From Salinispira sp. (GTDB lineage Bacteria > Spirochaetota > Spirochaetia > DSM-27196 > Salinispiraceae): a DNA stretch of 64,000 bases. Both the position numbers and the translations under genes were made by a program. The notes below the pieces were generated by a model. The model was not told the DNA's origin, ran no database searches, and saw only the letters and a program-made list of their open reading frames with translations. The stretch lies in the NCBI GenBank assembly GCA_965602015.1, contig OZ271918.1, positions 2,848,001 to 2,912,000 on the forward strand, given 5' to 3'. Shown here in pieces: positions 1-64,000 of the stretch. How positions within the stretch are numbered: the first letter of the stretch is position 1; the number at the start of each line of letters is the position of its first letter.

Positions 1-1
1 G

Positions 2-412
2 CTATAGGGTCAAGAGCACTCCGGCCCCGATCATCATCAACAGACGGTAGCCCCCGTCAATGAGATATACCACCGGTTTGGTAAGGCGGAACGCACCGTT
101 GTTTATCTCAGACGCGGTGATAAGTCCGAGGCTCAGCAGAGCAGCCACGGCGATTCCACCGAGTATCGTATCAACTCCAGCAAGGTTGAGAACAGTTCCC
201 AGGACATACACAGACAGGGAGTTGGCGAGCAGCCCGAATACCATGGCCTTCCCTGGATTGGCGTTTTTCATATCTTCATCAGTGATACCTTCGGCTTCCT
301 GCCATATTTTGAAAAAAACCTTGGGACTGTACCAAACCATGCCTAGTATCAGGGACCATAGGATCCCCCCGGCAAGACCAAGCCAGTTCACAATAAATAG
401 TGATGCGTCCAT
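2..412 (-). CDS. DUF1761-family membrane protein
   Basis: About 4 hydrophobic helices with an N-terminal 'NWL..LGMVWYSPKVF..W' pattern; ATG at 412 preceded by a GGAGG RBS; TAG at 2-4. Confidence 0.75.
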   Translation of the reverse strand: MDASLFIVNWLGLAGGILWSLILGMVWYSPKVFFKIWQEAEGITDEDMKNANPGKAMVFGLLANSLSVYVLGTVLNLAGVDTILGGIAVAALLSLGLITASEINNGAFRLTKPVVYLIDGGYRLLMMIGAGVLLTL

Positions 413-597
413 AGCTACCTCCAAAATCTCTTCAGAATCCGAAAGTAAATATTACTGATAAGACTAGCTTAGTTCGAAAATCCGTGGCCTGCAATAGCTG
501 CCGGAACTCAGTATCTGCGGCTGGTTTTCCTAAGCCGTTTCTCTGTGGTCCACTTCCCTTCTCTAAAGCGCCCCGCAAAGCTTCTGAACCAAAGCAG

Positions 598-625
598 TTG
601 ACGAAACCGCAAAAATCCCTATAAT
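598..625 (+). promoter_or_regulatory. sigma70-type promoter of tRNA-Pro
   Basis: TTGACG-16 nt-TATAAT ending about 37 nt upstream of the tRNA. Confidence 0.75.
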
Positions 626-662
626 TGGGCTCTCAAAACGGACGGAGCTCGTCTCCGGCCAT

Positions 663-736
663 CGGGCTGTAGCGCAGTGGTTTAGCGTACTTGTCTGGGG
701 GACAAGGGGTCGGGAGTTCAAATCTCCCCAGCCCGA
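663..736 (+). tRNA. tRNA-Pro(GGG)
   Basis: Acceptor stem CGGGCTG/CAGCCCG, anticodon stem CTTGT/ACAAG with loop CTGGGGG (GGG at 697-699), T-loop GTTCAAAT; CCA not encoded. Confidence 0.97.
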
Positions 737-741
737 TAATT

Positions 742-780
742 AAGCTCACGAGGTTAAATTGCGCCTCGTGGGCTTTTTTT
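742..780 (+). terminator. intrinsic terminator after tRNA
   Basis: Stem AAGCTCACGAGG/CCTCGTGGGCTT followed by a T-run. Confidence 0.85.
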
Positions 781-857
781 ACATGGGCCTGTCTAAACGG
801 TATCCGACTGGAAAAAAAACACCGTGTATCATTCTCACACAATGATGTACTACTCAA

Positions 858-879
858 AAATCAGCTGTTTTGGGGGCAC
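858..879 (-). repeat. 22-bp dispersed repeat, copy 1
   Basis: Reverse complement GTGCCCCCAAAACAGCTGATTT is identical to 8471-8492. Confidence 0.85.
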
Positions 880-965
880 TCAATACAGCTTGCCTTCCCC
901 GGCGAAATTCCCGATGTTTGTCTCAAAGAAACCCAGCTTTGCAAATCCCGGCGTAAGGAGCATTA

Positions 966-2357
966 ATGGACCATTTCGACGTTATCTGGATAGGAACGGG
1001 ACAGGCCACCGCCACCGCCGTACCGCGGCTGTCTGCGGCGGGAAAAACCGTCGCTGTCGTGGAGCGGGGACGATTCGGCGGATCCTGCGTGAACTACGGC
1101 TGTACGCCGACCAAGACTCTGGTAGCAAGCGCCAGGGCTGCCCACATGGCCCGCAGGGGTCCGGATTTCGGTATCGGAACCGGTGAGGTCACCGTTGATT
1201 TCCAAGCGGTAATGAAGCGCATGAACGCCGTAAGAAACGAGGGATCTGAAGGACTTGAGTCCTGGCTCGAGGGAATGGACGGGGTGGCATTGTATCGGGA
1301 CCACGCCCGATTCATCGATGATCACAGCATCGCCGTCGGCGACGCAACCATCAGCGGCGACACCATGGTCATTCACGTAGGCGCACGAGCAATTGCTCCT
1401 TCCATCCCGGGAATAGAAGAAATAGAATGGCTGGACAGCGCCGGTCTGCTGGATTTGGCATCCCTTCCTAAGCACCTTTTGGTGGTCGGGGGATCGTATA
1501 TCGGGCTTGAATTCTCGCAGGTTTTTAGGCGTCTGGGCAGTCAAGTGACTGTTCTTGAGCGGGGTTCCCAGATAATGTTCCGCGAGGATGAGGATATCGC
1601 CGCATCGGCAAAGGACTTTCTCCAGAGAGAAGGCATTGTAATAAAAGAGAACTCCGAGATAACCCGGCTGGAAAAAACCGCAGCCGGGTTCACCGCCTTT
1701 GTAAAAGCGGACGGTAAGGATGAATCAATAGATGCGAGTCACCTCCTGGTAGGCGTGGGAAGGGCTCCGAACAGCGATTCCCTCGATCTGGGCAAGGCCG
1801 GGGTACACGTTGATGAGCGTGGATACATTACTGTAGACGAGTTCGGGCGCAGCAGCGCATCCCACATTTATGCCCTTGGAGATGTAAACGGACGAGGTGC
1901 CTTCACCCACAGCTCGGTGAACGACGGCCAGGTATTTCTGGACCATTACTTTCGCGGGGGGGACCGACGAATCCCCGACCGTCACCCAATTTATGCCCTG
2001 TATACCGACCCTCCCCTGGGCAGAATCGGGATAAACGAAAAAGATGCCGGAAAATCCGACGGGGAATACCTCATGGCAACCATGCCAATGTCGGGAATAT
2101 CCCGGGCCAGGGAAAAGTCCGAAACCGCCGGCCTGGTTAAAATCATAGTGGACAAGGAAAAAAACACCATAGCCGGAGTCTCCCTCCTCGGCGTGGGCGG
2201 AGATGAAATAATCAGCATGTTCGCGCCTCTTGTCTATGAGGGAATCTCCGTGGACAGTTTCCGGAAAATGGTGCTTCCCCACCCAACGGTCGCCGAACTT
2301 ATGCCCTGGGTTCTCGACAACCTGGCTCCCCTGAGCCAAAACGGAGCTGAGTCATGA
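966..2357 (+). CDS. class I pyridine nucleotide-disulfide oxidoreductase (mercuric-reductase-like family, no C-terminal CC)
   Basis: GxGxA FAD motif, GGSCVNYGCTPTK redox disulfide, GGSYIGLE NAD(P) motif, C-terminal HPTVAE. Confidence 0.88.
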   Translation: MDHFDVIWIGTGQATATAVPRLSAAGKTVAVVERGRFGGSCVNYGCTPTKTLVASARAAHMARRGPDFGIGTGEVTVDFQAVMKRMNAVRNEGSEGLESWLEGMDGVALYRDHARFIDDHSIAVGDATISGDTMVIHVGARAIAPSIPGIEEIEWLDSAGLLDLASLPKHLLVVGGSYIGLEFSQVFRRLGSQVTVLERGSQIMFREDEDIAASAKDFLQREGIVIKENSEITRLEKTAAGFTAFVKADGKDESIDASHLLVGVGRAPNSDSLDLGKAGVHVDERGYITVDEFGRSSASHIYALGDVNGRGAFTHSSVNDGQVFLDHYFRGGDRRIPDRHPIYALYTDPPLGRIGINEKDAGKSDGEYLMATMPMSGISRAREKSETAGLVKIIVDKEKNTIAGVSLLGVGGDEIISMFAPLVYEGISVDSFRKMVLPHPTVAELMPWVLDNLAPLSQNGAES

Positions 2358-2854
2358 GCGGTCCGAAAAACCGCATCGTGCCCGGACCTGGCCAGGAGTC
2401 GGTGTGGGATTATCCCCGGCCTCCTAAACTTGAAGCAAGCGCCAAACGAATACAGGTTTTTTTCAACGGGATGGAGATCGCATCCAGCAGCAGGAGTTTC
2501 AGGCTCCTGGAGACCAGCCACCCGCCGGCATACTATCTACCAAGGGCGGATGTCAAAATGGAGTATTTCCGTCCGGTGTCCAACCGGAGCTTTTGCGAGT
2601 GGAAAGGCCAGGCCTCCTATTTCACCGTCAGCGTCGCGAACGAAAGCGCCGAGGCCGCAGCCTGGACCTACGAGAACCCGTCGCCGGACTATCTGCCGCT
2701 CAAGGGTTATGTGGCTTTCTATCCGGGCAAAATGCAGCGCTGTCTGGTGGACGGAGAACAGGCTGTTCCCCAGTCAGGAGGGTTTTACGGCGGATGGATC
2801 ACCAAAGACATCGTCGGCCCTTTCAAGGGAGAGCCGGGAACCATGTTCTGGTAA
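2354..2854 (+). CDS. DUF427 domain protein
   Basis: ESVWDYPRPP, ETSHPP.YY.P, SFCEWKG.A.Y and FYGGWIT motifs; ATGA overlap with the upstream gene. Confidence 0.9.
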   Translation: MSGPKNRIVPGPGQESVWDYPRPPKLEASAKRIQVFFNGMEIASSSRSFRLLETSHPPAYYLPRADVKMEYFRPVSNRSFCEWKGQASYFTVSVANESAEAAAWTYENPSPDYLPLKGYVAFYPGKMQRCLVDGEQAVPQSGGFYGGWITKDIVGPFKGEPGTMFW

Positions 2855-2875
2855 AAACCGCTTCCCGAGGTTCCG

Positions 2876-3949
2876 TCAGCCCGGGCAGTCCTTGATGTAA
2901 CAGAAATCCGGTCCATTGGCGGATTTGCTTCGAAGGTGGATCGATCCGCCGCGGCAGTAGATCCATTCAGAACAATCCTCGCAAAGACCGGTTTTTAGCC
3001 AGCTTTTATCCCGATACTCCTCAAAGCCCTCCTGCCAGACCTTCAGGAAATTATCGGTGAAGATATTTCCCTGATAATACTCCGGACCGTTGTTGTTGCA
3101 GCCGGTGATGGTGCCGTCGCACAGAATTGATGCGATGTTGATTCCCGACCGGCAAAAAAACGGCTCATCCCTGACCTGGGTATCCAGATCGAATGGCAGG
3201 TAGCCCTCGCAGCTGAAGGTGAGGTTTATTCCCCGGTTTTTATAGGCTTTGCGGTTTTCGGCAATCCATCGGACCAGTTGCCGGGACTGATCGAAATCGA
3301 GCTTCAGCTCCGGACGGGTTTCCGCCCGGCCCTTGGGAAAAATCCGGAAAAGGCGGTGACTGTTCATCCGGTTCTCCAGGAGAAAATCAGTTATGTCGTT
3401 CAATTGTCCCAGGTTTCCCGGCCACACGCAGGTTACCGCGTCCCTGACGGCGATATCGCTTTGGCCGATCAGGTAAATCGTCTTCACGATCCTGTCATAG
3501 GCTCGGGAGGAATTCCTGATGAAGGATGTGGATTCCCGGTTGCCGTCGAATGAAACGGTAATGCTCGCGATGCCATAGTCGGTCAGGGTTTGCAGCCGTT
3601 TTTCGTTCATGCTGATTCCGTTGGTGACCATTCCCCAGGGAAAGCCCCGGTCAGACAGGGCCTTGGTAATGATTGTCAGGTCCCGGTGGATTGTCGGTTC
3701 GCCCCCGGTGAGCACGATAACCGGAAGCGGGGAAAAGGTCCTGCAGAGGTAGTCCATGATTTTGATCCAACTGTCGGTGGTCAGCTCGTTCATGGACGGC
3801 GAACTCTCGCAATCCGAACCGCAGTGGACACAGCTCAGGTTGCATGTCCTTGTCAGTTCAAAAAACAGATAGCGGAGACTGGAATCCCGCATTTCTGAAG
3901 CTGTATAGAGATGATAAAGCCGTTGTCGGAGGGCAGCCATAAGCCCCAT
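2876..3949 (-). CDS. radical SAM/SPASM enzyme of the rSAM/lipoprotein type (TIGR04133-like), putative splicease
   Basis: CNLSCVHC (CX3CX2C) followed by GSDC, TGGEP, and a SPASM region C..GI...SI..DG...GC ...QGNI...C..C....C.GG..H. Confidence 0.85.
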   Translation of the reverse strand: MGLMAALRQRLYHLYTASEMRDSSLRYLFFELTRTCNLSCVHCGSDCESSPSMNELTTDSWIKIMDYLCRTFSPLPVIVLTGGEPTIHRDLTIITKALSDRGFPWGMVTNGISMNEKRLQTLTDYGIASITVSFDGNRESTSFIRNSSRAYDRIVKTIYLIGQSDIAVRDAVTCVWPGNLGQLNDITDFLLENRMNSHRLFRIFPKGRAETRPELKLDFDQSRQLVRWIAENRKAYKNRGINLTFSCEGYLPFDLDTQVRDEPFFCRSGINIASILCDGTITGCNNNGPEYYQGNIFTDNFLKVWQEGFEEYRDKSWLKTGLCEDCSEWIYCRGGSIHLRSKSANGPDFCYIKDCPG

Positions 3950-3952
3950 CGG

Positions 3953-4363
3953 TCACCGTTCTTCCATGGTTACATCGATGGAAATATCTTCATCGCCATC
4001 GATGTCTTCCCGGGAAATAGTCCTGGTTTCCGAATCGAAATCCCCGAGATTCGCCGGGCCGTCGGTATCCCTCAGGGCAAGCGTGTAGCTGGTTTCGTAA
4101 TAATCTTCAATCATAAAATCCGCCTCGCCGGCCCAGTCGGTTTCGGTTTGCAACATCAGAACGTCGGGATCGTCGGCGGGCCTAACGGTTACCTCTAAAC
4201 CGGGAATGGGTTCGCCGTCCACATTGCGCGCGGTAACCGTACCGGGCTTCATCTCGTAGGGAACCCCGTACATGATCTGATAAATGACCCCGTAACAGGC
4301 GGTGAGAATCAGGGAAAAACTGCCCACCGCTATGAATCTCATGAGACGGTATATTTTATTCAT
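3953..4363 (-). CDS. lipoprotein with YG motifs (TIGR04134-like partner of the rSAM enzyme)
   Basis: Signal peptide with lipobox LTAC, then CYG and MYGVP, and a beta-rich domain containing DTDGPAN.GDF; ends 3 nt before the rSAM gene starts. Confidence 0.8.
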   Translation of the reverse strand: MNKIYRLMRFIAVGSFSLILTACYGVIYQIMYGVPYEMKPGTVTARNVDGEPIPGLEVTVRPADDPDVLMLQTETDWAGEADFMIEDYYETSYTLALRDTDGPANLGDFDSETRTISREDIDGDEDISIDVTMEER

Positions 4364-4473
4364 ATTAACTCCCCCGGTGAAGTATACACCGTCCAGTTAT
4401 GCACTTCAATGAGGTTCCTGCGCGATCGATAAAACCTGTTCCCCATCCCGTCATATCGGTTTACAGTGGCAGT

Positions 4474-7400
4474 ATGGCGTATCTCACTCCCCGTTTTATA
4501 ATAAATAACCATGTTGAAGGCAGGAAAAACGGTGAAATGCGGGTCATTTCCCTCTTCCTGGACATCTCGGGTTTCACTGCGATGACCGACTCCCTTATTT
4601 CACGGGGCAAGTCGGGAACTGAAACTCTTTCCCAGATAATCAATTCGGTATTTAAACCCCTTCTATCGGTGGTGTACGCCGCAGGAGGGTTCGTCACCAC
4701 CTTCGCCGGGGATGCGTTCACCGCGGTTTTTCCCCTGGAAGGCACAGCTGTTCTGTCCGGTCAAAACAATCCGGACGCAAAACAGGTGCTGGCCGCCGCT
4801 GCGGCAATGCTCAGGCAGTTTCACGACAAGCCCCTTCACCGGACGCCTTGGGGAGAATTCCTTCTCAAGGCAAAGGTTGGGATAGGATGCGGATCTGTTC
4901 AGTGGGGTATTCTCCAGGATGATGATTCGGCAGGATATTACTTCCGGGGTCCAGGCATCGATTCGGCCGCGGAAGCCGAGCATCACTGCCAGCCCGGCGA
5001 CCTGGCCATTACAGCAGACCTCGAAGTCGATATATCGGAGGCCGGCTCTGAGCTGCCCCGCCAATTGGGTAATTACCTGGTGCTCAAACCGGATTTTTCC
5101 CGGGCAGCCTCCGCTGAGGGCGGGCTCTCCAACGATGCCCGTGCTGCCCTGGAGATCGGATTCCCTCAGGAGACCGCATCGCTTTTTATGCCGCTGCGCT
5201 TTCTCCCGGGAGGCAGCGGAGGGGAATTTCGGGAAATCGTAAGCGTGTTTATTTCTTTCGACGACCGTTCGATAGACCTGGATACCCTGTTTTCTTCGAT
5301 TACCCGCAATGTCCAGCGCAGCGGCGGGTATTTTAACCTCATCGACTTCGGCGACAAGGGCGGTGTAGCCCTGGTGCTTTTCGGCGCTCCGGTCAGCCTT
5401 GAATTCCCGGTACAACAGGCCCTGGATTTTACCTGGAATCTGCGAACCGAGGTGCCGGAGCTCCGGATCGGCATCTCCCGGGGTCCCTGCTATGCTGGCT
5501 ATGTCGGATCTGAATTGCGGAGCACGTATACCGCACTGGGAGGAGTAGTTAACCTCTCTGCCCGCTTGGCCATGTCAGCCGAAGGACCAGAGATCCTGGT
5601 GCAGGAGTCGCTCATCCGGGAAGTGTCCGAGGGTTACGGGTTTGAAGCGCTCAAGCCGCTCACACTGAAAGGTTTTGCCGAACCCCAGCCGCTGGCCAGG
5701 TTTGTGAAGCGCGAGCACGTTGCGTCGGGTTCCCGGGAGACCGGTGTGGGAAGAAGGACGGAAAACGAGCTTCTCAGCGATGCAGTTCAAAGGCTGGCTC
5801 AGGGCTACGGATTCGGCACAATTATTGTCAGCGGCGAGGCCGGCATCGGGAAGAGTCAACTGCTGTCCGATGTTATGTCGGGACTCGATGAGGCTGACCG
5901 ACCTCATACAATTTTTCTGCGCTATGACGATCTCAACCGGGGATTTTTGCGCCCTGTTGCGGACTACATCGGAGGAGTGCTGGAAGAGTACCAGATTGAC
6001 GATGCCGGCCGGAGTCCTGAGCAGATGCAAAAGGCATTCGAAAAGCTTCGTCTGGATTTACAAGCCGGGGACGGAGTCCCGGATTTTCTCATTAATGAGA
6101 TGAATCGCGCCCTCCCTCCGCTGATGTCCATGAAGGACGAATGGTATCCCTCTGAACCTTCGGGAGCAATGTCGGATTATTCACAGCTCGATTCCCAGGC
6201 CCAAAGCGACCGGGTTTTGGAGGCGCTGATCGCGGTCTTCTCCCTCATGGCCATTGGCAGTCCGCGGCTGATCGTCGTGGAAAACGCCCAGGACATGGAC
6301 GAGAGTTCGATAGAGCTGTTCAACCGATTACTGTCCAGGGCGAAGGAACTGCCGATATCGCTGCTTTTTCTCACCCGAAACGAGGATTTTTTTGCCCGCA
6401 TGACGGTTCCCAAATCCCAGTTCATCAGGCTTCAGGCCTTCACCCGGGATGAAATCGCCGAACTGGTCAAGAAGCGCTTCAAACTCAGCGGCAGCGGAGA
6501 TCTCATCGATTTTCTGGCGACCAGAACCGACGGAGTACCCCTCTACCTCCAGGAGTTACTGCGCTATCTCAGAGAGAAGGGACTGCTCTACACCGAGGCC
6601 GAGACTGTCCGCTTAAGAAGCGTCGATGCATCGGTACTGCCCTCCTCCCTAGAGGCCCTCATTCTGAGCCAAATTGATCGGCTTCCCCAAAAGACGAAGG
6701 CGGTGCTTTCCGCCGCTGCGGTTCTCGGACAACGGATTGAGCACCCGGTTCTGACCGAGATGATAGCAATCCTCAATGCTTCCGGCGACAAAAGCCTTCC
6801 GGCGGGGCAACAGGAGAACAAAGATATACTGGATGCCCTGGCCAGCGCGTCTATACTCAATGCCATTGACGACGGGGTCAGCGAGTTTACCAAAAGTCTG
6901 CTGCGGGATTCGCTGTACAAACTCCAGTTCGACCGGCGGCTTCAGGAGTTGCACGGAGCTGCTGCGGACAGCCTCCTGAGCTGTTATCCCGAAGACGCTG
7001 ACAGATCGGCACAAAAGGCTTACCACCTGGAACGATCCGATCGACCCGACGAGGCCAGGAAATTCTATCGGTTGGCAGCTGATGCCGCCTTGTATAATTA
7101 TCAGAACAGTCAGGCCATGCGCTACCTGGAATGTATTCTCGAGCTGTCGAATGACGACCGGGAAAAGGCGGAGGTCTACCTGGATATGGCTAAGATTCTC
7201 GAAGTCACCGGCGACTGGGATCAGGCCCGGAGGCGACTGGAACTTGGGGTCGGGCTGGCAACCATTTCCGGCGAAGAGGGCATGTATCAACAGTTTTTCT
7301 CCATGCTCGGCCAGATCAGTTTCCGAAGGGGAAACACCGGTCAGGCGAAGTCCTATTTCGAAAAGGCCCTTCGCCGGGGCGAATATGACCAGGTGACCGA

Positions 7401-8469
7401 GGCCATGGTGGAAGTCCGACTCGGTCTGGCGCGTTCCCTCATGCGGGAAGCCCGCAACGCAGAAGCGCTCTCCCGGCTTTTCGAATCCCGGGATCTCGCC
7501 AGGGAAAAGGGATACCGGGCCAAGGAGGCCCAAATCCTCTATCACCTCGGGCAGATTTACCGAAGCAGCGGCGAAAGCGAGCGGGCAGTCGAGGCCCTCG
7601 AGGAATCCCACCGGATGTTCGTCGAACTCAACCTCATCCGCGAAATAGCGAATCCTTTATACGATCTCGGGCAAATATATATGAACAGCGGCCGGCTGGG
7701 AGAATCTCGCGAGACATTTTCAAAGATTCTGGAAACCTACAGCCAGATCGGTTATAAAAGCGGACTGGCAGCCGCCCTCATTAATCTAGGCGCCATTGAA
7801 GACCAGGTGGGTAACTTCCAGGCGGCCAGTGACCATTACCGCCGATCCCGGAACATCGCCCAGGAAATCGAGGAAGCCCCGGCTCTGGGCTATGCCCTCT
7901 TCTGCCTGGGTTCAAGCGCGTACAAGGCGGGGGAGTATACCCAGGCAATCTCCTATCTGAATGATGCGTTCAAAATATTCAGGGATATCGACCTGCGGAC
8001 CTATTTCAGTTACCCACTTTCATACCTGGTCGCCACCAATGTGCGGATGGGCGAGGTTGATCAAGCTCTGGATGAGGCCCAGGAACTGCTAAAAATAATT
8101 CATGAGCTCGGTGAAGACGGTGAACACGGAAGGATTTTCCTATCCCTCGGGGAACTTTTTGAGCGCAAGCTTCCCCTAAGCGATAAAAACAAGCAGTCGG
8201 TAAAGCACATCGCCCGTCTGGCGGGAATGAAATTCGTCAGCGCCCAGGCATTGTATCGCAAGGCCATTGAGGAATCCCGCAATCCTAAGTACATAAACAC
8301 CCTCATTCCCGCCCTCTACAGCTACGGGCGGGTACTTATGGCATCCGCCGACCATGCGAAACGGGAAAGCGGTAGGACATATGTGCAGAGGGCGGTACGG
8401 GAGTGCAGAAGCGCCGGATGGGAGAGCTATCTGGGCAGAATCCTCAAGCAATTTCCGGAGATTGAATGA
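4474..8469 (+). CDS. soluble-AC-like adenylate cyclase with tandem class III domains, P-loop ATPase and TPR repeats
   Basis: FLDISGFT and FAGDA (C1), GDKG and YTALGGVVNLSARL (C2), GEAGIGKS Walker A, C-terminal TPRs; start placed at ATG 4474. Confidence 0.88.
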   Translation: MAYLTPRFIINNHVEGRKNGEMRVISLFLDISGFTAMTDSLISRGKSGTETLSQIINSVFKPLLSVVYAAGGFVTTFAGDAFTAVFPLEGTAVLSGQNNPDAKQVLAAAAAMLRQFHDKPLHRTPWGEFLLKAKVGIGCGSVQWGILQDDDSAGYYFRGPGIDSAAEAEHHCQPGDLAITADLEVDISEAGSELPRQLGNYLVLKPDFSRAASAEGGLSNDARAALEIGFPQETASLFMPLRFLPGGSGGEFREIVSVFISFDDRSIDLDTLFSSITRNVQRSGGYFNLIDFGDKGGVALVLFGAPVSLEFPVQQALDFTWNLRTEVPELRIGISRGPCYAGYVGSELRSTYTALGGVVNLSARLAMSAEGPEILVQESLIREVSEGYGFEALKPLTLKGFAEPQPLARFVKREHVASGSRETGVGRRTENELLSDAVQRLAQGYGFGTIIVSGEAGIGKSQLLSDVMSGLDEADRPHTIFLRYDDLNRGFLRPVADYIGGVLEEYQIDDAGRSPEQMQKAFEKLRLDLQAGDGVPDFLINEMNRALPPLMSMKDEWYPSEPSGAMSDYSQLDSQAQSDRVLEALIAVFSLMAIGSPRLIVVENAQDMDESSIELFNRLLSRAKELPISLLFLTRNEDFFARMTVPKSQFIRLQAFTRDEIAELVKKRFKLSGSGDLIDFLATRTDGVPLYLQELLRYLREKGLLYTEAETVRLRSVDASVLPSSLEALILSQIDRLPQKTKAVLSAAAVLGQRIEHPVLTEMIAILNASGDKSLPAGQQENKDILDALASASILNAIDDGVSEFTKSLLRDSLYKLQFDRRLQELHGAAADSLLSCYPEDADRSAQKAYHLERSDRPDEARKFYRLAADAALYNYQNSQAMRYLECILELSNDDREKAEVYLDMAKILEVTGDWDQARRRLELGVGLATISGEEGMYQQFFSMLGQISFRRGNTGQAKSYFEKALRRGEYDQVTEAMVEVRLGLARSLMREARNAEALSRLFESRDLAREKGYRAKEAQILYHLGQIYRSSGESERAVEALEESHRMFVELNLIREIANPLYDLGQIYMNSGRLGESRETFSKILETYSQIGYKSGLAAALINLGAIEDQVGNFQAASDHYRRSRNIAQEIEEAPALGYALFCLGSSAYKAGEYTQAISYLNDAFKIFRDIDLRTYFSYPLSYLVATNVRMGEVDQALDEAQELLKIIHELGEDGEHGRIFLSLGELFERKLPLSDKNKQSVKHIARLAGMKFVSAQALYRKAIEESRNPKYINTLIPALYSYGRVLMASADHAKRESGRTYVQRAVRECRSAGWESYLGRILKQFPEIE

Positions 8470-8470
8470 C

Positions 8471-8492
8471 GTGCCCCCAAAACAGCTGATTT
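8471..8492 (+). repeat. 22-bp dispersed repeat, copy 2
   Basis: GTGCCCCCAAAACAGCTGATTT, inverted relative to 858-879. Confidence 0.85.
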
Positions 8493-8787
8493 AAAGACGC
8501 TGATTTGTTCTCTACTTGGCAATCGTTGGCTTTTCATCGGAGATCGGAAGGCTTTGTGCTCTCCCGGTTCCCCGGACGGAGTTAATCGTCCGGGTCATCA
8601 ACGCTTTCCCCGATGAACCGAAGCTGTTGGATGTTTTCCATTTTCTCTTCAAGGCCCTTCAACTGGGCCCGTTCCTTGTCTGACAACCCCAGAGCGTGAA
8701 TTTCGAAATCAGGAAGTGCGTCATACCTCGCCTTAATGGTCCTGAATGACGCCAGATGCGGAAATTCGAAATTTTTTTTCCGGCTGA

Positions 8788-8814
8788 TGTAGAATTATAA
8801 TCGTGAGTATCGTC
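8788..8814 (+). promoter_or_regulatory. putative ECF42-type autoregulated promoter
   Basis: TGTAGA-17 nt-CGTC upstream of yciI-ECF, resembling the TGTCGA/CGTC motif recalled for ECF42. Confidence 0.45.
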
Positions 8815-8855
8815 TTTCTGGTAAATACTGTTGGCGAAAGCCGAAGGAGAAAGAA

Positions 8856-9206
8856 ATGAAGTACATGTTCCTGCTCTACGACAAGCCGGAAATCGACCCC
8901 AAACTCGAGGAAGAGGAAATGCCTCTGTGGTTCGAATATACAAAGAAACTGCAGGACGCCGGGGTGCTCATCGGAGGGGAAGCCCTTGAAGGAATCAGCA
9001 CTGCAACGACGATCCGGGGTAAGGCCGCCAAGGGCTACGAAATGTTCGACGGTCCCTTCGCTGAGACCAAGGAGGTCCTCTCGGGATATTACATCATCGA
9101 TGTTGACAATCTGGACGAAGCGGCGAAGTGGGCGTCACAGGTTCCCCACGTGGCTCACGGAGGCACGGTGGAAATTCGCCCGGTGTTCGAAATGCCCGAC
9201 GAGTAA
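8856..9206 (+). CDS. YciI/DGPF-family protein
   Basis: DGPFAETKE motif, G.VEIRP. Confidence 0.92.
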   Translation: MKYMFLLYDKPEIDPKLEEEEMPLWFEYTKKLQDAGVLIGGEALEGISTATTIRGKAAKGYEMFDGPFAETKEVLSGYYIIDVDNLDEAAKWASQVPHVAHGGTVEIRPVFEMPDE

Positions 9207-10439
9207 ATGGGCGGCGGCATTGCGGATTTTGCCAGAGAATCCTACTCACGCCTCTTTTCTTCCCTGTATTCCCGGTTCCGGGACATGGAGTTGGTTGAAG
9301 ATGGGATTCAGGATGCCATAGAAAAGCTTCTTGGCCGGCGGGGGAATCCTCCACGGGATACCCTCGCCTGGCTCTACACTGCGGCGAAAAACCGCATCCT
9401 CGACACCCTTAAAAGCAAGGCGGCACAGTTGGTGGCATACGCCGAGGAAATACACGGCGGGAGTGAAAGCGGAACTGATCCCTTCCAGGTTGATGAACAG
9501 CTTCGTCTCATGTGCCTCTGCTGTCATCCGGCTCTGGGTGAGCGGGTACAGATACTACTCACCCTGAAGCTGGTGGCCGGCCTCACATCCGGGGAGATTG
9601 CCGCCGCCCTGGTGATGAAAAAAAAGAGCGTCGAACAGGCACTTACCAGGGCAAAGGAAAAAATAAGGATAGCCGGCATACCATTCCGGACTCCCGAGGA
9701 CGGCGATCTGACCGATCGTCTGTCGGCCATTCGGAAGACGGTGTATCTCATGTTTAATGAGGGGTACCACAGCAACTCGGGGCAGGGGACGCAACGGCCC
9801 GACCTATGCAATGAAGCCATCCGCCTCGCCCGGCTGCTTGTGACCCTGTCGGGAGCCGATTCCCATCCTTCGCTATCTCTTCTGGCATTACTGCTATACC
9901 AGAACTCCCGGAGAAGAGCCCGCTTCAGCGACGATGGAGAGCCAATTCTCTTAAAAGATCAGGACAGGAACCTGTGGGACAGGGACCTGATTCGGGAAGC
10001 ACATGAACTGTTTGAAGCCCTGCTTCCTGCCACCCCCAATAAGCCGAACGAGTATTTCTTCCAGGCGGCCATAGCCAGGGAGTACGCCAGAGCTCCGGGG
10101 TATGAGGAGAGCAATTGGCCGCAAATCTGCCGGCTCTACGCCGATTACTACTACGCATACCCAAACCCCGTCGTGCTGCTTTCCTGGATTGGCGCGGAGT
10201 CCCAGCGCAGCACTCCCCGCATCGCCCTGGAACTCATGAAAAAGTTCGATCTACATACCCACTTGAAGGATTACCGCTGGTTTTACTCAGTCCGGGGCGA
10301 GCTCCGAGCCAAAACCGGCGATGCGGCCGGCGCATCAGCCGATTTATCAAGGGCGCTCTCACTCGCGGTAAATCCCGGGGAGCGGCGGCTATTGGAACGG
10401 CGCCTGGGGGAAATCGACGAGACTCTTGCTAAACGCTAA
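9207..10439 (+). CDS. ECF sigma factor with C-terminal TPR-like extension (ECF42 type)
   Basis: AWL...AKNR, LRLM..CCHPAL, YLMFNEGY, L.DQDR..WD; directly follows the DGPF gene. Confidence 0.9.
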   Translation: MGGGIADFARESYSRLFSSLYSRFRDMELVEDGIQDAIEKLLGRRGNPPRDTLAWLYTAAKNRILDTLKSKAAQLVAYAEEIHGGSESGTDPFQVDEQLRLMCLCCHPALGERVQILLTLKLVAGLTSGEIAAALVMKKKSVEQALTRAKEKIRIAGIPFRTPEDGDLTDRLSAIRKTVYLMFNEGYHSNSGQGTQRPDLCNEAIRLARLLVTLSGADSHPSLSLLALLLYQNSRRRARFSDDGEPILLKDQDRNLWDRDLIREAHELFEALLPATPNKPNEYFFQAAIAREYARAPGYEESNWPQICRLYADYYYAYPNPVVLLSWIGAESQRSTPRIALELMKKFDLHTHLKDYRWFYSVRGELRAKTGDAAGASADLSRALSLAVNPGERRLLERRLGEIDETLAKR

Positions 10440-10471
10440 GCATCTCCAAGCTGCGGGCTTACTAAACCCCA

Positions 10472-11368
10472 TCACTCCCCGTGGACCCGCACGAGAATAT
10501 TGCCCTTTTTCCTGCCGCTTGCCACGTAGGCATGGGCCTGGGCAACGCCTTCGAGGGTGATTTCCCGGTCGATGATTGCAGTTACGTTTCCTTCTTTCGC
10601 CATTTCAAGAAGCTCTTCCAGTTCAGTGTTTATCTCTTTTGTGGGCCGGCGCACGCTGCCGATCTGTCCACCGGGATTGATGAGCTGTTTAGCCTGTTTC
10701 CTTGATAGTTTGCCCACCGCATCGATGAGGATGTCTACCCGTTGTTTTTTCCACTCGTCTTCCCGATAATCCAGCAGCCTGTCCATACCAAGACCCCGAA
10801 CCGCCGCAATGCTCGAGCTGCTGCACACACCGGTGACCCGGGCTCCCCTATGTTGGGCCAGTTGAGCGACGTAGCTCCCAACCGAGCCGGAGCAGCCATA
10901 TACCATAAGGCTCTTCCCTTTTATGCCGGAAAGCCGGCCCAGAATCTGCATTGCGGTCATGCCGCCCACCGCAAGGGGAGCCGCCTTTTCGAGGGCAAGG
11001 GCTTTGTCTACCTTCGCAAGAACCCCGCTTCTGCTCCTGGCGGGTACGCAGAGGTATTCGGCGTTTGCCCCGTATCGCAAACCCGTCGCGGTGCCGGCCA
11101 CCCGGTCTCCCGGAGAAAAATCCCCTACCCCGTCCCCGACTGCTTCGATTGTCCCTGAAAACTCCACTCCCGGAATATCCATGGCCTTGAATCCGAACAA
11201 AGCGCCGAGCACTGCGGTCAGTGCCCGGGGCATATTGTGCATAATTACGTCACCCCGGGTGACCGTGGCGTACGCCATCTTAACCAGCAGCTCTCCTTCG
11301 GACGGTTCGGACCTGTGGAAGTCCCGCAGCCTCAAAGCTCCGTTCCGGGTTCCGTCAATTGCCTTCAT
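10472..11368 (-). CDS. zinc-independent MDR-family NAD(P)-dependent oxidoreductase
   Basis: PG.EFSG, GANAEY, G.SGSVG, AH.YV.SGRKKGN. Confidence 0.85.
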   Translation of the reverse strand: MKAIDGTRNGALRLRDFHRSEPSEGELLVKMAYATVTRGDVIMHNMPRALTAVLGALFGFKAMDIPGVEFSGTIEAVGDGVGDFSPGDRVAGTATGLRYGANAEYLCVPARSRSGVLAKVDKALALEKAAPLAVGGMTAMQILGRLSGIKGKSLMVYGCSGSVGSYVAQLAQHRGARVTGVCSSSSIAAVRGLGMDRLLDYREDEWKKQRVDILIDAVGKLSRKQAKQLINPGGQIGSVRRPTKEINTELEELLEMAKEGNVTAIIDREITLEGVAQAHAYVASGRKKGNILVRVHGE

Positions 11369-11380
11369 ATCAATCTCCTA

Positions 11381-11438
11381 AACTTACAGTGTAAACTTGC
11401 ATGAGATATACTTTATATATACACTGTAAGTTAGTCAA
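11381..11438. promoter_or_regulatory. twin TetR operators overlapping divergent sigma70 promoters
   Basis: AACTTACAGTGTA (11381-11393) and TACACTGTAAGTT (11420-11432) form an inverted pair; + promoter TTGCAT-17-TACACT (11397-11425); - promoter TTGACT-17-TAAAGT (11438-11410). Confidence 0.75.
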
Positions 11439-11462
11439 GCATTTTATCAAAGGAGACATTCG

Positions 11463-12140
11463 ATGGCGAAAACCCGCAAAGGCAGAGCCCGGGCAGGTCT
11501 GAGTCGGGAACTGGTTGTGGCGGCGGCGGTCGAGTATGCCGACCGCTTGGGGATAGATGCCCTATCGATGAGAAAGCTCGCAGGTGATTTGGGGGTGGAG
11601 GCGATGAGCCTGTACAACCACGTGAAAAACAAGGAAGCCCTCACCAAGGCAATGCTCGATGTGGTTACCGGAAAGTTTTCCCTGCCGGAGGAACCACTGA
11701 CATGGAGGGAATTTTTATTTGAAAGGGGCGAGTCGATGTACCAGGGCCTGGTGGAGCACCCCTGGTCTTCAATGACGCTTATGTCCACCTTTTACGACGG
11801 GCCGTTATTTTTGCAGTTTATGGACCGGAGTTTCGGCTTTTTGGAAGATGCGGGCTTCAGCCTCGACAGAGCGGACTGGATACTCAATGCGGCGGACAGT
11901 TTCACTTACGGCTTTGTACTGCAGAAAATCAATTTCCCCATAGCCGACGAGAACATGGGTGCGGTCGCGGAAGCATCCCTGGACCTGGTGCCTCCGGACA
12001 GCCTTCCGCATCTGAATCGCCTCACCGCCATGGTTGCCCGGGGAGAATACGACGGCTTGTTCGACTACCACTTCGGGCTGTCGGCATTGGTGCGGGGTTT
12101 TGACGAACCCGGGCGGTCAGCCGGCACTACTGGGCGGTGA
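11463..12140 (+). CDS. TetR-family regulator (TetR_C type)
   Basis: LSMRKLA..LGVEAMSLYNHV.NK HTH and C-terminal F.FGL..L..G. Confidence 0.92.
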   Translation: MAKTRKGRARAGLSRELVVAAAVEYADRLGIDALSMRKLAGDLGVEAMSLYNHVKNKEALTKAMLDVVTGKFSLPEEPLTWREFLFERGESMYQGLVEHPWSSMTLMSTFYDGPLFLQFMDRSFGFLEDAGFSLDRADWILNAADSFTYGFVLQKINFPIADENMGAVAEASLDLVPPDSLPHLNRLTAMVARGEYDGLFDYHFGLSALVRGFDEPGRSAGTTGR

Positions 12141-12897
12141 AACCCCCGTCCACCGTCAGGATGTGCCCCGTGAGAAACACCGGTGCCTCGCTGAGAAGCC
12201 AGAGGGCTACAGATGCGACCTCTTCGGGTTCGGCAATCCGGCCGATGGGGTGGCCTTCACCGTAGGCTTTTTCTATCTCAGGACGGCCTCCGGTGCTCCG
12301 CTTAAAAATGTCGGTCCGCACGGAGGCCGGGGCGATGGCGTTTACCGATACTCCCCGGGACGAATATTCCAGGGCGGCAGTGCGGGTGAGTCCGTTGACC
12401 GCGTGGCGGCTCGCATTGTAGGCGGATCGGCCCGGCCGGGCCACCGATCCGCATATGCTCGACATATTCACAATTCTCCCGCCGCCGTTTCGCAGCATCA
12501 TGGCCAATTCCCTCTGCATGAGCAGAAAGGTCCCCCGGAGATTAATGTCGAGAATGCGGTCGAATTCCTCTATGCTCGTTTCCAGAATCTCGGCCTTTTC
12601 CCCGTCGATACCCGCATTGTTAAATGCCCCGTCCAGGACGCCGTGCTGATCCCCGATGTGGCGGAACAAGCGGTCGAGGTCTTCGACCTTTGAGCTGTCC
12701 GACGGGTGAAACTCAGCGGTGTATCCGAAGTCCCTCAATTCATCCTGGAACGCATAACCGAGCTCCCGCCGCCGCCCGGTAAATATCAGCCGGGCGCCTT
12801 TGGCTGCAATGAGCCGGCAGGCTTCCCTGCCGATACCCGAAGTTCCGCCGGTAACCAGAATGACCTTGCCAGTAAGAACGGCTGCAGACCTGCTCAC
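12127..12897 (-). CDS. short-chain dehydrogenase/reductase
   Basis: TGGTSGIG, NNAG, YNASR (Arg at the usual Lys), VDGG; GTG start overlaps the upstream stop (GTGA). Confidence 0.9.
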   Translation of the reverse strand: MSRSAAVLTGKVILVTGGTSGIGREACRLIAAKGARLIFTGRRRELGYAFQDELRDFGYTAEFHPSDSSKVEDLDRLFRHIGDQHGVLDGAFNNAGIDGEKAEILETSIEEFDRILDINLRGTFLLMQRELAMMLRNGGGRIVNMSSICGSVARPGRSAYNASRHAVNGLTRTAALEYSSRGVSVNAIAPASVRTDIFKRSTGGRPEIEKAYGEGHPIGRIAEPEEVASVALWLLSEAPVFLTGHILTVDGGFTAQ

Positions 12898-14099
12898 AAG
12901 ACGGCCTCTTCGGGAACCTTGCACGAGCGTTTCAAAAAGAGCTCGAGTGCCTCGCTCTCAAACTCGTCGCCGAATACCAGGCGCTGACCCCGGCTTCCCG
13001 CCGATATAAGCGTGGCGCTCCCGTTTGCTGTGCCGAGCCCTGAGATGAGCAGAATAAACTCGCATGCCCCGCTTTCCGGCAGCTCGCCGCCGGATCCGAG
13101 CTTTATTTCGGCTCCCGACAGGTTGATCAGATTCACTTCCCGTTCGATCCAGCGGCTCTGGGGATCCGTTCTGATAAGCAGACTGTAATCCCGGTGATCC
13201 GCGGGAATAAAGGGCAGCGAGCGCAGTTCATCGCGCTTCATACGCCGTATCCGCCGGAATACCCCGGTTCCGATATTGCTGCCCGCGCAGGTTACCACTC
13301 CGCTCTTTTGTCCGTTCTGATGGATTGATATATCCAGGCTGACGAAGGACCACACGCCCCGGTGCAGCTTTTTCCGGGTCAGTTCTGCTCTCAGTACCAC
13401 CGGAGCATAGAGCTCGAGAAAACCGCTGAACCGGGCTTCCAACACGTCGAGTATCATGTGGGAGCCCTCCAGGGGGACCGCCCCGTACTGGTGACCGCAG
13501 GCGATGATCATCTGGCGGCATGCTTCAAGAAGCATAATTCCCGGCACGTGCTCGTTGGGATGCTCAAAAAAGAAGGGGTGGCTTGTCTCCACAACCATGT
13601 TCGCCAGATACACTTCTTCCCGATATCCGGCATCGCCCTTCTCGACTATGGCGGACACCTCAGCCTGCAGCGAGTTGTCCGTGTAATACTCCCGTTTGTC
13701 GGCGGTTTTGATTATCCGGTTCAAAAGATCATCGTCGGGAATTTTTTTCAGATAGCGGGTTCCCGCGGCATCGCATTCACCGCCGTAATGGTCGTCCAGA
13801 TGACCCGCGAGGTCTTCATTGAGCGAAATCCGGACCGCCTCATACTGTTCCCGGCTGAGTTTCATTACCCCCAGGATTTCCCGGTGGGCATACACCGGCC
13901 CATCGCCCAGGAGTCCACCCGATTCGACCAGCCGGTACACCGAATACAGGGCATCTTTTTCTTCAGTGTTGAGCCGGGACGCCAGGGTATCCATTTCATC
14001 AGGAGAAATGCTCTTCGGGAGCATTCTCCTGAGATTCGCCAATAATACATTGCTTTCGCGGTTTTTATGGACCAACCGCCGGTCAACAAGCCTATCCAT
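12894..14099 (-). CDS. AfsA-related hotdog-fold protein with large insertion and possible C-terminal PilZ-like domain
   Basis: N-terminal VDRRLVHK...NVLL and [23 protein letters not shown] motifs typical of A-factor biosynthesis hotdog domains. Confidence 0.75.
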
Positions 14100-16140
14100 C
14101 GCCTTCCTCCCCGAGCGAGAACTGATCGCAGATGCCTTCGAGATCCCTGGAAACCGCGGTGTTCGATTCCGAAGTTTTTCTCAGTTCCACAAGCATGGCC
14201 GAGATATCTTCGTTACTCCGGTGCTGCTCCAGGGTTGCGCCGCGGATGTAGTCCGACATGTGGACCAGATCGGCCATGGCATTCTCAATGTGCCGGCTCT
14301 TGCCGTTGACGTTATCCATCAGCTCTTTAATGCTGTTCGTGGCGTCAACCACCGATGAAACCGAAGCGAGCACCTCGTCGGTTCCCGCCCGCTGCTCGGT
14401 CATGGCCGACGACACCAGATCGATGAGCCCGGTGGTCTCTTCAATACCCTTGAGAATGCTTCTGAAAGACCGACCGGCTTCTTCGGTCTGTTCGACGCCG
14501 CTTTCAACGCGGTCTGACATCTGTTGAATCTGCTCGTATATTTGACGGGACTGGGACGAACTGCTTTCGGCGAGTTTGCGTATTTCCGACGCCACGACGG
14601 CGAAGCCCCGGCCGGCCTCGCCGGCATGGGCGGCCTCTATGGCGGCGTTCATCGCCAGGAGGTTTGTCTGTTCGGATACGTCGGCGATTATTTTGACGAA
14701 CTCCGCAACCCGGACCGCGCTTTCCCTGATGACCCGGATCGATTCGATGCTTTTCCCCAGCTGCTCTTCACCCTCCCGGGCAGTATTCCCCAGCTTCTGG
14801 CCCAGCTCATTTGCCAGGTCGGTGTTTTTGGCGACCGAGGCGATGTTGCCGGCCATCTCGCTCATGGCGCCGGCGGTCTGCTCAATAAACGACGACTGGT
14901 TCTCCACATCAATCCTGGCCCGGTCCATATCCTGCTGCATCTGGGCTATGAGGTCCCGGACGAGGGTTACCGAGCCGGATTGCTCCTCTGCGCTTGACGA
15001 TATCTGCCGCACCGAACTGACGACCTCGTGCATCGCTGCCGAAGCCTGTTCCGCGGCGCTGTCCATGCTGACCGAAGAAAGGGATATGCGCTGGCTTCCT
15101 CCGGCCACGCTGACGAGAATGCTTTCAAGGGTCCCCATGAAGCGGTTTATCAGGTCTGACAGCTCACCGACCTCGTCGTAGGCGGTAATAAACAGCCGTT
15201 CGGTGAGACGGTCCTTTCCGTCGAGAATTCCCCGGATTTTCCGCTGCTGAAGCCGGAGCTGAAGGGTTATTTCCCTGGCGTACACGGCAATGACGATTAA
15301 CACGATGGCGGCAATGGCGATAAAGCCGAGATACACGCCAAAGCGAACCGCCCTGCGGCGGGCTTCCCCGGCTGCAATAATCCGCTCAAATGACGGCGCC
15401 GGATCCAGCCGGGAAAAAAGGCCGTCGAAGTTAGCCCGGGCTGCCTGCATATTGCCCCCTGAGGCCAAAATCTCCGCGCTTACCGTGGATTCGATTTCCC
15501 AGGCGAAATAGAGCTTGGGAATGAAATAACTCACGGCGTAGAGGGCCAGGAGGCTGCCGATGAGCACGGTTTTCGCCCGGAGCCCGCCGGACTTCCTCAC
15601 CTCGCCGATGCTGGTTATTTTCATCACGCTTCGGACCGGGGTCAGCACCTGATTGTTGAGGGATATCTGAACGAAGGCATACACGACGGAACTCGAAAGG
15701 GTAAAAACCAGCTGGAACCACAGGCGGGGACTGTCGGGATTGGAAAACAGTCCCCGGTTCCATGCGAAGAGCAGGGTTCCCAGGAAAAAGCTGATAAAGT
15801 TCAGCAGGAAAATAAATGCCGGGAGGGCGAACATGCGCTTTTTCGCCAACTTCATTTCCTCAGCCGGCGCTCCTCCGCCGGACAGTAGTCGGCGGTAGGT
15901 TTTAGTAATGGGCAGGGTGTAGGCGTATATCGCTCCGGAAAAAAGCAGGAGGATGGGTATAACATTCACCAGCATAAATGTGGAGAAGTAGCTCCACAGT
16001 CCGCTCAACGGATCGATGCCGATAATTGCCTGTTCGATTACGTGGTCGGTAATCGTCAGGATGCTCAGGGGCAGCAGGAACACCAGTACGGTATTTCTTA
16101 CTATCCTGATGGAGACATTGCTTTTTTTCATCTGGGTCAT
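14092..16140 (-). CDS. methyl-accepting chemotaxis protein with multi-TM sensor region
   Basis: [35 protein letters not shown] hairpin, HAMP-like DEVGEL, about 6 TM segments. Confidence 0.92.
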
Positions 16141-16157
16141 AGACTCTCCGGCCCGGC

Positions 16158-17216
16158 CTACTGAATGTAGGCCAGGGCTATTTCGAGGCTGTCAGGAAAG
16201 TTGGAGAAGCCCAAAAGCCTTCCCTCGGCATCGGCGGTCCAGGAATTCACGGTGTGCACCCGGTAGATTTTCCCCGTGCTAAACACCCGCCACTCTTCGT
16301 AGAGAATGACGTCGGCCCGGTTTCCTTCACTGACTATGAAGCGCTCGACAAAAACCGGCTCCGCGGTGCCCCCCAGGTTGCCCACAAAACTGAGAATTTC
16401 ATTTTTACCCTCGTAGGAACCCGCAAAGGGATAACTCTGAGGATCTCCCTTGAAATACACTGCGGCATCATCGGACAAGAGTTCGAACACAGCGGGAATA
16501 TCGCCGGCGTAAAACAGATCGTAGAGGGTGTCGACTTTTTCAGCGACGCCGTCCACATTAACGCCGATTTCATAGGAATCGTCGGGGTTGCGGATGTCGG
16601 TAAAAAGCCGTCCGTCGGCATTGCCGCCGAATGCCCGGGTCCATGCCTGGGTGTCGTAATACATCCTCGCTTCGCTTATATAGCCGCTGCGGCCGAAGCG
16701 GAAAAGGAATACGGTCTCAAGATCGATTTCGGCCCCGGTAGATACCACCTCCGCGCGTATTTGAACGTGGCTGCTCACGTAATCGTTCTCGGCGAGCTGA
16801 TACTGAACGTCGACCTCCCGGATATCAAGTTCCCTCCACAACTGTCTGAAGTAGCGGTCAACCTCGCGGCCTCCGCTGTATTCCCCCGAAAGGGGCACCC
16901 GCCCCCCGGCGAGGCCGGTGATGGTAAGTTCGGAGCCCCGGACGAAAAACCGGGATGTGAGAAAGTGCTCCCGGGAATAGAGCTCGAAAAACAGCCTCAG
17001 GTAATGCTTACGGGCCTGGTAAATCCAATCCGGCGAAAGGGTCCTGCTGGCGCTTTCCGTCCTGACGCTCATGTCCATGACGCTTCCCGGAGGAGGCGGA
17101 AGCTCGGAAATCTCCATCTGGTGGTCCGGGTCCATAAACGGCTCGGTACACGAGCTGATAAAAACGGCTGCAATGACAATACATGCTATACGAAAAAATG
17201 TGCTGGCGGTGTTCAC
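16158..17216 (-). CDS. lipoprotein with two SnoaL/NTF2-like domains
   Basis: GTG 17216 with AGGAG RBS, lipobox ISSC, two repeats of P..G.Y.G..E...F ... ending Y.DT / F.DS. Confidence 0.75.
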
Positions 17217-17301
17217 GGTATTCTCCTGTATTTTTACTTGCAACTGCCGCGGGTCGGCAGTTTCCTCAATGAACCCTAACTCCGTTGTCTTGTGCCGTAT
17301 A

Positions 17302-17331
17302 TAGCAATGTATTGCTAGCAAGATCTTGCTA
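17302..17331. promoter_or_regulatory. tandem palindromic operator TAGCAA-N4-TTGCTA x2
   Basis: TAGCAATGTATTGCTA (17302-17317) and perfect palindrome TAGCAAGATCTTGCTA (17316-17331) in the divergent intergenic region. Confidence 0.65.
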
Positions 17332-17417
17332 TGCCAAAATCAGGGAAAATTTGAATAGGCGTGAAAAAATAGCTATATTCTGACCAGACTATATTTGAGT
17401 TTTTTGAAGAGAATGCT

Positions 17418-19022
17418 ATGAAACCACTGTTGGAAAGAGTTTCGGATATTTACTCGTCGGAGCATCCCCAAATTCGCATAAAGGCCAGGACCATGCTTGT
17501 CATCGCACTGGCGTCCTCTGCCCTGCTTATTATCAGCCTGGCAATTCGCCTCATAACGGGTAACTTCGCGGTAGCCCTGCTGGGGGCATCGGCGCTGGCG
17601 GCTATCTGGACCGGAATGGGTTTTCTGTTCAGGGGCAGGGCGGTTGCTGCCAGCAATATTCTTCTTATTGCCGCGGGCACGGGGGCTTTGGCAATTTCCT
17701 ATGAAGGGGTGAGCGGCGATCCGGCGGCGCTGTACTCCGTGGCCTTATACGCAATGATTCCCCTGTTTTCCATCGTGTTGTTCGGCATGAAACGCTATCA
17801 GTATTTTATCATCCTCGGCGAAACCGTCGCGGTGTACGTCCTTGCGCTCATCGTGAAGATCCTCCCCATGGGGCTGGAAACCGCGCAAGTGCTGGGGCCC
17901 GTAATCGGTTCTTCCCTGGTGTTCCTTACCCTCTTCGCATTCCTTTTGGTCGCCAGTCGAAATTCCGAGCGCCTCATCGCAGATGTGGCCCGGCAGGCCG
18001 AAGAACTGCAGCTGCAGATCAACAGGCAAAACGCCTTGCTTGCAAATGTGGAAAAGAGTCTTGATACCGGCAGCGCCCTCCGGGAAAAAGCCGGCTTATC
18101 CCAGGAAATGACTGCAAAAATCAGCGCCAGCCTTGAAGAAATGGGAAAACACACCCACAGCCTTCGGGAACAGGCGGAACTCACCACCAGGTCCCAGCAT
18201 GCGGTAACTCAGGCAAATGACTCGGTGAAAAACCAGATGAGTGAACAGAGCGCGGCGGTAACCGAATCTTCCGCATCAATAGAACAGATGTCGTCGAACA
18301 TCGCATCCATATCCAACTCCGCCCGAGAGAAAAAACAGTTCGTCGACCAGCTCAATAAGCGGCTGTCCGACGGTGAACGTTCAATGGCCCAGACCCGTCA
18401 ACTCATCGAACAGATGAATACATCCATGAAAAGCATGCTGGACATTATCACAGTAATCGAGGATGTTTCGGACCGCACCAACCTGCTGGCCATGAACGCA
18501 TCCATCGAGTCGGCCCATGCGGGGGAACAAGGTCGGGGATTCGCTGTGGTGGCTCAGGAGATCCGCAAGCTCAGCGAGGAGACCCGGGTGAACTCGGCGA
18601 ATATCCGCTCTTCCATTGAGGAAAACCGGGAACTCATGGGCCAAACCCAGGAGGCCATCCTGGCCAACAGCGAGAACTTCAAAGCGATAACCAGTGAGGT
18701 CGTACAGGTTAGCCAGGCATTTCAGGAGATCCTCTCATCGACCCAGGAATTGCAAACCGGAACCATGGAGATCGTACAATCCACCGTTCTGCTCAAAGAC
18801 GGACACGATCAGGTCGATCGTGCCCTGGAAACCATGGAGACCACCATCGCTTCCACCGGCGAGAGCATACAGAAAATCGTAGAATCGGCAAAACTGATCG
18901 GAGAACGCATCGGTGACATCACCCGCACCGCCGGCACCATTCGAGGCGCTGCAGAAGATGTGTCCCGCATCGGCTCGGAAAACCTCGAAGCCGTCGAGAG
19001 CCTCAGAGAAGCCCTCCAGTAG
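17418..19022 (+). CDS. methyl-accepting chemotaxis protein, integral-membrane sensor
   Basis: [33 protein letters not shown]; about 6 TM helices in the first 180 aa. Confidence 0.92.
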
Positions 19023-19063
19023 GTGCATTGGACGTTTTCTCCATCGGATAGTATATTATCAGT

Positions 19064-19249
19064 ATGAAAGTAGAACACAATCCCCTCATACAGAATCCTG
19101 CGGCAGCCGCACCGGAAGTCAAGCAGGAGGTAAGCGTGGATGTTTTAGATAACACTCTCGACATGGCCGCCGAACAGGCTTCACAACTGATCAAGATGAT
19201 GGAAATAAAAGACCCCATGGTCGGTCAGATGGTGGACATTGAAGTATGA
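19064..19249 (+). CDS. YjfB-like small putative motility protein
   Basis: 61 aa with V.VL...LD....A.QL..MM...P..G..VD pattern. Confidence 0.7.
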   Translation: MKVEHNPLIQNPAAAAPEVKQEVSVDVLDNTLDMAAEQASQLIKMMEIKDPMVGQMVDIEV

Positions 19250-19300
19250 TCGCACAACCCTGACCGTTTGAGAACGGACAAGACCCCTAAAGATGCAGAT

Positions 19301-19332
19301 GCCGCCGGGACACATGTTCCGGCGGTTTTTTT
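19301..19332 (+). terminator. intrinsic terminator between convergent genes
   Basis: GCCGCCGGGA/TTCCGGCGGT stem plus T-run. Confidence 0.7.
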
Positions 19333-21049
19333 ATCCGCCCCCGAGGCGGGCTGCCAGGCTCCGCAGTTCGTCCGCCGAGGATGCGGCGAGAATTTGCTGC
19401 CTGGTTTCCCCCAGCTCCCGTCGGGACAGGCCGCGGATCCGCTCCTTGATTTCCGGAACCGAAACCGGAGCCATGCTGAACTCATCCAGCCCAAGCCCGA
19501 GGAGCAGCGGGAGCGCCAGGGGATCTCCCGCCATTTCCCCGCACATGCCGACCCAACGCTCGCGGGCGTGGGCGGCCTGTAAAACCATGTCGATAAGCCG
19601 GATGACCGCCGGTTGAAAGTAGTCGGCCAGGGGGGCAACCCGTTCATTTGTCCGGTCGGCAGCGAGGGTATACTGGGTCAGATCATTGGTGCCGATGCTG
19701 AAAAAATCCACATGGGGGGCGAAAAGATCCGCGGCCAGGGCGGCGGAGGGAATCTCAATCATTATCCCCAGCTGGGGACGGGCGTTGTGTTCAATTCCCG
19801 CATTGCCAAGTTCGGCGAGCAAATCGCCCACTATCTTTCTGAGATAGATGAATTCCTCGAAGTGGGCGATCATGGGAAACATTATCCGCAGGTCGCATCC
19901 GGCGCCGGCTCGAAGAACTGCTCGGAGCTGGGGAAACAGGAGTTTTTCCGGGTGGGTCAGGGCCAGCCGGACGGCCCGTTCGCCCAGGAAGGGGTTCTGC
20001 TCCGCCGGCATTTCAATACTCGGCAGCTGCTTATCTCCCCCCACATCGAGTGTCCGTACGACGATAGGACGCGTGCCCATTTCGGCAAAAATCTCCCGGT
20101 ACTGGCGGTATTGCTCTTCCTCGCCCGGCAGGGACGGACGCTCGAGAAACAGAAACTCCGTGCGAAACAGCCCCACCCCGTCGGCACCGAACTCATTTGC
20201 CTGCTTGGCGTCATTAAGGTTTCCGATATTCGCAGCCACTTCTATGGTGCTTCCGTCGGCGGTGGTAGCAGGCTTCCTGGCAAGGGCCTTTAGTTTTTGC
20301 CGGTGCTCGCCAAACTCCTTGGCCATTCGCCGGTATTCCTCCTCAACCTGCTCGTTGGGATAAGTAATGACCGCGCCGCTGCTGCCGTCGACGGCGATGC
20401 GGCTTCCGTTCTCAGCGTGAATTTCGCCGATGCCGACCACCGCGGGAATGCCCAGCCCCCGGGAGAGAATGGCCGTATGGCTTGTGGCGCTTCCCAGCCT
20501 GGTGCAGATAGCGAGGGAAGTTCCCGGTGCGAGATGGGCGGTGTCAGTTGGGGTGAGGTCGTCGGCGAGGATTACCGAGGGCTCGGAAAGGTCGGCCAGG
20601 CTGGCATCCTGCACATCCAGAAGAAGGGCCAGCAGGCGGCGGGCCAGGTCCTGAATGTCGGCAATCCGGCCTTGAAAATACTCATCCTCGATTTCGCCAA
20701 ACTCGGCGCAGAGCTGATCGGACACAACTTCTACGGCGTGGGCCGCCCGGTAAGCTTCATCGGCGACCAAACGGCGGATTTCTTCTCCGTAGGACGGATC
20801 TTCGAGAAACTCGAGCTGGATTGCGAATACTTCCACCTCTTCATAGCGCTCCCGCTCCTCCATCAGTTCCACCAGACCGGAAATGTCGCTGGAGGCCCGG
20901 GTCATGGCCGCCTCCAGCCTGTCCTGTTCGGCCTGGCGGTCCCCGGAGAGATCGCGCAGTATCAGTGACTTGAGGTCCTGCTTTACATAGTTAAAAACCG
21001 GACCGACGGCAATGCCCGGACTTGCGGCAATTCCTTTGTATTCGGTCAT
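19331..21049 (-). CDS. ptsI: PTS enzyme I
   Basis: GIAASPGIA.G, TSHTAI phospho-His, GVGLFRTEFL, SIGTNDL, GMCGE. Confidence 0.96.
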   Translation of the reverse strand: MTEYKGIAASPGIAVGPVFNYVKQDLKSLILRDLSGDRQAEQDRLEAAMTRASSDISGLVELMEERERYEEVEVFAIQLEFLEDPSYGEEIRRLVADEAYRAAHAVEVVSDQLCAEFGEIEDEYFQGRIADIQDLARRLLALLLDVQDASLADLSEPSVILADDLTPTDTAHLAPGTSLAICTRLGSATSHTAILSRGLGIPAVVGIGEIHAENGSRIAVDGSSGAVITYPNEQVEEEYRRMAKEFGEHRQKLKALARKPATTADGSTIEVAANIGNLNDAKQANEFGADGVGLFRTEFLFLERPSLPGEEEQYRQYREIFAEMGTRPIVVRTLDVGGDKQLPSIEMPAEQNPFLGERAVRLALTHPEKLLFPQLRAVLRAGAGCDLRIMFPMIAHFEEFIYLRKIVGDLLAELGNAGIEHNARPQLGIMIEIPSAALAADLFAPHVDFFSIGTNDLTQYTLAADRTNERVAPLADYFQPAVIRLIDMVLQAAHARERWVGMCGEMAGDPLALPLLLGLGLDEFSMAPVSVPEIKERIRGLSRRELGETRQQILAASSADELRSLAARLGGG

Positions 21050-21128
21050 CCTCGCTCCGCCCTCTATTATATAAATGTAATGTATAAAAGAATGTCTGTT
21101 TTACACGGCTGTCGTATGCGGATATCCG

Positions 21129-21398
21129 TTATTCCTCGCTACTGGCGAGAAACTCGCCAAGGGCGTCGGCAGCTTTTTGCTCGTCCGGACCGTCGAGGGT
21201 CAGTTCTACCTGATGGTCCTGGGCGCAGGCGATTTTCATCACCTTTACCAGACTCTTTGCGTCGACCTGTTCACCATCCCGGGTGAGGTTTCGAATCCTG
21301 ATGGTCGCATCGAAGGATTTTGCGAGTTTAACGAATTTGCCCGCCGGCCGGGCGTGAAGCCCGACGGCGAACAGCACGGTATGCGTGGCGGTGATCAT
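21129..21398 (-). CDS. ptsH: HPr phosphocarrier
   Basis: GLHARPA (His15) and DAKS (Ser46). Confidence 0.95.
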   Translation of the reverse strand: MITATHTVLFAVGLHARPAGKFVKLAKSFDATIRIRNLTRDGEQVDAKSLVKVMKIACAQDHQVELTLDGPDEQKAADALGEFLASSEE

Positions 21399-22693
21399 GC
21401 GCCCTCCCGCTTGATGGTTTTCTCCTGAAGGGTTCTCAGATGATATATTGTGGTGGTCGTATCGATATCCACATCGGAGTAGGTTACCGGTTCGCCGGCC
21501 TTTACATCGTTTTTTATCACCGCATTGGGCGCGAGGCCCAGGGGCAACAGGTCCTGTTCTGCAGCGATCTTCGAACTCTCAATCATGCCGTACACCGTAA
21601 ACCCTCCGAGGGCGTCGATGACGTCACCCGCCTTGAGGTCTTTCTTGGCATAGGTGACGGTTTCGCACACCGGATGAATGTCCGTGGCGATGGTGGTTTC
21701 GTTGTTGAGCACGGCCCGGGCGATGGAGACCGGGGTTTCAAGACTGGTTAGATGATAAGGCCGGTAAAGAGCCCAGTAGGGCCCGGGACCCATGCTGAGG
21801 TATTTCAGGTCACGGGCGAGCTTCGGATGGTCGGTTGTAAATATGACAAATACTCCCGGCGCAATTCCCCGGCAGTATTCCACCACCTGGGTTTTTGAAA
21901 GAACTCCGCCGTCTTTTTTCGGTATAAAGACGTCCTGCAGGGTTTTTGGGCCCGCCTCGGGACCGTGCATCCCCCGGACGTCGGGAACGAAACCGATTGC
22001 GTTGCCCAGACTGGTCATTTCAACCATGGTTTTGGTTCCATCGACAAAACTGGAGAGCATTTTCGGGTTCATTTGCTGGGCCTTCGCCTTCTCGGCGAGG
22101 GTTTCGGGGTTGCCGCTCCGGTCCAGAGGATTATTTTTTCCCTTTCCCGCGGCGACGACTTCAAAGCCAAGACCCACGGCAAAATCGTAGAGTTCCATGG
22201 TGGTTCCCGGTTCGTCGCCGGCGGTGAGGGTGTAGACCACGCCGGCGGCCCTGGCCATTTTCCGGAGGATGTACCCCACGGTGGCGTCGGTTTCCACATT
22301 CATCTGCAATACATGCTTTCGGTTGAGAATGGCCTCGTAGGCGATTTGCGCGCCGATTTCCGGTATGCCGGTGGCTTCGACAACGATATCAAGATCGGGG
22401 ATGCGGCTGATAATTCCCGCATCGGCGGTTCCCACATGTTTGCCGTCCCGAACCGCCTGACTTGCTGTGGCCAGATCATCTGTGAGAATATAATCGCTTT
22501 TTTCAAGACGCATGGATTTGAGTACGGCTTCCGGGCGCCCGGGCACCACATCGGCCACGGCAAATGCCCGCATACCGGTCATCAGCTCCATTTGGCAGGC
22601 AAGTCCTTCGCCCATCTGTCCGGCCCCGACTAACCCGACCTTTATGGTTTTTCCCTGTGCGGCGTAATCCCGCAAGGATTTTATCAGTTCCAT
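21395..22693 (-). CDS. NAD(P)-dependent oxidoreductase with C-terminal SAF domain (homoserine-dehydrogenase-like)
   Basis: GAGQMG, NVETD.TVG, GDEPG, GKGKNN, DGTKTM.EM, RPYHL, SAF-like AKKDLKAG tail. Confidence 0.85.
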   Translation of the reverse strand: MELIKSLRDYAAQGKTIKVGLVGAGQMGEGLACQMELMTGMRAFAVADVVPGRPEAVLKSMRLEKSDYILTDDLATASQAVRDGKHVGTADAGIISRIPDLDIVVEATGIPEIGAQIAYEAILNRKHVLQMNVETDATVGYILRKMARAAGVVYTLTAGDEPGTTMELYDFAVGLGFEVVAAGKGKNNPLDRSGNPETLAEKAKAQQMNPKMLSSFVDGTKTMVEMTSLGNAIGFVPDVRGMHGPEAGPKTLQDVFIPKKDGGVLSKTQVVEYCRGIAPGVFVIFTTDHPKLARDLKYLSMGPGPYWALYRPYHLTSLETPVSIARAVLNNETTIATDIHPVCETVTYAKKDLKAGDVIDALGGFTVYGMIESSKIAAEQDLLPLGLAPNAVIKNDVKAGEPVTYSDVDIDTTTTIYHLRTLQEKTIKREGA

Positions 22694-22694
22694 C

Positions 22695-23060
22695 TCACGC
22701 TCCTGTAATCTCGACCACTGAGCCCGGCCCAAGATCCGGCACCGGCTGCTGGGGGAGGTTGATGTCTCCCTGCATTTCCGCTTCCGCTAGTCCGTTGAAT
22801 TTCAATACAAGGTGGCCGAGGTTGGCCAGATTTTCATTGGCCACCGGACCCACTGCCAGTACCGGAAAGGCGGTTCCGTTGATGACAACCGAATCGCCGA
22901 CCACCACGGGAGATGCGGGCTTATCGGTGGTGGAATGGACAAAGGCGGTTTCCTGCAGCTCTTCGGGAGCATTAACGGCGAAAAAAACCAGAATGCCCTC
23001 GTCGACAAATTCCTGAGCGAGCTCGCCGACGGACTGTATCTCAGCGCGGTATTTCGTCAT
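22695..23060 (-). CDS. srlB: PTS glucitol/sorbitol-family EIIA
   Basis: NAPEEL.E...H, VG.VA..NL..LGH motifs. Confidence 0.9.
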   Translation of the reverse strand: MTKYRAEIQSVGELAQEFVDEGILVFFAVNAPEELQETAFVHSTTDKPASPVVVGDSVVINGTAFPVLAVGPVANENLANLGHLVLKFNGLAEAEMQGDINLPQQPVPDLGPGSVVEITGA

Positions 23061-23123
23061 GACGTCTCCTCGACATCCCAATAAGGTATGAGGCAATGCT
23101 TTATTTCATCAAAGTTGTGCGAT

Positions 23124-23154
23124 AAACGGCCGGGACTACACCCCGGCCGTTTTT
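23124..23154. terminator. intra-operon hairpin (terminator or mRNA stabiliser)
   Basis: AAACGGCCGGG/CCCGGCCGTTT stem. Confidence 0.6.
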
Positions 23155-23164
23155 GACTTGTCGC

Positions 23165-23662
23165 CTACTCGACGGGTTTGATATTCTCCGGCTTGACGCC
23201 GGACACGAAGTTTTCTTCGGTGATGTATTTCATCAGCGGCCCGGAAGGCGTTGCTGCGTGAATATCAATGGTCGGTATGCCCTTCATGGGGTACACGCCG
23301 ACCCGGGCGGTTCCGCCGCAGTCTATAACCGCTGCGGCGATTTCTCCGAAATCCGCCTTTGATTTGAATCCGTCAAAGGGTTCAGCTCCGGTGAGGTCTG
23401 CCAGTCGCTGGGCCACGGGATGGATGCCCCCACCGGTAACTGAGTATATCAGTCTCCGCGTACTGTTGGGGGCGATGGTCAGAGGACCACCCCATCCCTT
23501 GGTTCCAGCTTCTACCACGGCGGCCTTGAAGCCTTCACCGGGTTTGATGTCCGGTGCGGGCTTGGCGGGGCCGGCGGAGCTGGCTGCGGACGATGCGCTC
23601 GCCGCAGGTTTTTCAGGCGCGGATCCGATTAATGCTTTTTTTACACTGTCCCAGAATCCCAT
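23165..23662 (-). CDS. stand-alone glucitol-family EIIB (SrlE N-terminal domain)
   Basis: GWGGPL, VTGGG, DCGGTAR.G.YP.K, PSGPL..YI.E..FVSGV. Confidence 0.88.
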   Translation of the reverse strand: MGFWDSVKKALIGSAPEKPAASASSAASSAGPAKPAPDIKPGEGFKAAVVEAGTKGWGGPLTIAPNSTRRLIYSVTGGGIHPVAQRLADLTGAEPFDGFKSKADFGEIAAAVIDCGGTARVGVYPMKGIPTIDIHAATPSGPLMKYITEENFVSGVKPENIKPVE

Positions 23663-23679
23663 TTCCTACTCCTGTTTCC

Positions 23680-24222
23680 TTAGGCGTACATTCCGATGCT
23701 GGCTGCCCATGCGAGCAACACGGCAATTGGACCGGTGATCATACGGCTGAAAAGCACCGCAGGCACGCCGATCTCGACGGTATATGGCTCAGCTTCTCCC
23801 AATGAGAGGCCTACGGGAATAAAGTCACAACCTACCTGGGGGTTGATGGCGAACAGTGCGGGCAGGGCGTTTTGGGGGGCGATGTTTCCCCGTCCGATTT
23901 CAACACCGATGAGGGTACCGATAATCTGGGCAATAACCGCTCCGGGCCCCAGCAGCGGGGAGAGAATCGGGAATCCGACGATTATCGAGAGCACCAACAG
24001 ACCGACGAAACTGTTCGCCAGACCGGTCAGACCTTCGGAAATCCAGTTACCAACTCCGGTGGCCAATACGATACCGATGATCAGGGAGATAAATGCCATG
24101 AACGGCAGGACGTTCTTCACGACCTGATCTACCGAATCACGACCGGCCTGATACAGCTTTGCAACGACGCCGCCAACCGCGCGGCCGATGACTTCAAGTA
24201 CTTTTGCTACGGGATTTGCCAT
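23680..24222 (-). CDS. stand-alone glucitol-family EIIC2 (SrlE C-terminal membrane domain)
   Basis: [37 protein letters not shown]. Confidence 0.88.
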
Positions 24223-24232
24223 ATCTTCCTCC

Positions 24233-24760
24233 TCAGTCCTTCTTCCACATGATGGCGGTGATACGCTCGGTAACAATACCGCGGATAAAAATTACCACCA
24301 AACCGATCAACAGGTAGCGGATCGCCAAATCACCCAGATTAAGACCCAGGGTGGTTATACCGGCGGCGATACCGGACCATACAAAAATCTCACCGGGATT
24401 GATGTGAGGGAAGATACCCAACGGAGGATGCACGTAGGATACCGCCGCATCGTAAAACGCCGGTTTGAACTTTTCGGGCAGGAACCGACCCATGGTGTAG
24501 GCCATCGGGTTGGTCAGAAAGAAGACCGACAGGAACGGCAGCAGGATGTACCGGATGGGGTAAAAAAGAATCCCGTCGCGGGCGGCCCATTCACCGACCT
24601 TGTTGATCTTGTCCGGACCGATCAGCGCGATAAGGGTGTTTACCGCGGTCATCAGAACGATGAGCAGTGGGATGATTCCAGTCACCAGGCCTAAAAACGT
24701 GTTTCCGCCTTCCTGGAATACCCCGATAAAATTATTCGCGAAGTTAGCTAAGGCTTCCAT
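24233..24760 (-). CDS. srlA: PTS glucitol-family EIIC
   Basis: [17 protein letters not shown] and [13 protein letters not shown]. Confidence 0.92.
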
Positions 24761-24829
24761 AGCTCCTCCTATAATTTTTTTCCCGTCAACGACGGGGTTT
24801 GCACTGTGTTATGAGCCTGCCTGAATCCC

Positions 24830-25336
24830 TTATGCTCCGGCAGCCACTTCATTTTTTTTGCCTGATCCGGCCTCTTTGGCCTCTTCTGTTTCTTTGGCCT
24901 CTTCTGTTTCTTTGGTCTCTTCTGTTTCTTTGGCCTCTTCCGCTTCCTCAGCCAGCCTGCGGTCATGTCGGGCGATGAACTGAGCGGCGTTCATAAATGC
25001 GCTCCAGAGTTTCTTAGATACGCCGGGGACCGGGTCGTCCTGCTCGAACCTGCTGAGATGAAGTCCTTCGAGCTCGGGCACGTCCTTCAGGTTCGCGAAT
25101 ACCGTAAATCCCGTCAGGCTCTGAGCTCTGACCACATTACGTTCATCGTCGCAGACCAGAACTCCGTATTTTTTCAGGGTCCAGTTTCTGCCGCTTTGGC
25201 CCACCGCCGTCGCCGGCCCCAGCTTGCGCAAATTCGCCACCTGCTGATGAAAACGCTTGGTCTGCAGCAGGGAGAGAATGAGTTGGAGCATCCACACAAA
25301 GGCGAAGGCCAGGAAAAACAGTGACATGGGTCTCAT
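24830..25336 (-). CDS. gutM: GutM/SrlM-family protein with acidic repeat tail
   Basis: N-terminal TM helix ending Q..L...Q, G.TVFA motif; located immediately upstream of srlA. Confidence 0.75.
   Translation of the reverse strand: MRPMSLFFLAFAFVWMLQLILSLLQTKRFHQQVANLRKLGPATAVGQSGRNWTLKKYGVLVCDDERNVVRAQSLTGFTVFANLKDVPELEGLHLSRFEQDDPVPGVSKKLWSAFMNAAQFIARHDRRLAEEAEEAKETEETKETEEAKETEEAKEAGSGKKNEVAAGA
24873..24940. repeat. 18-bp tandem repeat (about 3.8 copies) encoding KETEEA
   Basis: TCTTTGG(C/T)CTCTTCTGTT units. Confidence 0.9.
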
Positions 25337-26313
25337 TTTTGACTCCTATCCGTACAATCTGTTCCGGCGGGGGCCTTCTTCAGAAGCTCGCCGGCGGTGT
25401 CGCTGTCGGTGACAAGCACATTGACATAGCAGCCCGCCACCGCCGCCCGGATGGCGTCGACCTTTTTCCGTCCGGCGGCCACGCCGATTACCCGGGGTAT
25501 ACTTCTCAGCGCCGCAATATCCATACCGATGACCCGGCGGTTAAAATCCAGGCTGAGCATCTCGCCCTCTCCATCCAGCTGATGAGCCAGAATATCTCCC
25601 ACCGAGCCTTCCTTGGCAAACTGGTCGAGGGTGCGCCGGTCTATCAGCTTCGCCTGCAAAAGGGAATTGATTGCCGGATCGATGGAACCGATACCGACAA
25701 GTGCAAGGTCGCAGCCACGAGCCAACTCGATGCTCTGCCGAATCACCGGCTCCGCAAGAAGGGCCTCTGCCACTTCAGGCCGACGAACAACCAGGGGAGC
25801 GGGAAAATATCGCTCGGCGGCCCCGGTCTTTTCGCCAAGTTCGCGGACTATTTCGCTGCCGTTGGCCGAAGGATCATCAAGGGAGGCGGCGCCGGAAAGC
25901 TGCACCACCGTCACACCCTTCAGGCTTTGGGGCTCAAGCTGGCGGATGACGTCGCGAATCGTCCGGCTCCAAGCCATACCCACTGTGAACCTGTCCTTGA
26001 GGGAATCAGCAAGACATTCGGCCCCGGCCTTGGCGAGAACCGTCAGGTTCAAATCAGGGGATTCCAGGCTCTGAACCACCCGGGCGTCCGCCAGGGAAAA
26101 GTGATGAATCAGCCGCTGTTCAAGGCCGGTCTGCCGGCTAATGGGGTATGCGATACGGATATCGACAATCTTTTGACTCCGGGCTTCGCTGATCATCTTT
26201 GAAACCATGGAGCGCGATTTCTTTATCCGCCGGGCAATATCAGCCTGACTCAAGCTGTCGAGAAAGTACCATTTGGCTACCTGTACCAGCACTTCGCTCT
26301 GTTTCATCGGCAT
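25333..26313 (-). CDS. SorC/DeoR-family sugar-binding regulator
   Basis: A..YF...LSQ.DIA HTH, GMAWSRT, GIGS, G..KV.AI.AA, LVTD. Confidence 0.92.
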   Translation of the reverse strand: MPMKQSEVLVQVAKWYFLDSLSQADIARRIKKSRSMVSKMISEARSQKIVDIRIAYPISRQTGLEQRLIHHFSLADARVVQSLESPDLNLTVLAKAGAECLADSLKDRFTVGMAWSRTIRDVIRQLEPQSLKGVTVVQLSGAASLDDPSANGSEIVRELGEKTGAAERYFPAPLVVRRPEVAEALLAEPVIRQSIELARGCDLALVGIGSIDPAINSLLQAKLIDRRTLDQFAKEGSVGDILAHQLDGEGEMLSLDFNRRVIGMDIAALRSIPRVIGVAAGRKKVDAIRAAVAGCYVNVLVTDSDTAGELLKKAPAGTDCTDRSQK

Positions 26314-26376
26314 TCACAAATGTGAATCGTTATTCACATCTGGTATTACGCTAAACCCCAATAACAGCGCTGTCAA
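26312..26376 (-). promoter_or_regulatory. PTS-operon promoter with overlapping palindromes (putative SorC operator)
   Basis: TTGACA-17-TAGCGT (26376-26348); palindromes ATTCACA-AA-TGTGAAT (26312-26327) and ATGTGAAT-N4-ATTCACAT (26320-26339). Confidence 0.6.
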
Positions 26377-26517
26377 GGAAATATTTTACAAGCCTGCAAT
26401 TTTTTTCTAAATGCCGTTCGGTTATTGATAATTTTTTCTCTATACATGTGGCGAATAATGAGCTTTTTTGTGATTTTGGCGAATATTAGCGTGTATGGCT
26501 GCGGGTACGCCGGCGGG

Positions 26518-27444
26518 CTACAGAAGCTGTTCGGCGCTGTGCGCGTCGGTTATCAGGGCTGTAACCCATCCGCCCTTGAGAACCGCGCGGATTGCACCGG
26601 TTTTAGCGTCGCCGCTGGCAATGAGAACAACATGGTCGAGCTTCTTCATTTCTTCCAGGGGAATATGGAGGATGCGGTCCGTCACTTCCCGGTTTACCGC
26701 CTGTCCCTCTGCATCGACGAAGGAGAAATTTATTGCCGCCACCGCCCCTGCCTCGCCCATGGTTTTTAAGTCGGCGGACGTAAAAATGGCATTTCGGGCC
26801 ATACTCGACTCAACTTCGATTCCCGAACAGCTCACCAGCCCAACATCAATGCGGTCCCATATTTCCCTTACCGATGCGAAACCTCGGCTGTCGTACAGGC
26901 TCCTGCATAGTTCAGGACTATCGTTGACTGCCGGAGCATTGACCAGGAAGGCCCGGCCTCCGAGCTTGTCTGCAAAAATCCGGGCAATACTGTTGGGGTA
27001 AATTCCGGTTTCGACGGTTCCCATGGCTCCCACCATGGGAATAACATCGGTTTCAAGTGGCGTGGGAACAGAGAGCGCTTCTCCCACGGCCTTCATGGTC
27101 TCTCCCCAACTCACTCCGAGGGTTCCGTGCATAGGCAGTATTCTCGGGAGCATCTCCCGCAAAGCCCCGGCGAGATTTTGCCGGTCAAGATCGTCGCCCT
27201 GATAACCCGGCGTAATAAGACATTCGTTTAGCCCGTAGCGCTTTTCGATTGCGGCTTCAAGCTCATCGAAGTTGTCTTTTACTTCGGCGATGCTGATTTT
27301 GACAATGCCCGATTCCCGGGCCCGGGACAAACCCCGGGACACCGATGCCACGGAAACGCTGAGTTTTTTTGCGATTTCACTCTGGGAGAGTCCGTCCATG
27401 TAATAGAGGCGTGCGATTTTATGTTCCAGCTTTAAATCCGACAT
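26518..27444 (-). CDS. SorC/DeoR-family sugar-binding regulator
   Basis: ARLYY..GLSQ.EIA, GVSWGET, LITD. Confidence 0.92.
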   Translation of the reverse strand: MSDLKLEHKIARLYYMDGLSQSEIAKKLSVSVASVSRGLSRARESGIVKISIAEVKDNFDELEAAIEKRYGLNECLITPGYQGDDLDRQNLAGALREMLPRILPMHGTLGVSWGETMKAVGEALSVPTPLETDVIPMVGAMGTVETGIYPNSIARIFADKLGGRAFLVNAPAVNDSPELCRSLYDSRGFASVREIWDRIDVGLVSCSGIEVESSMARNAIFTSADLKTMGEAGAVAAINFSFVDAEGQAVNREVTDRILHIPLEEMKKLDHVVLIASGDAKTGAIRAVLKGGWVTALITDAHSAEQLL

Positions 27445-27580
27445 CTTGACCGTCCGTAATTAGTATACTATTGACCGCTGGCAATTTCTTTCATGTATTG
27501 CAATTTTTTTCAGATGCAATTACCTTATAGTCAAAAGAAAAATCCCCGGAAGCATACCCCGATGGTCGAGGAGCGTAAAT

Positions 27581-28585
27581 ATGGCCAAGAAAAATACCGG
27601 ACAAACCGGCAAAGGCAGACTTGCCGAGGCGGAAATCTCCAAGGATTTGGCAGCTCACATGCTGGCTCGAATGTATGAAATCCGCAACTTCGAGGAGAAG
27701 GTCGCGTATTTTTTCAGCCGCGGCATGATACACGGCACCACCCATCTGTACGTGGGGGAAGAAGCCACCGCCGTGGGCATTATTTCCGCCCTGCGGGACG
27801 ACGACTGGATATCATCAACCCATAGGGGTCACGGACACACCATCGCAAAAGGTATAGACCTGAACCGGATGATGGCCGAATTGTTCGGCCGCGAGACCGG
27901 TTACTGCAAGGGCAAGGGCGGATCGATGCACATTGCCGATCTGACCCGCGGAAATCTGGGAGCCAATGGAATAGTCGGCGGCGGCATCCCGATCGCCACC
28001 GGCGCGGGCATTACCAGCAGGCTCAAGGGCCTGGACCGGGTATCGGTGTCCTTTTTCGGAGACGGGGCCATCAACGAAGGGAGCTTTCACGAATCGGTGA
28101 ACCTCGCCTCTGTCTGGGACCTTCCGGTGCTGTATGTTTGCGAGGACAATCAGTACGGAATGAGCATGAGCAGGCACAAGAGCATCAACCTTCAGGATTT
28201 GGCTGAGAGGGCAAAGGCTTACGGCATTCCGGGCAAAACGATAGACGGCAATGACGTTGTTCTTGTGTACAAGGAAGCCCGGGAAGCTCTGCAGCACGTG
28301 CGGAAAACCGGCCCCTCCCTCCTGGTATGCGAGACCTACCGATACCTGGGCCACTCAAAGAGCGACGCGAACCGATACCGCAGCAAGGAAGAGATTAACG
28401 AGTGGAAGAAAAAAGACCCCATCCCGAGATTACGGAAGGACATGATAGATAGCGGCATGTTCGGCGAAGACGAACTGGACGCCATCGAAAAAAAAGCCCA
28501 GGAAGACCTGGAGGCCGCAGTCGAGTTTGCCACAAACAGCCCTGAACCGCCGGTGGAAAGCCTGACCGACGACGTGTACGCCTGA
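27581..28585 (+). CDS. TPP-dependent dehydrogenase E1 alpha (AcoA/PdhA-like)
   Basis: HLYVGEEA, STHRGHGH, GKGGSMH, GDGA..EG.FHE TPP motif, YRY.GHS. Confidence 0.93.
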   Translation: MAKKNTGQTGKGRLAEAEISKDLAAHMLARMYEIRNFEEKVAYFFSRGMIHGTTHLYVGEEATAVGIISALRDDDWISSTHRGHGHTIAKGIDLNRMMAELFGRETGYCKGKGGSMHIADLTRGNLGANGIVGGGIPIATGAGITSRLKGLDRVSVSFFGDGAINEGSFHESVNLASVWDLPVLYVCEDNQYGMSMSRHKSINLQDLAERAKAYGIPGKTIDGNDVVLVYKEAREALQHVRKTGPSLLVCETYRYLGHSKSDANRYRSKEEINEWKKKDPIPRLRKDMIDSGMFGEDELDAIEKKAQEDLEAAVEFATNSPEPPVESLTDDVYA

Positions 28586-28607
28586 GAACCCCCGGAAGGA
28601 GTCATAA

Positions 28608-29600
28608 ATGCGAGAGATAACATACGCAGAAGCAATAAAAGAGGCCATGAGCATAGAAATGCGCAAAGACGAGAACGTATTTCTCATGGGCGAAGACATC
28701 GGCGTGTACGGCGGGGCCTTCGGCGTCTCGGTGGGGATGATTGAGGAATTCGGCGAAGAGCGGATTCGCGACACGCCCATCAGCGAGGCGGCAATTATGG
28801 GAGCCGCCATCGGAGCGGCGATTACCGGCATGCGGCCAATTGCTGAGATTCAGTTCTCGGATTTTCTCACGATTTCCATGGATCAGCTGGTAAACCAGGC
28901 GGCGAAAATCCGCTACATGTTCGGCGGCAAGGCAAAGGTGCCGCTGGTGGTACGGGCTCCCGCCGGCAGCGGCACCGGGGCCGCAGGACAGCACTCCTCG
29001 AGCATGGAGGCCTGGTATGCCCATGTTCCCGGGCTGAAGGTCGTAATTCCCTCGAGTCCCGCGGACGCCAAGGGACTTCTGGCCGCCGCCGTGGCGGATG
29101 ACAACCCGGTGGTTTTTCTCGAACAGAAACTGTTGTACCGGGTAAAGGGCGAGGTGCCCGAAGAACCCTACAGCATCCCCCTTGGCGTCAGCGATGTTAA
29201 GCGGAAGGGAGATGATCTCACCGTGGTCACCTGGGGCAGAATGGTGAACCGCTGCCTCGAAGCAGCCGAAGCGCTGTCGGAAAAAAATGTATCAGTTGAA
29301 ATCATCGATCCCCGGACCATCCTTCCCCTGGACACCGCGCCCATCATCGAATCGGTCAAAAAAACCGGCAGACTGCTCATCGTTCACGAGGCTGTACAGA
29401 CCGGAGGTTTCGGCGGCGAAGTTGCCGCACGGATCGCCGACTCAGAGGCGTTCTGGTATCTGGAAGCGCCGATAAAGCGCCTGGGCGGTTCGGATACCCC
29501 GATTCCATACAATCCGAAGCTTGAGGCGGCGGCGGTTCCCACCCCGGAGAAAATCATGGCGAAGTGCGAGGAACTGGCGGCCATGGGCCGGGGGGCGTAA
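28608..29600 (+). CDS. TPP-dependent dehydrogenase E1 beta (AcoB/PdhB-like)
   Basis: GEDIG.YGG, DTPISE, NQAAK.RYM.GG, QHS. Confidence 0.93.
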
Positions 29601-31055
29601 ATGGCAACGGAAATAATTATGCCCAAAGCCGGAGTGGCCATGGAAGAGGGCACCATCGTGCAGTGGCTTGTACAGCCCGGCGATGAGGTGGAGACCGGAG
29701 ACATTATCCTGGAGATCGAAACCGACAAGGTCAGTATGGAGGTGGAAGCAGAAGTCAGCGGATACTTCCTCGGTGCAACCCGGGAGCCCGGCGACGTGGT
29801 CCCCGTGACCCAAACCATCGGATACATCGGCAAAAAGGGCGAGAGCATGCCCGCCGCCGGTAACGATGAAGGTGGTGCAGGTAGCGGTGGCGCAGGTAGC
29901 GGTGGCGCAGGTAGCGCTAGCGTCGGGAAGAGCGGCGAAATTAGCAGCGAGGTCAGCGGCGCCGGCAGCACCAAGGCCCCAGCACAGAGCGAAAGCACCG
30001 ATGGCCCGATAGCCTCAGGAGAGGCCGCCGCGCCCAGAATAGCCGCCAGCCCGGCAGCCGTTCGACTGGCAAGAGAGAAGGGCGTCCGCCTCGAAGATGC
30101 GCTCAGCGGCAGCCTCCCCCTGCACTCACCCGATATTGAGGTCGCATCCTCAAGCCGCCGGGATTCTGGAAATGAACCCAGGATGAGCAGCCTTGCCCGC
30201 CGTGAGCTTCAAAGAAGCGGGCATGACGCCGCAAGCCTTACGGGCAGCGGATCCGGCGGAAGAATACTGCGCCGGGACGTCAACGAACAGCTCTCGGGCA
30301 TCATGGCAATGCTGGAGGGGTTGGGAGGTTTCGTTCCTCCGGCGGATGTGCCGGTTCACCTACATGAGGGCGATACGAGCCAGCCCCTCAGCGGCATCCG
30401 GAAAGTGACCGCCCAGAGAATGATAACCAGCCAACTCACGATTCCCCCCACAACCCTGCATTGCGAGGTAAAGGCGAATCAGATTTCCAGCTTGAGGGCC
30501 TCACTCAAGGCCGACGGGATTGCACTATCGGTGAATGTGCTGCTGCTGAAGGCCGTAGCCCGGGCTCTCCGGCAATGCCCCTGGATGCGGGTCAGCATGT
30601 CGGAGGGGCAGGTTATACAGCGGGAAGCGGTAAACCTCGGCATGGCGGTGGCCACCGATCGGGGCCTTCTAGTTCCGGTGATCAGGCATGCGGACCGCCT
30701 CAGCCTGGTGGATTTGGGCGAGGCAGCTTCGGATCTTGCGGATAAAGCCCGGAACGGCAGACTTTCCATGGACGACATGAGCGGCGGCGTATTCTCGGTC
30801 AGCAATTTGGGTATGTACGGAATCACCACCTTCACCCCGGTGGTCAATCCGCCGGAGGCGGGGATTTTGGGCATAGGGACCATACGCAAACAGCTCGCAA
30901 GGGACGAAGTCAGCGGGGAAATCGTGGACCGTCAACTCATGGATTTAAGCCTCACCCTGGATCATCGGCTCATCGACGGCGCCCAGGGAGCCCTGTTTCT
31001 AACAGAGCTCAGGGAGCTTCTTGAGGCTCCGCTGAAACTGCTGGCCGGAGGATAA
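29601..31055 (+). CDS. dihydrolipoamide acyltransferase E2
   Basis: ETDKV lipoyl lysine, E3-binding-like GSG.GGRI...DV, catalytic DHRLIDG. Confidence 0.93.
   Translation: MATEIIMPKAGVAMEEGTIVQWLVQPGDEVETGDIILEIETDKVSMEVEAEVSGYFLGATREPGDVVPVTQTIGYIGKKGESMPAAGNDEGGAGSGGAGSGGAGSASVGKSGEISSEVSGAGSTKAPAQSESTDGPIASGEAAAPRIAASPAAVRLAREKGVRLEDALSGSLPLHSPDIEVASSSRRDSGNEPRMSSLARRELQRSGHDAASLTGSGSGGRILRRDVNEQLSGIMAMLEGLGGFVPPADVPVHLHEGDTSQPLSGIRKVTAQRMITSQLTIPPTTLHCEVKANQISSLRASLKADGIALSVNVLLLKAVARALRQCPWMRVSMSEGQVIQREAVNLGMAVATDRGLLVPVIRHADRLSLVDLGEAASDLADKARNGRLSMDDMSGGVFSVSNLGMYGITTFTPVVNPPEAGILGIGTIRKQLARDEVSGEIVDRQLMDLSLTLDHRLIDGAQGALFLTELRELLEAPLKLLAGG
29871..29915 (+). repeat. 15-bp tandem repeat x3 encoding a GGAGS linker
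   Basis: GGTGG(T/C)GCAGGTAGC x3. Confidence 0.9.
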
Positions 31056-31112
31056 TCCGTTTATTCTGGTCCGCCGGACGGGCCCATGGTATATTTCGGT
31101 CAGGAGCCGTTG

Positions 31113-31859
31113 ATGCCGTATATTTCCATATCTCTTATTATCCAGATAGCGCTGGTCATCCATGCAATCCGCAACGGAAAACAGATGTTCTGGATTTTCC
31201 TCATTATATTTGTTCCGCTCATCGGCAGCGTGGCCTACGCCGTAGTCGAGCTGCTGCCTGACCTGCGCGACCGCCACCGCAGCACCCTTCAGCGGGGGGC
31301 AAGTCAGCTCGGGGAGATGGTAAACCCCGGCGGCAAAATCAAGGAACTTGAAAAGCAAAACGACCTGTCCCCCACAGTGGAAAACATGCGGGCCCTCGCA
31401 ACGGCATATCTTGCGGCCGATCGTGCCGCAGATGCCCTCCCCTTACTGGAAAAAAGCGCAAACAGCCCCCTGGGTCCCGACTCCCGGAGCCTCAGCCTGC
31501 TGGCGGAAGCGTGCTTCAAGCTGGAACGTCCGAGAGAAGCCCTGGAACACATCCGGGCTGCCAAAGAGAGTGCCGATCGGCAAGACGATCCGGACAACAG
31601 CCTGCTGGAGGGGCGGATACTCGAGGCGCTTGGCAGCAATGACGAAGCCGCCGCCTGCTTCGAATCGGCTTCGCGCCGGGGAAGCGGATTGTACTACCAG
31701 TTTGCCTACGGCGATTTTCTGCGTCGTCGGGGAGAGACCTCGAAGGCCGAGGAAATTTTTTCCAAAATAGAAGCGGATTACTCCCGCATGCCCGCATACG
31801 CGAAAAAGCTCAACCGCCGCTGGCATCAGGAAGCGCAGAAGGCGCAAAAGGGCAGCTGA
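31113..31859 (+). CDS. membrane-anchored TPR protein
   Basis: Two N-terminal TM helices (HAIR.G...W...I..P..G...Y), then TPR-like helices; AGGAG RBS before ATG 31113. Confidence 0.75.
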   Translation: MPYISISLIIQIALVIHAIRNGKQMFWIFLIIFVPLIGSVAYAVVELLPDLRDRHRSTLQRGASQLGEMVNPGGKIKELEKQNDLSPTVENMRALATAYLAADRAADALPLLEKSANSPLGPDSRSLSLLAEACFKLERPREALEHIRAAKESADRQDDPDNSLLEGRILEALGSNDEAAACFESASRRGSGLYYQFAYGDFLRRRGETSKAEEIFSKIEADYSRMPAYAKKLNRRWHQEAQKAQKGS

Positions 31860-32765
31860 TTATAACCGGGTCATGGCATTTTTCCAGTCGGTATGAGTGC
31901 GCCTGATAAACTCAAGCATCACTTCCCTGCTCTCCCGGGTTTCGGGAAAGAAATCAAAAAAGAACCACACGTGAATCATCTTCTCGTACTCCCAGAAAAC
32001 CAGCTCGGAGTCTGCTTTTTTTATCATCTCACAAAAGCGCTTCGCATCTGGGTAGAGGATGTCGGCGCTTCCGGTCAACAGCAGTATCGGCGGAAGCCCT
32101 GACAGCTCGCCGTACAGGGGACTGATCTTGGGGTGATCCAGGGCGAGCCCCCCGGCATACCAGCGGGCGAATTTAAGCAGATTCTGCCGCCCGAGAACCG
32201 GGTCGCTTTTCTCGACTGCCATGATTTCCGGGTTACTCATGCTCAAATCAAGCCATGGCGAGAGCAGAACGGCCGCCTGGGGCGCCAGGAGAGGGGACCG
32301 GGAAAAGCGCTGACTAAGGCGGAGGGCGAGATTACCCCCGGCGGAATCTCCCATCAGCATGATACACCGCCGCCTTCGCTCCAGGGCATATGAGGTGTAC
32401 AATGCTTCCAGCTTGAGGAAAACATCGTCGGCATTGTGGGCCGGAGCCAGCGGGTATCGTGGAATAAAGACTTCGCAGCGAAGCTTGTCGACCAAATATC
32501 TGATGAAGACCAGGTGGAGGGGATGAAGGCCGTTCACAAATGCTCCGCCGTGAAGGTAGAAGAGCGAGATATCTACCCGGTCCTTCTTGGGGCGAATGGT
32601 AATACAGTTCACCTCTTCCCTGTCAAATCGTTCAATTGAATAAAAAAACTGCAATCCGGACAGCAGGCCCTCGATATTACTGGGGCCCCGGGGTTTTGCG
32701 AGAAAGCGCTTGAACTTCAAACGGTGCATGAGATGATACAACATTGTGCTTTGCCAATTGGCCAT
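31860..32765 (-). CDS. alpha/beta hydrolase (HSL-type esterase)
   Basis: HGGAF, GDSAGG, SPW.D, H near the C-terminus. Confidence 0.9.
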   Translation of the reverse strand: MANWQSTMLYHLMHRLKFKRFLAKPRGPSNIEGLLSGLQFFYSIERFDREEVNCITIRPKKDRVDISLFYLHGGAFVNGLHPLHLVFIRYLVDKLRCEVFIPRYPLAPAHNADDVFLKLEALYTSYALERRRRCIMLMGDSAGGNLALRLSQRFSRSPLLAPQAAVLLSPWLDLSMSNPEIMAVEKSDPVLGRQNLLKFARWYAGGLALDHPKISPLYGELSGLPPILLLTGSADILYPDAKRFCEMIKKADSELVFWEYEKMIHVWFFFDFFPETRESREVMLEFIRRTHTDWKNAMTRL

Positions 32766-32829
32766 AGTGAGGTAAATATACTACAAACGCCGCGAAGTGG
32801 GACCCGCAGTCCGGATAGAGTAAACGCGG

Positions 32830-32851
32830 GTGCCACAAAAACAGCTGATTT
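32830..32851 (+). repeat. 22-bp dispersed repeat, copy 3 (20/22 match)
   Basis: GTGCCACAAAAACAGCTGATTT. Confidence 0.7.
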
Positions 32852-32880
32852 TCTGTCTCTACAACGAGTAAATCGCTTTT

Positions 32881-33327
32881 CTACTCCAGGGGGACGCTCA
32901 TTATCAGTTCGCCGTCCTCTTCCAGGCCGGTTTCCCTGAAGCCCAGAGATTCGTAGAACTCCTTGGCGGACTTCTGGTCCGGGACATAGCTGGTGAGCAG
33001 TTCTTTCGCGTTGGGAAGGGTCTTAACAAAATCAATGACCTGAAGCATGGCCGCCTTTCCGTACCCCTTATGCTGATGGTCCTTGTCGATCATTAATCGC
33101 CAAAGGAAATATTCAGGTTTTTTGGGGTTCAGGGAGAGCATGACAAAGCCCACGGGATTATCGCCGGCATATATTGCCCGGAACCAGGCTTCGTGGGAAA
33201 AATGAGCCTGCGCAATGGACACCGCATTGGGGGCAACCAGGTGCTCCTGGTCCTTTGCAACCTTGAGTTCGAGCACCGATTTGAGGGTATCTTCGGTTAT
33301 TTCCTGCAGTGTTATTTGTTCCTTCAT
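32881..33327 (-). CDS. GNAT acetyltransferase (spermidine/diamine acetyltransferase-like)
   Basis: VAPNA.SIAQA, RLMID..HQ.KGYG, FYESLGF. Confidence 0.88.
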   Translation of the reverse strand: MKEQITLQEITEDTLKSVLELKVAKDQEHLVAPNAVSIAQAHFSHEAWFRAIYAGDNPVGFVMLSLNPKKPEYFLWRLMIDKDHQHKGYGKAAMLQVIDFVKTLPNAKELLTSYVPDQKSAKEFYESLGFRETGLEEDGELIMSVPLE

Positions 33328-33388
33328 ATCCGCCTCTGCAAACAATTATATCCATACAAAGCCCGTTGAAAAGGAGTTTTTTCCTGTT

Positions 33389-34477
33389 TTAGCGGATTAC
33401 CCGGGCATTTCCCTCCCAAATGCTCCAAAGTTCATCCTCATTGACCGGCTGGGAGTAATCCGTAAGCAGGCTGGCAGCCAGAGCTCCGGCGGCCCAGCCG
33501 AAACGCATGCATTGCTTCCCGCTCCATGACCGGAGAATTCCATACAGCAATCCGCCGACAAAACCGTCGCCGCCGCCGATGCGGTCGAGCACTCCGATTT
33601 CCCGGGGCGGAGCACTGCGCCATTCGCCGTCGGCCCGGAGAACTGCGCCCCACAGGTGTTTGTTGGCGGAAATAACCTGCCGGAGTGTGGCGGCGATTAC
33701 CCGGGCCTGGGGAAGCTCATCACTCACCCGTTCCATCATCTGTTTATACCCGGCTATTTTTTCCCTGAGATCCTCGCCGCCGGTTGCCGGACCCTCAAAG
33801 CCGAGACAAAGCTGAAAATCTTCCTCATTGCCAACCAAAATATGGGCTTCCGACGCGATTTCCCGGAACACCTGTCGCAGTTCTTCACTCCGGTCTTGCC
33901 AGAACGATGCCCGATAATTGAGATCGAAGGATATAAGGCTGCCGTTGTTTTTCGCCGCCCGAAGGATTTCGAGACAAAACTGCCCGGACTTTTCTGAGAG
34001 GGCGGCGATGAGTCCCGACAGATGAACGATTTTAACCCCTTCGTCCCGGAAAATTCTATCGAAGTCAAAATCGTCAGACCTAAGCTCCCGGCCGACTTCT
34101 CCCGCTCTGTCATTGTGAACCCTGGGCCCCCGACCTCCGTAACCCGAATCTGCAACGTTAAACTGATGGCGGAAGCCCCATGGCCCGCCCTGCCGAAGCT
34201 CAGGCCCCTCGAAACTCATTCCACGCCTACGCAGATCGTCACGGATCAGACGTGAAACCGGGCTATCCTGTACGAAGTTGGTAAGAACCTTAACAGGCAT
34301 GCCCAGGCTCGCGGCGACAGACGCCGCATTGGTTTCGGCGCTGGTAACCTGCATGGTGAACTTTCCTCCGGCATGAACCGGCTGGCCGGCTTCCGGGGTA
34401 AGACGAACTCCCATGCTTGTGGGGACCAGGAGGGACCATCGCGCTTCTGATTTGAGATTCATCACCGGATCAGACAT
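33389..34477 (-). CDS. PfkB-family sugar kinase (KdgK-like)
   Basis: SFDLNYR..W, GNEED, DRIGGGDGF.GG. Confidence 0.88.
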   Translation of the reverse strand: MSDPVMNLKSEARWSLLVPTSMGVRLTPEAGQPVHAGGKFTMQVTSAETNAASVAASLGMPVKVLTNFVQDSPVSRLIRDDLRRRGMSFEGPELRQGGPWGFRHQFNVADSGYGGRGPRVHNDRAGEVGRELRSDDFDFDRIFRDEGVKIVHLSGLIAALSEKSGQFCLEILRAAKNNGSLISFDLNYRASFWQDRSEELRQVFREIASEAHILVGNEEDFQLCLGFEGPATGGEDLREKIAGYKQMMERVSDELPQARVIAATLRQVISANKHLWGAVLRADGEWRSAPPREIGVLDRIGGGDGFVGGLLYGILRSWSGKQCMRFGWAAGALAASLLTDYSQPVNEDELWSIWEGNARVIR

Positions 34478-35927
34478 CGTAGGTGGATGAGGAGACCTGG
34501 CCGCCGCTTCCGGTCCAGTTAGTGTGGAAAAACTCGCCCCGCGGCTTGTCGATCCGCTCGTAGGTATGGGCGCCGAAGTAATCCCGTTGAGCCTGAAGCA
34601 GGTTGGCCGGCAGGCGCTCGCTTCGGTAACCGTCGAAAAACGCCAATGCGGTGCTTAAGGCCGGCACCGGGATGCCCGAAGAAACCGCGGCGGCCACAAC
34701 CCGGCGCAGGGCGTCCTGGCTGTCCAGGACCACCGATCGGAAGTACCCGTCCATCAGCAGGCTGCTGAGTTCGGGGTTTTTATCGTAGGCTGCCTTGATT
34801 TTGTCCAGGAAGGCCGACCGAATAATGCAGCCCTCCCGCCACATCAGCGCGATTGAACCGTAGTTGATTTTCCACCCGTTTTCCTTCGCAGCTTCGCGCA
34901 TAAGCATAAAGCCCTGGGTATAGGAGATGATTTTCGCAAATAACAAGGCTTTTTCCAGATCGTCGATAAAAGCGTCGCGGTCAACGTCGAAGGGCTTTCC
35001 GGGGCCCGGGAGAATAGCGGATGCCCGGGTCCTCTCTTCCTTTAAGGCGGAAAGGCAGCGGGAGAATACCGCCTCGCCGATGAGCGTGACCGGAACTCCC
35101 AAATCGAGGGCGGAAATACCGGTCCATTTCCCGGTTCCCTTTTGTCCCGCGCTGTCCAGGATTTTTTCCACCAGCGGCTGCCCGTCAGCATCCTTGAAAG
35201 CCATAATATCCCGGGTAATTTCAATGAGGTAGGAATCGAGGGGTCCCTCGTTGTATTTCGAGAACACCCGGTGCATTTCCTCGGCGTTGAGTCCCAAACC
35301 TTCTTTCATTAATTGATAAGCCTCGGTAATGAGCTGCATGTCTCCATATTCAATGCCGTTATGAACCATTTTCACATAGTGGCCGGAACCGGCGTCGCCG
35401 ACCCAGTCGCAGCATGCCTGCCCGTCTTTGGTTTTGGCGCTGATGTCCTGGAGGATATTTTTGACCTGAGGCCAGGCAGACTCATTGCCTCCGGGCATAA
35501 TGGACGGGCCATGCCGTGCCCCTTCCTCGCCTCCGGACACCCCGGTTCCCACGAACAGTATTCCCTTTTTCGCCAGGTCCCGTGTGCGGCGGTTGGAATC
35601 GGGGAAATGACTGTTTCCCCCGTCGATGATGATGTCCCCTTCTTCGAGATGGGGAAGCAGTTTTTCAATAAATATATCAACAACGTCGCCGGCTTTGACC
35701 ATGAGCATCACCCGCCGGGGCCGCTTCAGCGAGCCGACCAGTTCCTCGACGCTTCGCGCAGGGAAAATACTGTCTTCCCTGCCCGAGGCCGGACCCTTCA
35801 TAAAAGCGTCGGTTTTTTCGACGCTACGGTTGTATACCGCAACGCGGTAGCCGTGGTCATTCATGTTCAAAACCAGGTTTTGACCCATCACCGCCAGTCC
35901 GATCAGCCCTATATCAGCATTGCTCAT
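34470..35927 (-). CDS. gnd: 6-phosphogluconate dehydrogenase, decarboxylating
   Basis: GLAVMG.NL, SGGEEGA, KMVHNGIEYGDMQ, QKGTGKW, QAQRDYFGAH. Confidence 0.97.
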   Translation of the reverse strand: MSNADIGLIGLAVMGQNLVLNMNDHGYRVAVYNRSVEKTDAFMKGPASGREDSIFPARSVEELVGSLKRPRRVMLMVKAGDVVDIFIEKLLPHLEEGDIIIDGGNSHFPDSNRRTRDLAKKGILFVGTGVSGGEEGARHGPSIMPGGNESAWPQVKNILQDISAKTKDGQACCDWVGDAGSGHYVKMVHNGIEYGDMQLITEAYQLMKEGLGLNAEEMHRVFSKYNEGPLDSYLIEITRDIMAFKDADGQPLVEKILDSAGQKGTGKWTGISALDLGVPVTLIGEAVFSRCLSALKEERTRASAILPGPGKPFDVDRDAFIDDLEKALLFAKIISYTQGFMLMREAAKENGWKINYGSIALMWREGCIIRSAFLDKIKAAYDKNPELSSLLMDGYFRSVVLDSQDALRRVVAAAVSSGIPVPALSTALAFFDGYRSERLPANLLQAQRDYFGAHTYERIDKPRGEFFHTNWTGSGGQVSSSTYDV

Positions 35928-35982
35928 CCGCTTCTCCCCGGGGATTCCCCCTCTTTTGTTCAACCACAGGCACTGGCCGTTA

Positions 35983-36879
35983 TTATGGCGCAGACCTCTC
36001 CCACGGCGGATTTTCCGGCAGAGCCTTGAGAAACTCCTCATTAATACGCCGCTGATACTCACCGGCGAAGTTCCCCTGGAAGAATCGGTCCAGCCCCTCA
36101 TCTGTCAGACGCTTCCAGGACTGTTCCTCCTTCCCGGGAATAATGGGAAAAAACAGCACTCCCGCAGCCTGCGCCGCCGCCAAATCGCCGGGAGCGTCGC
36201 CGATCATAAGCCGGGCATCGCCAGCATACTTGCCGCCGCTGGCTGACTCAAGACTGCTTTTCTTGGAGCCCGCTTCCTGTCCGGCCACATGGGCTACCAG
36301 CTTCAGCAGCCCCTGCTCTCCCCATTCCTTTTCAATCTGGGCGATGGGGGCGGAGCTGACGACCATGCAGTCCGCCTGACCGGACATCCTGGCCAGGGCG
36401 TTCCGTACTCCGCCAAAGGGATCGACTCCACGGACGACTTCCTCGATGGCCCGGTTGACCGCCACCGACCAATTCCTGACCTTCTCGAGCTGAGGTCCGG
36501 GTGTATTCCCCATTGCCTGCTCCAGGGATTGTATGTCGTGCACCTCAGTCCCGTCGACCCATTGCATAAAATCCCCAAGCTGGGGAACCGCAGCGGCGGA
36601 AGAAAGAACATCGGGATGTGCCGCCAGGTACTTCATACTCAACGCGAGACCCTTGAAGCGGTTTATTCCCCGGGTTCTGCTGTACAGGTTGGCAAACTCC
36701 CAGACCTGCCGGGCGGGTTCTGCTATTTCTCCGAGGTCAAATTCCCGTATATAGGCCGGGCAAAAACAGCGCTTATGTTTGATTTCCATGGTATCGAACA
36801 CGCAGCCGTCCGAATCAATGCCGATGAACCATTCATGCTGCGGCTGTATATCGCGAATCCGATTATGATGCTCGTTCAC
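35983..36879 (-). CDS. HAD-family hydrolase
   Basis: DSDGCVFDT motif I, VVSS, MIGDAPGD. Confidence 0.88.
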   Translation of the reverse strand: MNEHHNRIRDIQPQHEWFIGIDSDGCVFDTMEIKHKRCFCPAYIREFDLGEIAEPARQVWEFANLYSRTRGINRFKGLALSMKYLAAHPDVLSSAAAVPQLGDFMQWVDGTEVHDIQSLEQAMGNTPGPQLEKVRNWSVAVNRAIEEVVRGVDPFGGVRNALARMSGQADCMVVSSAPIAQIEKEWGEQGLLKLVAHVAGQEAGSKKSSLESASGGKYAGDARLMIGDAPGDLAAAQAAGVLFFPIIPGKEEQSWKRLTDEGLDRFFQGNFAGEYQRRINEEFLKALPENPPWERSAP

Positions 36880-37040
36880 CCTGTATTCCTTTTCTTTTAA
36901 AACCGAGCATTCGCGGGGACTCCGCTACGCCCCCAAATGGAAGCTCGGATAGTTCTTCACTATACGATACATGGAAAAATCTTTCAGGGACAGGAGAAAC
37001 TCAGTAGATTGCCGCCGGTTTTTTATTGATGTAAAGAAGC

Positions 37041-37580
37041 TTACTCACGGCTGCGAAAGAGCAAATTAGCAGGTGGATACTGATTTCGATAGGTGAAGAG
37101 AATCTGAAGATTTACCATTTCACCGCCCCACTCTACATAGCTGTGCCGCCAGTCGACTGGCGCGCCATTGACGTGAATGTCGTACCGGCGTCGGTGGCCC
37201 GGCGGCATGGCCCGGTCGATGGCGACAAACCATGCATAGACCTCCTTGACGCTGAGAATTTCAGGAGGTCCCGCCCCGCCGTCGTCAATGAGCAGAAACC
37301 CTTCCAAACGGAGCAGATCGATTGCCGTTTGTGCTGCCTGGGCATCAAGGGTAAAGGGTTTGGGGCTGGGAAAAATGACTGAAGTACGCGGCGCCGGATG
37401 TATCGGAGGGCGTTCGGCGTCTGTCTGCCCAGTCTGGGCGGGCAATGCCGCCGGTGAAAGTGCAGGGAGCTCCTGGGCTTGAGATGGATAGGCGAGCAGC
37501 AGGAACATGGCCCCGGTCATCAGAGAAAGAAGGATTTGAGGAGCGATCAAATGTGCGCTGTGTGAGTGCCGAGTTTTCAA
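37041..37580 (-). CDS. hypothetical exported protein
   Basis: TTG start with GGAGG RBS; signal-peptide-like segment ending SQA; fills the intergenic gap. Confidence 0.55.
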   Translation of the reverse strand: MKTRHSHSAHLIAPQILLSLMTGAMFLLLAYPSQAQELPALSPAALPAQTGQTDAERPPIHPAPRTSVIFPSPKPFTLDAQAAQTAIDLLRLEGFLLIDDGGAGPPEILSVKEVYAWFVAIDRAMPPGHRRRYDIHVNGAPVDWRHSYVEWGGEMVNLQILFTYRNQYPPANLLFRSRE

Positions 37581-37754
37581 ACCTCTCGTAACCTCCCTGT
37601 TACGTTAGATTCTATCGGCGTTGCGGCTGCTGCAGCTTAGTAATCCATTCTCCCGACAGTACGGTGACCTCCTACCATGCAGCCGGAAAATTTGCGTTTT
37701 GCCCGCAAATGCCCAATAGTTTAATAATCTGAATAGTGCAATCGAGGAATCAAC

Positions 37755-39371
37755 GTGGAGCGAATCGCTGGCCTCAGACGACGACGGGCGGCATTCATTT
37801 TTAGCATCCTTCTCTTTTTTACCGTATCGCTGTTGTTGCTGATCACGTTGATCAGAGAAAACAGAACCTCCATGGATGACGAACTTCAACAGGCAATCAG
37901 TATAGAAATACAGCAGATCTCCTCGAGCCTGGAGCAGGTATTCCGGGGGATTCGTTCGAATCTGGTTTCTGTTTCAGAGGCGTATAAATACGGACTGCGG
38001 GAACTGACTGATCTTTCAATCTGGCTGAATGATATCGCCGACTCCAGAGCCGATTTGCTACGGACGATTCTTATTGTCAATGACCGGGGAATCGTCATTG
38101 CCGAGTCCCGATTCGAGCGGAGCGCCCTGGGTTTTGATGTATCCGACAGGGATTACTTCCTGGCGCATCGAGATGGCAACGCAGATCAGGCAGTGTTTCT
38201 TCAAAGCGTGGTCAGCAGGGTCAACGGCGAGTGGTCGATGCCCGTATCAAAAGGAATTTATTCCTCCAACGGTGTTTTTCTCGGGGTTGCGGTAGCCTCC
38301 CTTGAACCGCGCTATGTGTCCCGGATTCTGGAGAGAATAAGTAATCCCCGTTTTGGAGGGAAGATCGTCCTTCATTCCAGGGAATCGGTTCTCACCTCGC
38401 TTCCGTACGACAGGGAAATCCTCGGCAGATCTATGAACGAAATCAGGCCTCAATCAGCTCATCCGGAGGATGATCGATTTGCGGCGGAACATCAGCTTGA
38501 CCTACCCTTCCCCCTGGTGTTTACCTATGTTCCGGATCGCTATGATTACTCACATATCGGATTTGATTTGGCCGCAGGTCTGACAGTGATAGTAATTGTC
38601 GTATCGCTGTTATCCTTCCTGGCATACCTGGATACCCGCAACCAGGAGAGGCTGGCCAGGTACGCCGCCGAGCTGGAGGGCCGTGACCGGGCACAGAAGA
38701 TATTATTAACTGAGCTGCAAAAGGCTCTGGCCGACCGCGACATCCTGCTCAGGGAGATATCCCATCGCACCCAGAACTCCATGGCAATCATCGCCGCAGT
38801 GTTGAATTTAAAGGCCGCCCGTCACGAAGGGAATTCCGCAGTTGGCGAACTGGTCTCCGATACGGAAAAACGCATTCAAGCCCTGAGCATGGTGTACGCC
38901 TTAACGGATAATCAGGTTAGCGGCGGCGCGGTCAACATAAAGCGCTTCCTCAAAAAGCTGGCTTCCCACGTATCGATTGCCTATGGCTCAAGCGAGTGCC
39001 GGGTAGTCGTTGCGGTGCAGTCACCGGCGATTCTACTGCCCATCGACCAGGCAGTTCCCCTGTCCCTGGTCCTCCACGAGCTTATCATCAACTCGATACA
39101 ACATGGTTTTACCGGCCGGAGCAGCGGGTCCATAGATATTTCTATTTCCCGGTCTTCAGGAGCCCTGACCTGCGACTACCGGGATGACGGAAGAGGCTTT
39201 GAAAATCCCGAAGCTGAAGTCAAGGGCATAGGACTGAGCACCATCTATCAGATTATCGAACTTCAGCTCGACGGCAGCTACGATTTTATTGACGGCAAAG
39301 GCGTGCATCTAAGGGTCACTTTTCCCTTGAACGCGCAGGTCACAATTAAAGCGGAAGGGGAAGGTCAATGA
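37755..39371 (+). CDS. membrane sensor histidine kinase (dCache plus HisKA_2-type)
   Basis: DVSDRDYF Cache motif, two TMs, REISHR.QN, ELIINS..HG, D.G.G, GIGL. Confidence 0.88.
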   Translation: MERIAGLRRRRAAFIFSILLFFTVSLLLLITLIRENRTSMDDELQQAISIEIQQISSSLEQVFRGIRSNLVSVSEAYKYGLRELTDLSIWLNDIADSRADLLRTILIVNDRGIVIAESRFERSALGFDVSDRDYFLAHRDGNADQAVFLQSVVSRVNGEWSMPVSKGIYSSNGVFLGVAVASLEPRYVSRILERISNPRFGGKIVLHSRESVLTSLPYDREILGRSMNEIRPQSAHPEDDRFAAEHQLDLPFPLVFTYVPDRYDYSHIGFDLAAGLTVIVIVVSLLSFLAYLDTRNQERLARYAAELEGRDRAQKILLTELQKALADRDILLREISHRTQNSMAIIAAVLNLKAARHEGNSAVGELVSDTEKRIQALSMVYALTDNQVSGGAVNIKRFLKKLASHVSIAYGSSECRVVVAVQSPAILLPIDQAVPLSLVLHELIINSIQHGFTGRSSGSIDISISRSSGALTCDYRDDGRGFENPEAEVKGIGLSTIYQIIELQLDGSYDFIDGKGVHLRVTFPLNAQVTIKAEGEGQ

Positions 39372-39721
39372 CGGTAATGCTTGTGGAGGACGAACCTATT
39401 CTGCTTCTGCTATTGAAGAAATTCATGAAGAGCCTGGATTGCCGCGTAAGCGCGGCGGTGATGAGCGGTGAAGAAGCCGTCGAAGCGGCCAGAAATACCA
39501 TTCCCGATGTAATTATTATGGACATCAGGCTCAAGGGAGCTATGGACGGAATCACCGCTGCGCTGACCATCAATTCAGGAATACCGGTGATTTTTACAAC
39601 CGCCTATGGCGACGACGAGATTCGAAAACGGGCGGCAAGCTGCAGCATGGCGGCCTTTATCAACAAACCATATGGAATAGAAGAAATTCGCGCCGCACTG
39701 GAAGCGGCGAATACAGGCTGA
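39368..39721 (+). CDS. single-domain response regulator
   Basis: VEDE, MDI.L...DG, TAY, KPY. Confidence 0.9.
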   Translation: MTVMLVEDEPILLLLLKKFMKSLDCRVSAAVMSGEEAVEAARNTIPDVIIMDIRLKGAMDGITAALTINSGIPVIFTTAYGDDEIRKRAASCSMAAFINKPYGIEEIRAALEAANTG

Positions 39722-39784
39722 ACTAGATAAAAAAGCCATCGGCAGCCTTAATTATTCGAGGCAGCCAATCAATAGGAGAGCAGA

Positions 39785-41638
39785 GTGAAAATCCGAGGCA
39801 TTCTGATTTTGGGCGTCAGCCTCTTGAGTCTTTTAATTGTGGCAACCTCAACGGTTTCAATCATTACGACCATAAATATCGCAGCCTTTGAACGGGAAAT
39901 CTATGAGATACGGCTGGTTTCCATAGATTACCTCATTCAATCGGACCGGGACGCTTATCAGTCGCATCTGGCGCTGGTGTACCTGCTGTGGGCCGGAAGC
40001 GCCGGTCGGGAACTGGACGGAGCCACGGAATCGGGCTATCTGGCAGATGTGCGGGACAATGCCGCCCAGGTGAGCGAGAGATTCGGGGTATTCGCCTCCC
40101 TCATGACCGATGCGGAACAGGAAACCGCCGAACGTATCGCGAACTTTGACGGAAAATACAACCGCTGGCTTCGGGTTGTGAACCAGGTGCTGGCTGCATA
40201 CGAAGCCGGGAATATAGAACAGGCGGTGGCGGTTTTTTCACGGGACTATGCATCCCCCTTTGATGATTTGAGAAATGACATCGATGTTCTCACGGAATTC
40301 AGCCAGAATGCCGCCGCTGCGGCGCACCAACAGGTGGAGGATTCGGTAATTTTTATCGAGATCGTCAATATCGCCCTCACCATTACCGGGGTCATCTCCT
40401 CGATAATTATCGTTATTCTAATAATCCGCCGTGTTCTCAGACCGATTTCCCAGGTGAGCATAAGCGCCGAGGAATTAAGTTCAGGCGAGGGCGATTTAAC
40501 CCAGCGTCTGCCCATGAAGGGCAGCGACGAGATGGCCATGCTCTCGGGGCATTTGAATGCCTTCATTGCAAAGACCGAAAAGATCCTTATAAGTCTGAGA
40601 AATACCGCGGAAGTGTCCAATGAAATAAAGGCGAGCCTGGTCGCCTCGGTGGAAGAGAACGCCGCGGGCGCCACCGAAATCTCCGCCAACATCGCCTCGA
40701 TCACCGATCAGATTTCAGGCCTGGATGGAAGCATCCGCTCGATCAGTTCAAACATGGAAGGAATGAAGCAGTCCATCGGCGTTTTCGAAGGCCAAGTGGG
40801 CGACCAGGCCGCGATGGTGGAAGAGTCTACCGCTTCGGTGACCGAAATGATCGCCTCGATTAACAATTTAGCCTCTATATCCCAAAAGCGGAAAGAAGCC
40901 ACCGAAGCCGTTCGGACAATTGTCCACGACGGGAATACTCGGGTCGCAGAATCCAACGACGCGGTCCAGGCCATCCACGCAGATATAGACAGTATTCTTG
41001 AAATGACCGGACTGATTGCCGGCATCGCTTCCCAAACCAATCTGCTGTCCATGAATGCGGCAATAGAAGCCGCCCATGCGGGAGATGCAGGCCGGGGGTT
41101 CTCCGTCGTCGCCGAGGAAATACGCAAACTGGCGGAAACAACCGGAACCCAGTCGCAATCGATAAATGAGGTATTGTCCCGGGTTGTACAGAATATAGAA
41201 ACCGCCTCCGAGGCCTCCCAGTTCACCAGCAATCTGTACGAGCAGATCATCAAGGAATTCAGCATGTTGATGGATGCATTCGAGGAAATTACCCAAAACA
41301 CCCTTGAGCTGAATACCGGAGGAAAGCAAATTCTGGAAGCCATGAACAATCTCTCCCGTCAGAGTTTGACGGTCAAAGAAGAAGCTGAAAGCATTCGCAA
41401 TGCCAATGTCAGCATAGGCGAAGAGATGAACCGCATTGCCGACAATTCGGTGTCGGTATCGAATGCGAGTACGGAAATCCGCCGGGGTATCGCCGAAATT
41501 TCCGGTTCATCGGAAGAAATGCGTGAACAGGCCACCCGTCTTGCGACGGCCATAGACCGGGCGGGCCAGCAGCTCCAGCAGTTCGTACTTTCCGATGAAG
41601 AAGCAGAGGAAATTGGAGAACCCGAGGACCGTGAGTGA
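39785..41638 (+). CDS. methyl-accepting chemotaxis protein (helical periplasmic sensor, HAMP)
   Basis: Two TMs, GDLTQRL...[23 protein letters not shown]. Confidence 0.93.
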   Translation: MKIRGILILGVSLLSLLIVATSTVSIITTINIAAFEREIYEIRLVSIDYLIQSDRDAYQSHLALVYLLWAGSAGRELDGATESGYLADVRDNAAQVSERFGVFASLMTDAEQETAERIANFDGKYNRWLRVVNQVLAAYEAGNIEQAVAVFSRDYASPFDDLRNDIDVLTEFSQNAAAAAHQQVEDSVIFIEIVNIALTITGVISSIIIVILIIRRVLRPISQVSISAEELSSGEGDLTQRLPMKGSDEMAMLSGHLNAFIAKTEKILISLRNTAEVSNEIKASLVASVEENAAGATEISANIASITDQISGLDGSIRSISSNMEGMKQSIGVFEGQVGDQAAMVEESTASVTEMIASINNLASISQKRKEATEAVRTIVHDGNTRVAESNDAVQAIHADIDSILEMTGLIAGIASQTNLLSMNAAIEAAHAGDAGRGFSVVAEEIRKLAETTGTQSQSINEVLSRVVQNIETASEASQFTSNLYEQIIKEFSMLMDAFEEITQNTLELNTGGKQILEAMNNLSRQSLTVKEEAESIRNANVSIGEEMNRIADNSVSVSNASTEIRRGIAEISGSSEEMREQATRLATAIDRAGQQLQQFVLSDEEAEEIGEPEDRE

Positions 41639-41652
41639 CAGTTAGCTTTTCC

Positions 41653-41931
41653 TCAGAGAAATAGCAGGGCGAACAGCCCGTATCCCGCCGCCGCGGTAAC
41701 GAGAATCACCAGCACATAGGGAATAAGCACCCGAATCCCGATGATCACCATGAGGAACACCTCGGACATGGGCAGGTTCTTTCGGGCATCGGACCGGCGG
41801 CTCAACCCGGAAGCCTCAGAGGCTTTCCGGGAATCCTCCGCCGCCCCGGTGTCGGCAGACGAAGCATTCTGAGGGTCCCGTGACTTCCGGGGCTCTTGCG
41901 TTTTTGTGTGCCGGCGGGATTCTTCTCTCAC
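41653..41931 (-). CDS. small hypothetical membrane protein
   Basis: GTGA overlap with the ABC ATPase stop; C-terminal hydrophobic helix. Confidence 0.55.
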   Translation of the reverse strand: MREESRRHTKTQEPRKSRDPQNASSADTGAAEDSRKASEASGLSRRSDARKNLPMSEVFLMVIIGIRVLIPYVLVILVTAAAGYGLFALLFL

Positions 41932-43055
41932 GGTTCGCCGGCTCGCCCGGCGGTCGAGGGCTGTGCGCCGGCTTGCCCGGCGGTCGAGGGCTGTGCGCCG
42001 GACTTGGCCTCTTCCGGCGGATTCACCCGATGACAGGCCACCTGCCGTCCGTCCTCCCCGGTGATAAGTCTGGGGGTCAGGGACTTACATACATCCATGG
42101 CCACCGGACAGCGGGTGTGGAAGGCGCAGCCCGATGGAGGATTTGCCGGGCTGGGCACATCCCCCGAGAGCACGCTTCGCTCCCGCCGCTGAGACGGATG
42201 GCTCACCGGGACCGCGGACAAAAGGGACTGGCTGTATGGATGCCGGGGGTTTTCAAAAAACGATGCGGTTTCACCAACCTCCACCAGCTTACCGAGGTAC
42301 ATGACTCCCACTCTGTCGCCGATATGCTTCACCACGCTGAGGTCATGGCTGACGAACAAGTAGGTGAGGCCGAGTTCAGCCTGAAGGTCCTGCAGCAGAT
42401 TGATGATTTGGCTTTGAATGCTGACGTCCAGGGCCGAGATGGGCTCATCGGCCACAATCAAGGTCGGGTCCAGAGCCAGCGCCCGGGCAATCACCACCCG
42501 CTGACGTTGACCGCCGGAGAACTCATGGGGGTAGCGGTCGCCGTGGTAGGGCTGCAGCCCGCAGAGAGTCAACAGCTCGCCCACCCTCCTTCGGGCCGCC
42601 TCACCTTCGGCGATACCGTGAACCTTGAGTATTTCGGCGATGGCAGCCCCCACGGTCAGGCGGGGGTTCAGTGCGCTGTACGGGTCCTGGAACACGATCT
42701 GCATGTCTTTTCTAAGCTGGCGCATACGCGCCGGATCGGCTGCAATTATGTCTTCGCCCTTGAATCTAATGCTGCCCTCGGTGGCGCTGAGGAGCTTGAG
42801 AATGACCTGTCCGGTGGTGCTCTTGCCGCAGCCGCTTTCCCCCACCAGGGCGAAGGTCTCTCCGGGATAAATATCAAAGCTCACCCCGTCCACCGCCTTT
42901 ACCGCCCCCTGTACCCTGCCGAATACCCCTCCGCGGATGGGAAAGTGTTTTTTCAAATCGCGCACCGACAGAAGAGGTTCGGAGTTTTTTGGTATATCTT
43001 CGCGGCTGCTGTGGGGCACCCGGTCCAGCGCGGTTTTTTCTGCGGGATTACTCAT
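41928..43055 (-). CDS. peptide ABC transporter ATPase (OppF/DppF-like)
   Basis: GESGCGKS, FSGGQRQR, DEP, C-terminal GC.FH.RC. Confidence 0.93.
   Translation of the reverse strand: MSNPAEKTALDRVPHSSREDIPKNSEPLLSVRDLKKHFPIRGGVFGRVQGAVKAVDGVSFDIYPGETFALVGESGCGKSTTGQVILKLLSATEGSIRFKGEDIIAADPARMRQLRKDMQIVFQDPYSALNPRLTVGAAIAEILKVHGIAEGEAARRRVGELLTLCGLQPYHGDRYPHEFSGGQRQRVVIARALALDPTLIVADEPISALDVSIQSQIINLLQDLQAELGLTYLFVSHDLSVVKHIGDRVGVMYLGKLVEVGETASFFENPRHPYSQSLLSAVPVSHPSQRRERSVLSGDVPSPANPPSGCAFHTRCPVAMDVCKSLTPRLITGEDGRQVACHRVNPPEEAKSGAQPSTAGQAGAQPSTAGRAGEP
41941..42000. repeat. 30-bp tandem duplication in the ATPase tail
   Basis: GCT(C/T)GCCCGGCGGTCGAGGGCTGTGCGCCG x2. Confidence 0.9.
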
Positions 43056-44091
43056 TATTCGCCTCCATTCGGGCCGAACCTGCGGCGGCTGCAGGGACCA
43101 GGGGCTGGCGGTCTTCCTGACTTAACTCTTCATGGAGCCAGCAGCGAACCGCATGGTGTTCGGCCAGCTCTCGCCGGGGCGGCATCTGAGACTTGCAGAT
43201 GCTCATTGCGTTGGGGCATCGGGGATGAAAGGGGCATCCGCCGGGCATTTCCAGGGGGTTGGGAACATTGCCGGGAATAAAACCCAGGCGGTCCTGCACC
43301 TCGCCGAAGCTCGGCCGGCTGGCAATGAGTCCTCTGGTGTACGGATGGGCCGCATTGTCGAACAGGGCAAACACGTCAGCCTCTTCAACCACCTTGCCGG
43401 CATACATAACCAGAACCCGGTCGGCCATTTCGGCGATGACGCTCAAGTCGTGGGTTATAAACAGAACTGCGGTGTTTATCCGGTCTTTGAGGTCGCGCAT
43501 AAGCCGCAGAATCTGTGCCTGTATGGTGACGTCCAGCGCAGTGGTCGGCTCGTCGGCGATGAGCAGTTTCGGGTTGCAGCTCAATGCCATGGCGATCATG
43601 GCGCGCTGGCGCATGCCGCCGGAAAACCGGTGGGGATATTCGTCGATGACCTCTTCGGCCCGGGGTATGCCCACCAGTTTGAGCATTTCAATCGCCCGGG
43701 TCCTGGCGTCCTGCTGATTCAGTTTCTGATGCAGAACTATCGCCTCGATGAGCTGATTTCCGATGGTAAAGACCGGATTGAGGCTGGTCATGGGCTCCTG
43801 GAAGATCATGGCGATCTCGTTGCCCCGGATTTTTCGAAGATCTTCATCATTGAGTTTGAGAAGATCGACTCCGTCGAAGAGGATTTCGCCTCCGTCAATT
43901 GACGCCGGCGGGCTGGGCAACAGGCGGAGGATGCTCAGCGAGGTAACGGTTTTGCCGCAGCCGCTTTCTCCCACCAGGCCGACTACCTCCCCCGCCCCGA
44001 TGCTGAGGGACACGTCGTCCACGGCCTGAACGATTCCGTCGTCGGTGCGGAAGCTGGTTTTTAAGTTTTTTATTTCTACAAGATCTTTCAT
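43048..44091 (-). CDS. peptide ABC transporter ATPase (OppD/DppD-like)
   Basis: GESGCGKT, FSGGMRQR, DEPTTALD. Confidence 0.93.
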   Translation of the reverse strand: MKDLVEIKNLKTSFRTDDGIVQAVDDVSLSIGAGEVVGLVGESGCGKTVTSLSILRLLPSPPASIDGGEILFDGVDLLKLNDEDLRKIRGNEIAMIFQEPMTSLNPVFTIGNQLIEAIVLHQKLNQQDARTRAIEMLKLVGIPRAEEVIDEYPHRFSGGMRQRAMIAMALSCNPKLLIADEPTTALDVTIQAQILRLMRDLKDRINTAVLFITHDLSVIAEMADRVLVMYAGKVVEEADVFALFDNAAHPYTRGLIASRPSFGEVQDRLGFIPGNVPNPLEMPGGCPFHPRCPNAMSICKSQMPPRRELAEHHAVRCWLHEELSQEDRQPLVPAAAAGSARMEANNE

Positions 44092-44110
44092 GGTTCCTCT
44101 TTGCCTGTGC

Positions 44111-45025
44111 CTAACGGGTTTTCGGGTCGAGGGCGTCGCGCAAGCCGTCGCCCAGCAAATTGAATCCGATGACCATAAACAGTATGGCCAGCCCCGGATA
44201 CGTGGTCAGGTGATGGGCTGTGCGAATGTACTCCCGTCCGTTGGACAGAATGGCTCCCCATTCGGGCGTCGGTGCCTGGGCCCCGAGCCCCAGAAATCCC
44301 AGGCCGGCGGCCCAGAGAATTGCGGTGGCGATCTGAAACGTGCTCTGTACGATGATGGGAGCCAGAGTATTGGGCAGGATGTGGCGGAAGATAATGCTGA
44401 AATCGCCGACTCCAGCGGCCTTGGCGGCGGTGACGTAACTCTGTTCTTTGGCGGCCAGCATGGATCCCCGGACAAGCCGGGCGTAAATCGGAACGCTGGC
44501 GATGCCGGTGGCTATCATCACATTGCTCACGCCAACCCCCAGTACCGTCACCACGACAATCGCCAGGAGGATTCCCGGAAAGGCGATCATGATATCGATG
44601 CCGCGCTGGACGATCATATCGAACCTGCCGCCGTAGTACCCGCTCACCGCTCCCAGGGGAACCCCGATGCTGATGCCGATGGCCACGGAAATCAGGCCGA
44701 TTCCCAGGGAAATCCGTCCGCCGTAGAGCATCCGGGTAAACAGATCCCGGCCGAGCTCATCGGTGCCCAGCAAATGCTGACCGCTGGGTCCCTGAAGCCG
44801 GTTCAGCAGGTTGACCCCGACGGGATCCTGGCTGCTGATGAGAGGAGCGCCGACGGAGACCGCGATAAACAGGGCAATGATAACCAACCCGATAACCGCG
44901 CCTCGATTTCGCAGAAGATGCCGCACGACGGTGCGCAGCTCGCTGTAATTCGAACCCGGCTCATTATTCTTGCCTTCGATGGATTGCTCCCCGCCGGGGT
45001 TTTGCTCTTGTATGACTTCGCTCAT
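44111..45025 (-). CDS. peptide ABC permease (OppC/GsiD-like)
   Basis: HLLGTD.LGRD, EAA-like YV.AA.A.G, PEWG. Confidence 0.92.
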   Translation of the reverse strand: MSEVIQEQNPGGEQSIEGKNNEPGSNYSELRTVVRHLLRNRGAVIGLVIIALFIAVSVGAPLISSQDPVGVNLLNRLQGPSGQHLLGTDELGRDLFTRMLYGGRISLGIGLISVAIGISIGVPLGAVSGYYGGRFDMIVQRGIDIMIAFPGILLAIVVVTVLGVGVSNVMIATGIASVPIYARLVRGSMLAAKEQSYVTAAKAAGVGDFSIIFRHILPNTLAPIIVQSTFQIATAILWAAGLGFLGLGAQAPTPEWGAILSNGREYIRTAHHLTTYPGLAILFMVIGFNLLGDGLRDALDPKTR

Positions 45026-45041
45026 TCGGTTTCTCTCCAGA

Positions 45042-45968
45042 TCAGGATGATTGATAGTGGATGCGGGGATCCAGGTAGGCGTAGATAATGTCGACCACCA
45101 GGTTTATCAGCACGAACAAAAAGGCGAGCAGCATGACTGTCCCCTGAACCACCGGGTAGTCCCGCCGTAAGATCGCGTCCACAAGGAGCCGGCCCACACC
45201 CGGCCAGGCGAACACCGTCTCCGTAAGGACCGCGCCGCCCAGGAGGATGCCGAACTGCAGTCCCAACACGGTAACCACAGGAATGAGGGCATTTTTCAGG
45301 GCATGCTTGTAGATGACCATCCGCTCGGATACCCCCTTTGCCCGGGCGGTGGTGATGAATTCCTGGCGAAGCACCTCGAGTACGCTCGAACGGGTTATCC
45401 GCGCCATCAGGGCCGCGCTTGCCATTCCCAAGGTTATGCTGGGAAGAATCAGGTGGCGTATTCCCCCGATTCCCGTGGCCGGCAGTATGCGCAACTGGAC
45501 CGCGAACAGAAGCTGGAGCATCAGGGCCATCCAAAACACCGGAGCCGCTACCCCGACCAATGCGACAAACATGCTGGTGTTGTCGAATATTGAGTTCCGT
45601 CTGGTCGCCGACACAATGCCCGCCGAAACGCCGATTACCGTCGCCAATAATAGCGACACGCTGGCCAGCAACAGGGTGCGGGGAAACCGCTCCCCGATCT
45701 CCACGCTCACCGGGCGCTTGCTGAAAACCGACTGACCAAGGTCTCCCTGGACCAGATCGATCATGAAACGTCCGTATTGAACGATAATTGGGTCATCAAG
45801 CCCGTACTGGTCCCGCACCTGCTGGATATACTCGGGCGTCGCGTTCACCCCGGCAATTGCTATTGCAGGATCTCCGGGAATAAGACGGATGATGGAAAAC
45901 ACGATAATTGAGACGCCGATGACCACCGGAATGGTGAGCAAAAGGCGCCGCAGGATGTATTGATACAA
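45042..45968 (-). CDS. peptide ABC permease (OppB/GsiC-like)
   Basis: PGDPA, TARAKG, ETVF.WPG.G, RDYP. Confidence 0.92.
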   Translation of the reverse strand: MYQYILRRLLLTIPVVIGVSIIVFSIIRLIPGDPAIAIAGVNATPEYIQQVRDQYGLDDPIIVQYGRFMIDLVQGDLGQSVFSKRPVSVEIGERFPRTLLLASVSLLLATVIGVSAGIVSATRRNSIFDNTSMFVALVGVAAPVFWMALMLQLLFAVQLRILPATGIGGIRHLILPSITLGMASAALMARITRSSVLEVLRQEFITTARAKGVSERMVIYKHALKNALIPVVTVLGLQFGILLGGAVLTETVFAWPGVGRLLVDAILRRDYPVVQGTVMLLAFLFVLINLVVDIIYAYLDPRIHYQSS

Positions 45969-46127
45969 CGCAAGCCTCCTGGAATGGATAATCCCTTCCC
46001 GCAGCGGTCGGCCAAAGCAGACCGTTCCGGGAAAAGAAGCCGGCGCTCCTTATGGGAGCGCCGGATACGCACAAAAAAGAACGGCAATGCATTCAGTTAC
46101 GGCTGCATGGCCGAATGTAAAGAACCC

Positions 46128-47687
46128 CTACTCGAAGCTCGCTTCCCATGCGCTCAGGTTTTCCAGGGGATGATGGATGAGCCCGTCCACATAAGTCCAG
46201 TTCGCGTTAACCTGACCCTGGTTGTACAGGTAAATCCAGGGAGCGTCTTCCCAAATGAGGGCGATCGCCTCGCCGTACAGAGCCGCTCGGGCCGCCTGGT
46301 CGGTGGTTACCCGTGCCTCGTCGAGGATTTCATCGACCCGGTCATTGCGGTAAAAACCCCGGTTGTTGCCGTTGGGGTTCCACTGATTGCTGTGAAGCAG
46401 GGCATACAGGCCGTAGTCAGCGTCCAGGGTGACGGTTCCCCATCCGAGCATAAATGCGTCGTATTCTGCGGCCTCCGGAGGCTGGGCGGTGAACTGCAGA
46501 TAGCTCGACCATTCCCGGGTTTCCAGGGTGACGTCGATGCCCACTTCGGCGAGCTGGCTCTGGAGAACTTCCGCCACGGTAGCATCCAGAGGATAGCGGC
46601 CGGTGGGATGGTGGATGGTCATGGAGAAGCCGTCGGGGAATCCGGCCTCGGCAAGTAGCTCCCTGGCCAAATCGGGATCGTAGTCGTAGGGCCCGACGGA
46701 CGCATGACCGAATACCGCGGGAACCACCGGCGCGTCAGCAACGGAGAAGCCCTCGAACAGGCTGTTGACGATGGCTTCCTTGTCGATTGCGTAGTTCAGC
46801 GCCTGGCGGACCACAGGATTGTTAAAGGGCTCGCGCTCGTTATTAAACCCGATGTAAATCTGGCGGACGCTGTTTTCCCGGACAATCTCGATATTGGGAT
46901 CGGCCTCGAGACGGGCAACTTCCTGGGGGGGTACCCGCATCATGGCGTCTACTTCGCCGGTTTCAAGGGCGACAATCAGGGCCGAGGATTCGGGAATGAA
47001 TCGGAAGTTGACATTGGGAATGGCGGGAATGTCTCCGTAGTAGTCTTCATTGACCGTCAGGGAAATACTCTCGCCCCGGTTCCACTCGGTAATCACATAG
47101 GGACCGGTTCCCACGGGAAGCTCGAAGCTGTCCTGAGGTCCCAGTTCCGCCAACTGTGCGGGGGACACAATGCCCACAAAGGAATGGGACAGGTGGGAAA
47201 GAATCGGCGCAAAGGGCTGGCTCAGAGTGAGCTGCAGAGTGAACTCCCCGATCGCCTCGATGTCCGTTACCGTACCCAGCAGGAAGGCGTAGGCCGCACC
47301 CACTTCGGGGTCGACAAACCGGTTCAGGTTGACGGCGACGGCCTCGGCATTCAGCGGAGTGCCGTCGTGGAAGGTACCGCCCTGGCGGATCTCAAAAGTC
47401 CACACAGTACTGTCGGCGCTGGCGCTCCAGCTGGTCGCCAGCATGGGAGTCAGACTGCCGTCTTCTTCCATGTAGATGAGACGCTCGACGACGTGCTCGC
47501 CGACGGTCGCCGCCGGAGCGCTGGTCATGTTGACCGGGTCGAGGGACTCGGGTTCGGCACCCATTCCGATTGTCAGGGTGTCCCGCACTTCAGGTTCGGC
47601 TTCAGCGCCGCCCGCTGCAAAAAGCGCTGCAGTCATGATAAACATCATCAACAGCGAAAGTTTCAGGATATGCATAGTTTTACGCAT
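46128..47687 (-). CDS. family 5 ABC substrate-binding protein (GsiB/DppA-like)
   Basis: SLDP, FHDG, PVGTGPY, VRQALNYAID; signal ending LFAAGG.E. Confidence 0.92.
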   Translation of the reverse strand: MRKTMHILKLSLLMMFIMTAALFAAGGAEAEPEVRDTLTIGMGAEPESLDPVNMTSAPAATVGEHVVERLIYMEEDGSLTPMLATSWSASADSTVWTFEIRQGGTFHDGTPLNAEAVAVNLNRFVDPEVGAAYAFLLGTVTDIEAIGEFTLQLTLSQPFAPILSHLSHSFVGIVSPAQLAELGPQDSFELPVGTGPYVITEWNRGESISLTVNEDYYGDIPAIPNVNFRFIPESSALIVALETGEVDAMMRVPPQEVARLEADPNIEIVRENSVRQIYIGFNNEREPFNNPVVRQALNYAIDKEAIVNSLFEGFSVADAPVVPAVFGHASVGPYDYDPDLARELLAEAGFPDGFSMTIHHPTGRYPLDATVAEVLQSQLAEVGIDVTLETREWSSYLQFTAQPPEAAEYDAFMLGWGTVTLDADYGLYALLHSNQWNPNGNNRGFYRNDRVDEILDEARVTTDQAARAALYGEAIALIWEDAPWIYLYNQGQVNANWTYVDGLIHHPLENLSAWEASFE

Positions 47688-47829
47688 ACTACCTCCTTAA
47701 GTGTATAAATATAGATAAAAGCCGAGTGATTAAGCAAGGAACTAGCGGGCAAAAAACCCGCATTCATCGGGACTTTGGCAATTGTCCTTGACCCGGCGTC
47801 CATGGCAAAAAGGGAGAATCGGAGGATTT

Positions 47830-48624
47830 ATGAAAAAGTACAGCGGAGCCGCGCTTATAACGGGCTCTACTTCGGGAATCGGTTTTTATTTCAGCCAGCT
47901 GTTGGCCTCAAGGGGTTACGACCTGATCCTGGTTTCGAGAAACGCTGACAAGCTGGAAAGCCTCAAGGCGGAGCTGGAGGGGCAGTACTCCGTGGCGGTG
48001 TCGGTCATTACCTGTGACCTTGCCCGGGCGGACGCGGCCGAAACGGTGTACCGCAAGCTTAAGGCGATTAACAAGCCCGTCGGCCTGCTGATTCAGAATG
48101 CCGGAGGATTCGATTCCGCGCCCTTTCTCACAGCCGAAATCCCGGCCCACGAGTACCTGATACATCTCCATGTGAACTTTCCAGTGAAATTTGCACGCCT
48201 TCTGCTCCCGGAAATGATAGAAAACGGCGGCGGCGGAATGATAGTCATGGCCGCGGCGAATGCGATTGTACCCATACCCTGGTTTTCCATCGATTCGGGA
48301 ACCAAGGCCTTCGTAGACGCCTGGGCAGGTTCCCTGTACGGCGAGCTCAAGGGCCGGGGAATTGACGTGTTGTCGGTCTGCCCGGGCCCCACCAACACCG
48401 ACATACACCTGAGCTCCGGCGTGAGCCCGGAAGATAAATCGCGGCTCCACTCCCCGCAGGCCGTCGCCCGCCAGGCCCTGAAGGCAATCGGAAAAACACC
48501 GCGAATCGTAACCGGACCGTCGACAAAACTGCAGATTTTCGCCGCCCGGTTCGCCCCGCGGGCACTTCAGCTGATGATTTCGAAACTGGTAACAAAGAAA
48601 CTGTTTAGAATAACGGCATCCTGA
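47830..48624 (+). CDS. SDR-family protein with atypical active site (DxxxK)
   Basis: TGSTSGIG, NAG, CPGPT.T; GGAGG RBS. Confidence 0.85.
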   Translation: MKKYSGAALITGSTSGIGFYFSQLLASRGYDLILVSRNADKLESLKAELEGQYSVAVSVITCDLARADAAETVYRKLKAINKPVGLLIQNAGGFDSAPFLTAEIPAHEYLIHLHVNFPVKFARLLLPEMIENGGGGMIVMAAANAIVPIPWFSIDSGTKAFVDAWAGSLYGELKGRGIDVLSVCPGPTNTDIHLSSGVSPEDKSRLHSPQAVARQALKAIGKTPRIVTGPSTKLQIFAARFAPRALQLMISKLVTKKLFRITAS

Positions 48625-48666
48625 GGGTGAATCAGAAATTGCCGATGTGTAAGGGAGCATTAATGT

Positions 48667-48699
48667 AAAACGGGGCGACCTTTTTGGCCGCCCCGTTCT
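48667..48699. terminator. hairpin terminator between convergent genes
   Basis: AACGGGGCG/CGCCCCGTT stem. Confidence 0.7.
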
Positions 48700-48717
48700 A
48701 TTGTGCATTTGGATAGA

Positions 48718-50760
48718 TTAATTACTGAAGTGAGATCTCCAAGTGGTATATAAACCTTGCGCAGAGGCGACGCCGTCCCGGTAGGCGACGATGTAAAAAC
48801 GGTATTCGCCAAATTCATTCAAGCCAGGATCAAAACCAACATCACGAACAGTGAAATTACCATTACCAGTAACATCATTGATGAGATGACCGGCGAGATC
48901 AGGTGCCCCATTGAAGTCTGTATCGACCTGTAAATGAACTTCGTACCAGTCGGATCCGGGCTTAGACCCCCAAGTGATATGAAAGAAATATCCGTTCTGG
49001 GATGTATACTCTCTCACAACCGAGGGTGCCGGCGGGGCGATTCCCCAGGTTCGGCCCTGATCGGGGTCGCTCATGGGATAGGTATCGGTTCCAACGGTGG
49101 CGCTGACCCGGTAGTAATAAGTCGATGCCGAGCTCAGAGATGAGTCGACGTAACTTTCTGCCACAGCGGTACCGATTTCCGTGTAGCTGCCGCCCTCAGA
49201 GGTGGATCGGTAAACTGTGTAGGAATCGGCGCCCGGAAAGGCGTCCCAGCTGATATGTATCTCATAGAGTTCGGTTTCGTTGCTCGCCGAAACTCCGCCG
49301 ACCTTTCCGGTGATGGTGGTATCCGCCGAATCGGTAAATGTCTCACCGACACCGTCCACGAAGGTCACCCGGTAGACATAGCTGCCGCCGATGACCGCCG
49401 TGTCATCGGTGAAGCTCCGGGTGCTGGCATCAACGGTTCCCAAAACGCTGTACGACGGCGTCACGAATGCCAGCGTACGCTCAATTCGCGCTTGAACCGA
49501 GGAAGGCCATGTGCTGCTGTAATACCAGGAAACTTCGGCTGTCCCTCCGGACTCGCCGACGGCGACGTCCTCAGGCGCGGTGAGAACCCGTCCGGCAGCG
49601 GTACTGCTGGCGGACGATTCCCGACTGCCCAGGACCGTAATAACCTTGTAATACCGCCGGTCGCCCGGTGCAGGTTCAGTATCAATAAAAGAGGGGCTGT
49701 CCACCGTCGCCACAAGGTAGGAACTGGAAGTGCTCACATAGGACGAGGTGTTCCGGTAAATCTCGTAGCTTACCCCCGGTTCGTCGATACCCGTCCAGGA
49801 AAGCATGAGGTCCTTGCCGTCAGCGCTGGTGTTCACCATCAGGTCGGTGGGCACGGGAACTACCGGGAAGGTCACCTGAATCGACGAGGACATGGAACTC
49901 GAGTCGCCGTTGGCCCGGTACGCCCGTACCGCATAATAGGCCCTGGTGCCGCCTGGCAGGGCAGTATCGGTAAAGCTGGTGCCGGAAACATCGGCCATCA
50001 ACAGGTCTGATTCGGAAAGCGAAGAATAGCTGTCCCGGTAGACCGAATAGCTCACCGCTCCGTCAACCGGATCCCAGCTTAGTTCGACCTCGGAGTAACT
50101 GGCGCTGACCTCTACGAGATTTTGGGGCCGGGGAAGGGCGCTCATGCTCCCGTCAACTCTGTCGCTGGCATCCCCTTCCTGGTCGCCGGCGAATGCGCTG
50201 ACCGCATAGTAGTATGTCGATTGGCTGGCGCCGTAGATAACGTACTCGGGTGAGGTTACCTCGGCAATGAAACTGTAATTATCTTCATTGGTCCATGAGC
50301 TTGAGCTGCCGGCTACCCGGTAACCCGAAACGCCGCTTATGCTGTCCCAGCTGAGATGGACATCGCTGCCGATAATTTCGGCGGTGAGCCCGGTAACCTG
50401 GGGGATCCTGGGTGATGCCGACACTGTCTCACTGGCTGCGCTCTCGAAGCCTCCCGAATATGCAGTGATGTAATAATGGTACTCCGAGCCGATACTCACT
50501 TCCGTATCTTCATAGTACTCTTCCCAGGAATCCAGGGTCTGCAGCAATGAGTAGGACCCGTCGGTTCCCGCAGAGCGGTACACATAATAGCCTTCGCTCT
50601 GGTAGTCGCCATACCAGGACAGATAAATAGCCCCCTCCCGGGCTTCGGCATACACGCTGTATGGGGCTTCGAGCTCGACCAGGTCGGGCAATAGAAAGTT
50701 ACATCCTGCGGACATAAATGCCCCAAGGGCAAAGAGAAAGAGGAAAAATCTGGATTTCAT
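48718..50760 (-). CDS. fibronectin type III repeat lipoprotein
   Basis: Lipobox SAGC; repeated LSW...Y.VYR...Y.D...Y.Y.V.A modules. Confidence 0.85.
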   Translation of the reverse strand: MKSRFFLFLFALGAFMSAGCNFLLPDLVELEAPYSVYAEAREGAIYLSWYGDYQSEGYYVYRSAGTDGSYSLLQTLDSWEEYYEDTEVSIGSEYHYYITAYSGGFESAASETVSASPRIPQVTGLTAEIIGSDVHLSWDSISGVSGYRVAGSSSSWTNEDNYSFIAEVTSPEYVIYGASQSTYYYAVSAFAGDQEGDASDRVDGSMSALPRPQNLVEVSASYSEVELSWDPVDGAVSYSVYRDSYSSLSESDLLMADVSGTSFTDTALPGGTRAYYAVRAYRANGDSSSMSSSIQVTFPVVPVPTDLMVNTSADGKDLMLSWTGIDEPGVSYEIYRNTSSYVSTSSSYLVATVDSPSFIDTEPAPGDRRYYKVITVLGSRESSASSTAAGRVLTAPEDVAVGESGGTAEVSWYYSSTWPSSVQARIERTLAFVTPSYSVLGTVDASTRSFTDDTAVIGGSYVYRVTFVDGVGETFTDSADTTITGKVGGVSASNETELYEIHISWDAFPGADSYTVYRSTSEGGSYTEIGTAVAESYVDSSLSSASTYYYRVSATVGTDTYPMSDPDQGRTWGIAPPAPSVVREYTSQNGYFFHITWGSKPGSDWYEVHLQVDTDFNGAPDLAGHLINDVTGNGNFTVRDVGFDPGLNEFGEYRFYIVAYRDGVASAQGLYTTWRSHFSN

Positions 50761-50790
50761 GGGGTACCGTTCCTTGTTTCTGTTTTTTAG

Positions 50791-50819
50791 ATAGTACCAG
50801 TGGAGTAAATGCCCGTCAA
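50791..50819 (-). promoter_or_regulatory. sigma70 promoter of the FN3 lipoprotein
   Basis: TTGACG-17-TACTAT with extended TG. Confidence 0.65.
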
Positions 50820-50832
50820 CTATTGAGCGAAC

Positions 50833-51201
50833 TTATTCGTCGGGGTCGACGCAGCCCGGATCTTCGGGCTGAAACAGCCCTTCGAGGAAGCGGATGATCT
50901 GCAGTATGCGGTCGTCCTTCAACCGGTAATGAATCTGTTTGCCCCGGCGTTCTTTATCCAGGTAGCCCGCCATCCACATCATCTTTAATTGCTGGCTGAC
51001 GTTGGATGTATTGGCTCCGCAGATCTCCACCAGCTGGGAAACCGTGAAGGGCTGCTCGGACAGGGCGCAGAGAATGTGGAAGCGCACCGGATTTGACATG
51101 GTCCCGATGACCTGTTCAACCCGTGAGCAGCGAATGTCCGCAAAGCGCGCCTTTATATGCTTAATCACATTCCCCGCGTCACCTGTCTGATTTACTTCCA
51201 T
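50833..51201 (-). CDS. ArsR/SmtB-family regulator (BigR/SqrR-like)
   Basis: NPVR..ILC.L, VSQQL, R.GKQI.Y; overlaps the nfnB stop. Confidence 0.85.
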   Translation of the reverse strand: MEVNQTGDAGNVIKHIKARFADIRCSRVEQVIGTMSNPVRFHILCALSEQPFTVSQLVEICGANTSNVSQQLKMMWMAGYLDKERRGKQIHYRLKDDRILQIIRFLEGLFQPEDPGCVDPDE

Positions 51202-52715
51202 TTTCCATCCTTGAGATCCCGGGTAATTGCCTCCGCAGCCCGGCGACCTTCGCCCATGGCGAGGATTACCGTCGCTGCTCCCAGGACAATGTCGCCTCCG
51301 GCATACACGCGGTCCATGGTGCTGCGGTTCTCTTCATCGACCACAATATTGCCCCATTTATTGGTACCCAGATCCTCTGTGGTCTGCCGGATAAGGGGGT
51401 TGCTCACATTGCCGAGGGCGGGGATGACCGTATCCATTTCAAGCTCGAATTCGCTGTTTTCAATCGGCACGGGCCGACGCCGGCCGGAGTCATCGGGTTC
51501 GCCGAGCTCGTACTTTTGAACCTCTATGGCCCGGACCTTGCCCTCTTCGTCGCCGAGAATCCGGGTGGGGTTGTGGAGAAAGTGGAAGCGTATACCCTCT
51601 TCCATGGCATGCTCAATCTCCTCGGCGCGGGCGGGCATTTCTTTCCTGGTTCTACGGTAAATCACATTGACCTCTTCGGCTCCCAGGCGAAGGGCCATTC
51701 GGGCGGCGTCCATGGCGACATTGCCTCCGCCGAGCACCGCAACCTTTTTCGACGGATAAATCGGCGTGTCCACGTGATCCCTGTCATAGGCCTTCATGAG
51801 ATTGCTGCGGGTGAGGTACTCGTTTGCGGAAAAAACCCCGACCAGGTTTTCACCGGGAATGTTCATAAACCGCGGCAGTCCTGCGCCGGAGCCGATAAAA
51901 ATCGCATCAAATCCGTCCTTTTTTATCAGATCTTCAATAGTGCGGGTTCTGCCGATGAGAAAATTCAGGTGAAAGGTGACGCCCATAGCCTCCAGGGTGG
52001 CGATTTCCTTCTCCACTATGGCCTTGGGCAGACGAAACTCGGGAATTCCGTAGATCATGACCCCGCCGGGTTTGTGGAAGGCCTCGAAAATTTCAACCTG
52101 GTGTCCCGCCTTGCGAAGATCCGCCGCCGCCGTGAGTCCCGCGGGTCCCGATCCCACAACCCCGACCTTGAAGCCCGTGTCGGGGCCGGTTTCAGGAACG
52201 CTGACCGTACCATGCTCCCGTTCCCAATCCGCAACATAGCGCTCGATGCGACCGATGGCCACGGACTTCATCGGATCTTTGAGACTCTTGCCGACGGTGC
52301 AGTACTCCATGCATTGAACTTCCTGCGGACAGACCCGGCCGCAGATTGCCGGGAGTAGGCTGCTGGCCTTTATGGCGTTAACAGACCCCTGGAAGTCGCC
52401 GTCCAGAGCCTTTTGAATGAAGGCCGGAATGTCGATGGAAACCGGGCAGCCCTTTATGCAGGGGGCGGTCTTGCACTGGAGGCAGCGGAGGGCTTCAACC
52501 TTCACCTGGTCTTCAAAATAGCCCAGGGCAACCTCGCTTTGGTTTTTCCCCCGCTCTACCGGGTCCTGGGCGGGCATGTCCATCTGGGGCAGCGAGATTC
52601 GGTCCTTTACCTTCAGCTCGTCCTGACGGCCGCCGAACTCGCTCCAGAGTTTTTTCGCCTCTCCGGCAAGGGCTTCAGGGGTTTTATATTCGTGGCTTTC
52701 CATTGCAGTGCTCAT
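51192..52715 (-). CDS. nfnB: NfnB/SudA large subunit (GltD-like) of electron-bifurcating transhydrogenase
   Basis: RCLQC...C...CP, CGRVCPQE.QC, GSGPAG, GGGNVAMD, YRR; adjacent to nfnA. Confidence 0.88.
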   Translation of the reverse strand: MSTAMESHEYKTPEALAGEAKKLWSEFGGRQDELKVKDRISLPQMDMPAQDPVERGKNQSEVALGYFEDQVKVEALRCLQCKTAPCIKGCPVSIDIPAFIQKALDGDFQGSVNAIKASSLLPAICGRVCPQEVQCMEYCTVGKSLKDPMKSVAIGRIERYVADWEREHGTVSVPETGPDTGFKVGVVGSGPAGLTAAADLRKAGHQVEIFEAFHKPGGVMIYGIPEFRLPKAIVEKEIATLEAMGVTFHLNFLIGRTRTIEDLIKKDGFDAIFIGSGAGLPRFMNIPGENLVGVFSANEYLTRSNLMKAYDRDHVDTPIYPSKKVAVLGGGNVAMDAARMALRLGAEEVNVIYRRTRKEMPARAEEIEHAMEEGIRFHFLHNPTRILGDEEGKVRAIEVQKYELGEPDDSGRRRPVPIENSEFELEMDTVIPALGNVSNPLIRQTTEDLGTNKWGNIVVDEENRSTMDRVYAGGDIVLGAATVILAMGEGRRAAEAITRDLKDGKWK

Positions 52716-52793
52716 TATTATGTTCCTCTTTTGAACGCGCCGAAAGGTCGGTAGGCAATGCTCCGGCCGGCTCGGCATCTGTTGTCCGCCGGA

Positions 52794-53684
52794 TTATCCG
52801 GCGTTACCCGCTGCGGCAGGGGATTTTCCCGCTTCGATCCTGCCCTCCGCATTGCCCTTGAGCCCGATATTGCATTTATGGGCCGCTTCCTGCTCGTGCT
52901 TCTTGTAGGCTTTCTGACGGAGCATCATGTTGTCGAAATCAACAAGGTGAGCGTCGAATTCGGGCCCGTCGACGCAGACGAACTTTGTCTCCTCACCGAC
53001 GGTAACCCGGCAGCCCCCGCACATTCCCGTGCCGTCGACCATAATCGTATTGAGGGAGACCAAGGTGTGGACTCCAAAGGGCCGGGTGGTTTCGGCGCAG
53101 AATTTCATCATTATCGGAGGGCCGATGGCGACCACTTCAGCCGGAACGCCGGCTTCGCAGAGCTCCTTGAGGGGCTCGGTCACCAAAGCTTTTCGGCCGT
53201 AGCTACCGTCATCGGTGCAAATAATCACCTCGTCCGACCAGGTATTCATCTCGTCTTCCATGATCAACAGGTCGCGATTCCTGGCGCCCATGATGGTGAT
53301 GACCTTGTTGCCAGCTTTTTTATAGGCCTGAACGATGGGATGCATGGGCGCAACGCCTATTCCGCCGCCCACGCAGACCACGGTCCCCAGCTTTTCTATT
53401 TTCGTCGGGGTGCCCAGGGGACCGAGAACGTTTTTGATATGATCGCCTTCGTTCAGGGCCGCCAGGTTCATGGTGGTCTTGCCAACCGCCTGGAAAATAA
53501 TCGTGATGGTGCCGGCGTTTTCGTCGGCATCAGCGATGGTAAGGGGGATGCGCTCCCCGAAATTAGTGTCGAGCTGAATAATGAGGAATTGCCCGGCTTT
53601 CCGGCCTTCGGCGATAAACGGCGCTTCAAACACCATTTTGAATACGTCGGCGGAAAGCTGTTCCTTTTTTACGATCTTGTTCAT
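52794..53684 (-). CDS. nfnA: NfnA/SudB small subunit
   Basis: ERIPLTI, GPLG, GGG.G.AP, MVDGTGMCGGCRV ...CVDGPEF. Confidence 0.9.
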   Translation of the reverse strand: MNKIVKKEQLSADVFKMVFEAPFIAEGRKAGQFLIIQLDTNFGERIPLTIADADENAGTITIIFQAVGKTTMNLAALNEGDHIKNVLGPLGTPTKIEKLGTVVCVGGGIGVAPMHPIVQAYKKAGNKVITIMGARNRDLLIMEDEMNTWSDEVIICTDDGSYGRKALVTEPLKELCEAGVPAEVVAIGPPIMMKFCAETTRPFGVHTLVSLNTIMVDGTGMCGGCRVTVGEETKFVCVDGPEFDAHLVDFDNMMLRQKAYKKHEQEAAHKCNIGLKGNAEGRIEAGKSPAAAGNAG

Positions 53685-53800
53685 ATGATCCCTTGCCTCC
53701 TGTGAGGTTTCCCGGACCCTGGTTCCTGGTACGCAAATCCAGCCGGGGAAACCGCCGGTCTCTCGGTTAGAGTAACACGGCCCGGAAAACTGCGCCCCAA

Positions 53801-55594
53801 CTATTTGATAGGCCTATTTGTCAGGTATAAATCAATTCCCTTGGCGGCCGAGTGTCCGTTGGCGATGGCGCTGATGGCATCCCGTTTCCAGTTGGTTATG
53901 TCCCCCCCGGCGAAAATCTTTTCATCGCCGGTGCGTTTATACTCGTCAACTTCGACTATTCCGCCTTTGGGAAAGACCAGATTCGCCGCAATCTCCTCGG
54001 GGATAAAGCTGTAATCCGCCGCCTGGCCGATGGCCGGAATCACCGTATCGCATTCGATGAGCTCTTCGCTGCCCTCGATGAGTTGGGGCCGCGGCCGTCC
54101 GCCGCGGGGATCGGCGACCATTTCAGCCTTGCCCCAGTAGAGTTTGAGTCGGGTCCCGCCCTGAGTCGGATCACCCTTTTCAATCCTCAAGGGAATGGCC
54201 TGGGTGGTGAGAACACAGCCCTCTCCCTGACTTTCGTGAATTTCCTCTTCATCGGCGGGCATGTCTTCCTCCCGCCGGCGGTACAGGATGGTAACCTCGG
54301 CGCCGTACCGTCGACTGGTGCGTGCAGCGTCCATCGCCACGTTACCTCCACCAACCACCACGACGGATTTTCCGATGTCGGGGGTGACGCCGTTGGTCAC
54401 ATCGTCGAGGATCTTTAAACCGGAAATCACCCCTTTGTTTTCCTCACCGGCGATATTCAATCCGTAGGGGTCGTTAAGGCCCGTCGAAAAAAAGATCGCG
54501 TCGTGCTTATCGTAGATATCCTTGAAATCCACATCGACGCCGATGCGCAGATTTTGCTCAATGACAACTCCCAGGCTTCGGATATACTCAACATCCTTGT
54601 CCACCTGATCATAGGGTAGCCGGTACTCCGGGATGCCGTAGCGAAGCATGCCGCCGGCTTTTTCGTTGGCGTCGTACACTGTTACGTCATAGCCCAGAAG
54701 CCGCAGGTAGTATGCCGCCGCCAGACCGCCCGGTCCCGAACCGACGACTCCGATATGCTTTCCGTTGGGCTTCTCTCCGCTTTCCAGAATGCCCTGGTAA
54801 TCATTGAGATAGATTTGATCGACGATGTATCGCTTGAGCCATCGAATACTGATGGCTTCGCCCTTGTGTTTTACCGTGCAGACGTGTTCGCAGGAATGGG
54901 AACACACCCGTCCGCAGCTTGCCGGAAGAGGATTGGCGTTGTACACCACTTTCAAACCTTCGCCCATATCGTCCTTCCTGATTGCATCGATGTACGCCGG
55001 AACGTCCATGTGGGCCGGACAGGTGGCGATGCAGATACCGCAGGCTATGCAGCGGTCGGCCTCTTCCATGGCCTGTTCCTTACTGTACCCCTGCACCATT
55101 TCGACAAAGCTCTTTTGGCTTTCTTCGAAGGAGAGCATGGGCATTTCAACCCGCTTGCCTTCGAGAAGTTCGTAGCCCGGAGCCCGAAAGTAACCTTTCT
55201 CGTCGTTATCCCAGGGCTTGGCGTCATGGCCGGGAACAAAGCGGAACACTTCGGGGTCGCTGTCTATCCAGACATACTCATTGCTCATGCCCAGGCTGCC
55301 GGTGGGGCAAACATCCACGCAGAGGGCGCACCAGCAGCAGCGGCCGTAATCTACCTTCGGGCGCAAACCGGAGTCGCCATGCCGGGCATCCCTGACCGGA
55401 ACCAGATCGATGGCCTCGTTCTGACAGATAGTTTCGCAGGTGCCGCAGCCGACGCATTTGTCGATATCATTTTGATGAAAGCCCCGGTACCGGTCTGCTC
55501 CGGGACGGGTTTCAAGCGGCCGGCGGTTTGTATAGGGCTTGGCAAAGGCGCGCTTCCACACGGAAAACGGCGCAACTATATCTTTCAAACTCAT
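53801..55594 (-). CDS. NuoI/MbxN-like ferredoxin domain fused to a GltD-like FAD/NADPH oxidoreductase
   Basis: RYRGFH, CVGCGTC...C and CCWCALC...CP clusters, then RCIAC..C...CP, CGRVC, GSGPGG, GGGNVAMD, YRRR. Confidence 0.88.
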   Translation of the reverse strand: MSLKDIVAPFSVWKRAFAKPYTNRRPLETRPGADRYRGFHQNDIDKCVGCGTCETICQNEAIDLVPVRDARHGDSGLRPKVDYGRCCWCALCVDVCPTGSLGMSNEYVWIDSDPEVFRFVPGHDAKPWDNDEKGYFRAPGYELLEGKRVEMPMLSFEESQKSFVEMVQGYSKEQAMEEADRCIACGICIATCPAHMDVPAYIDAIRKDDMGEGLKVVYNANPLPASCGRVCSHSCEHVCTVKHKGEAISIRWLKRYIVDQIYLNDYQGILESGEKPNGKHIGVVGSGPGGLAAAYYLRLLGYDVTVYDANEKAGGMLRYGIPEYRLPYDQVDKDVEYIRSLGVVIEQNLRIGVDVDFKDIYDKHDAIFFSTGLNDPYGLNIAGEENKGVISGLKILDDVTNGVTPDIGKSVVVVGGGNVAMDAARTSRRYGAEVTILYRRREEDMPADEEEIHESQGEGCVLTTQAIPLRIEKGDPTQGGTRLKLYWGKAEMVADPRGGRPRPQLIEGSEELIECDTVIPAIGQAADYSFIPEEIAANLVFPKGGIVEVDEYKRTGDEKIFAGGDITNWKRDAISAIANGHSAAKGIDLYLTNRPIK

Positions 55595-55685
55595 GTGCTT
55601 ATCTCCTCGTATCTACAGGCTCGATGCCTGAGGGTTGGGGAACCGGACCCCGATGGGCATTCGCCGCAGCGGCCGGAAACCCGCC

Positions 55686-56879
55686 TCAACGCTCAACCTC
55701 GGGCGGATAGGTGTGCAGGGACACCATAAGGCCCGCGGTATCGGCGATGTTCACACCGATGGACAGCCGCTCCATGAGGGCAACCGCATGGGTGTAGCTG
55801 GGTCCGCGAACGTAGATCCTCCGGGGTTTGTCGCTACCGTCTGTGTTCAAATAAAATCCGTACTCCCCCCTGGTACATTCAGCCTTGCGGTAGGTCTGGC
55901 CGGCTTCGATGCGCCAGTGAAGCACGTTGGGAAGCTGGGTATGGAACTCTCCCTGCCCTGAGCGACTGTCGAGGTGATCCATGATTTGGCGCATAAGATC
56001 GATCGACTGGTACATTTCCCGCAGCCGGACCCGGGCGCGGGCGAAGGCGTCGCCGCCGTCCTCGGTAATTATGTCAAAATCGAGGCGGTCGTATACGCCG
56101 TAGGGCTGGTCCTTCCTCAGGTCGCGGCGGATGCCCGAAGCCCGGGCATTGGGGCCGGTTATTCCGTAGGCGTCGATCATTTCCGGTTCGATGATGCCGA
56201 GTTTCTTCGCCCGGGCCTTAAATACCGCATTGTGGAACATGGCCAGTTCCACATCGTCCAGGGTGCCCTGGACAGTATCCAGAGTTTCCCGCAGACGCTT
56301 GGTCCAACCGATGGGCAGGTCGGCCCGGACGCCGCCGGGAATCATGTACATATGATAAATCCGGCCACCGGAGACTTCCTCGAAGCGGTCCAGCATGTAG
56401 TCCCGCATGGTGACCGTCCATTGGCCCAGGGTTCCCATACCGAATGAACCGGCCTGACCGCCAAGCCACATGAGGAAACTGGTCAGCCGGGACATTTCGA
56501 GTTGGAGGGTCCTTATCCATTTGGCGCGCTCGGGAATCGAAACCCCGGCGAGCTCTTCGGTGACCTCCGCAAAGAGGTACTCGTTAAAGTCCGGCTCGGG
56601 TACTGCGATGCGGCACACGATGGGAAAGCACTGAATGAATTTTCGCCGCTCCATCAGCTTCTCGAAACCCCGGTGCAGATAGCCGACGTGGGTGGTGCAT
56701 TCGACGATTTCCTCGCCGCAGGTGACCAGCTCCAGGCTCATATTGCCGGTAATGCCCGGGTGTTGGGGTCCCTGCCAGACCTTGAGATACTTGCCGCTCT
56801 CCAGGTCGAAGCTCGCCTTTCCGTTTACCAAAGGCGGCAATTTGGGATCGCTATTTATATTCGCCAGATTACTTACCAT
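55686..56879 (-). CDS. nuoD: NuoD/MbxL-like subunit
   Basis: GPQHPG, GYLHRGFEK, PGGV..DL, GPNARASG, RGE.G, RGPS. Confidence 0.9.
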   Translation of the reverse strand: MVSNLANINSDPKLPPLVNGKASFDLESGKYLKVWQGPQHPGITGNMSLELVTCGEEIVECTTHVGYLHRGFEKLMERRKFIQCFPIVCRIAVPEPDFNEYLFAEVTEELAGVSIPERAKWIRTLQLEMSRLTSFLMWLGGQAGSFGMGTLGQWTVTMRDYMLDRFEEVSGGRIYHMYMIPGGVRADLPIGWTKRLRETLDTVQGTLDDVELAMFHNAVFKARAKKLGIIEPEMIDAYGITGPNARASGIRRDLRKDQPYGVYDRLDFDIITEDGGDAFARARVRLREMYQSIDLMRQIMDHLDSRSGQGEFHTQLPNVLHWRIEAGQTYRKAECTRGEYGFYLNTDGSDKPRRIYVRGPSYTHAVALMERLSIGVNIADTAGLMVSLHTYPPEVER

Positions 56880-57415
56880 TTCTCAGCCTCCGAGGGGTAC
56901 AGTTCTTTCCTCATGTGTTCCCGGGGGTCGTGGGTTACCCGTCCGGGACGCTCGTAAAAGGTCTCTTCGGAATACTTCCGGGTATCGAAGTCCCTCCGCA
57001 TTGGAGGCAGGCCCTCCCAGCCCTCGAGAATGAAATTCTCGCCCACCCTCGGACTGCCGGGAAAATTGACGCCGAACATCTCAAACAATTCCTGCTCATA
57101 TGTGACTGCAGCGGGCCAAAGATGATGTATGCTGTCCGCCTCTGCCCGCTCCCTGTCGATGGGCACGGTGATGCAGAGGTCAAGTTTGGCGTCATAACTA
57201 TGGAGCATGTACTTCAGATCGAACTTCCCCTCCTCGATGCGGTCGACCGCAGAGAAAAAACTCAAATGGGTGAAGCCCTCAAGCTGCTTCAGGTGAGTGA
57301 TCAGAGCCACAGCATCGGACTGATCGACGACGATGAAGGCCTGATCCTCCCGCTGGCGGTGCACCTGGGTGATTCCGAAGCGCAGCGCCAGCCTGTTGAA
57401 AAATTCCTGTTTCAT
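56873..57415 (-). CDS. nuoC: NuoC/MbxK-like subunit
   Basis: SI..LWP.A..YE.E..EMFG..FPG, PPMRRDF. Confidence 0.9.
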   Translation of the reverse strand: MKQEFFNRLALRFGITQVHRQREDQAFIVVDQSDAVALITHLKQLEGFTHLSFFSAVDRIEEGKFDLKYMLHSYDAKLDLCITVPIDRERAEADSIHHLWPAAVTYEQELFEMFGVNFPGSPRVGENFILEGWEGLPPMRRDFDTRKYSEETFYERPGRVTHDPREHMRKELYPSEAEKW

Positions 57416-57436
57416 ATCCGGTTCTCCTCGCTCCGC

Positions 57437-58291
57437 CTACCAGTTGTAGTCCGGCATATTCCAGTCTTTGATGATCCGCTTCTGGTTGGCTTTGTACCAA
57501 TCGAAATTCTCGGCGTAGAGGTTCGCCCCCTCGCCCTTGCCGTCGCGGATCCTGTTCTTTAGCTGATTGATTCCCGCAAGGAGCGCCTCGGGACGGGGCA
57601 TGCAGCCGGTGACGTACACGTCCACCGGTATGTAGTGATCCAAACGGTTTACCGTATTGTAGCTGTCCCAGTACATTCCGCCGTTAATGGTGCAGCTTCC
57701 AAGGCCCATGACGAATTTCGGTCCCTGCATCTGCTCATAGGATCGGACGATGCGCTTCATGGTTTTTACGCTGGCATATCCGCCGATGATAAACAGGCCG
57801 GACTGACGGGGAGTGGGCCGGGCCTGGACCCCGTACTGATACATGTCGAAGCGGCTGGTCATCAGGGGGCGCAATTCGATTGCGCCGCATCCCGTTCCGA
57901 AGCCCAGAATCCACAGGGATTCGCTCCGCGCCCAGTTCAGGAAGTTTTCCCAGATGCCCCGGAAGGGCTTGGCGACTTCGGGCTTTTGGTCGCAGAAATG
58001 CATGCGGTCCCAGTCGGGCAGGTCCCGGTTCAGCAGGCGGCCGTTTTCATCATAGAGAGGAACGTTTTCACCGCCGGCTGCCCAGAGGTCGGCCTGTCGG
58101 GACCGATGGTCGGCGGAATTGCCGTCGGCCCATTTTTTCGGCAGGGTCCTCAGGTCGGGGTTTTCCACCGGGGTTCCCAGGTAGTTTGTCATATCGGGAA
58201 TGCGGGAACCGTGGACCTCGGGGGTTGCCAGGGGATTGCCCGCTTTGCTCAGACGCTGTCCGTCATGGTCTTTTACCAGTTCAGTACTCAC
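57437..58291 (-). CDS. nuoB: NuoB/MbxJ-like Fe-S subunit with N-terminal extension
   Basis: WARS.SLW, TGCGAIE, PRQ, GSC..NGG, GCMPRPE. Confidence 0.9.
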   Translation of the reverse strand: MSTELVKDHDGQRLSKAGNPLATPEVHGSRIPDMTNYLGTPVENPDLRTLPKKWADGNSADHRSRQADLWAAGGENVPLYDENGRLLNRDLPDWDRMHFCDQKPEVAKPFRGIWENFLNWARSESLWILGFGTGCGAIELRPLMTSRFDMYQYGVQARPTPRQSGLFIIGGYASVKTMKRIVRSYEQMQGPKFVMGLGSCTINGGMYWDSYNTVNRLDHYIPVDVYVTGCMPRPEALLAGINQLKNRIRDGKGEGANLYAENFDWYKANQKRIIKDWNMPDYNW

Positions 58292-58301
58292 ATTTCACTC
58301 C

Positions 58302-59276
58302 TTAAATCATCTGCAGGACCACCGCGGCGATTCCTATGAGGGTCGGAACCCCGAGGAAGAAGCGGATGGACTGGTCGGTGCGGAACCGGGGGAAGCTGGC
58401 TCCCACGATGACGGTGTAGAGATAAATCAGGAAGGTCTTGAGGATCATAATCCCCAGGCCTCCGACGACATTCATAAAGGCCCAGCCTCCCTCGAACAGG
58501 GTCAGCACCGGCGCCCCGCCCCAGAACAGGTTCATAAAAAGCACCAGTTTTGCGCCTTGGAAAACCGCCCGGTTGGTTTGAAGCATTCCCAGAAAGCTGG
58601 ACTGCATTTCCGTAGGAGGACCAATGGGGATTTCCTGGGGGGCGATGACGACGCTGAAAGGGTTGCCCATACTCATCCCGAGGAAGGCAAGCATGCCGGC
58701 GGCCATGGCCAGGGGATTGGTAAACGCGGTCCACCTTGTCACGTCCAGGACTCCCGAGCCCTGCTGGGCAGCGACGATCTCGGTAATGTTGAAGCTGCCG
58801 TACTGGGCGACAATGGCGATCACCGCAAGCGCGAAGGGCAGCTCGAAAGCGGTCATCTGTGCAAGCCCGCGGCTGACTCCGATTGGGCTGTAGGGGTGGC
58901 CGCTCTCGCTGGCGCCCAGAGCCATCCCCAGCTGTCCGAAGAAAATAAAATACATCACCAACAGCAGATCGCCGGAAAAAGACAGATTGGCGAACAGCGC
59001 CGACCCGTAGATCACCGGAATGAACATATATGTACCGATCCCGCCGGCCAGGCGGAAGACCGGGCCCAAATAGAACATGACGCCGTGATTGATGGCGTGG
59101 CGCCGGGCGTTATTCTTTATGATATCGATGTACGGCTGATACACCGGCTGACCGATTCGGCCCTGGACCTTGGCCCGAACCCGGGCCATGGTACCCATCA
59201 AGAGCAGACCGTAGTTGAGCACCACGAAGAGACTAATCGCGGCGTAGAGTATTTTTATCGGAATTTGACCGATCAT
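58302..59276 (-). CDS. nuoH: NuoH/MbxM-like membrane subunit
   Basis: A.VQGRIG.P..QP..D..K, PF....A..EI..GP..E, PRFR.DQ. Confidence 0.9.
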   Translation of the reverse strand: MIGQIPIKILYAAISLFVVLNYGLLLMGTMARVRAKVQGRIGQPVYQPYIDIIKNNARRHAINHGVMFYLGPVFRLAGGIGTYMFIPVIYGSALFANLSFSGDLLLVMYFIFFGQLGMALGASESGHPYSPIGVSRGLAQMTAFELPFALAVIAIVAQYGSFNITEIVAAQQGSGVLDVTRWTAFTNPLAMAAGMLAFLGMSMGNPFSVVIAPQEIPIGPPTEMQSSFLGMLQTNRAVFQGAKLVLFMNLFWGGAPVLTLFEGGWAFMNVVGGLGIMILKTFLIYLYTVIVGASFPRFRTDQSIRFFLGVPTLIGIAAVVLQMI

Positions 59277-62200
59277 TTACATCCCTCCTCTGGTGAACAG
59301 AAACACCAGCAGCAGATACAGCAGAATCTGGAAACCGTAGGTCTGGGCATTGCCGGTATTCCACCGGCGAAGTCCGTCGCCCAGCGACTTCGTCACATCG
59401 CCCAGGCCGGACCAGAAGCGGGTGGCCCATGGCGAAGCCAGGAAACCCAGGGCTTTTTGGTAATGGGAGAAAAAGTTGAATGCGTAATGGGTTGTTTCCG
59501 GCTTGTAGGGCCGTTCTGCGGAGTATACGATGTTGAACTGTTTTACCTTCACGAGTTTTTTGCCCGAGTTTGCCACGAGAAGCAGAACGAGCGGCAGGGC
59601 GAAGACTCCCATGGTGACGTACATGACCGCATTGCCGTTCCAGTAACCCAGGCTTGAAATGACCTCATAGCCATTCCAGCTCACGGTGGCGGCGAACAGG
59701 GGTTCGACGGCGGCCTGGAGCGGCTTGATGATGAGATTGGGATACATGGAGACGGCCATAATTCCCGCCATGAAGATGAACTGGGGAATGAGTTGAATCA
59801 CCGGAGCTTCCTTTACATGTACAAGATTGTCTTTTGGCTGCCCGAGGAAGATTGAGTGTATCAGCCGGTACAGGTAGAGAAAGGCGACCCCTGAAGAAAA
59901 CATGGCGACGGCGGCCTGAAGGTACCAGCCCTTTTCCATGAGGGCGGTGTAAATGAGCCACTTACCGCCGAATCCGCTCAGCGGGGGAACCCCCGACACG
60001 GCGATAATCGCGAACAGCACCGAGAGGAAACTGAAGGGCATTGTTTTAATCAGCCCGCCCATCTTGTACATCAGCCGGGTTCCGGTACGTTGGATGACTC
60101 CCAGTACCGCGAGCCAGAGCATTCCCTTGAACATCAGGTGAGTGATGGCCAAATAGAGGCTTGCCACATAACCCATGTGACTCATGGTGGCCATTGCAAG
60201 GACGATGTAGCCCACCTGACCCATGGACGAATACGCCAGGGTATACTTTATATCTTCCTGAAAGAGGGCCATAAGGGCTCCGGCGACGGCGGTTATCGCC
60301 CCGATCCACCCCAGAAGAGAAGCCATTGGTATGCCGGCCGTGGCATTGCCCGACCATGCGGGAACCAACCTGGATGCCAGAACTCCCCCAAAGAGCATCA
60401 GAAGGAAAATGCCGGCCTTGCTGAGCACCGAGGAAAGCAGGGCGCTGACATCGTCCTCAGCCTCGGCGTAGCCTGCGGGGAGCCACAGATGGAGGCCGAT
60501 TCCGCCCAGTTTTATCAGGGCGGCCAGCCCGATCATAAGGGCGGCAAGGCGAACCCCCGGCGCATTTTCTATTCCGCTTCCGGCAAATGCCATTATCCAG
60601 GGATTGCCGCCGGAAAATGCTCCGGCGACCTGCAGAATGAGTATTCCCGCCAACAGGGCATAGGCGGAAAACAGGGAGAAAACGATGTAGCGCATGGCCC
60701 CTGCGGCGGCTTTGTTTCCGCGCACAATGAGGAAAAAGCTGGTTACGGTCATCATTTCCCAGGCGAAGAAGAGTTCGAGGCCGGTTCTGGCCATTACCAG
60801 CGCGGCAAGCGAGGTACTCAAGCCCGCAATAAGGGCCATGAGCCCGTCGCCCCTGCCCTTGCGGGTCAGGAAGGCCGGTAGCTGCACAGCGGTTCCCCCC
60901 AGGAAAACAATCATAAAAATCTGCGGAAGACCGCCCAGACCCGGAACCGTGAGGTACCCCAGGGCTCCGATTCCGATAATAGCCAGGATAATCTGCAGCT
61001 TCTGGGGAATTCGAAAGAGATCAAGCAGGGCAAAAACCAGAACTGCCGCTACGGGCAACAGGATCCATGGCGCAATGCTGAACAGCGACATCCACAGCCC
61101 GTAGCCCGCAAGCAGGGCTGAGGAAACCGCAGGGATTCCCGCCGCCCACCGGGAGCGAGCCCGGCCCTCAATGGCAGGCGCACCGGCGGCGGCGGTATCA
61201 TCGGCGGTGAAGTCGGCGGGTACTGATTCGCCCAGGGTTGCGCCGTCATCGGCTTCGCTGCGGGCCAGCGACAGGAACCACTTGAACAGGTAAACCGCTT
61301 CTATCAGCGACCCCAGCAGGATAACGGCGGTGTAAGCCCAGCCGCCGGAAGCTATGAGGTTTTGAATAACCGTCCACTTCACCCAAAACGACGGGAAGGG
61401 AGGAAGGCCGATCAGGGCTAAAATTGAGATCGCCATTAGTATTAATAGGAAGGGCCGGCGGCGCAGGCTTCCCGTTGAAGAGGATGCATCGGCGCCGATC
61501 ATCTCGGATACCCAGAAAAGCCCCGCCTTCGCCAGGGCGTGATTAAGAAGGAGGAAAACTGCAAGTGCCACCACCGACTCGGGAACAACCGAGAGCACCA
61601 AAAGAACCAGCCCGGTCTGGGCGATGGATGACAGTCCCAGCATTCTGCGCAGATTCGGCTGATTGATGGCCATGAGTCCGGAAACGATGAATCCGATTGC
61701 GCCGAGAATTCCGATGACCCTCGTGAGAGCCGGCGCCGCATGGGAGACCAGGGGCATGGCTTTGATAAGCACGCTCACCATTGCCGTGGTAAAAACCGAA
61801 CTGAGAAGGGCGCCGATTCCCGGGTCCGCGGCCTGGTAGGTATCCAGAGCCCACCCGTTCGCGAAAGCCGGCTTGAGTTCTATAACAACCCCGGTGATAA
61901 AAAACACCATAGCCAGCAGTCCGGTCAGGCCGGCGAAAATTCCCGCATCGGTGGCGAGCATGGCCTCGAGATTAAGGGTGCCGCTGATTCGATACAGGAA
62001 GGCCACCCCAATGAGATAGAAGGTGGAGGCAAGACCCCCGGCTATCATGTATTTAAATCCCGCTTCATAGCTTCGGACATCCCGACTGGTGGACAGGAGG
62101 CCGTACAGGGCTATGGAGGTGATTTCCATAAACACAAAAATATTAAACAGATCGCGGGTAAGCACCAGGCCGTTCGCCCCGAGTATCATGACAAAAAACA

Positions 62201-62534
62201 GCACGACCTGCTTGCCCTTCCAGGGCTGTTCAACGTGATACTGCTGCCAGGCGAGGGCCAGCAGCCCGATGAGATTCATCACGGCGATGATTACCGCCTC
62301 GTTCTGACCAACCATCAGGTTTATCGAGAGGGGAGCGGAAAAACCGGCGGTCTGCACGACGATAGGCGCAGCGCCTGCGCCGAGCTGCAGGTACCACAGA
62401 ACTCCTGCGGCGGTAAAACCGGTCATGACCAGAAGCCCGAGAGCCGTAGCGATGTGTCTTCCGAGTTTCTCTATCAAGGGATAGAGAAAGGCGAAGCCCA
62501 GGGCCGTTGCGATAAGAAGAATCGGGCTTACCAT
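59277..62534 (-). CDS. fused double antiporter-like subunit (MbxH/H'-type, MrpD/NuoLMN family)
   Basis: Two modules: DLFNIFVFMEI...GLPPF..F..KW and FFAWEMM...HLWLP...GVPP..GF.GKW; ATG 62534. Confidence 0.85.
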   Translation of the reverse strand: MVSPILLIATALGFAFLYPLIEKLGRHIATALGLLVMTGFTAAGVLWYLQLGAGAAPIVVQTAGFSAPLSINLMVGQNEAVIIAVMNLIGLLALAWQQYHVEQPWKGKQVVLFFVMILGANGLVLTRDLFNIFVFMEITSIALYGLLSTSRDVRSYEAGFKYMIAGGLASTFYLIGVAFLYRISGTLNLEAMLATDAGIFAGLTGLLAMVFFITGVVIELKPAFANGWALDTYQAADPGIGALLSSVFTTAMVSVLIKAMPLVSHAAPALTRVIGILGAIGFIVSGLMAINQPNLRRMLGLSSIAQTGLVLLVLSVVPESVVALAVFLLLNHALAKAGLFWVSEMIGADASSSTGSLRRRPFLLILMAISILALIGLPPFPSFWVKWTVIQNLIASGGWAYTAVILLGSLIEAVYLFKWFLSLARSEADDGATLGESVPADFTADDTAAAGAPAIEGRARSRWAAGIPAVSSALLAGYGLWMSLFSIAPWILLPVAAVLVFALLDLFRIPQKLQIILAIIGIGALGYLTVPGLGGLPQIFMIVFLGGTAVQLPAFLTRKGRGDGLMALIAGLSTSLAALVMARTGLELFFAWEMMTVTSFFLIVRGNKAAAGAMRYIVFSLFSAYALLAGILILQVAGAFSGGNPWIMAFAGSGIENAPGVRLAALMIGLAALIKLGGIGLHLWLPAGYAEAEDDVSALLSSVLSKAGIFLLMLFGGVLASRLVPAWSGNATAGIPMASLLGWIGAITAVAGALMALFQEDIKYTLAYSSMGQVGYIVLAMATMSHMGYVASLYLAITHLMFKGMLWLAVLGVIQRTGTRLMYKMGGLIKTMPFSFLSVLFAIIAVSGVPPLSGFGGKWLIYTALMEKGWYLQAAVAMFSSGVAFLYLYRLIHSIFLGQPKDNLVHVKEAPVIQLIPQFIFMAGIMAVSMYPNLIIKPLQAAVEPLFAATVSWNGYEVISSLGYWNGNAVMYVTMGVFALPLVLLLVANSGKKLVKVKQFNIVYSAERPYKPETTHYAFNFFSHYQKALGFLASPWATRFWSGLGDVTKSLGDGLRRWNTGNAQTYGFQILLYLLLVFLFTRGGM

Positions 62535-62887
62535 TTGAGCTCCTTGTTTCTGTCGATCATCAGCGATCGCTTGTGATAAAACATTTTTACCGCGTAGCTG
62601 AGCATCAGCGCGGTAACCGCCAACCCGATTACGATAGCCGTAAGCACGAGAGCCGACGGCACCGGATCGACGGCCCACGCCAGGGCTTCCGACGGCGCCA
62701 GATCTCCGTCGAAAATCGGTGCGGTGCCGCCCCTGCGGTATCCGACGGCCACCAGCAGCACATGAATGCCGGTGTCAAGCAGGGTGAATCCGAGAATGAT
62801 CTTTATCAGATGACGTCGGGTCAGAAGTCCCCAGATGCCCAGGAGCATCAAGGCCGACGCTATGATTATCATGATCTGGGTTATCAT
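62528..62887 (-). CDS. mrpC: MrpC/MbxG-type subunit
   Basis: LIK..LG, API, DPVP.ALVLTAIVIG. Confidence 0.88.
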   Translation of the reverse strand: MITQIMIIIASALMLLGIWGLLTRRHLIKIILGFTLLDTGIHVLLVAVGYRRGGTAPIFDGDLAPSEALAWAVDPVPSALVLTAIVIGLAVTALMLSYAVKMFYHKRSLMIDRNKELKW

Positions 62888-63618
62888 GCTTTTCTCCTCA
62901 TGACGTCGATGACGCCTGAAAGCTCTGAGCCGACCTTTATACCCACCAGCGAGTAGATCACCGGGATTGCTCCGGCGCTGAACAGCTGCCCGAAGCTCCC
63001 GGCGGGCAAAAACCGGGGGTCCAGAAAACCCGCCGCAAGCCAAATCCCCAAAAGGCCGATGGCCACATAGCCCGCCCCTGCAAACATTTCCAGGACATTC
63101 ACTGCAGAATGATTCAGTTCGTGAAGGGTGCCCGAGAGAAAGGCGAGCAGGATTGCCGAGGCGATGACGACCCCGCCCTGAAAGCCGCCGCCGGGGGTCA
63201 GATGTCCATGGGCGAAAATGTACACCCCGAACAGTAGAAACAGGGGAAGCAGAATTCCGCTGGCAGTCTTTAAAATTTCACTTGCTTCTATGCGGCAGGG
63301 CAGTTCTTCCCACCCGCAGCCCTCGCTGGGCTCGCTGGTATGACTATCAGCGGGGGATTGCCGGATAAACTGGAATACCAAAGCGATGCCTGCGGCGGCG
63401 GCGAAGAGCACCGTGACCTCGCCCAGGGTGTCCAGCCCACGGTAGGTGACGACCACAGATGTCACCAGGTTCGCAGCGCCGAGGTCATTATCGCCGTTCT
63501 CCAGGTAACGGGCGGCCAGTTCTCCCACTTCATCGCGGTCCTCCATGCTCTGCATCAGGGGGAAAAAGGATGCCGCCAGGGCGACCATCAGTGCGATGGT
63601 TAACAGACGCTTAAGCAT
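62884..63618 (-). CDS. mrpB: MrpB/MbxEF-type subunit
   Basis: N.VT.VV..YRG.DTLGE and HGHLTPGGGFQGG. Confidence 0.88.
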   Translation of the reverse strand: MLKRLLTIALMVALAASFFPLMQSMEDRDEVGELAARYLENGDNDLGAANLVTSVVVTYRGLDTLGEVTVLFAAAAGIALVFQFIRQSPADSHTSEPSEGCGWEELPCRIEASEILKTASGILLPLFLLFGVYIFAHGHLTPGGGFQGGVVIASAILLAFLSGTLHELNHSAVNVLEMFAGAGYVAIGLLGIWLAAGFLDPRFLPAGSFGQLFSAGAIPVIYSLVGIKVGSELSGVIDVMRRKA

Positions 63619-63964
63619 TGCCACCCTCCTGATTTTCCGTGAGTTTTTGGTTCTGATTCACATCAGGGTCGACGGAAATGCCTCCCGCGGTGTCGCTGTC
63701 GGTCTCCGGAATCGCGTCGGCGTCCCTCAGCCGTTTTATCCGGCTCCAGGCAAACAGGAAGACTACCGTCGTCAGACCCGAACCGATGGCGGCTTCAGTC
63801 ATCGCCACATCCGGAGCCCCGGCAATTAAATAGACAATGCTGGCCATGAGGGATACCACGCCGGATGCGATTATCGCGCCGACGATGTCCTTGCTGAGAA
63901 TGACCATAACGCCGCTACCGAGAATCATGATTCCCATAATTATCAAGGCGATTTCCACAATCAC
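63611..63964 (-). CDS. DUF4040/MbxD-type subunit
   Basis: APDVAMTEAAIGSGL motif. Confidence 0.88.
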   Translation of the reverse strand: MIVEIALIIMGIMILGSGVMVILSKDIVGAIIASGVVSLMASIVYLIAGAPDVAMTEAAIGSGLTTVVFLFAWSRIKRLRDADAIPETDSDTAGGISVDPDVNQNQKLTENQEGGNA

Positions 63965-64000
63965 TGTACACCTCCGCTATTATCAGGCCCCAGGACTCCC
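63961..64000 (-). CDS. probable 3' end of the upstream Mrp subunit (truncated by the window edge)
   Basis: Open frame GVLGPDNSGGVQ* ending in a GTGA overlap with the next gene; identity not determinable. Confidence 0.35.
   Translation of the reverse strand, partial: GVLGPDNSGGVQ

What the first reader, a model, noticed from the sequence alone, without database searches (positions are those of the whole stretch)
12127..17216. Chemoreceptor operon that also encodes an AfsA-like lactone synthase, an SDR and a double-SnoaL lipoprotein
Seen: four co-oriented, tightly coupled genes. The SnoaL lipoprotein is 17 nt from the MCP, the MCP overlaps the AfsA-like gene by 8 nt, and the AfsA-like gene has a GTGA overlap with the SDR. 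Known: AfsA/ScbA plus an SDR reductase (ScbB-type) make gamma-butyrolactone/butenolide signals in Streptomyces, where they are read by TetR receptors. Inference: here the cognate receptor may be a membrane-embedded MCP, giving a self-made attractant or repellent wired into chemotaxis, with the periplasmic SnoaL protein binding or processing the ligand. I know of no described AfsA-MCP circuit.
Basis: partly seen in the sequence, partly recalled or inferred. Interest (0 to 1): 0.85.

Follow-up and report, generated by a model that had tools for sequence, protein, structure and literature searches.

The report
Butenolide synthase paired with spirochaete chemoreceptor
A free-living-type spirochaete packs an enzyme of the Streptomyces hormone-synthase family, a reductase, a six-helix membrane chemoreceptor and a lipoprotein into one tight gene block that recurs in distant spirochaetes, so the cell likely makes a small lactone and would steer its swimming by it; neither the molecule nor the response has been tested.

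Summary
The four genes and their spacings (17 nt, 8-nt overlap, GTGA) are exactly as reported. The synthase is not a canonical AfsA. It has one AfsA hotdog domain with the ExxR motif, a ~135-residue insert and a C-terminal PilZ-like domain whose c-di-GMP motifs are eroded. This family occurs in 55 of 401 sampled Spirochaetota genomes, usually beside tailoring enzymes and a sensor gene (48 of 56 loci). Here the sensor is a 48-heptad-type chemoreceptor with a novel six-helix membrane domain. Its clade (8 rows, SH-aLRT 97) sits beside the synthase in several families, and in one genome receptor, synthase and reductase have decayed together. The SnoaL lipoprotein occurs only in synthase-bearing genomes (4 of 401) but is missing from one close relative, so it is accessory. 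No ScbR-type receptor passes its cut-off. Best reading (0.5): a butenolide-type signal read by a dedicated chemoreceptor. Against it: sister receptors occur without any synthase, the synthase clade is only moderately supported, no phosphatase is linked, and there are no expression, product or binding data. Not found in the paper library searched.

The parts
16158..17216 (-). Double-SnoaL (NTF2-like) lipoprotein, 352 aa; accessory ligand-binding or tailoring partner (role inferred)
   Evidence: PF12680 two stretches; lipobox ISSC23; 48% to the G007 copy and 26% to a copy directly behind a clade MCP in G165; family in 4 of 401 genomes, all with the synthase
14092..16140 (-). Methyl-accepting chemoreceptor, 682 aa: six long N-terminal helices, weak HAMP, signalling arms of 172/174 residues (48-heptad size; class name recalled), three methylation-consensus sites
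   Evidence: PF00015; hydropathy; arms and sites; AF2 model pLDDT 88; clade of 8 rows, SH-aLRT 97
15256..16116 (-). MCP membrane sensor domain (residues 9-295), no known family or solved fold
   Evidence: no Pfam over cut-off; no PDB sequence or Foldseek match at E<=0.001; no close paralog among about 30 MCPs of the genome; clade-specific Y51, F55, Y74, F146, Y154, F156, S204
12894..14099 (-). AfsA-type synthase, 401 aa: one hotdog domain split by an insert (about residues 26-160), then a PilZ-like barrel
   Evidence: PF03756 88.5 bits; 49% over 69 aa to the second repeat of a Streptomyces AfsA-type protein; E192 163/163, R195 162/163; AF2 pLDDT 86; Foldseek best hits FabZ hotdogs, E 1.4e-5; only AfsA match in the genome
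12924..13214 (-). PilZ-like domain of the synthase (residues 296-392), both c-di-GMP motifs eroded in this copy
   Evidence: hhalign 94.9% to a stand-alone PilZ protein of the same genome; Pfam PilZ over cut-off in relatives L082, L001, L018, L184, L198
12127..12897 (-). Classical SDR (NAD(P)-dependent ketoreductase type) of a cassette-specific clade with YxxSR in place of YxxxK
   Evidence: 47-59% to cassette SDRs against 30-33% to the three paralogs found in the genome; YxxSR in 7 of 7 clade rows aligned
17302..17331 (.). Two overlapping palindromes TAGCAA-N4-TTGCTA, 86 nt upstream of the lipoprotein start; candidate operator (could also serve the divergent MCP 87 nt away)
   Evidence: 5 exact copies in the genome against 0.015 expected, rank 2 among hexamer palindromes with a 4-nt gap; the only match of the relaxed pattern in G005 lies upstream of its MCP-synthase operon

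Best explanation
The block encodes a one-repeat AfsA-PilZ enzyme, a dedicated reductase, a six-helix chemoreceptor and a SnoaL lipoprotein that recur together in distant spirochaetes; the enzyme likely makes a butenolide-type lactone and the chemoreceptor likely reads it, which would let cells swim towards or away from their own kind. Steps: (1) Inferred from family chemistry: the hotdog, probably as a homodimer since it has one ExxR repeat, condenses a 3-oxoacyl-ACP from fatty-acid synthesis with a triose phosphate to a phosphorylated 2-acyl-butenolide. (2) Inferred: the SDR reduces the acyl ketone, as ScbB-, SabD- and AcaC-type enzymes do. The phosphate is removed by a housekeeping phosphatase or kept, since none is linked. 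(3) Inferred: the lipophilic product is bound inside the membrane helices of the MCP, in the way CqsS binds CAI-1, and signals through CheW/CheA. That the MCP is an intact chemoreceptor and that the genome holds CheW-domain genes is shown. (4) Least certain: the lipoprotein holds, presents or converts the ligand in the periplasm and is dispensable. (5) The PilZ-like domain is more likely structural or an adaptor than a c-di-GMP switch in this copy.
For: Translational coupling. MCPs beside the synthase form one clade, 8 of 38 rows, SH-aLRT 97. Seven of the 8 are adjacent to a synthase: six seen directly, P0167 inferred from three proteins sharing one 272,061-nt contig length. The eighth (G165) is followed by the SnoaL lipoprotein and its genome holds the synthase. 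L073 adds a clade-like MCP fragment 2.1 kb from the synthase. None of 14 non-clade MCPs read with wider flanks had a synthase. G093, in another family, holds a collapsed remnant with pieces of MCP, synthase and SDR in the same order. G165, G231 and G238 each carry two synthases, one kinase-linked and one of the MCP-type group. Family-wide, 48 of 56 spirochaete-clade synthase loci (30 of 38 without the 18 near-kin of family f28) have an MCP, kinase or PP2C sensor within 4 kb (rough BLAST classes), often with a ligand-binding-type lipoprotein. ExxR is invariant and matches ScbA E240/R243 (PMC13454427). AfsA-type enzymes plus SDR make butenolides in Gram-negatives (PMC7154651, PMC7756379). No ScbR over cut-off in G000, G005, G007.
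Against: All evidence is genomic: no product, ligand or transcript. The 12 sister-clade MCPs with the same membrane domain are not beside a synthase, and nine of their genomes gave no synthase match, including the complete G037, so the fold has other ligands. The MCP-linked synthases formed a clade in FastTree (96, with a long-branch warning). Under the mixture model they had 90 and included the kinase-linked L072; AU tests rejected neither that clade (p 0.19) nor grouping by host family (p 0.076). Correlated identities (Spearman 0.87, 21 non-independent pairs) would also follow from shared descent. The search profile A2 was built from synthase-adjacent MCPs. No cassette-type phosphatase or IspH-like gene was found in the genome (one marginal HAD hit). 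The SDR has Arg for the catalytic Lys. In Pseudomonas, loss of styrolides left swarming unchanged (PMC7154651). Most proteobacterial members have no sensor beside them.
Confidence: 0.5

Rival explanations
1. The synthase and SDR make a butenolide-type metabolite (defence compound or signal for another receptor), and the MCP is only co-regulated with it and senses an outside cue.
For: Sister MCPs of the same fold live without a synthase. Proteobacterial members sit in acaterin-like gene orders with no sensor. The upstream palindrome also precedes unrelated genes: an ABC permease operon, a Fur-Dps pair, lipoproteins, which points to a wider regulon.
Against: Coupling kept across families at 24-28% synthase identity, joint decay in G093, and repeated pairing of this synthase family with different sensor types are hard to explain by co-regulation alone.
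Confidence: 0.27
2. The wiring is reversed: the sensor (MCP here, kinases elsewhere) controls the synthase, for example through the PilZ-like domain acting as an adaptor, and the product is an output.
For: The PilZ-like domain is kept in all 163 full-length homologues gathered (selected as full-length) although RxxxR is lost. PilZ adaptors that touch chemotaxis proteins are known (recalled, not checked).
Against: MCPs normally signal to CheA, not to enzymes (general knowledge). The PilZ domain is also kept in proteobacterial loci without any sensor.
Confidence: 0.11
3. The hotdog is a FabZ-like dehydratase or acyl-transfer enzyme that, with the SDR, makes a modified membrane lipid, and the membrane-embedded MCP senses membrane state.
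For: Best structural matches are FabZ dehydratases. One source names a homologue a dehydratase. A His at the FabZ position (H180, motif recalled) is invariant in the 15-row alignment.
Against: Pfam AfsA far over cut-off; the AfsA-specific ExxRQ and H184 are kept in 162-163 of 163 while H180 is kept in only 88. No AfsA structure is in the PDB to be hit (PMC13454427). Family neighbours (HAD, SDR, flavin oxidoreductase) are those of butenolide pathways.
Confidence: 0.08
4. A TetR-type receptor reads the product as in Streptomyces, and the MCP is a bystander.
For: A TetR gene converges on the SDR (11463-12140).
Against: It is TetR_C_1-type, ScbR score 17.8 against 150, faces a zinc dehydrogenase gene, and is not found at the G005 or G007 loci. 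No ScbR over cut-off in three genomes.
Confidence: 0.04

Closest known systems
AfsA/ScbA/BarX/SabA/MmfL phosphorylated-butenolide synthases with ArpA/ScbR TetR receptors (Streptomyces)
   Same: Pfam AfsA hotdog with the ExxR motif of the second repeat; a linked SDR; synthase and presumed receptor side by side
   Different: One repeat instead of two, a large insert and a PilZ-like domain; fails NF041195; no linked enoyl reductase or phosphatase; presumed receptor is a membrane chemoreceptor, so the output is motility, not transcription
Acaterin (AcaABC) and styrolide (StoBCDE) clusters of Pseudomonas (PMC7154651)
   Same: Gram-negative AfsA-like enzyme plus SDR. Proteobacterial homologues of this synthase (21-27% identity) lie in the same order: synthase, NADH:flavin oxidoreductase, SDR, SDR
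   Different: No flavin oxidoreductase here; no receptor described there. I could not see the AcaA/StoB sequences (supplement unreadable), so whether they share the PilZ architecture is open
AI-2 chemotaxis via LsrB-Tsr in E. coli (PMC5056481) and AI-2 repulsion in H. pylori (PMC4488943, search listing only)
   Same: Taxis to a self-made signal, with a periplasmic binding protein proposed to act on an MCP
   Different: AI-2 is a metabolic by-product read by a general receptor encoded elsewhere; here synthase and a dedicated receptor clade share an operon
CqsA/CqsS of Vibrio (6TM receptor for CAI-1; PMC4821796, abstract)
   Same: A lipophilic autoinducer read by a six-helix membrane domain
   Different: No homology shown (no sequence or fold match); different synthase chemistry; kinase output

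Membership tests
Pfam AfsA (PF03756) | HMM score over gathering cut-off | tested here: met
   88.5 bits against 24
ScbA/BarX GBL synthases (NF041195) | whole-protein score over 200 | tested here: not met
   60.7 bits, only model positions 197-267
ScbA/BarX GBL synthases (NF041195) | two tandem AfsA repeats | tested here: not met
   one Pfam stretch, one hotdog in the model
ScbA/BarX GBL synthases (NF041195) | catalytic ExxR (E240/R243 of ScbA) | tested here: met
   E192 163/163, R195 162/163, aligned to the second repeat of a Streptomyces homologue; residues from PMC13454427. The first-repeat pair E78/R81 has no counterpart in a monomer
ScbA/BarX GBL synthases (NF041195) | condenses 3-oxoacyl thioester with DHAP | not testable with these tools
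   needs in vitro assay
Streptomyces GBL signalling system | ScbR/ArpA TetR receptor | tested here: not met
   0 of 3 genomes over cut-off 150, best 63 bits; adjacent TetR 17.8
Streptomyces GBL signalling system | linked phosphatase and butenolide-phosphate (enoyl) reductase | tested here: not met
   none in the operon; cassette-type HAD profiles gave at most one marginal hit in the genome; BprA itself not searched
ScbB/BarS1-type 6-keto reductase | orthology to ScbB or BarS1 | not tested
   no reference sequence in hand; SDRs near Streptomyces afsA genes are 24-37% identical, a generic level
Classical SDR | TGxxxGxG and YxxxK | tested here: inconclusive
   TGGTSGIG present; YNASR instead of YxxxK, shared by 7 of 7 clade rows
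Acaterin/styrolide cluster | AfsA-like + NADH:flavin oxidoreductase + SDR | tested here: not met
   no oxidoreductase in this operon; present in proteobacterial homologues
c-di-GMP-binding PilZ | PilZ barrel | tested here: met
   hhalign 94.9%, E 4.6e-8; beta-rich C-terminus in the model
c-di-GMP-binding PilZ | RxxxR and D/NxSxxG | tested here: not met
   aligned positions read LxxxP and LxNxxG here; R...RF 0 of 163, D/NxSxxG 98 of 163 in the family; basic RxxxR strings occur a few residues upstream, off register
Methyl-accepting chemoreceptor | MCPsignal domain, hairpin tip, methylation sites | tested here: met
   121.9 bits; tip at 508, three consensus sites; 5 CheW-domain matches in the genome
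CqsS/adenylate-cyclase 6TM receptor | homology of the membrane domain | tested here: inconclusive
   no Pfam, PDB sequence or Foldseek match; Atlas hits under 0.9; the wide structural search did not run

The most novel reading that the evidence does not exclude
Spirochaetes use a butenolide signal family made by AfsA-PilZ synthases, with swappable receptors (giant kinase, PP2C, Cache-lipoprotein kinase or chemoreceptor). This locus is the version in which a dedicated self-made signal and its own six-helix chemoreceptor, helped by a SnoaL lipoprotein, share one operon: quorum sensing wired straight into the flagellar motor, and a new membrane ligand-binding domain.
Probability: 0.4. Interest if true: 0.88.

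Novelty: new variant of a known kind. Interest (0 to 1): 0.72.

Why it matters
Receptors for AfsA-type signals outside actinobacteria are an open question: the Pfam family is in 12 phyla (PMC8209734) and the Pseudomonas butenolides have no described receptor in the paper read. This locus names a candidate receptor of a new class and a minimal two-enzyme pathway, and NCBI lists homologous synthases from two named species, Salinispira pacifica and Spirochaeta lutea, so the test is cheap. It would also give a ligand to an orphan membrane sensor domain and a first dedicated signal chemistry for free-living spirochaetes (that none is known is recalled, not fully searched).

Tried and rejected
The wide structural search (pdb_via_wide) never ran. 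No RNA holder listed. PDB sequence search with the synthase profile: 0 hits. Foldseek on the sensor model: nothing at E<=0.001. ESM Atlas on the sensor: best 0.87, MASE10 rows 0.80, leads only. Sigma-70 and terminator scans at chance level (6 against 3.0, 9 against 7.6). No GC anomaly marking an island. Contig-end overlaps that would join MCP and synthase contigs in G165, G231, G238: none found, so those joins rest on gene fragments and collinearity with L080/L074, and the G165 join is unshown. The membrane-LuxR plus unknown-gene pair beside the operon in G005 and G007 was rejected as a specific part: 300 kb away in this genome and the unknown gene is in 36 of 99 genomes of the order. The hydrolase lipoprotein upstream in G005 was rejected: its homologue is elsewhere in this genome. 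The convergent TetR and zinc dehydrogenase were rejected (not conserved). The divergent MCP at 17418 was rejected (no conserved counterpart seen). Paper searches that found no description of an AfsA-MCP or AfsA-PilZ system: (the single hit of 143, read, mentions the two separately; the single hit of 99 was seen as a listing only).
Full report
Observation. The four minus-strand genes and their spacings are as described, and Pfam confirms SnoaL_2 (two stretches), MCPsignal, AfsA and SDR over cut-off. The host is a complete 3.87-Mb genome whose nearest synthase homologues are named from spirochaetes. It has one AfsA match, 32 MCPsignal matches (about 30 genes) and 5 CheW-domain matches.

The synthase. 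It scores 60.7 against a cut-off of 200 on the ScbA/BarX model, over the second repeat only, and is 49% identical over 69 residues to the second repeat of a Streptomyces homologue. The AF2 model (pLDDT 86) shows one hotdog whose first strand is separated from the rest by a ~135-residue insert, then a beta-barrel. Foldseek returns FabZ hotdogs; no ScbA structure has been reported (PMC13454427, passages). Among 163 unique full-length homologues E192 is invariant and R195, Q196 and H184 are kept in 162; ScbA E240/R243 are essential by mutagenesis as cited in that paper. The barrel is PilZ-like (hhalign 94.9%; Pfam PilZ over cut-off in five relatives), but both ligand motifs are eroded in this copy. 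The profile search found 116 cluster representatives at E<=1e-30.

Distribution. The synthase profile matched 55 of 401 sampled genomes of the phylum, 36 of 75 in family f28, but is intact in only 3 of 99 genomes of the order. Of 73 unique loci, 56 belong to the spirochaete clade (my count). Of these, 48 have an MCP, a kinase or a PP2C sensor within 4 kb; without the 18 f28 near-kin it is 30 of 38 (classes by BLAST to representatives annotated, so rough). Tailoring neighbours are HAD phosphatases, SDRs, condensation-type acyltransferases and an IspH-like protein. Several kinase-type loci carry a PDC-domain lipoprotein in the place the SnoaL lipoprotein has here. Proteobacterial homologues follow the order synthase, flavin oxidoreductase, SDR, SDR, the make-up of the acaterin and styrolide clusters (PMC7154651, whole main text; its supplement could not be read, and may bear on whether AcaA/StoB share this architecture).

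The receptor. The N-terminal 295 residues form six long helices with no family or fold match. The cytoplasmic part has arms of 172 and 174 residues and three methylation-consensus sites. A profile built from five synthase-adjacent copies matched 28 of 401 and 15 of 99 genomes. In a tree of 38 full-length receptors (nine partial rows and duplicates dropped; quick IQ-TREE) the synthase-adjacent ones form one clade of 8 (SH-aLRT 97): this one, G005, G007, P0167, L074, L080, G238, G165. Six are seen directly upstream of a synthase. P0167 is inferred from a shared contig length. The G165 copy is followed by a double-SnoaL lipoprotein at a contig start, while that genome's MCP-group synthase begins another contig. 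G231 and L073 add partial copies. G093, of another family, keeps a collapsed remnant of MCP, synthase and SDR. Fourteen of the 30 non-clade receptors were read with wider flanks and none had a synthase; the other 16 were not. Against specificity: the 12-row sister clade shares the domain, and nine of its genomes gave no synthase match, one of them complete. Aromatic and polar residues in the membrane helices separate the clade from its sister, which fits a distinct pocket but does not prove one.

Do synthase and receptor co-evolve? FastTree put the MCP-linked synthases in a 12-row clade (96, long-branch warning; 12 f28 rows dropped). The mixture model on 28 rows gave 90 and included one kinase-linked row. 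AU tests rejected neither this clade nor grouping by host family. Three f52 genomes each carry a kinase-linked and an MCP-type synthase. This is suggestive, not settled.

SDR and lipoprotein. The SDR is 47-59% identical to cassette SDRs and 30-33% to its genome paralogs; its clade reads YxxSR. The lipoprotein family matched 4 of 401 genomes, all among the 55 with a synthase; two of the four were in the profile. In G202 three SnoaL genes lie beside a cassette-type SDR, an IspH-like gene and an MCP; in G231 a SnoaL domain is fused to the IspH-like protein. It is absent from G005. So it belongs to the cassette but is optional, and a tailoring role is as open as a binding role. Five more distant homologues mostly lack a lipobox, and their context is unknown.

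Regulation. Two overlapping palindromes lie 86 nt upstream of the first gene; the genome has 5 exact copies against 0.015 expected (motif chosen after seeing it, but ranked 2 among all such palindromes). G005's only match to the relaxed pattern precedes its operon; G007's two matches lie elsewhere. The binding factor is unknown.

Mechanism and odds. AfsA-family enzymes condense 3-oxoacyl thioesters with triose phosphate (PMC11877004 and PMC7756379, passages). I put about 0.8 on such a product here and about 0.6 on the MCP reading it, giving 0.5. Precedents exist for each half: taxis to self-made AI-2 through LsrB-Tsr (PMC5056481, abstract and passages) and a six-helix receptor for a lipophilic autoinducer (PMC4821796, abstract). 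Rivals are co-regulation without a ligand link (0.27), reversed wiring (0.11), lipid modification (0.08) and a TetR receptor (0.04).

Novelty. AfsA homologues outside actinobacteria are noted in print (PMC8209734, passages; no mention of spirochaetes, PilZ or chemotaxis in its main text). Eight searches found no AfsA-MCP or AfsA-PilZ system; the library lacks most subscription papers. Earlier scan notes describe the same synthase family with other sensors but returned none on the chemoreceptor version; they are leads, not support. Verdict: a real, conserved, apparently undescribed variant of AfsA-type signalling with a chemoreceptor as the likely reader; interest 0.72.

Noticed in passing
L184:1312-9065, L185, L186 (family f28): In 36 of 75 genomes of family f28 the AfsA-PilZ synthase is present; in the loci read it is coupled to an SDR and a 1900-aa Ser/Thr kinase-AAA-GAF-PP2C sensor. 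Its N-terminal HK motif reads RT and EHP reads PPN, while ExxRQ is kept.
   Followed up: partly
window 17302-17331; G000 847073, 1761409, 2964557, 2560198: Palindrome TAGCAA-N4-TTGCTA also precedes an ABC permease operon, a Fur-Dps pair, lipoprotein genes and (one mismatch) an unknown gene plus membrane-anchored LuxR: an unassigned small regulon.
   Followed up: partly
L244:3789-5195; L111:7668-9010; L112:12396-13541: Unknown ~190-aa gene (36 of 99 genomes of the order, no Pfam) paired with a membrane-anchored LuxR-HTH; adjacent to the operon in G005 and G007, and the G005 LuxR looks frameshifted before its HTH.
   Followed up: partly
L222:8129-9478; L074:11272-12234; L221:11569-12528: IspH/LytB-like protein recurs beside the synthase, once fused to a SnoaL domain; a possible reductive tailoring step.
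   Followed up: partly
L223:7700-8800 (G093): Collapsed remnant with fragments of MCP, synthase and SDR in operon order.
   Followed up: yes
L088:7404-14046: Acaterin-like AfsA-PilZ cluster directly beside a luxI/luxR pair.
   Followed up: no
L017:9-2844: A Rhizobacter AfsA-PilZ gene lies 320 nt behind an unrelated HAMP-MCP; its close relatives with long flanks (L025, L096) show none.
   Followed up: partly
window 17418-19022: Second MCP, divergent from the operon and 87 nt from the palindrome.
   Followed up: partly
window 4399-8469 and 8856-10439: 1356-aa adenylate/guanylate-cyclase-like, ATPase and TPR-like protein, and a YciI-like gene coupled to an ECF-sigma-like gene (read by eye, no family scan).
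   Followed up: no
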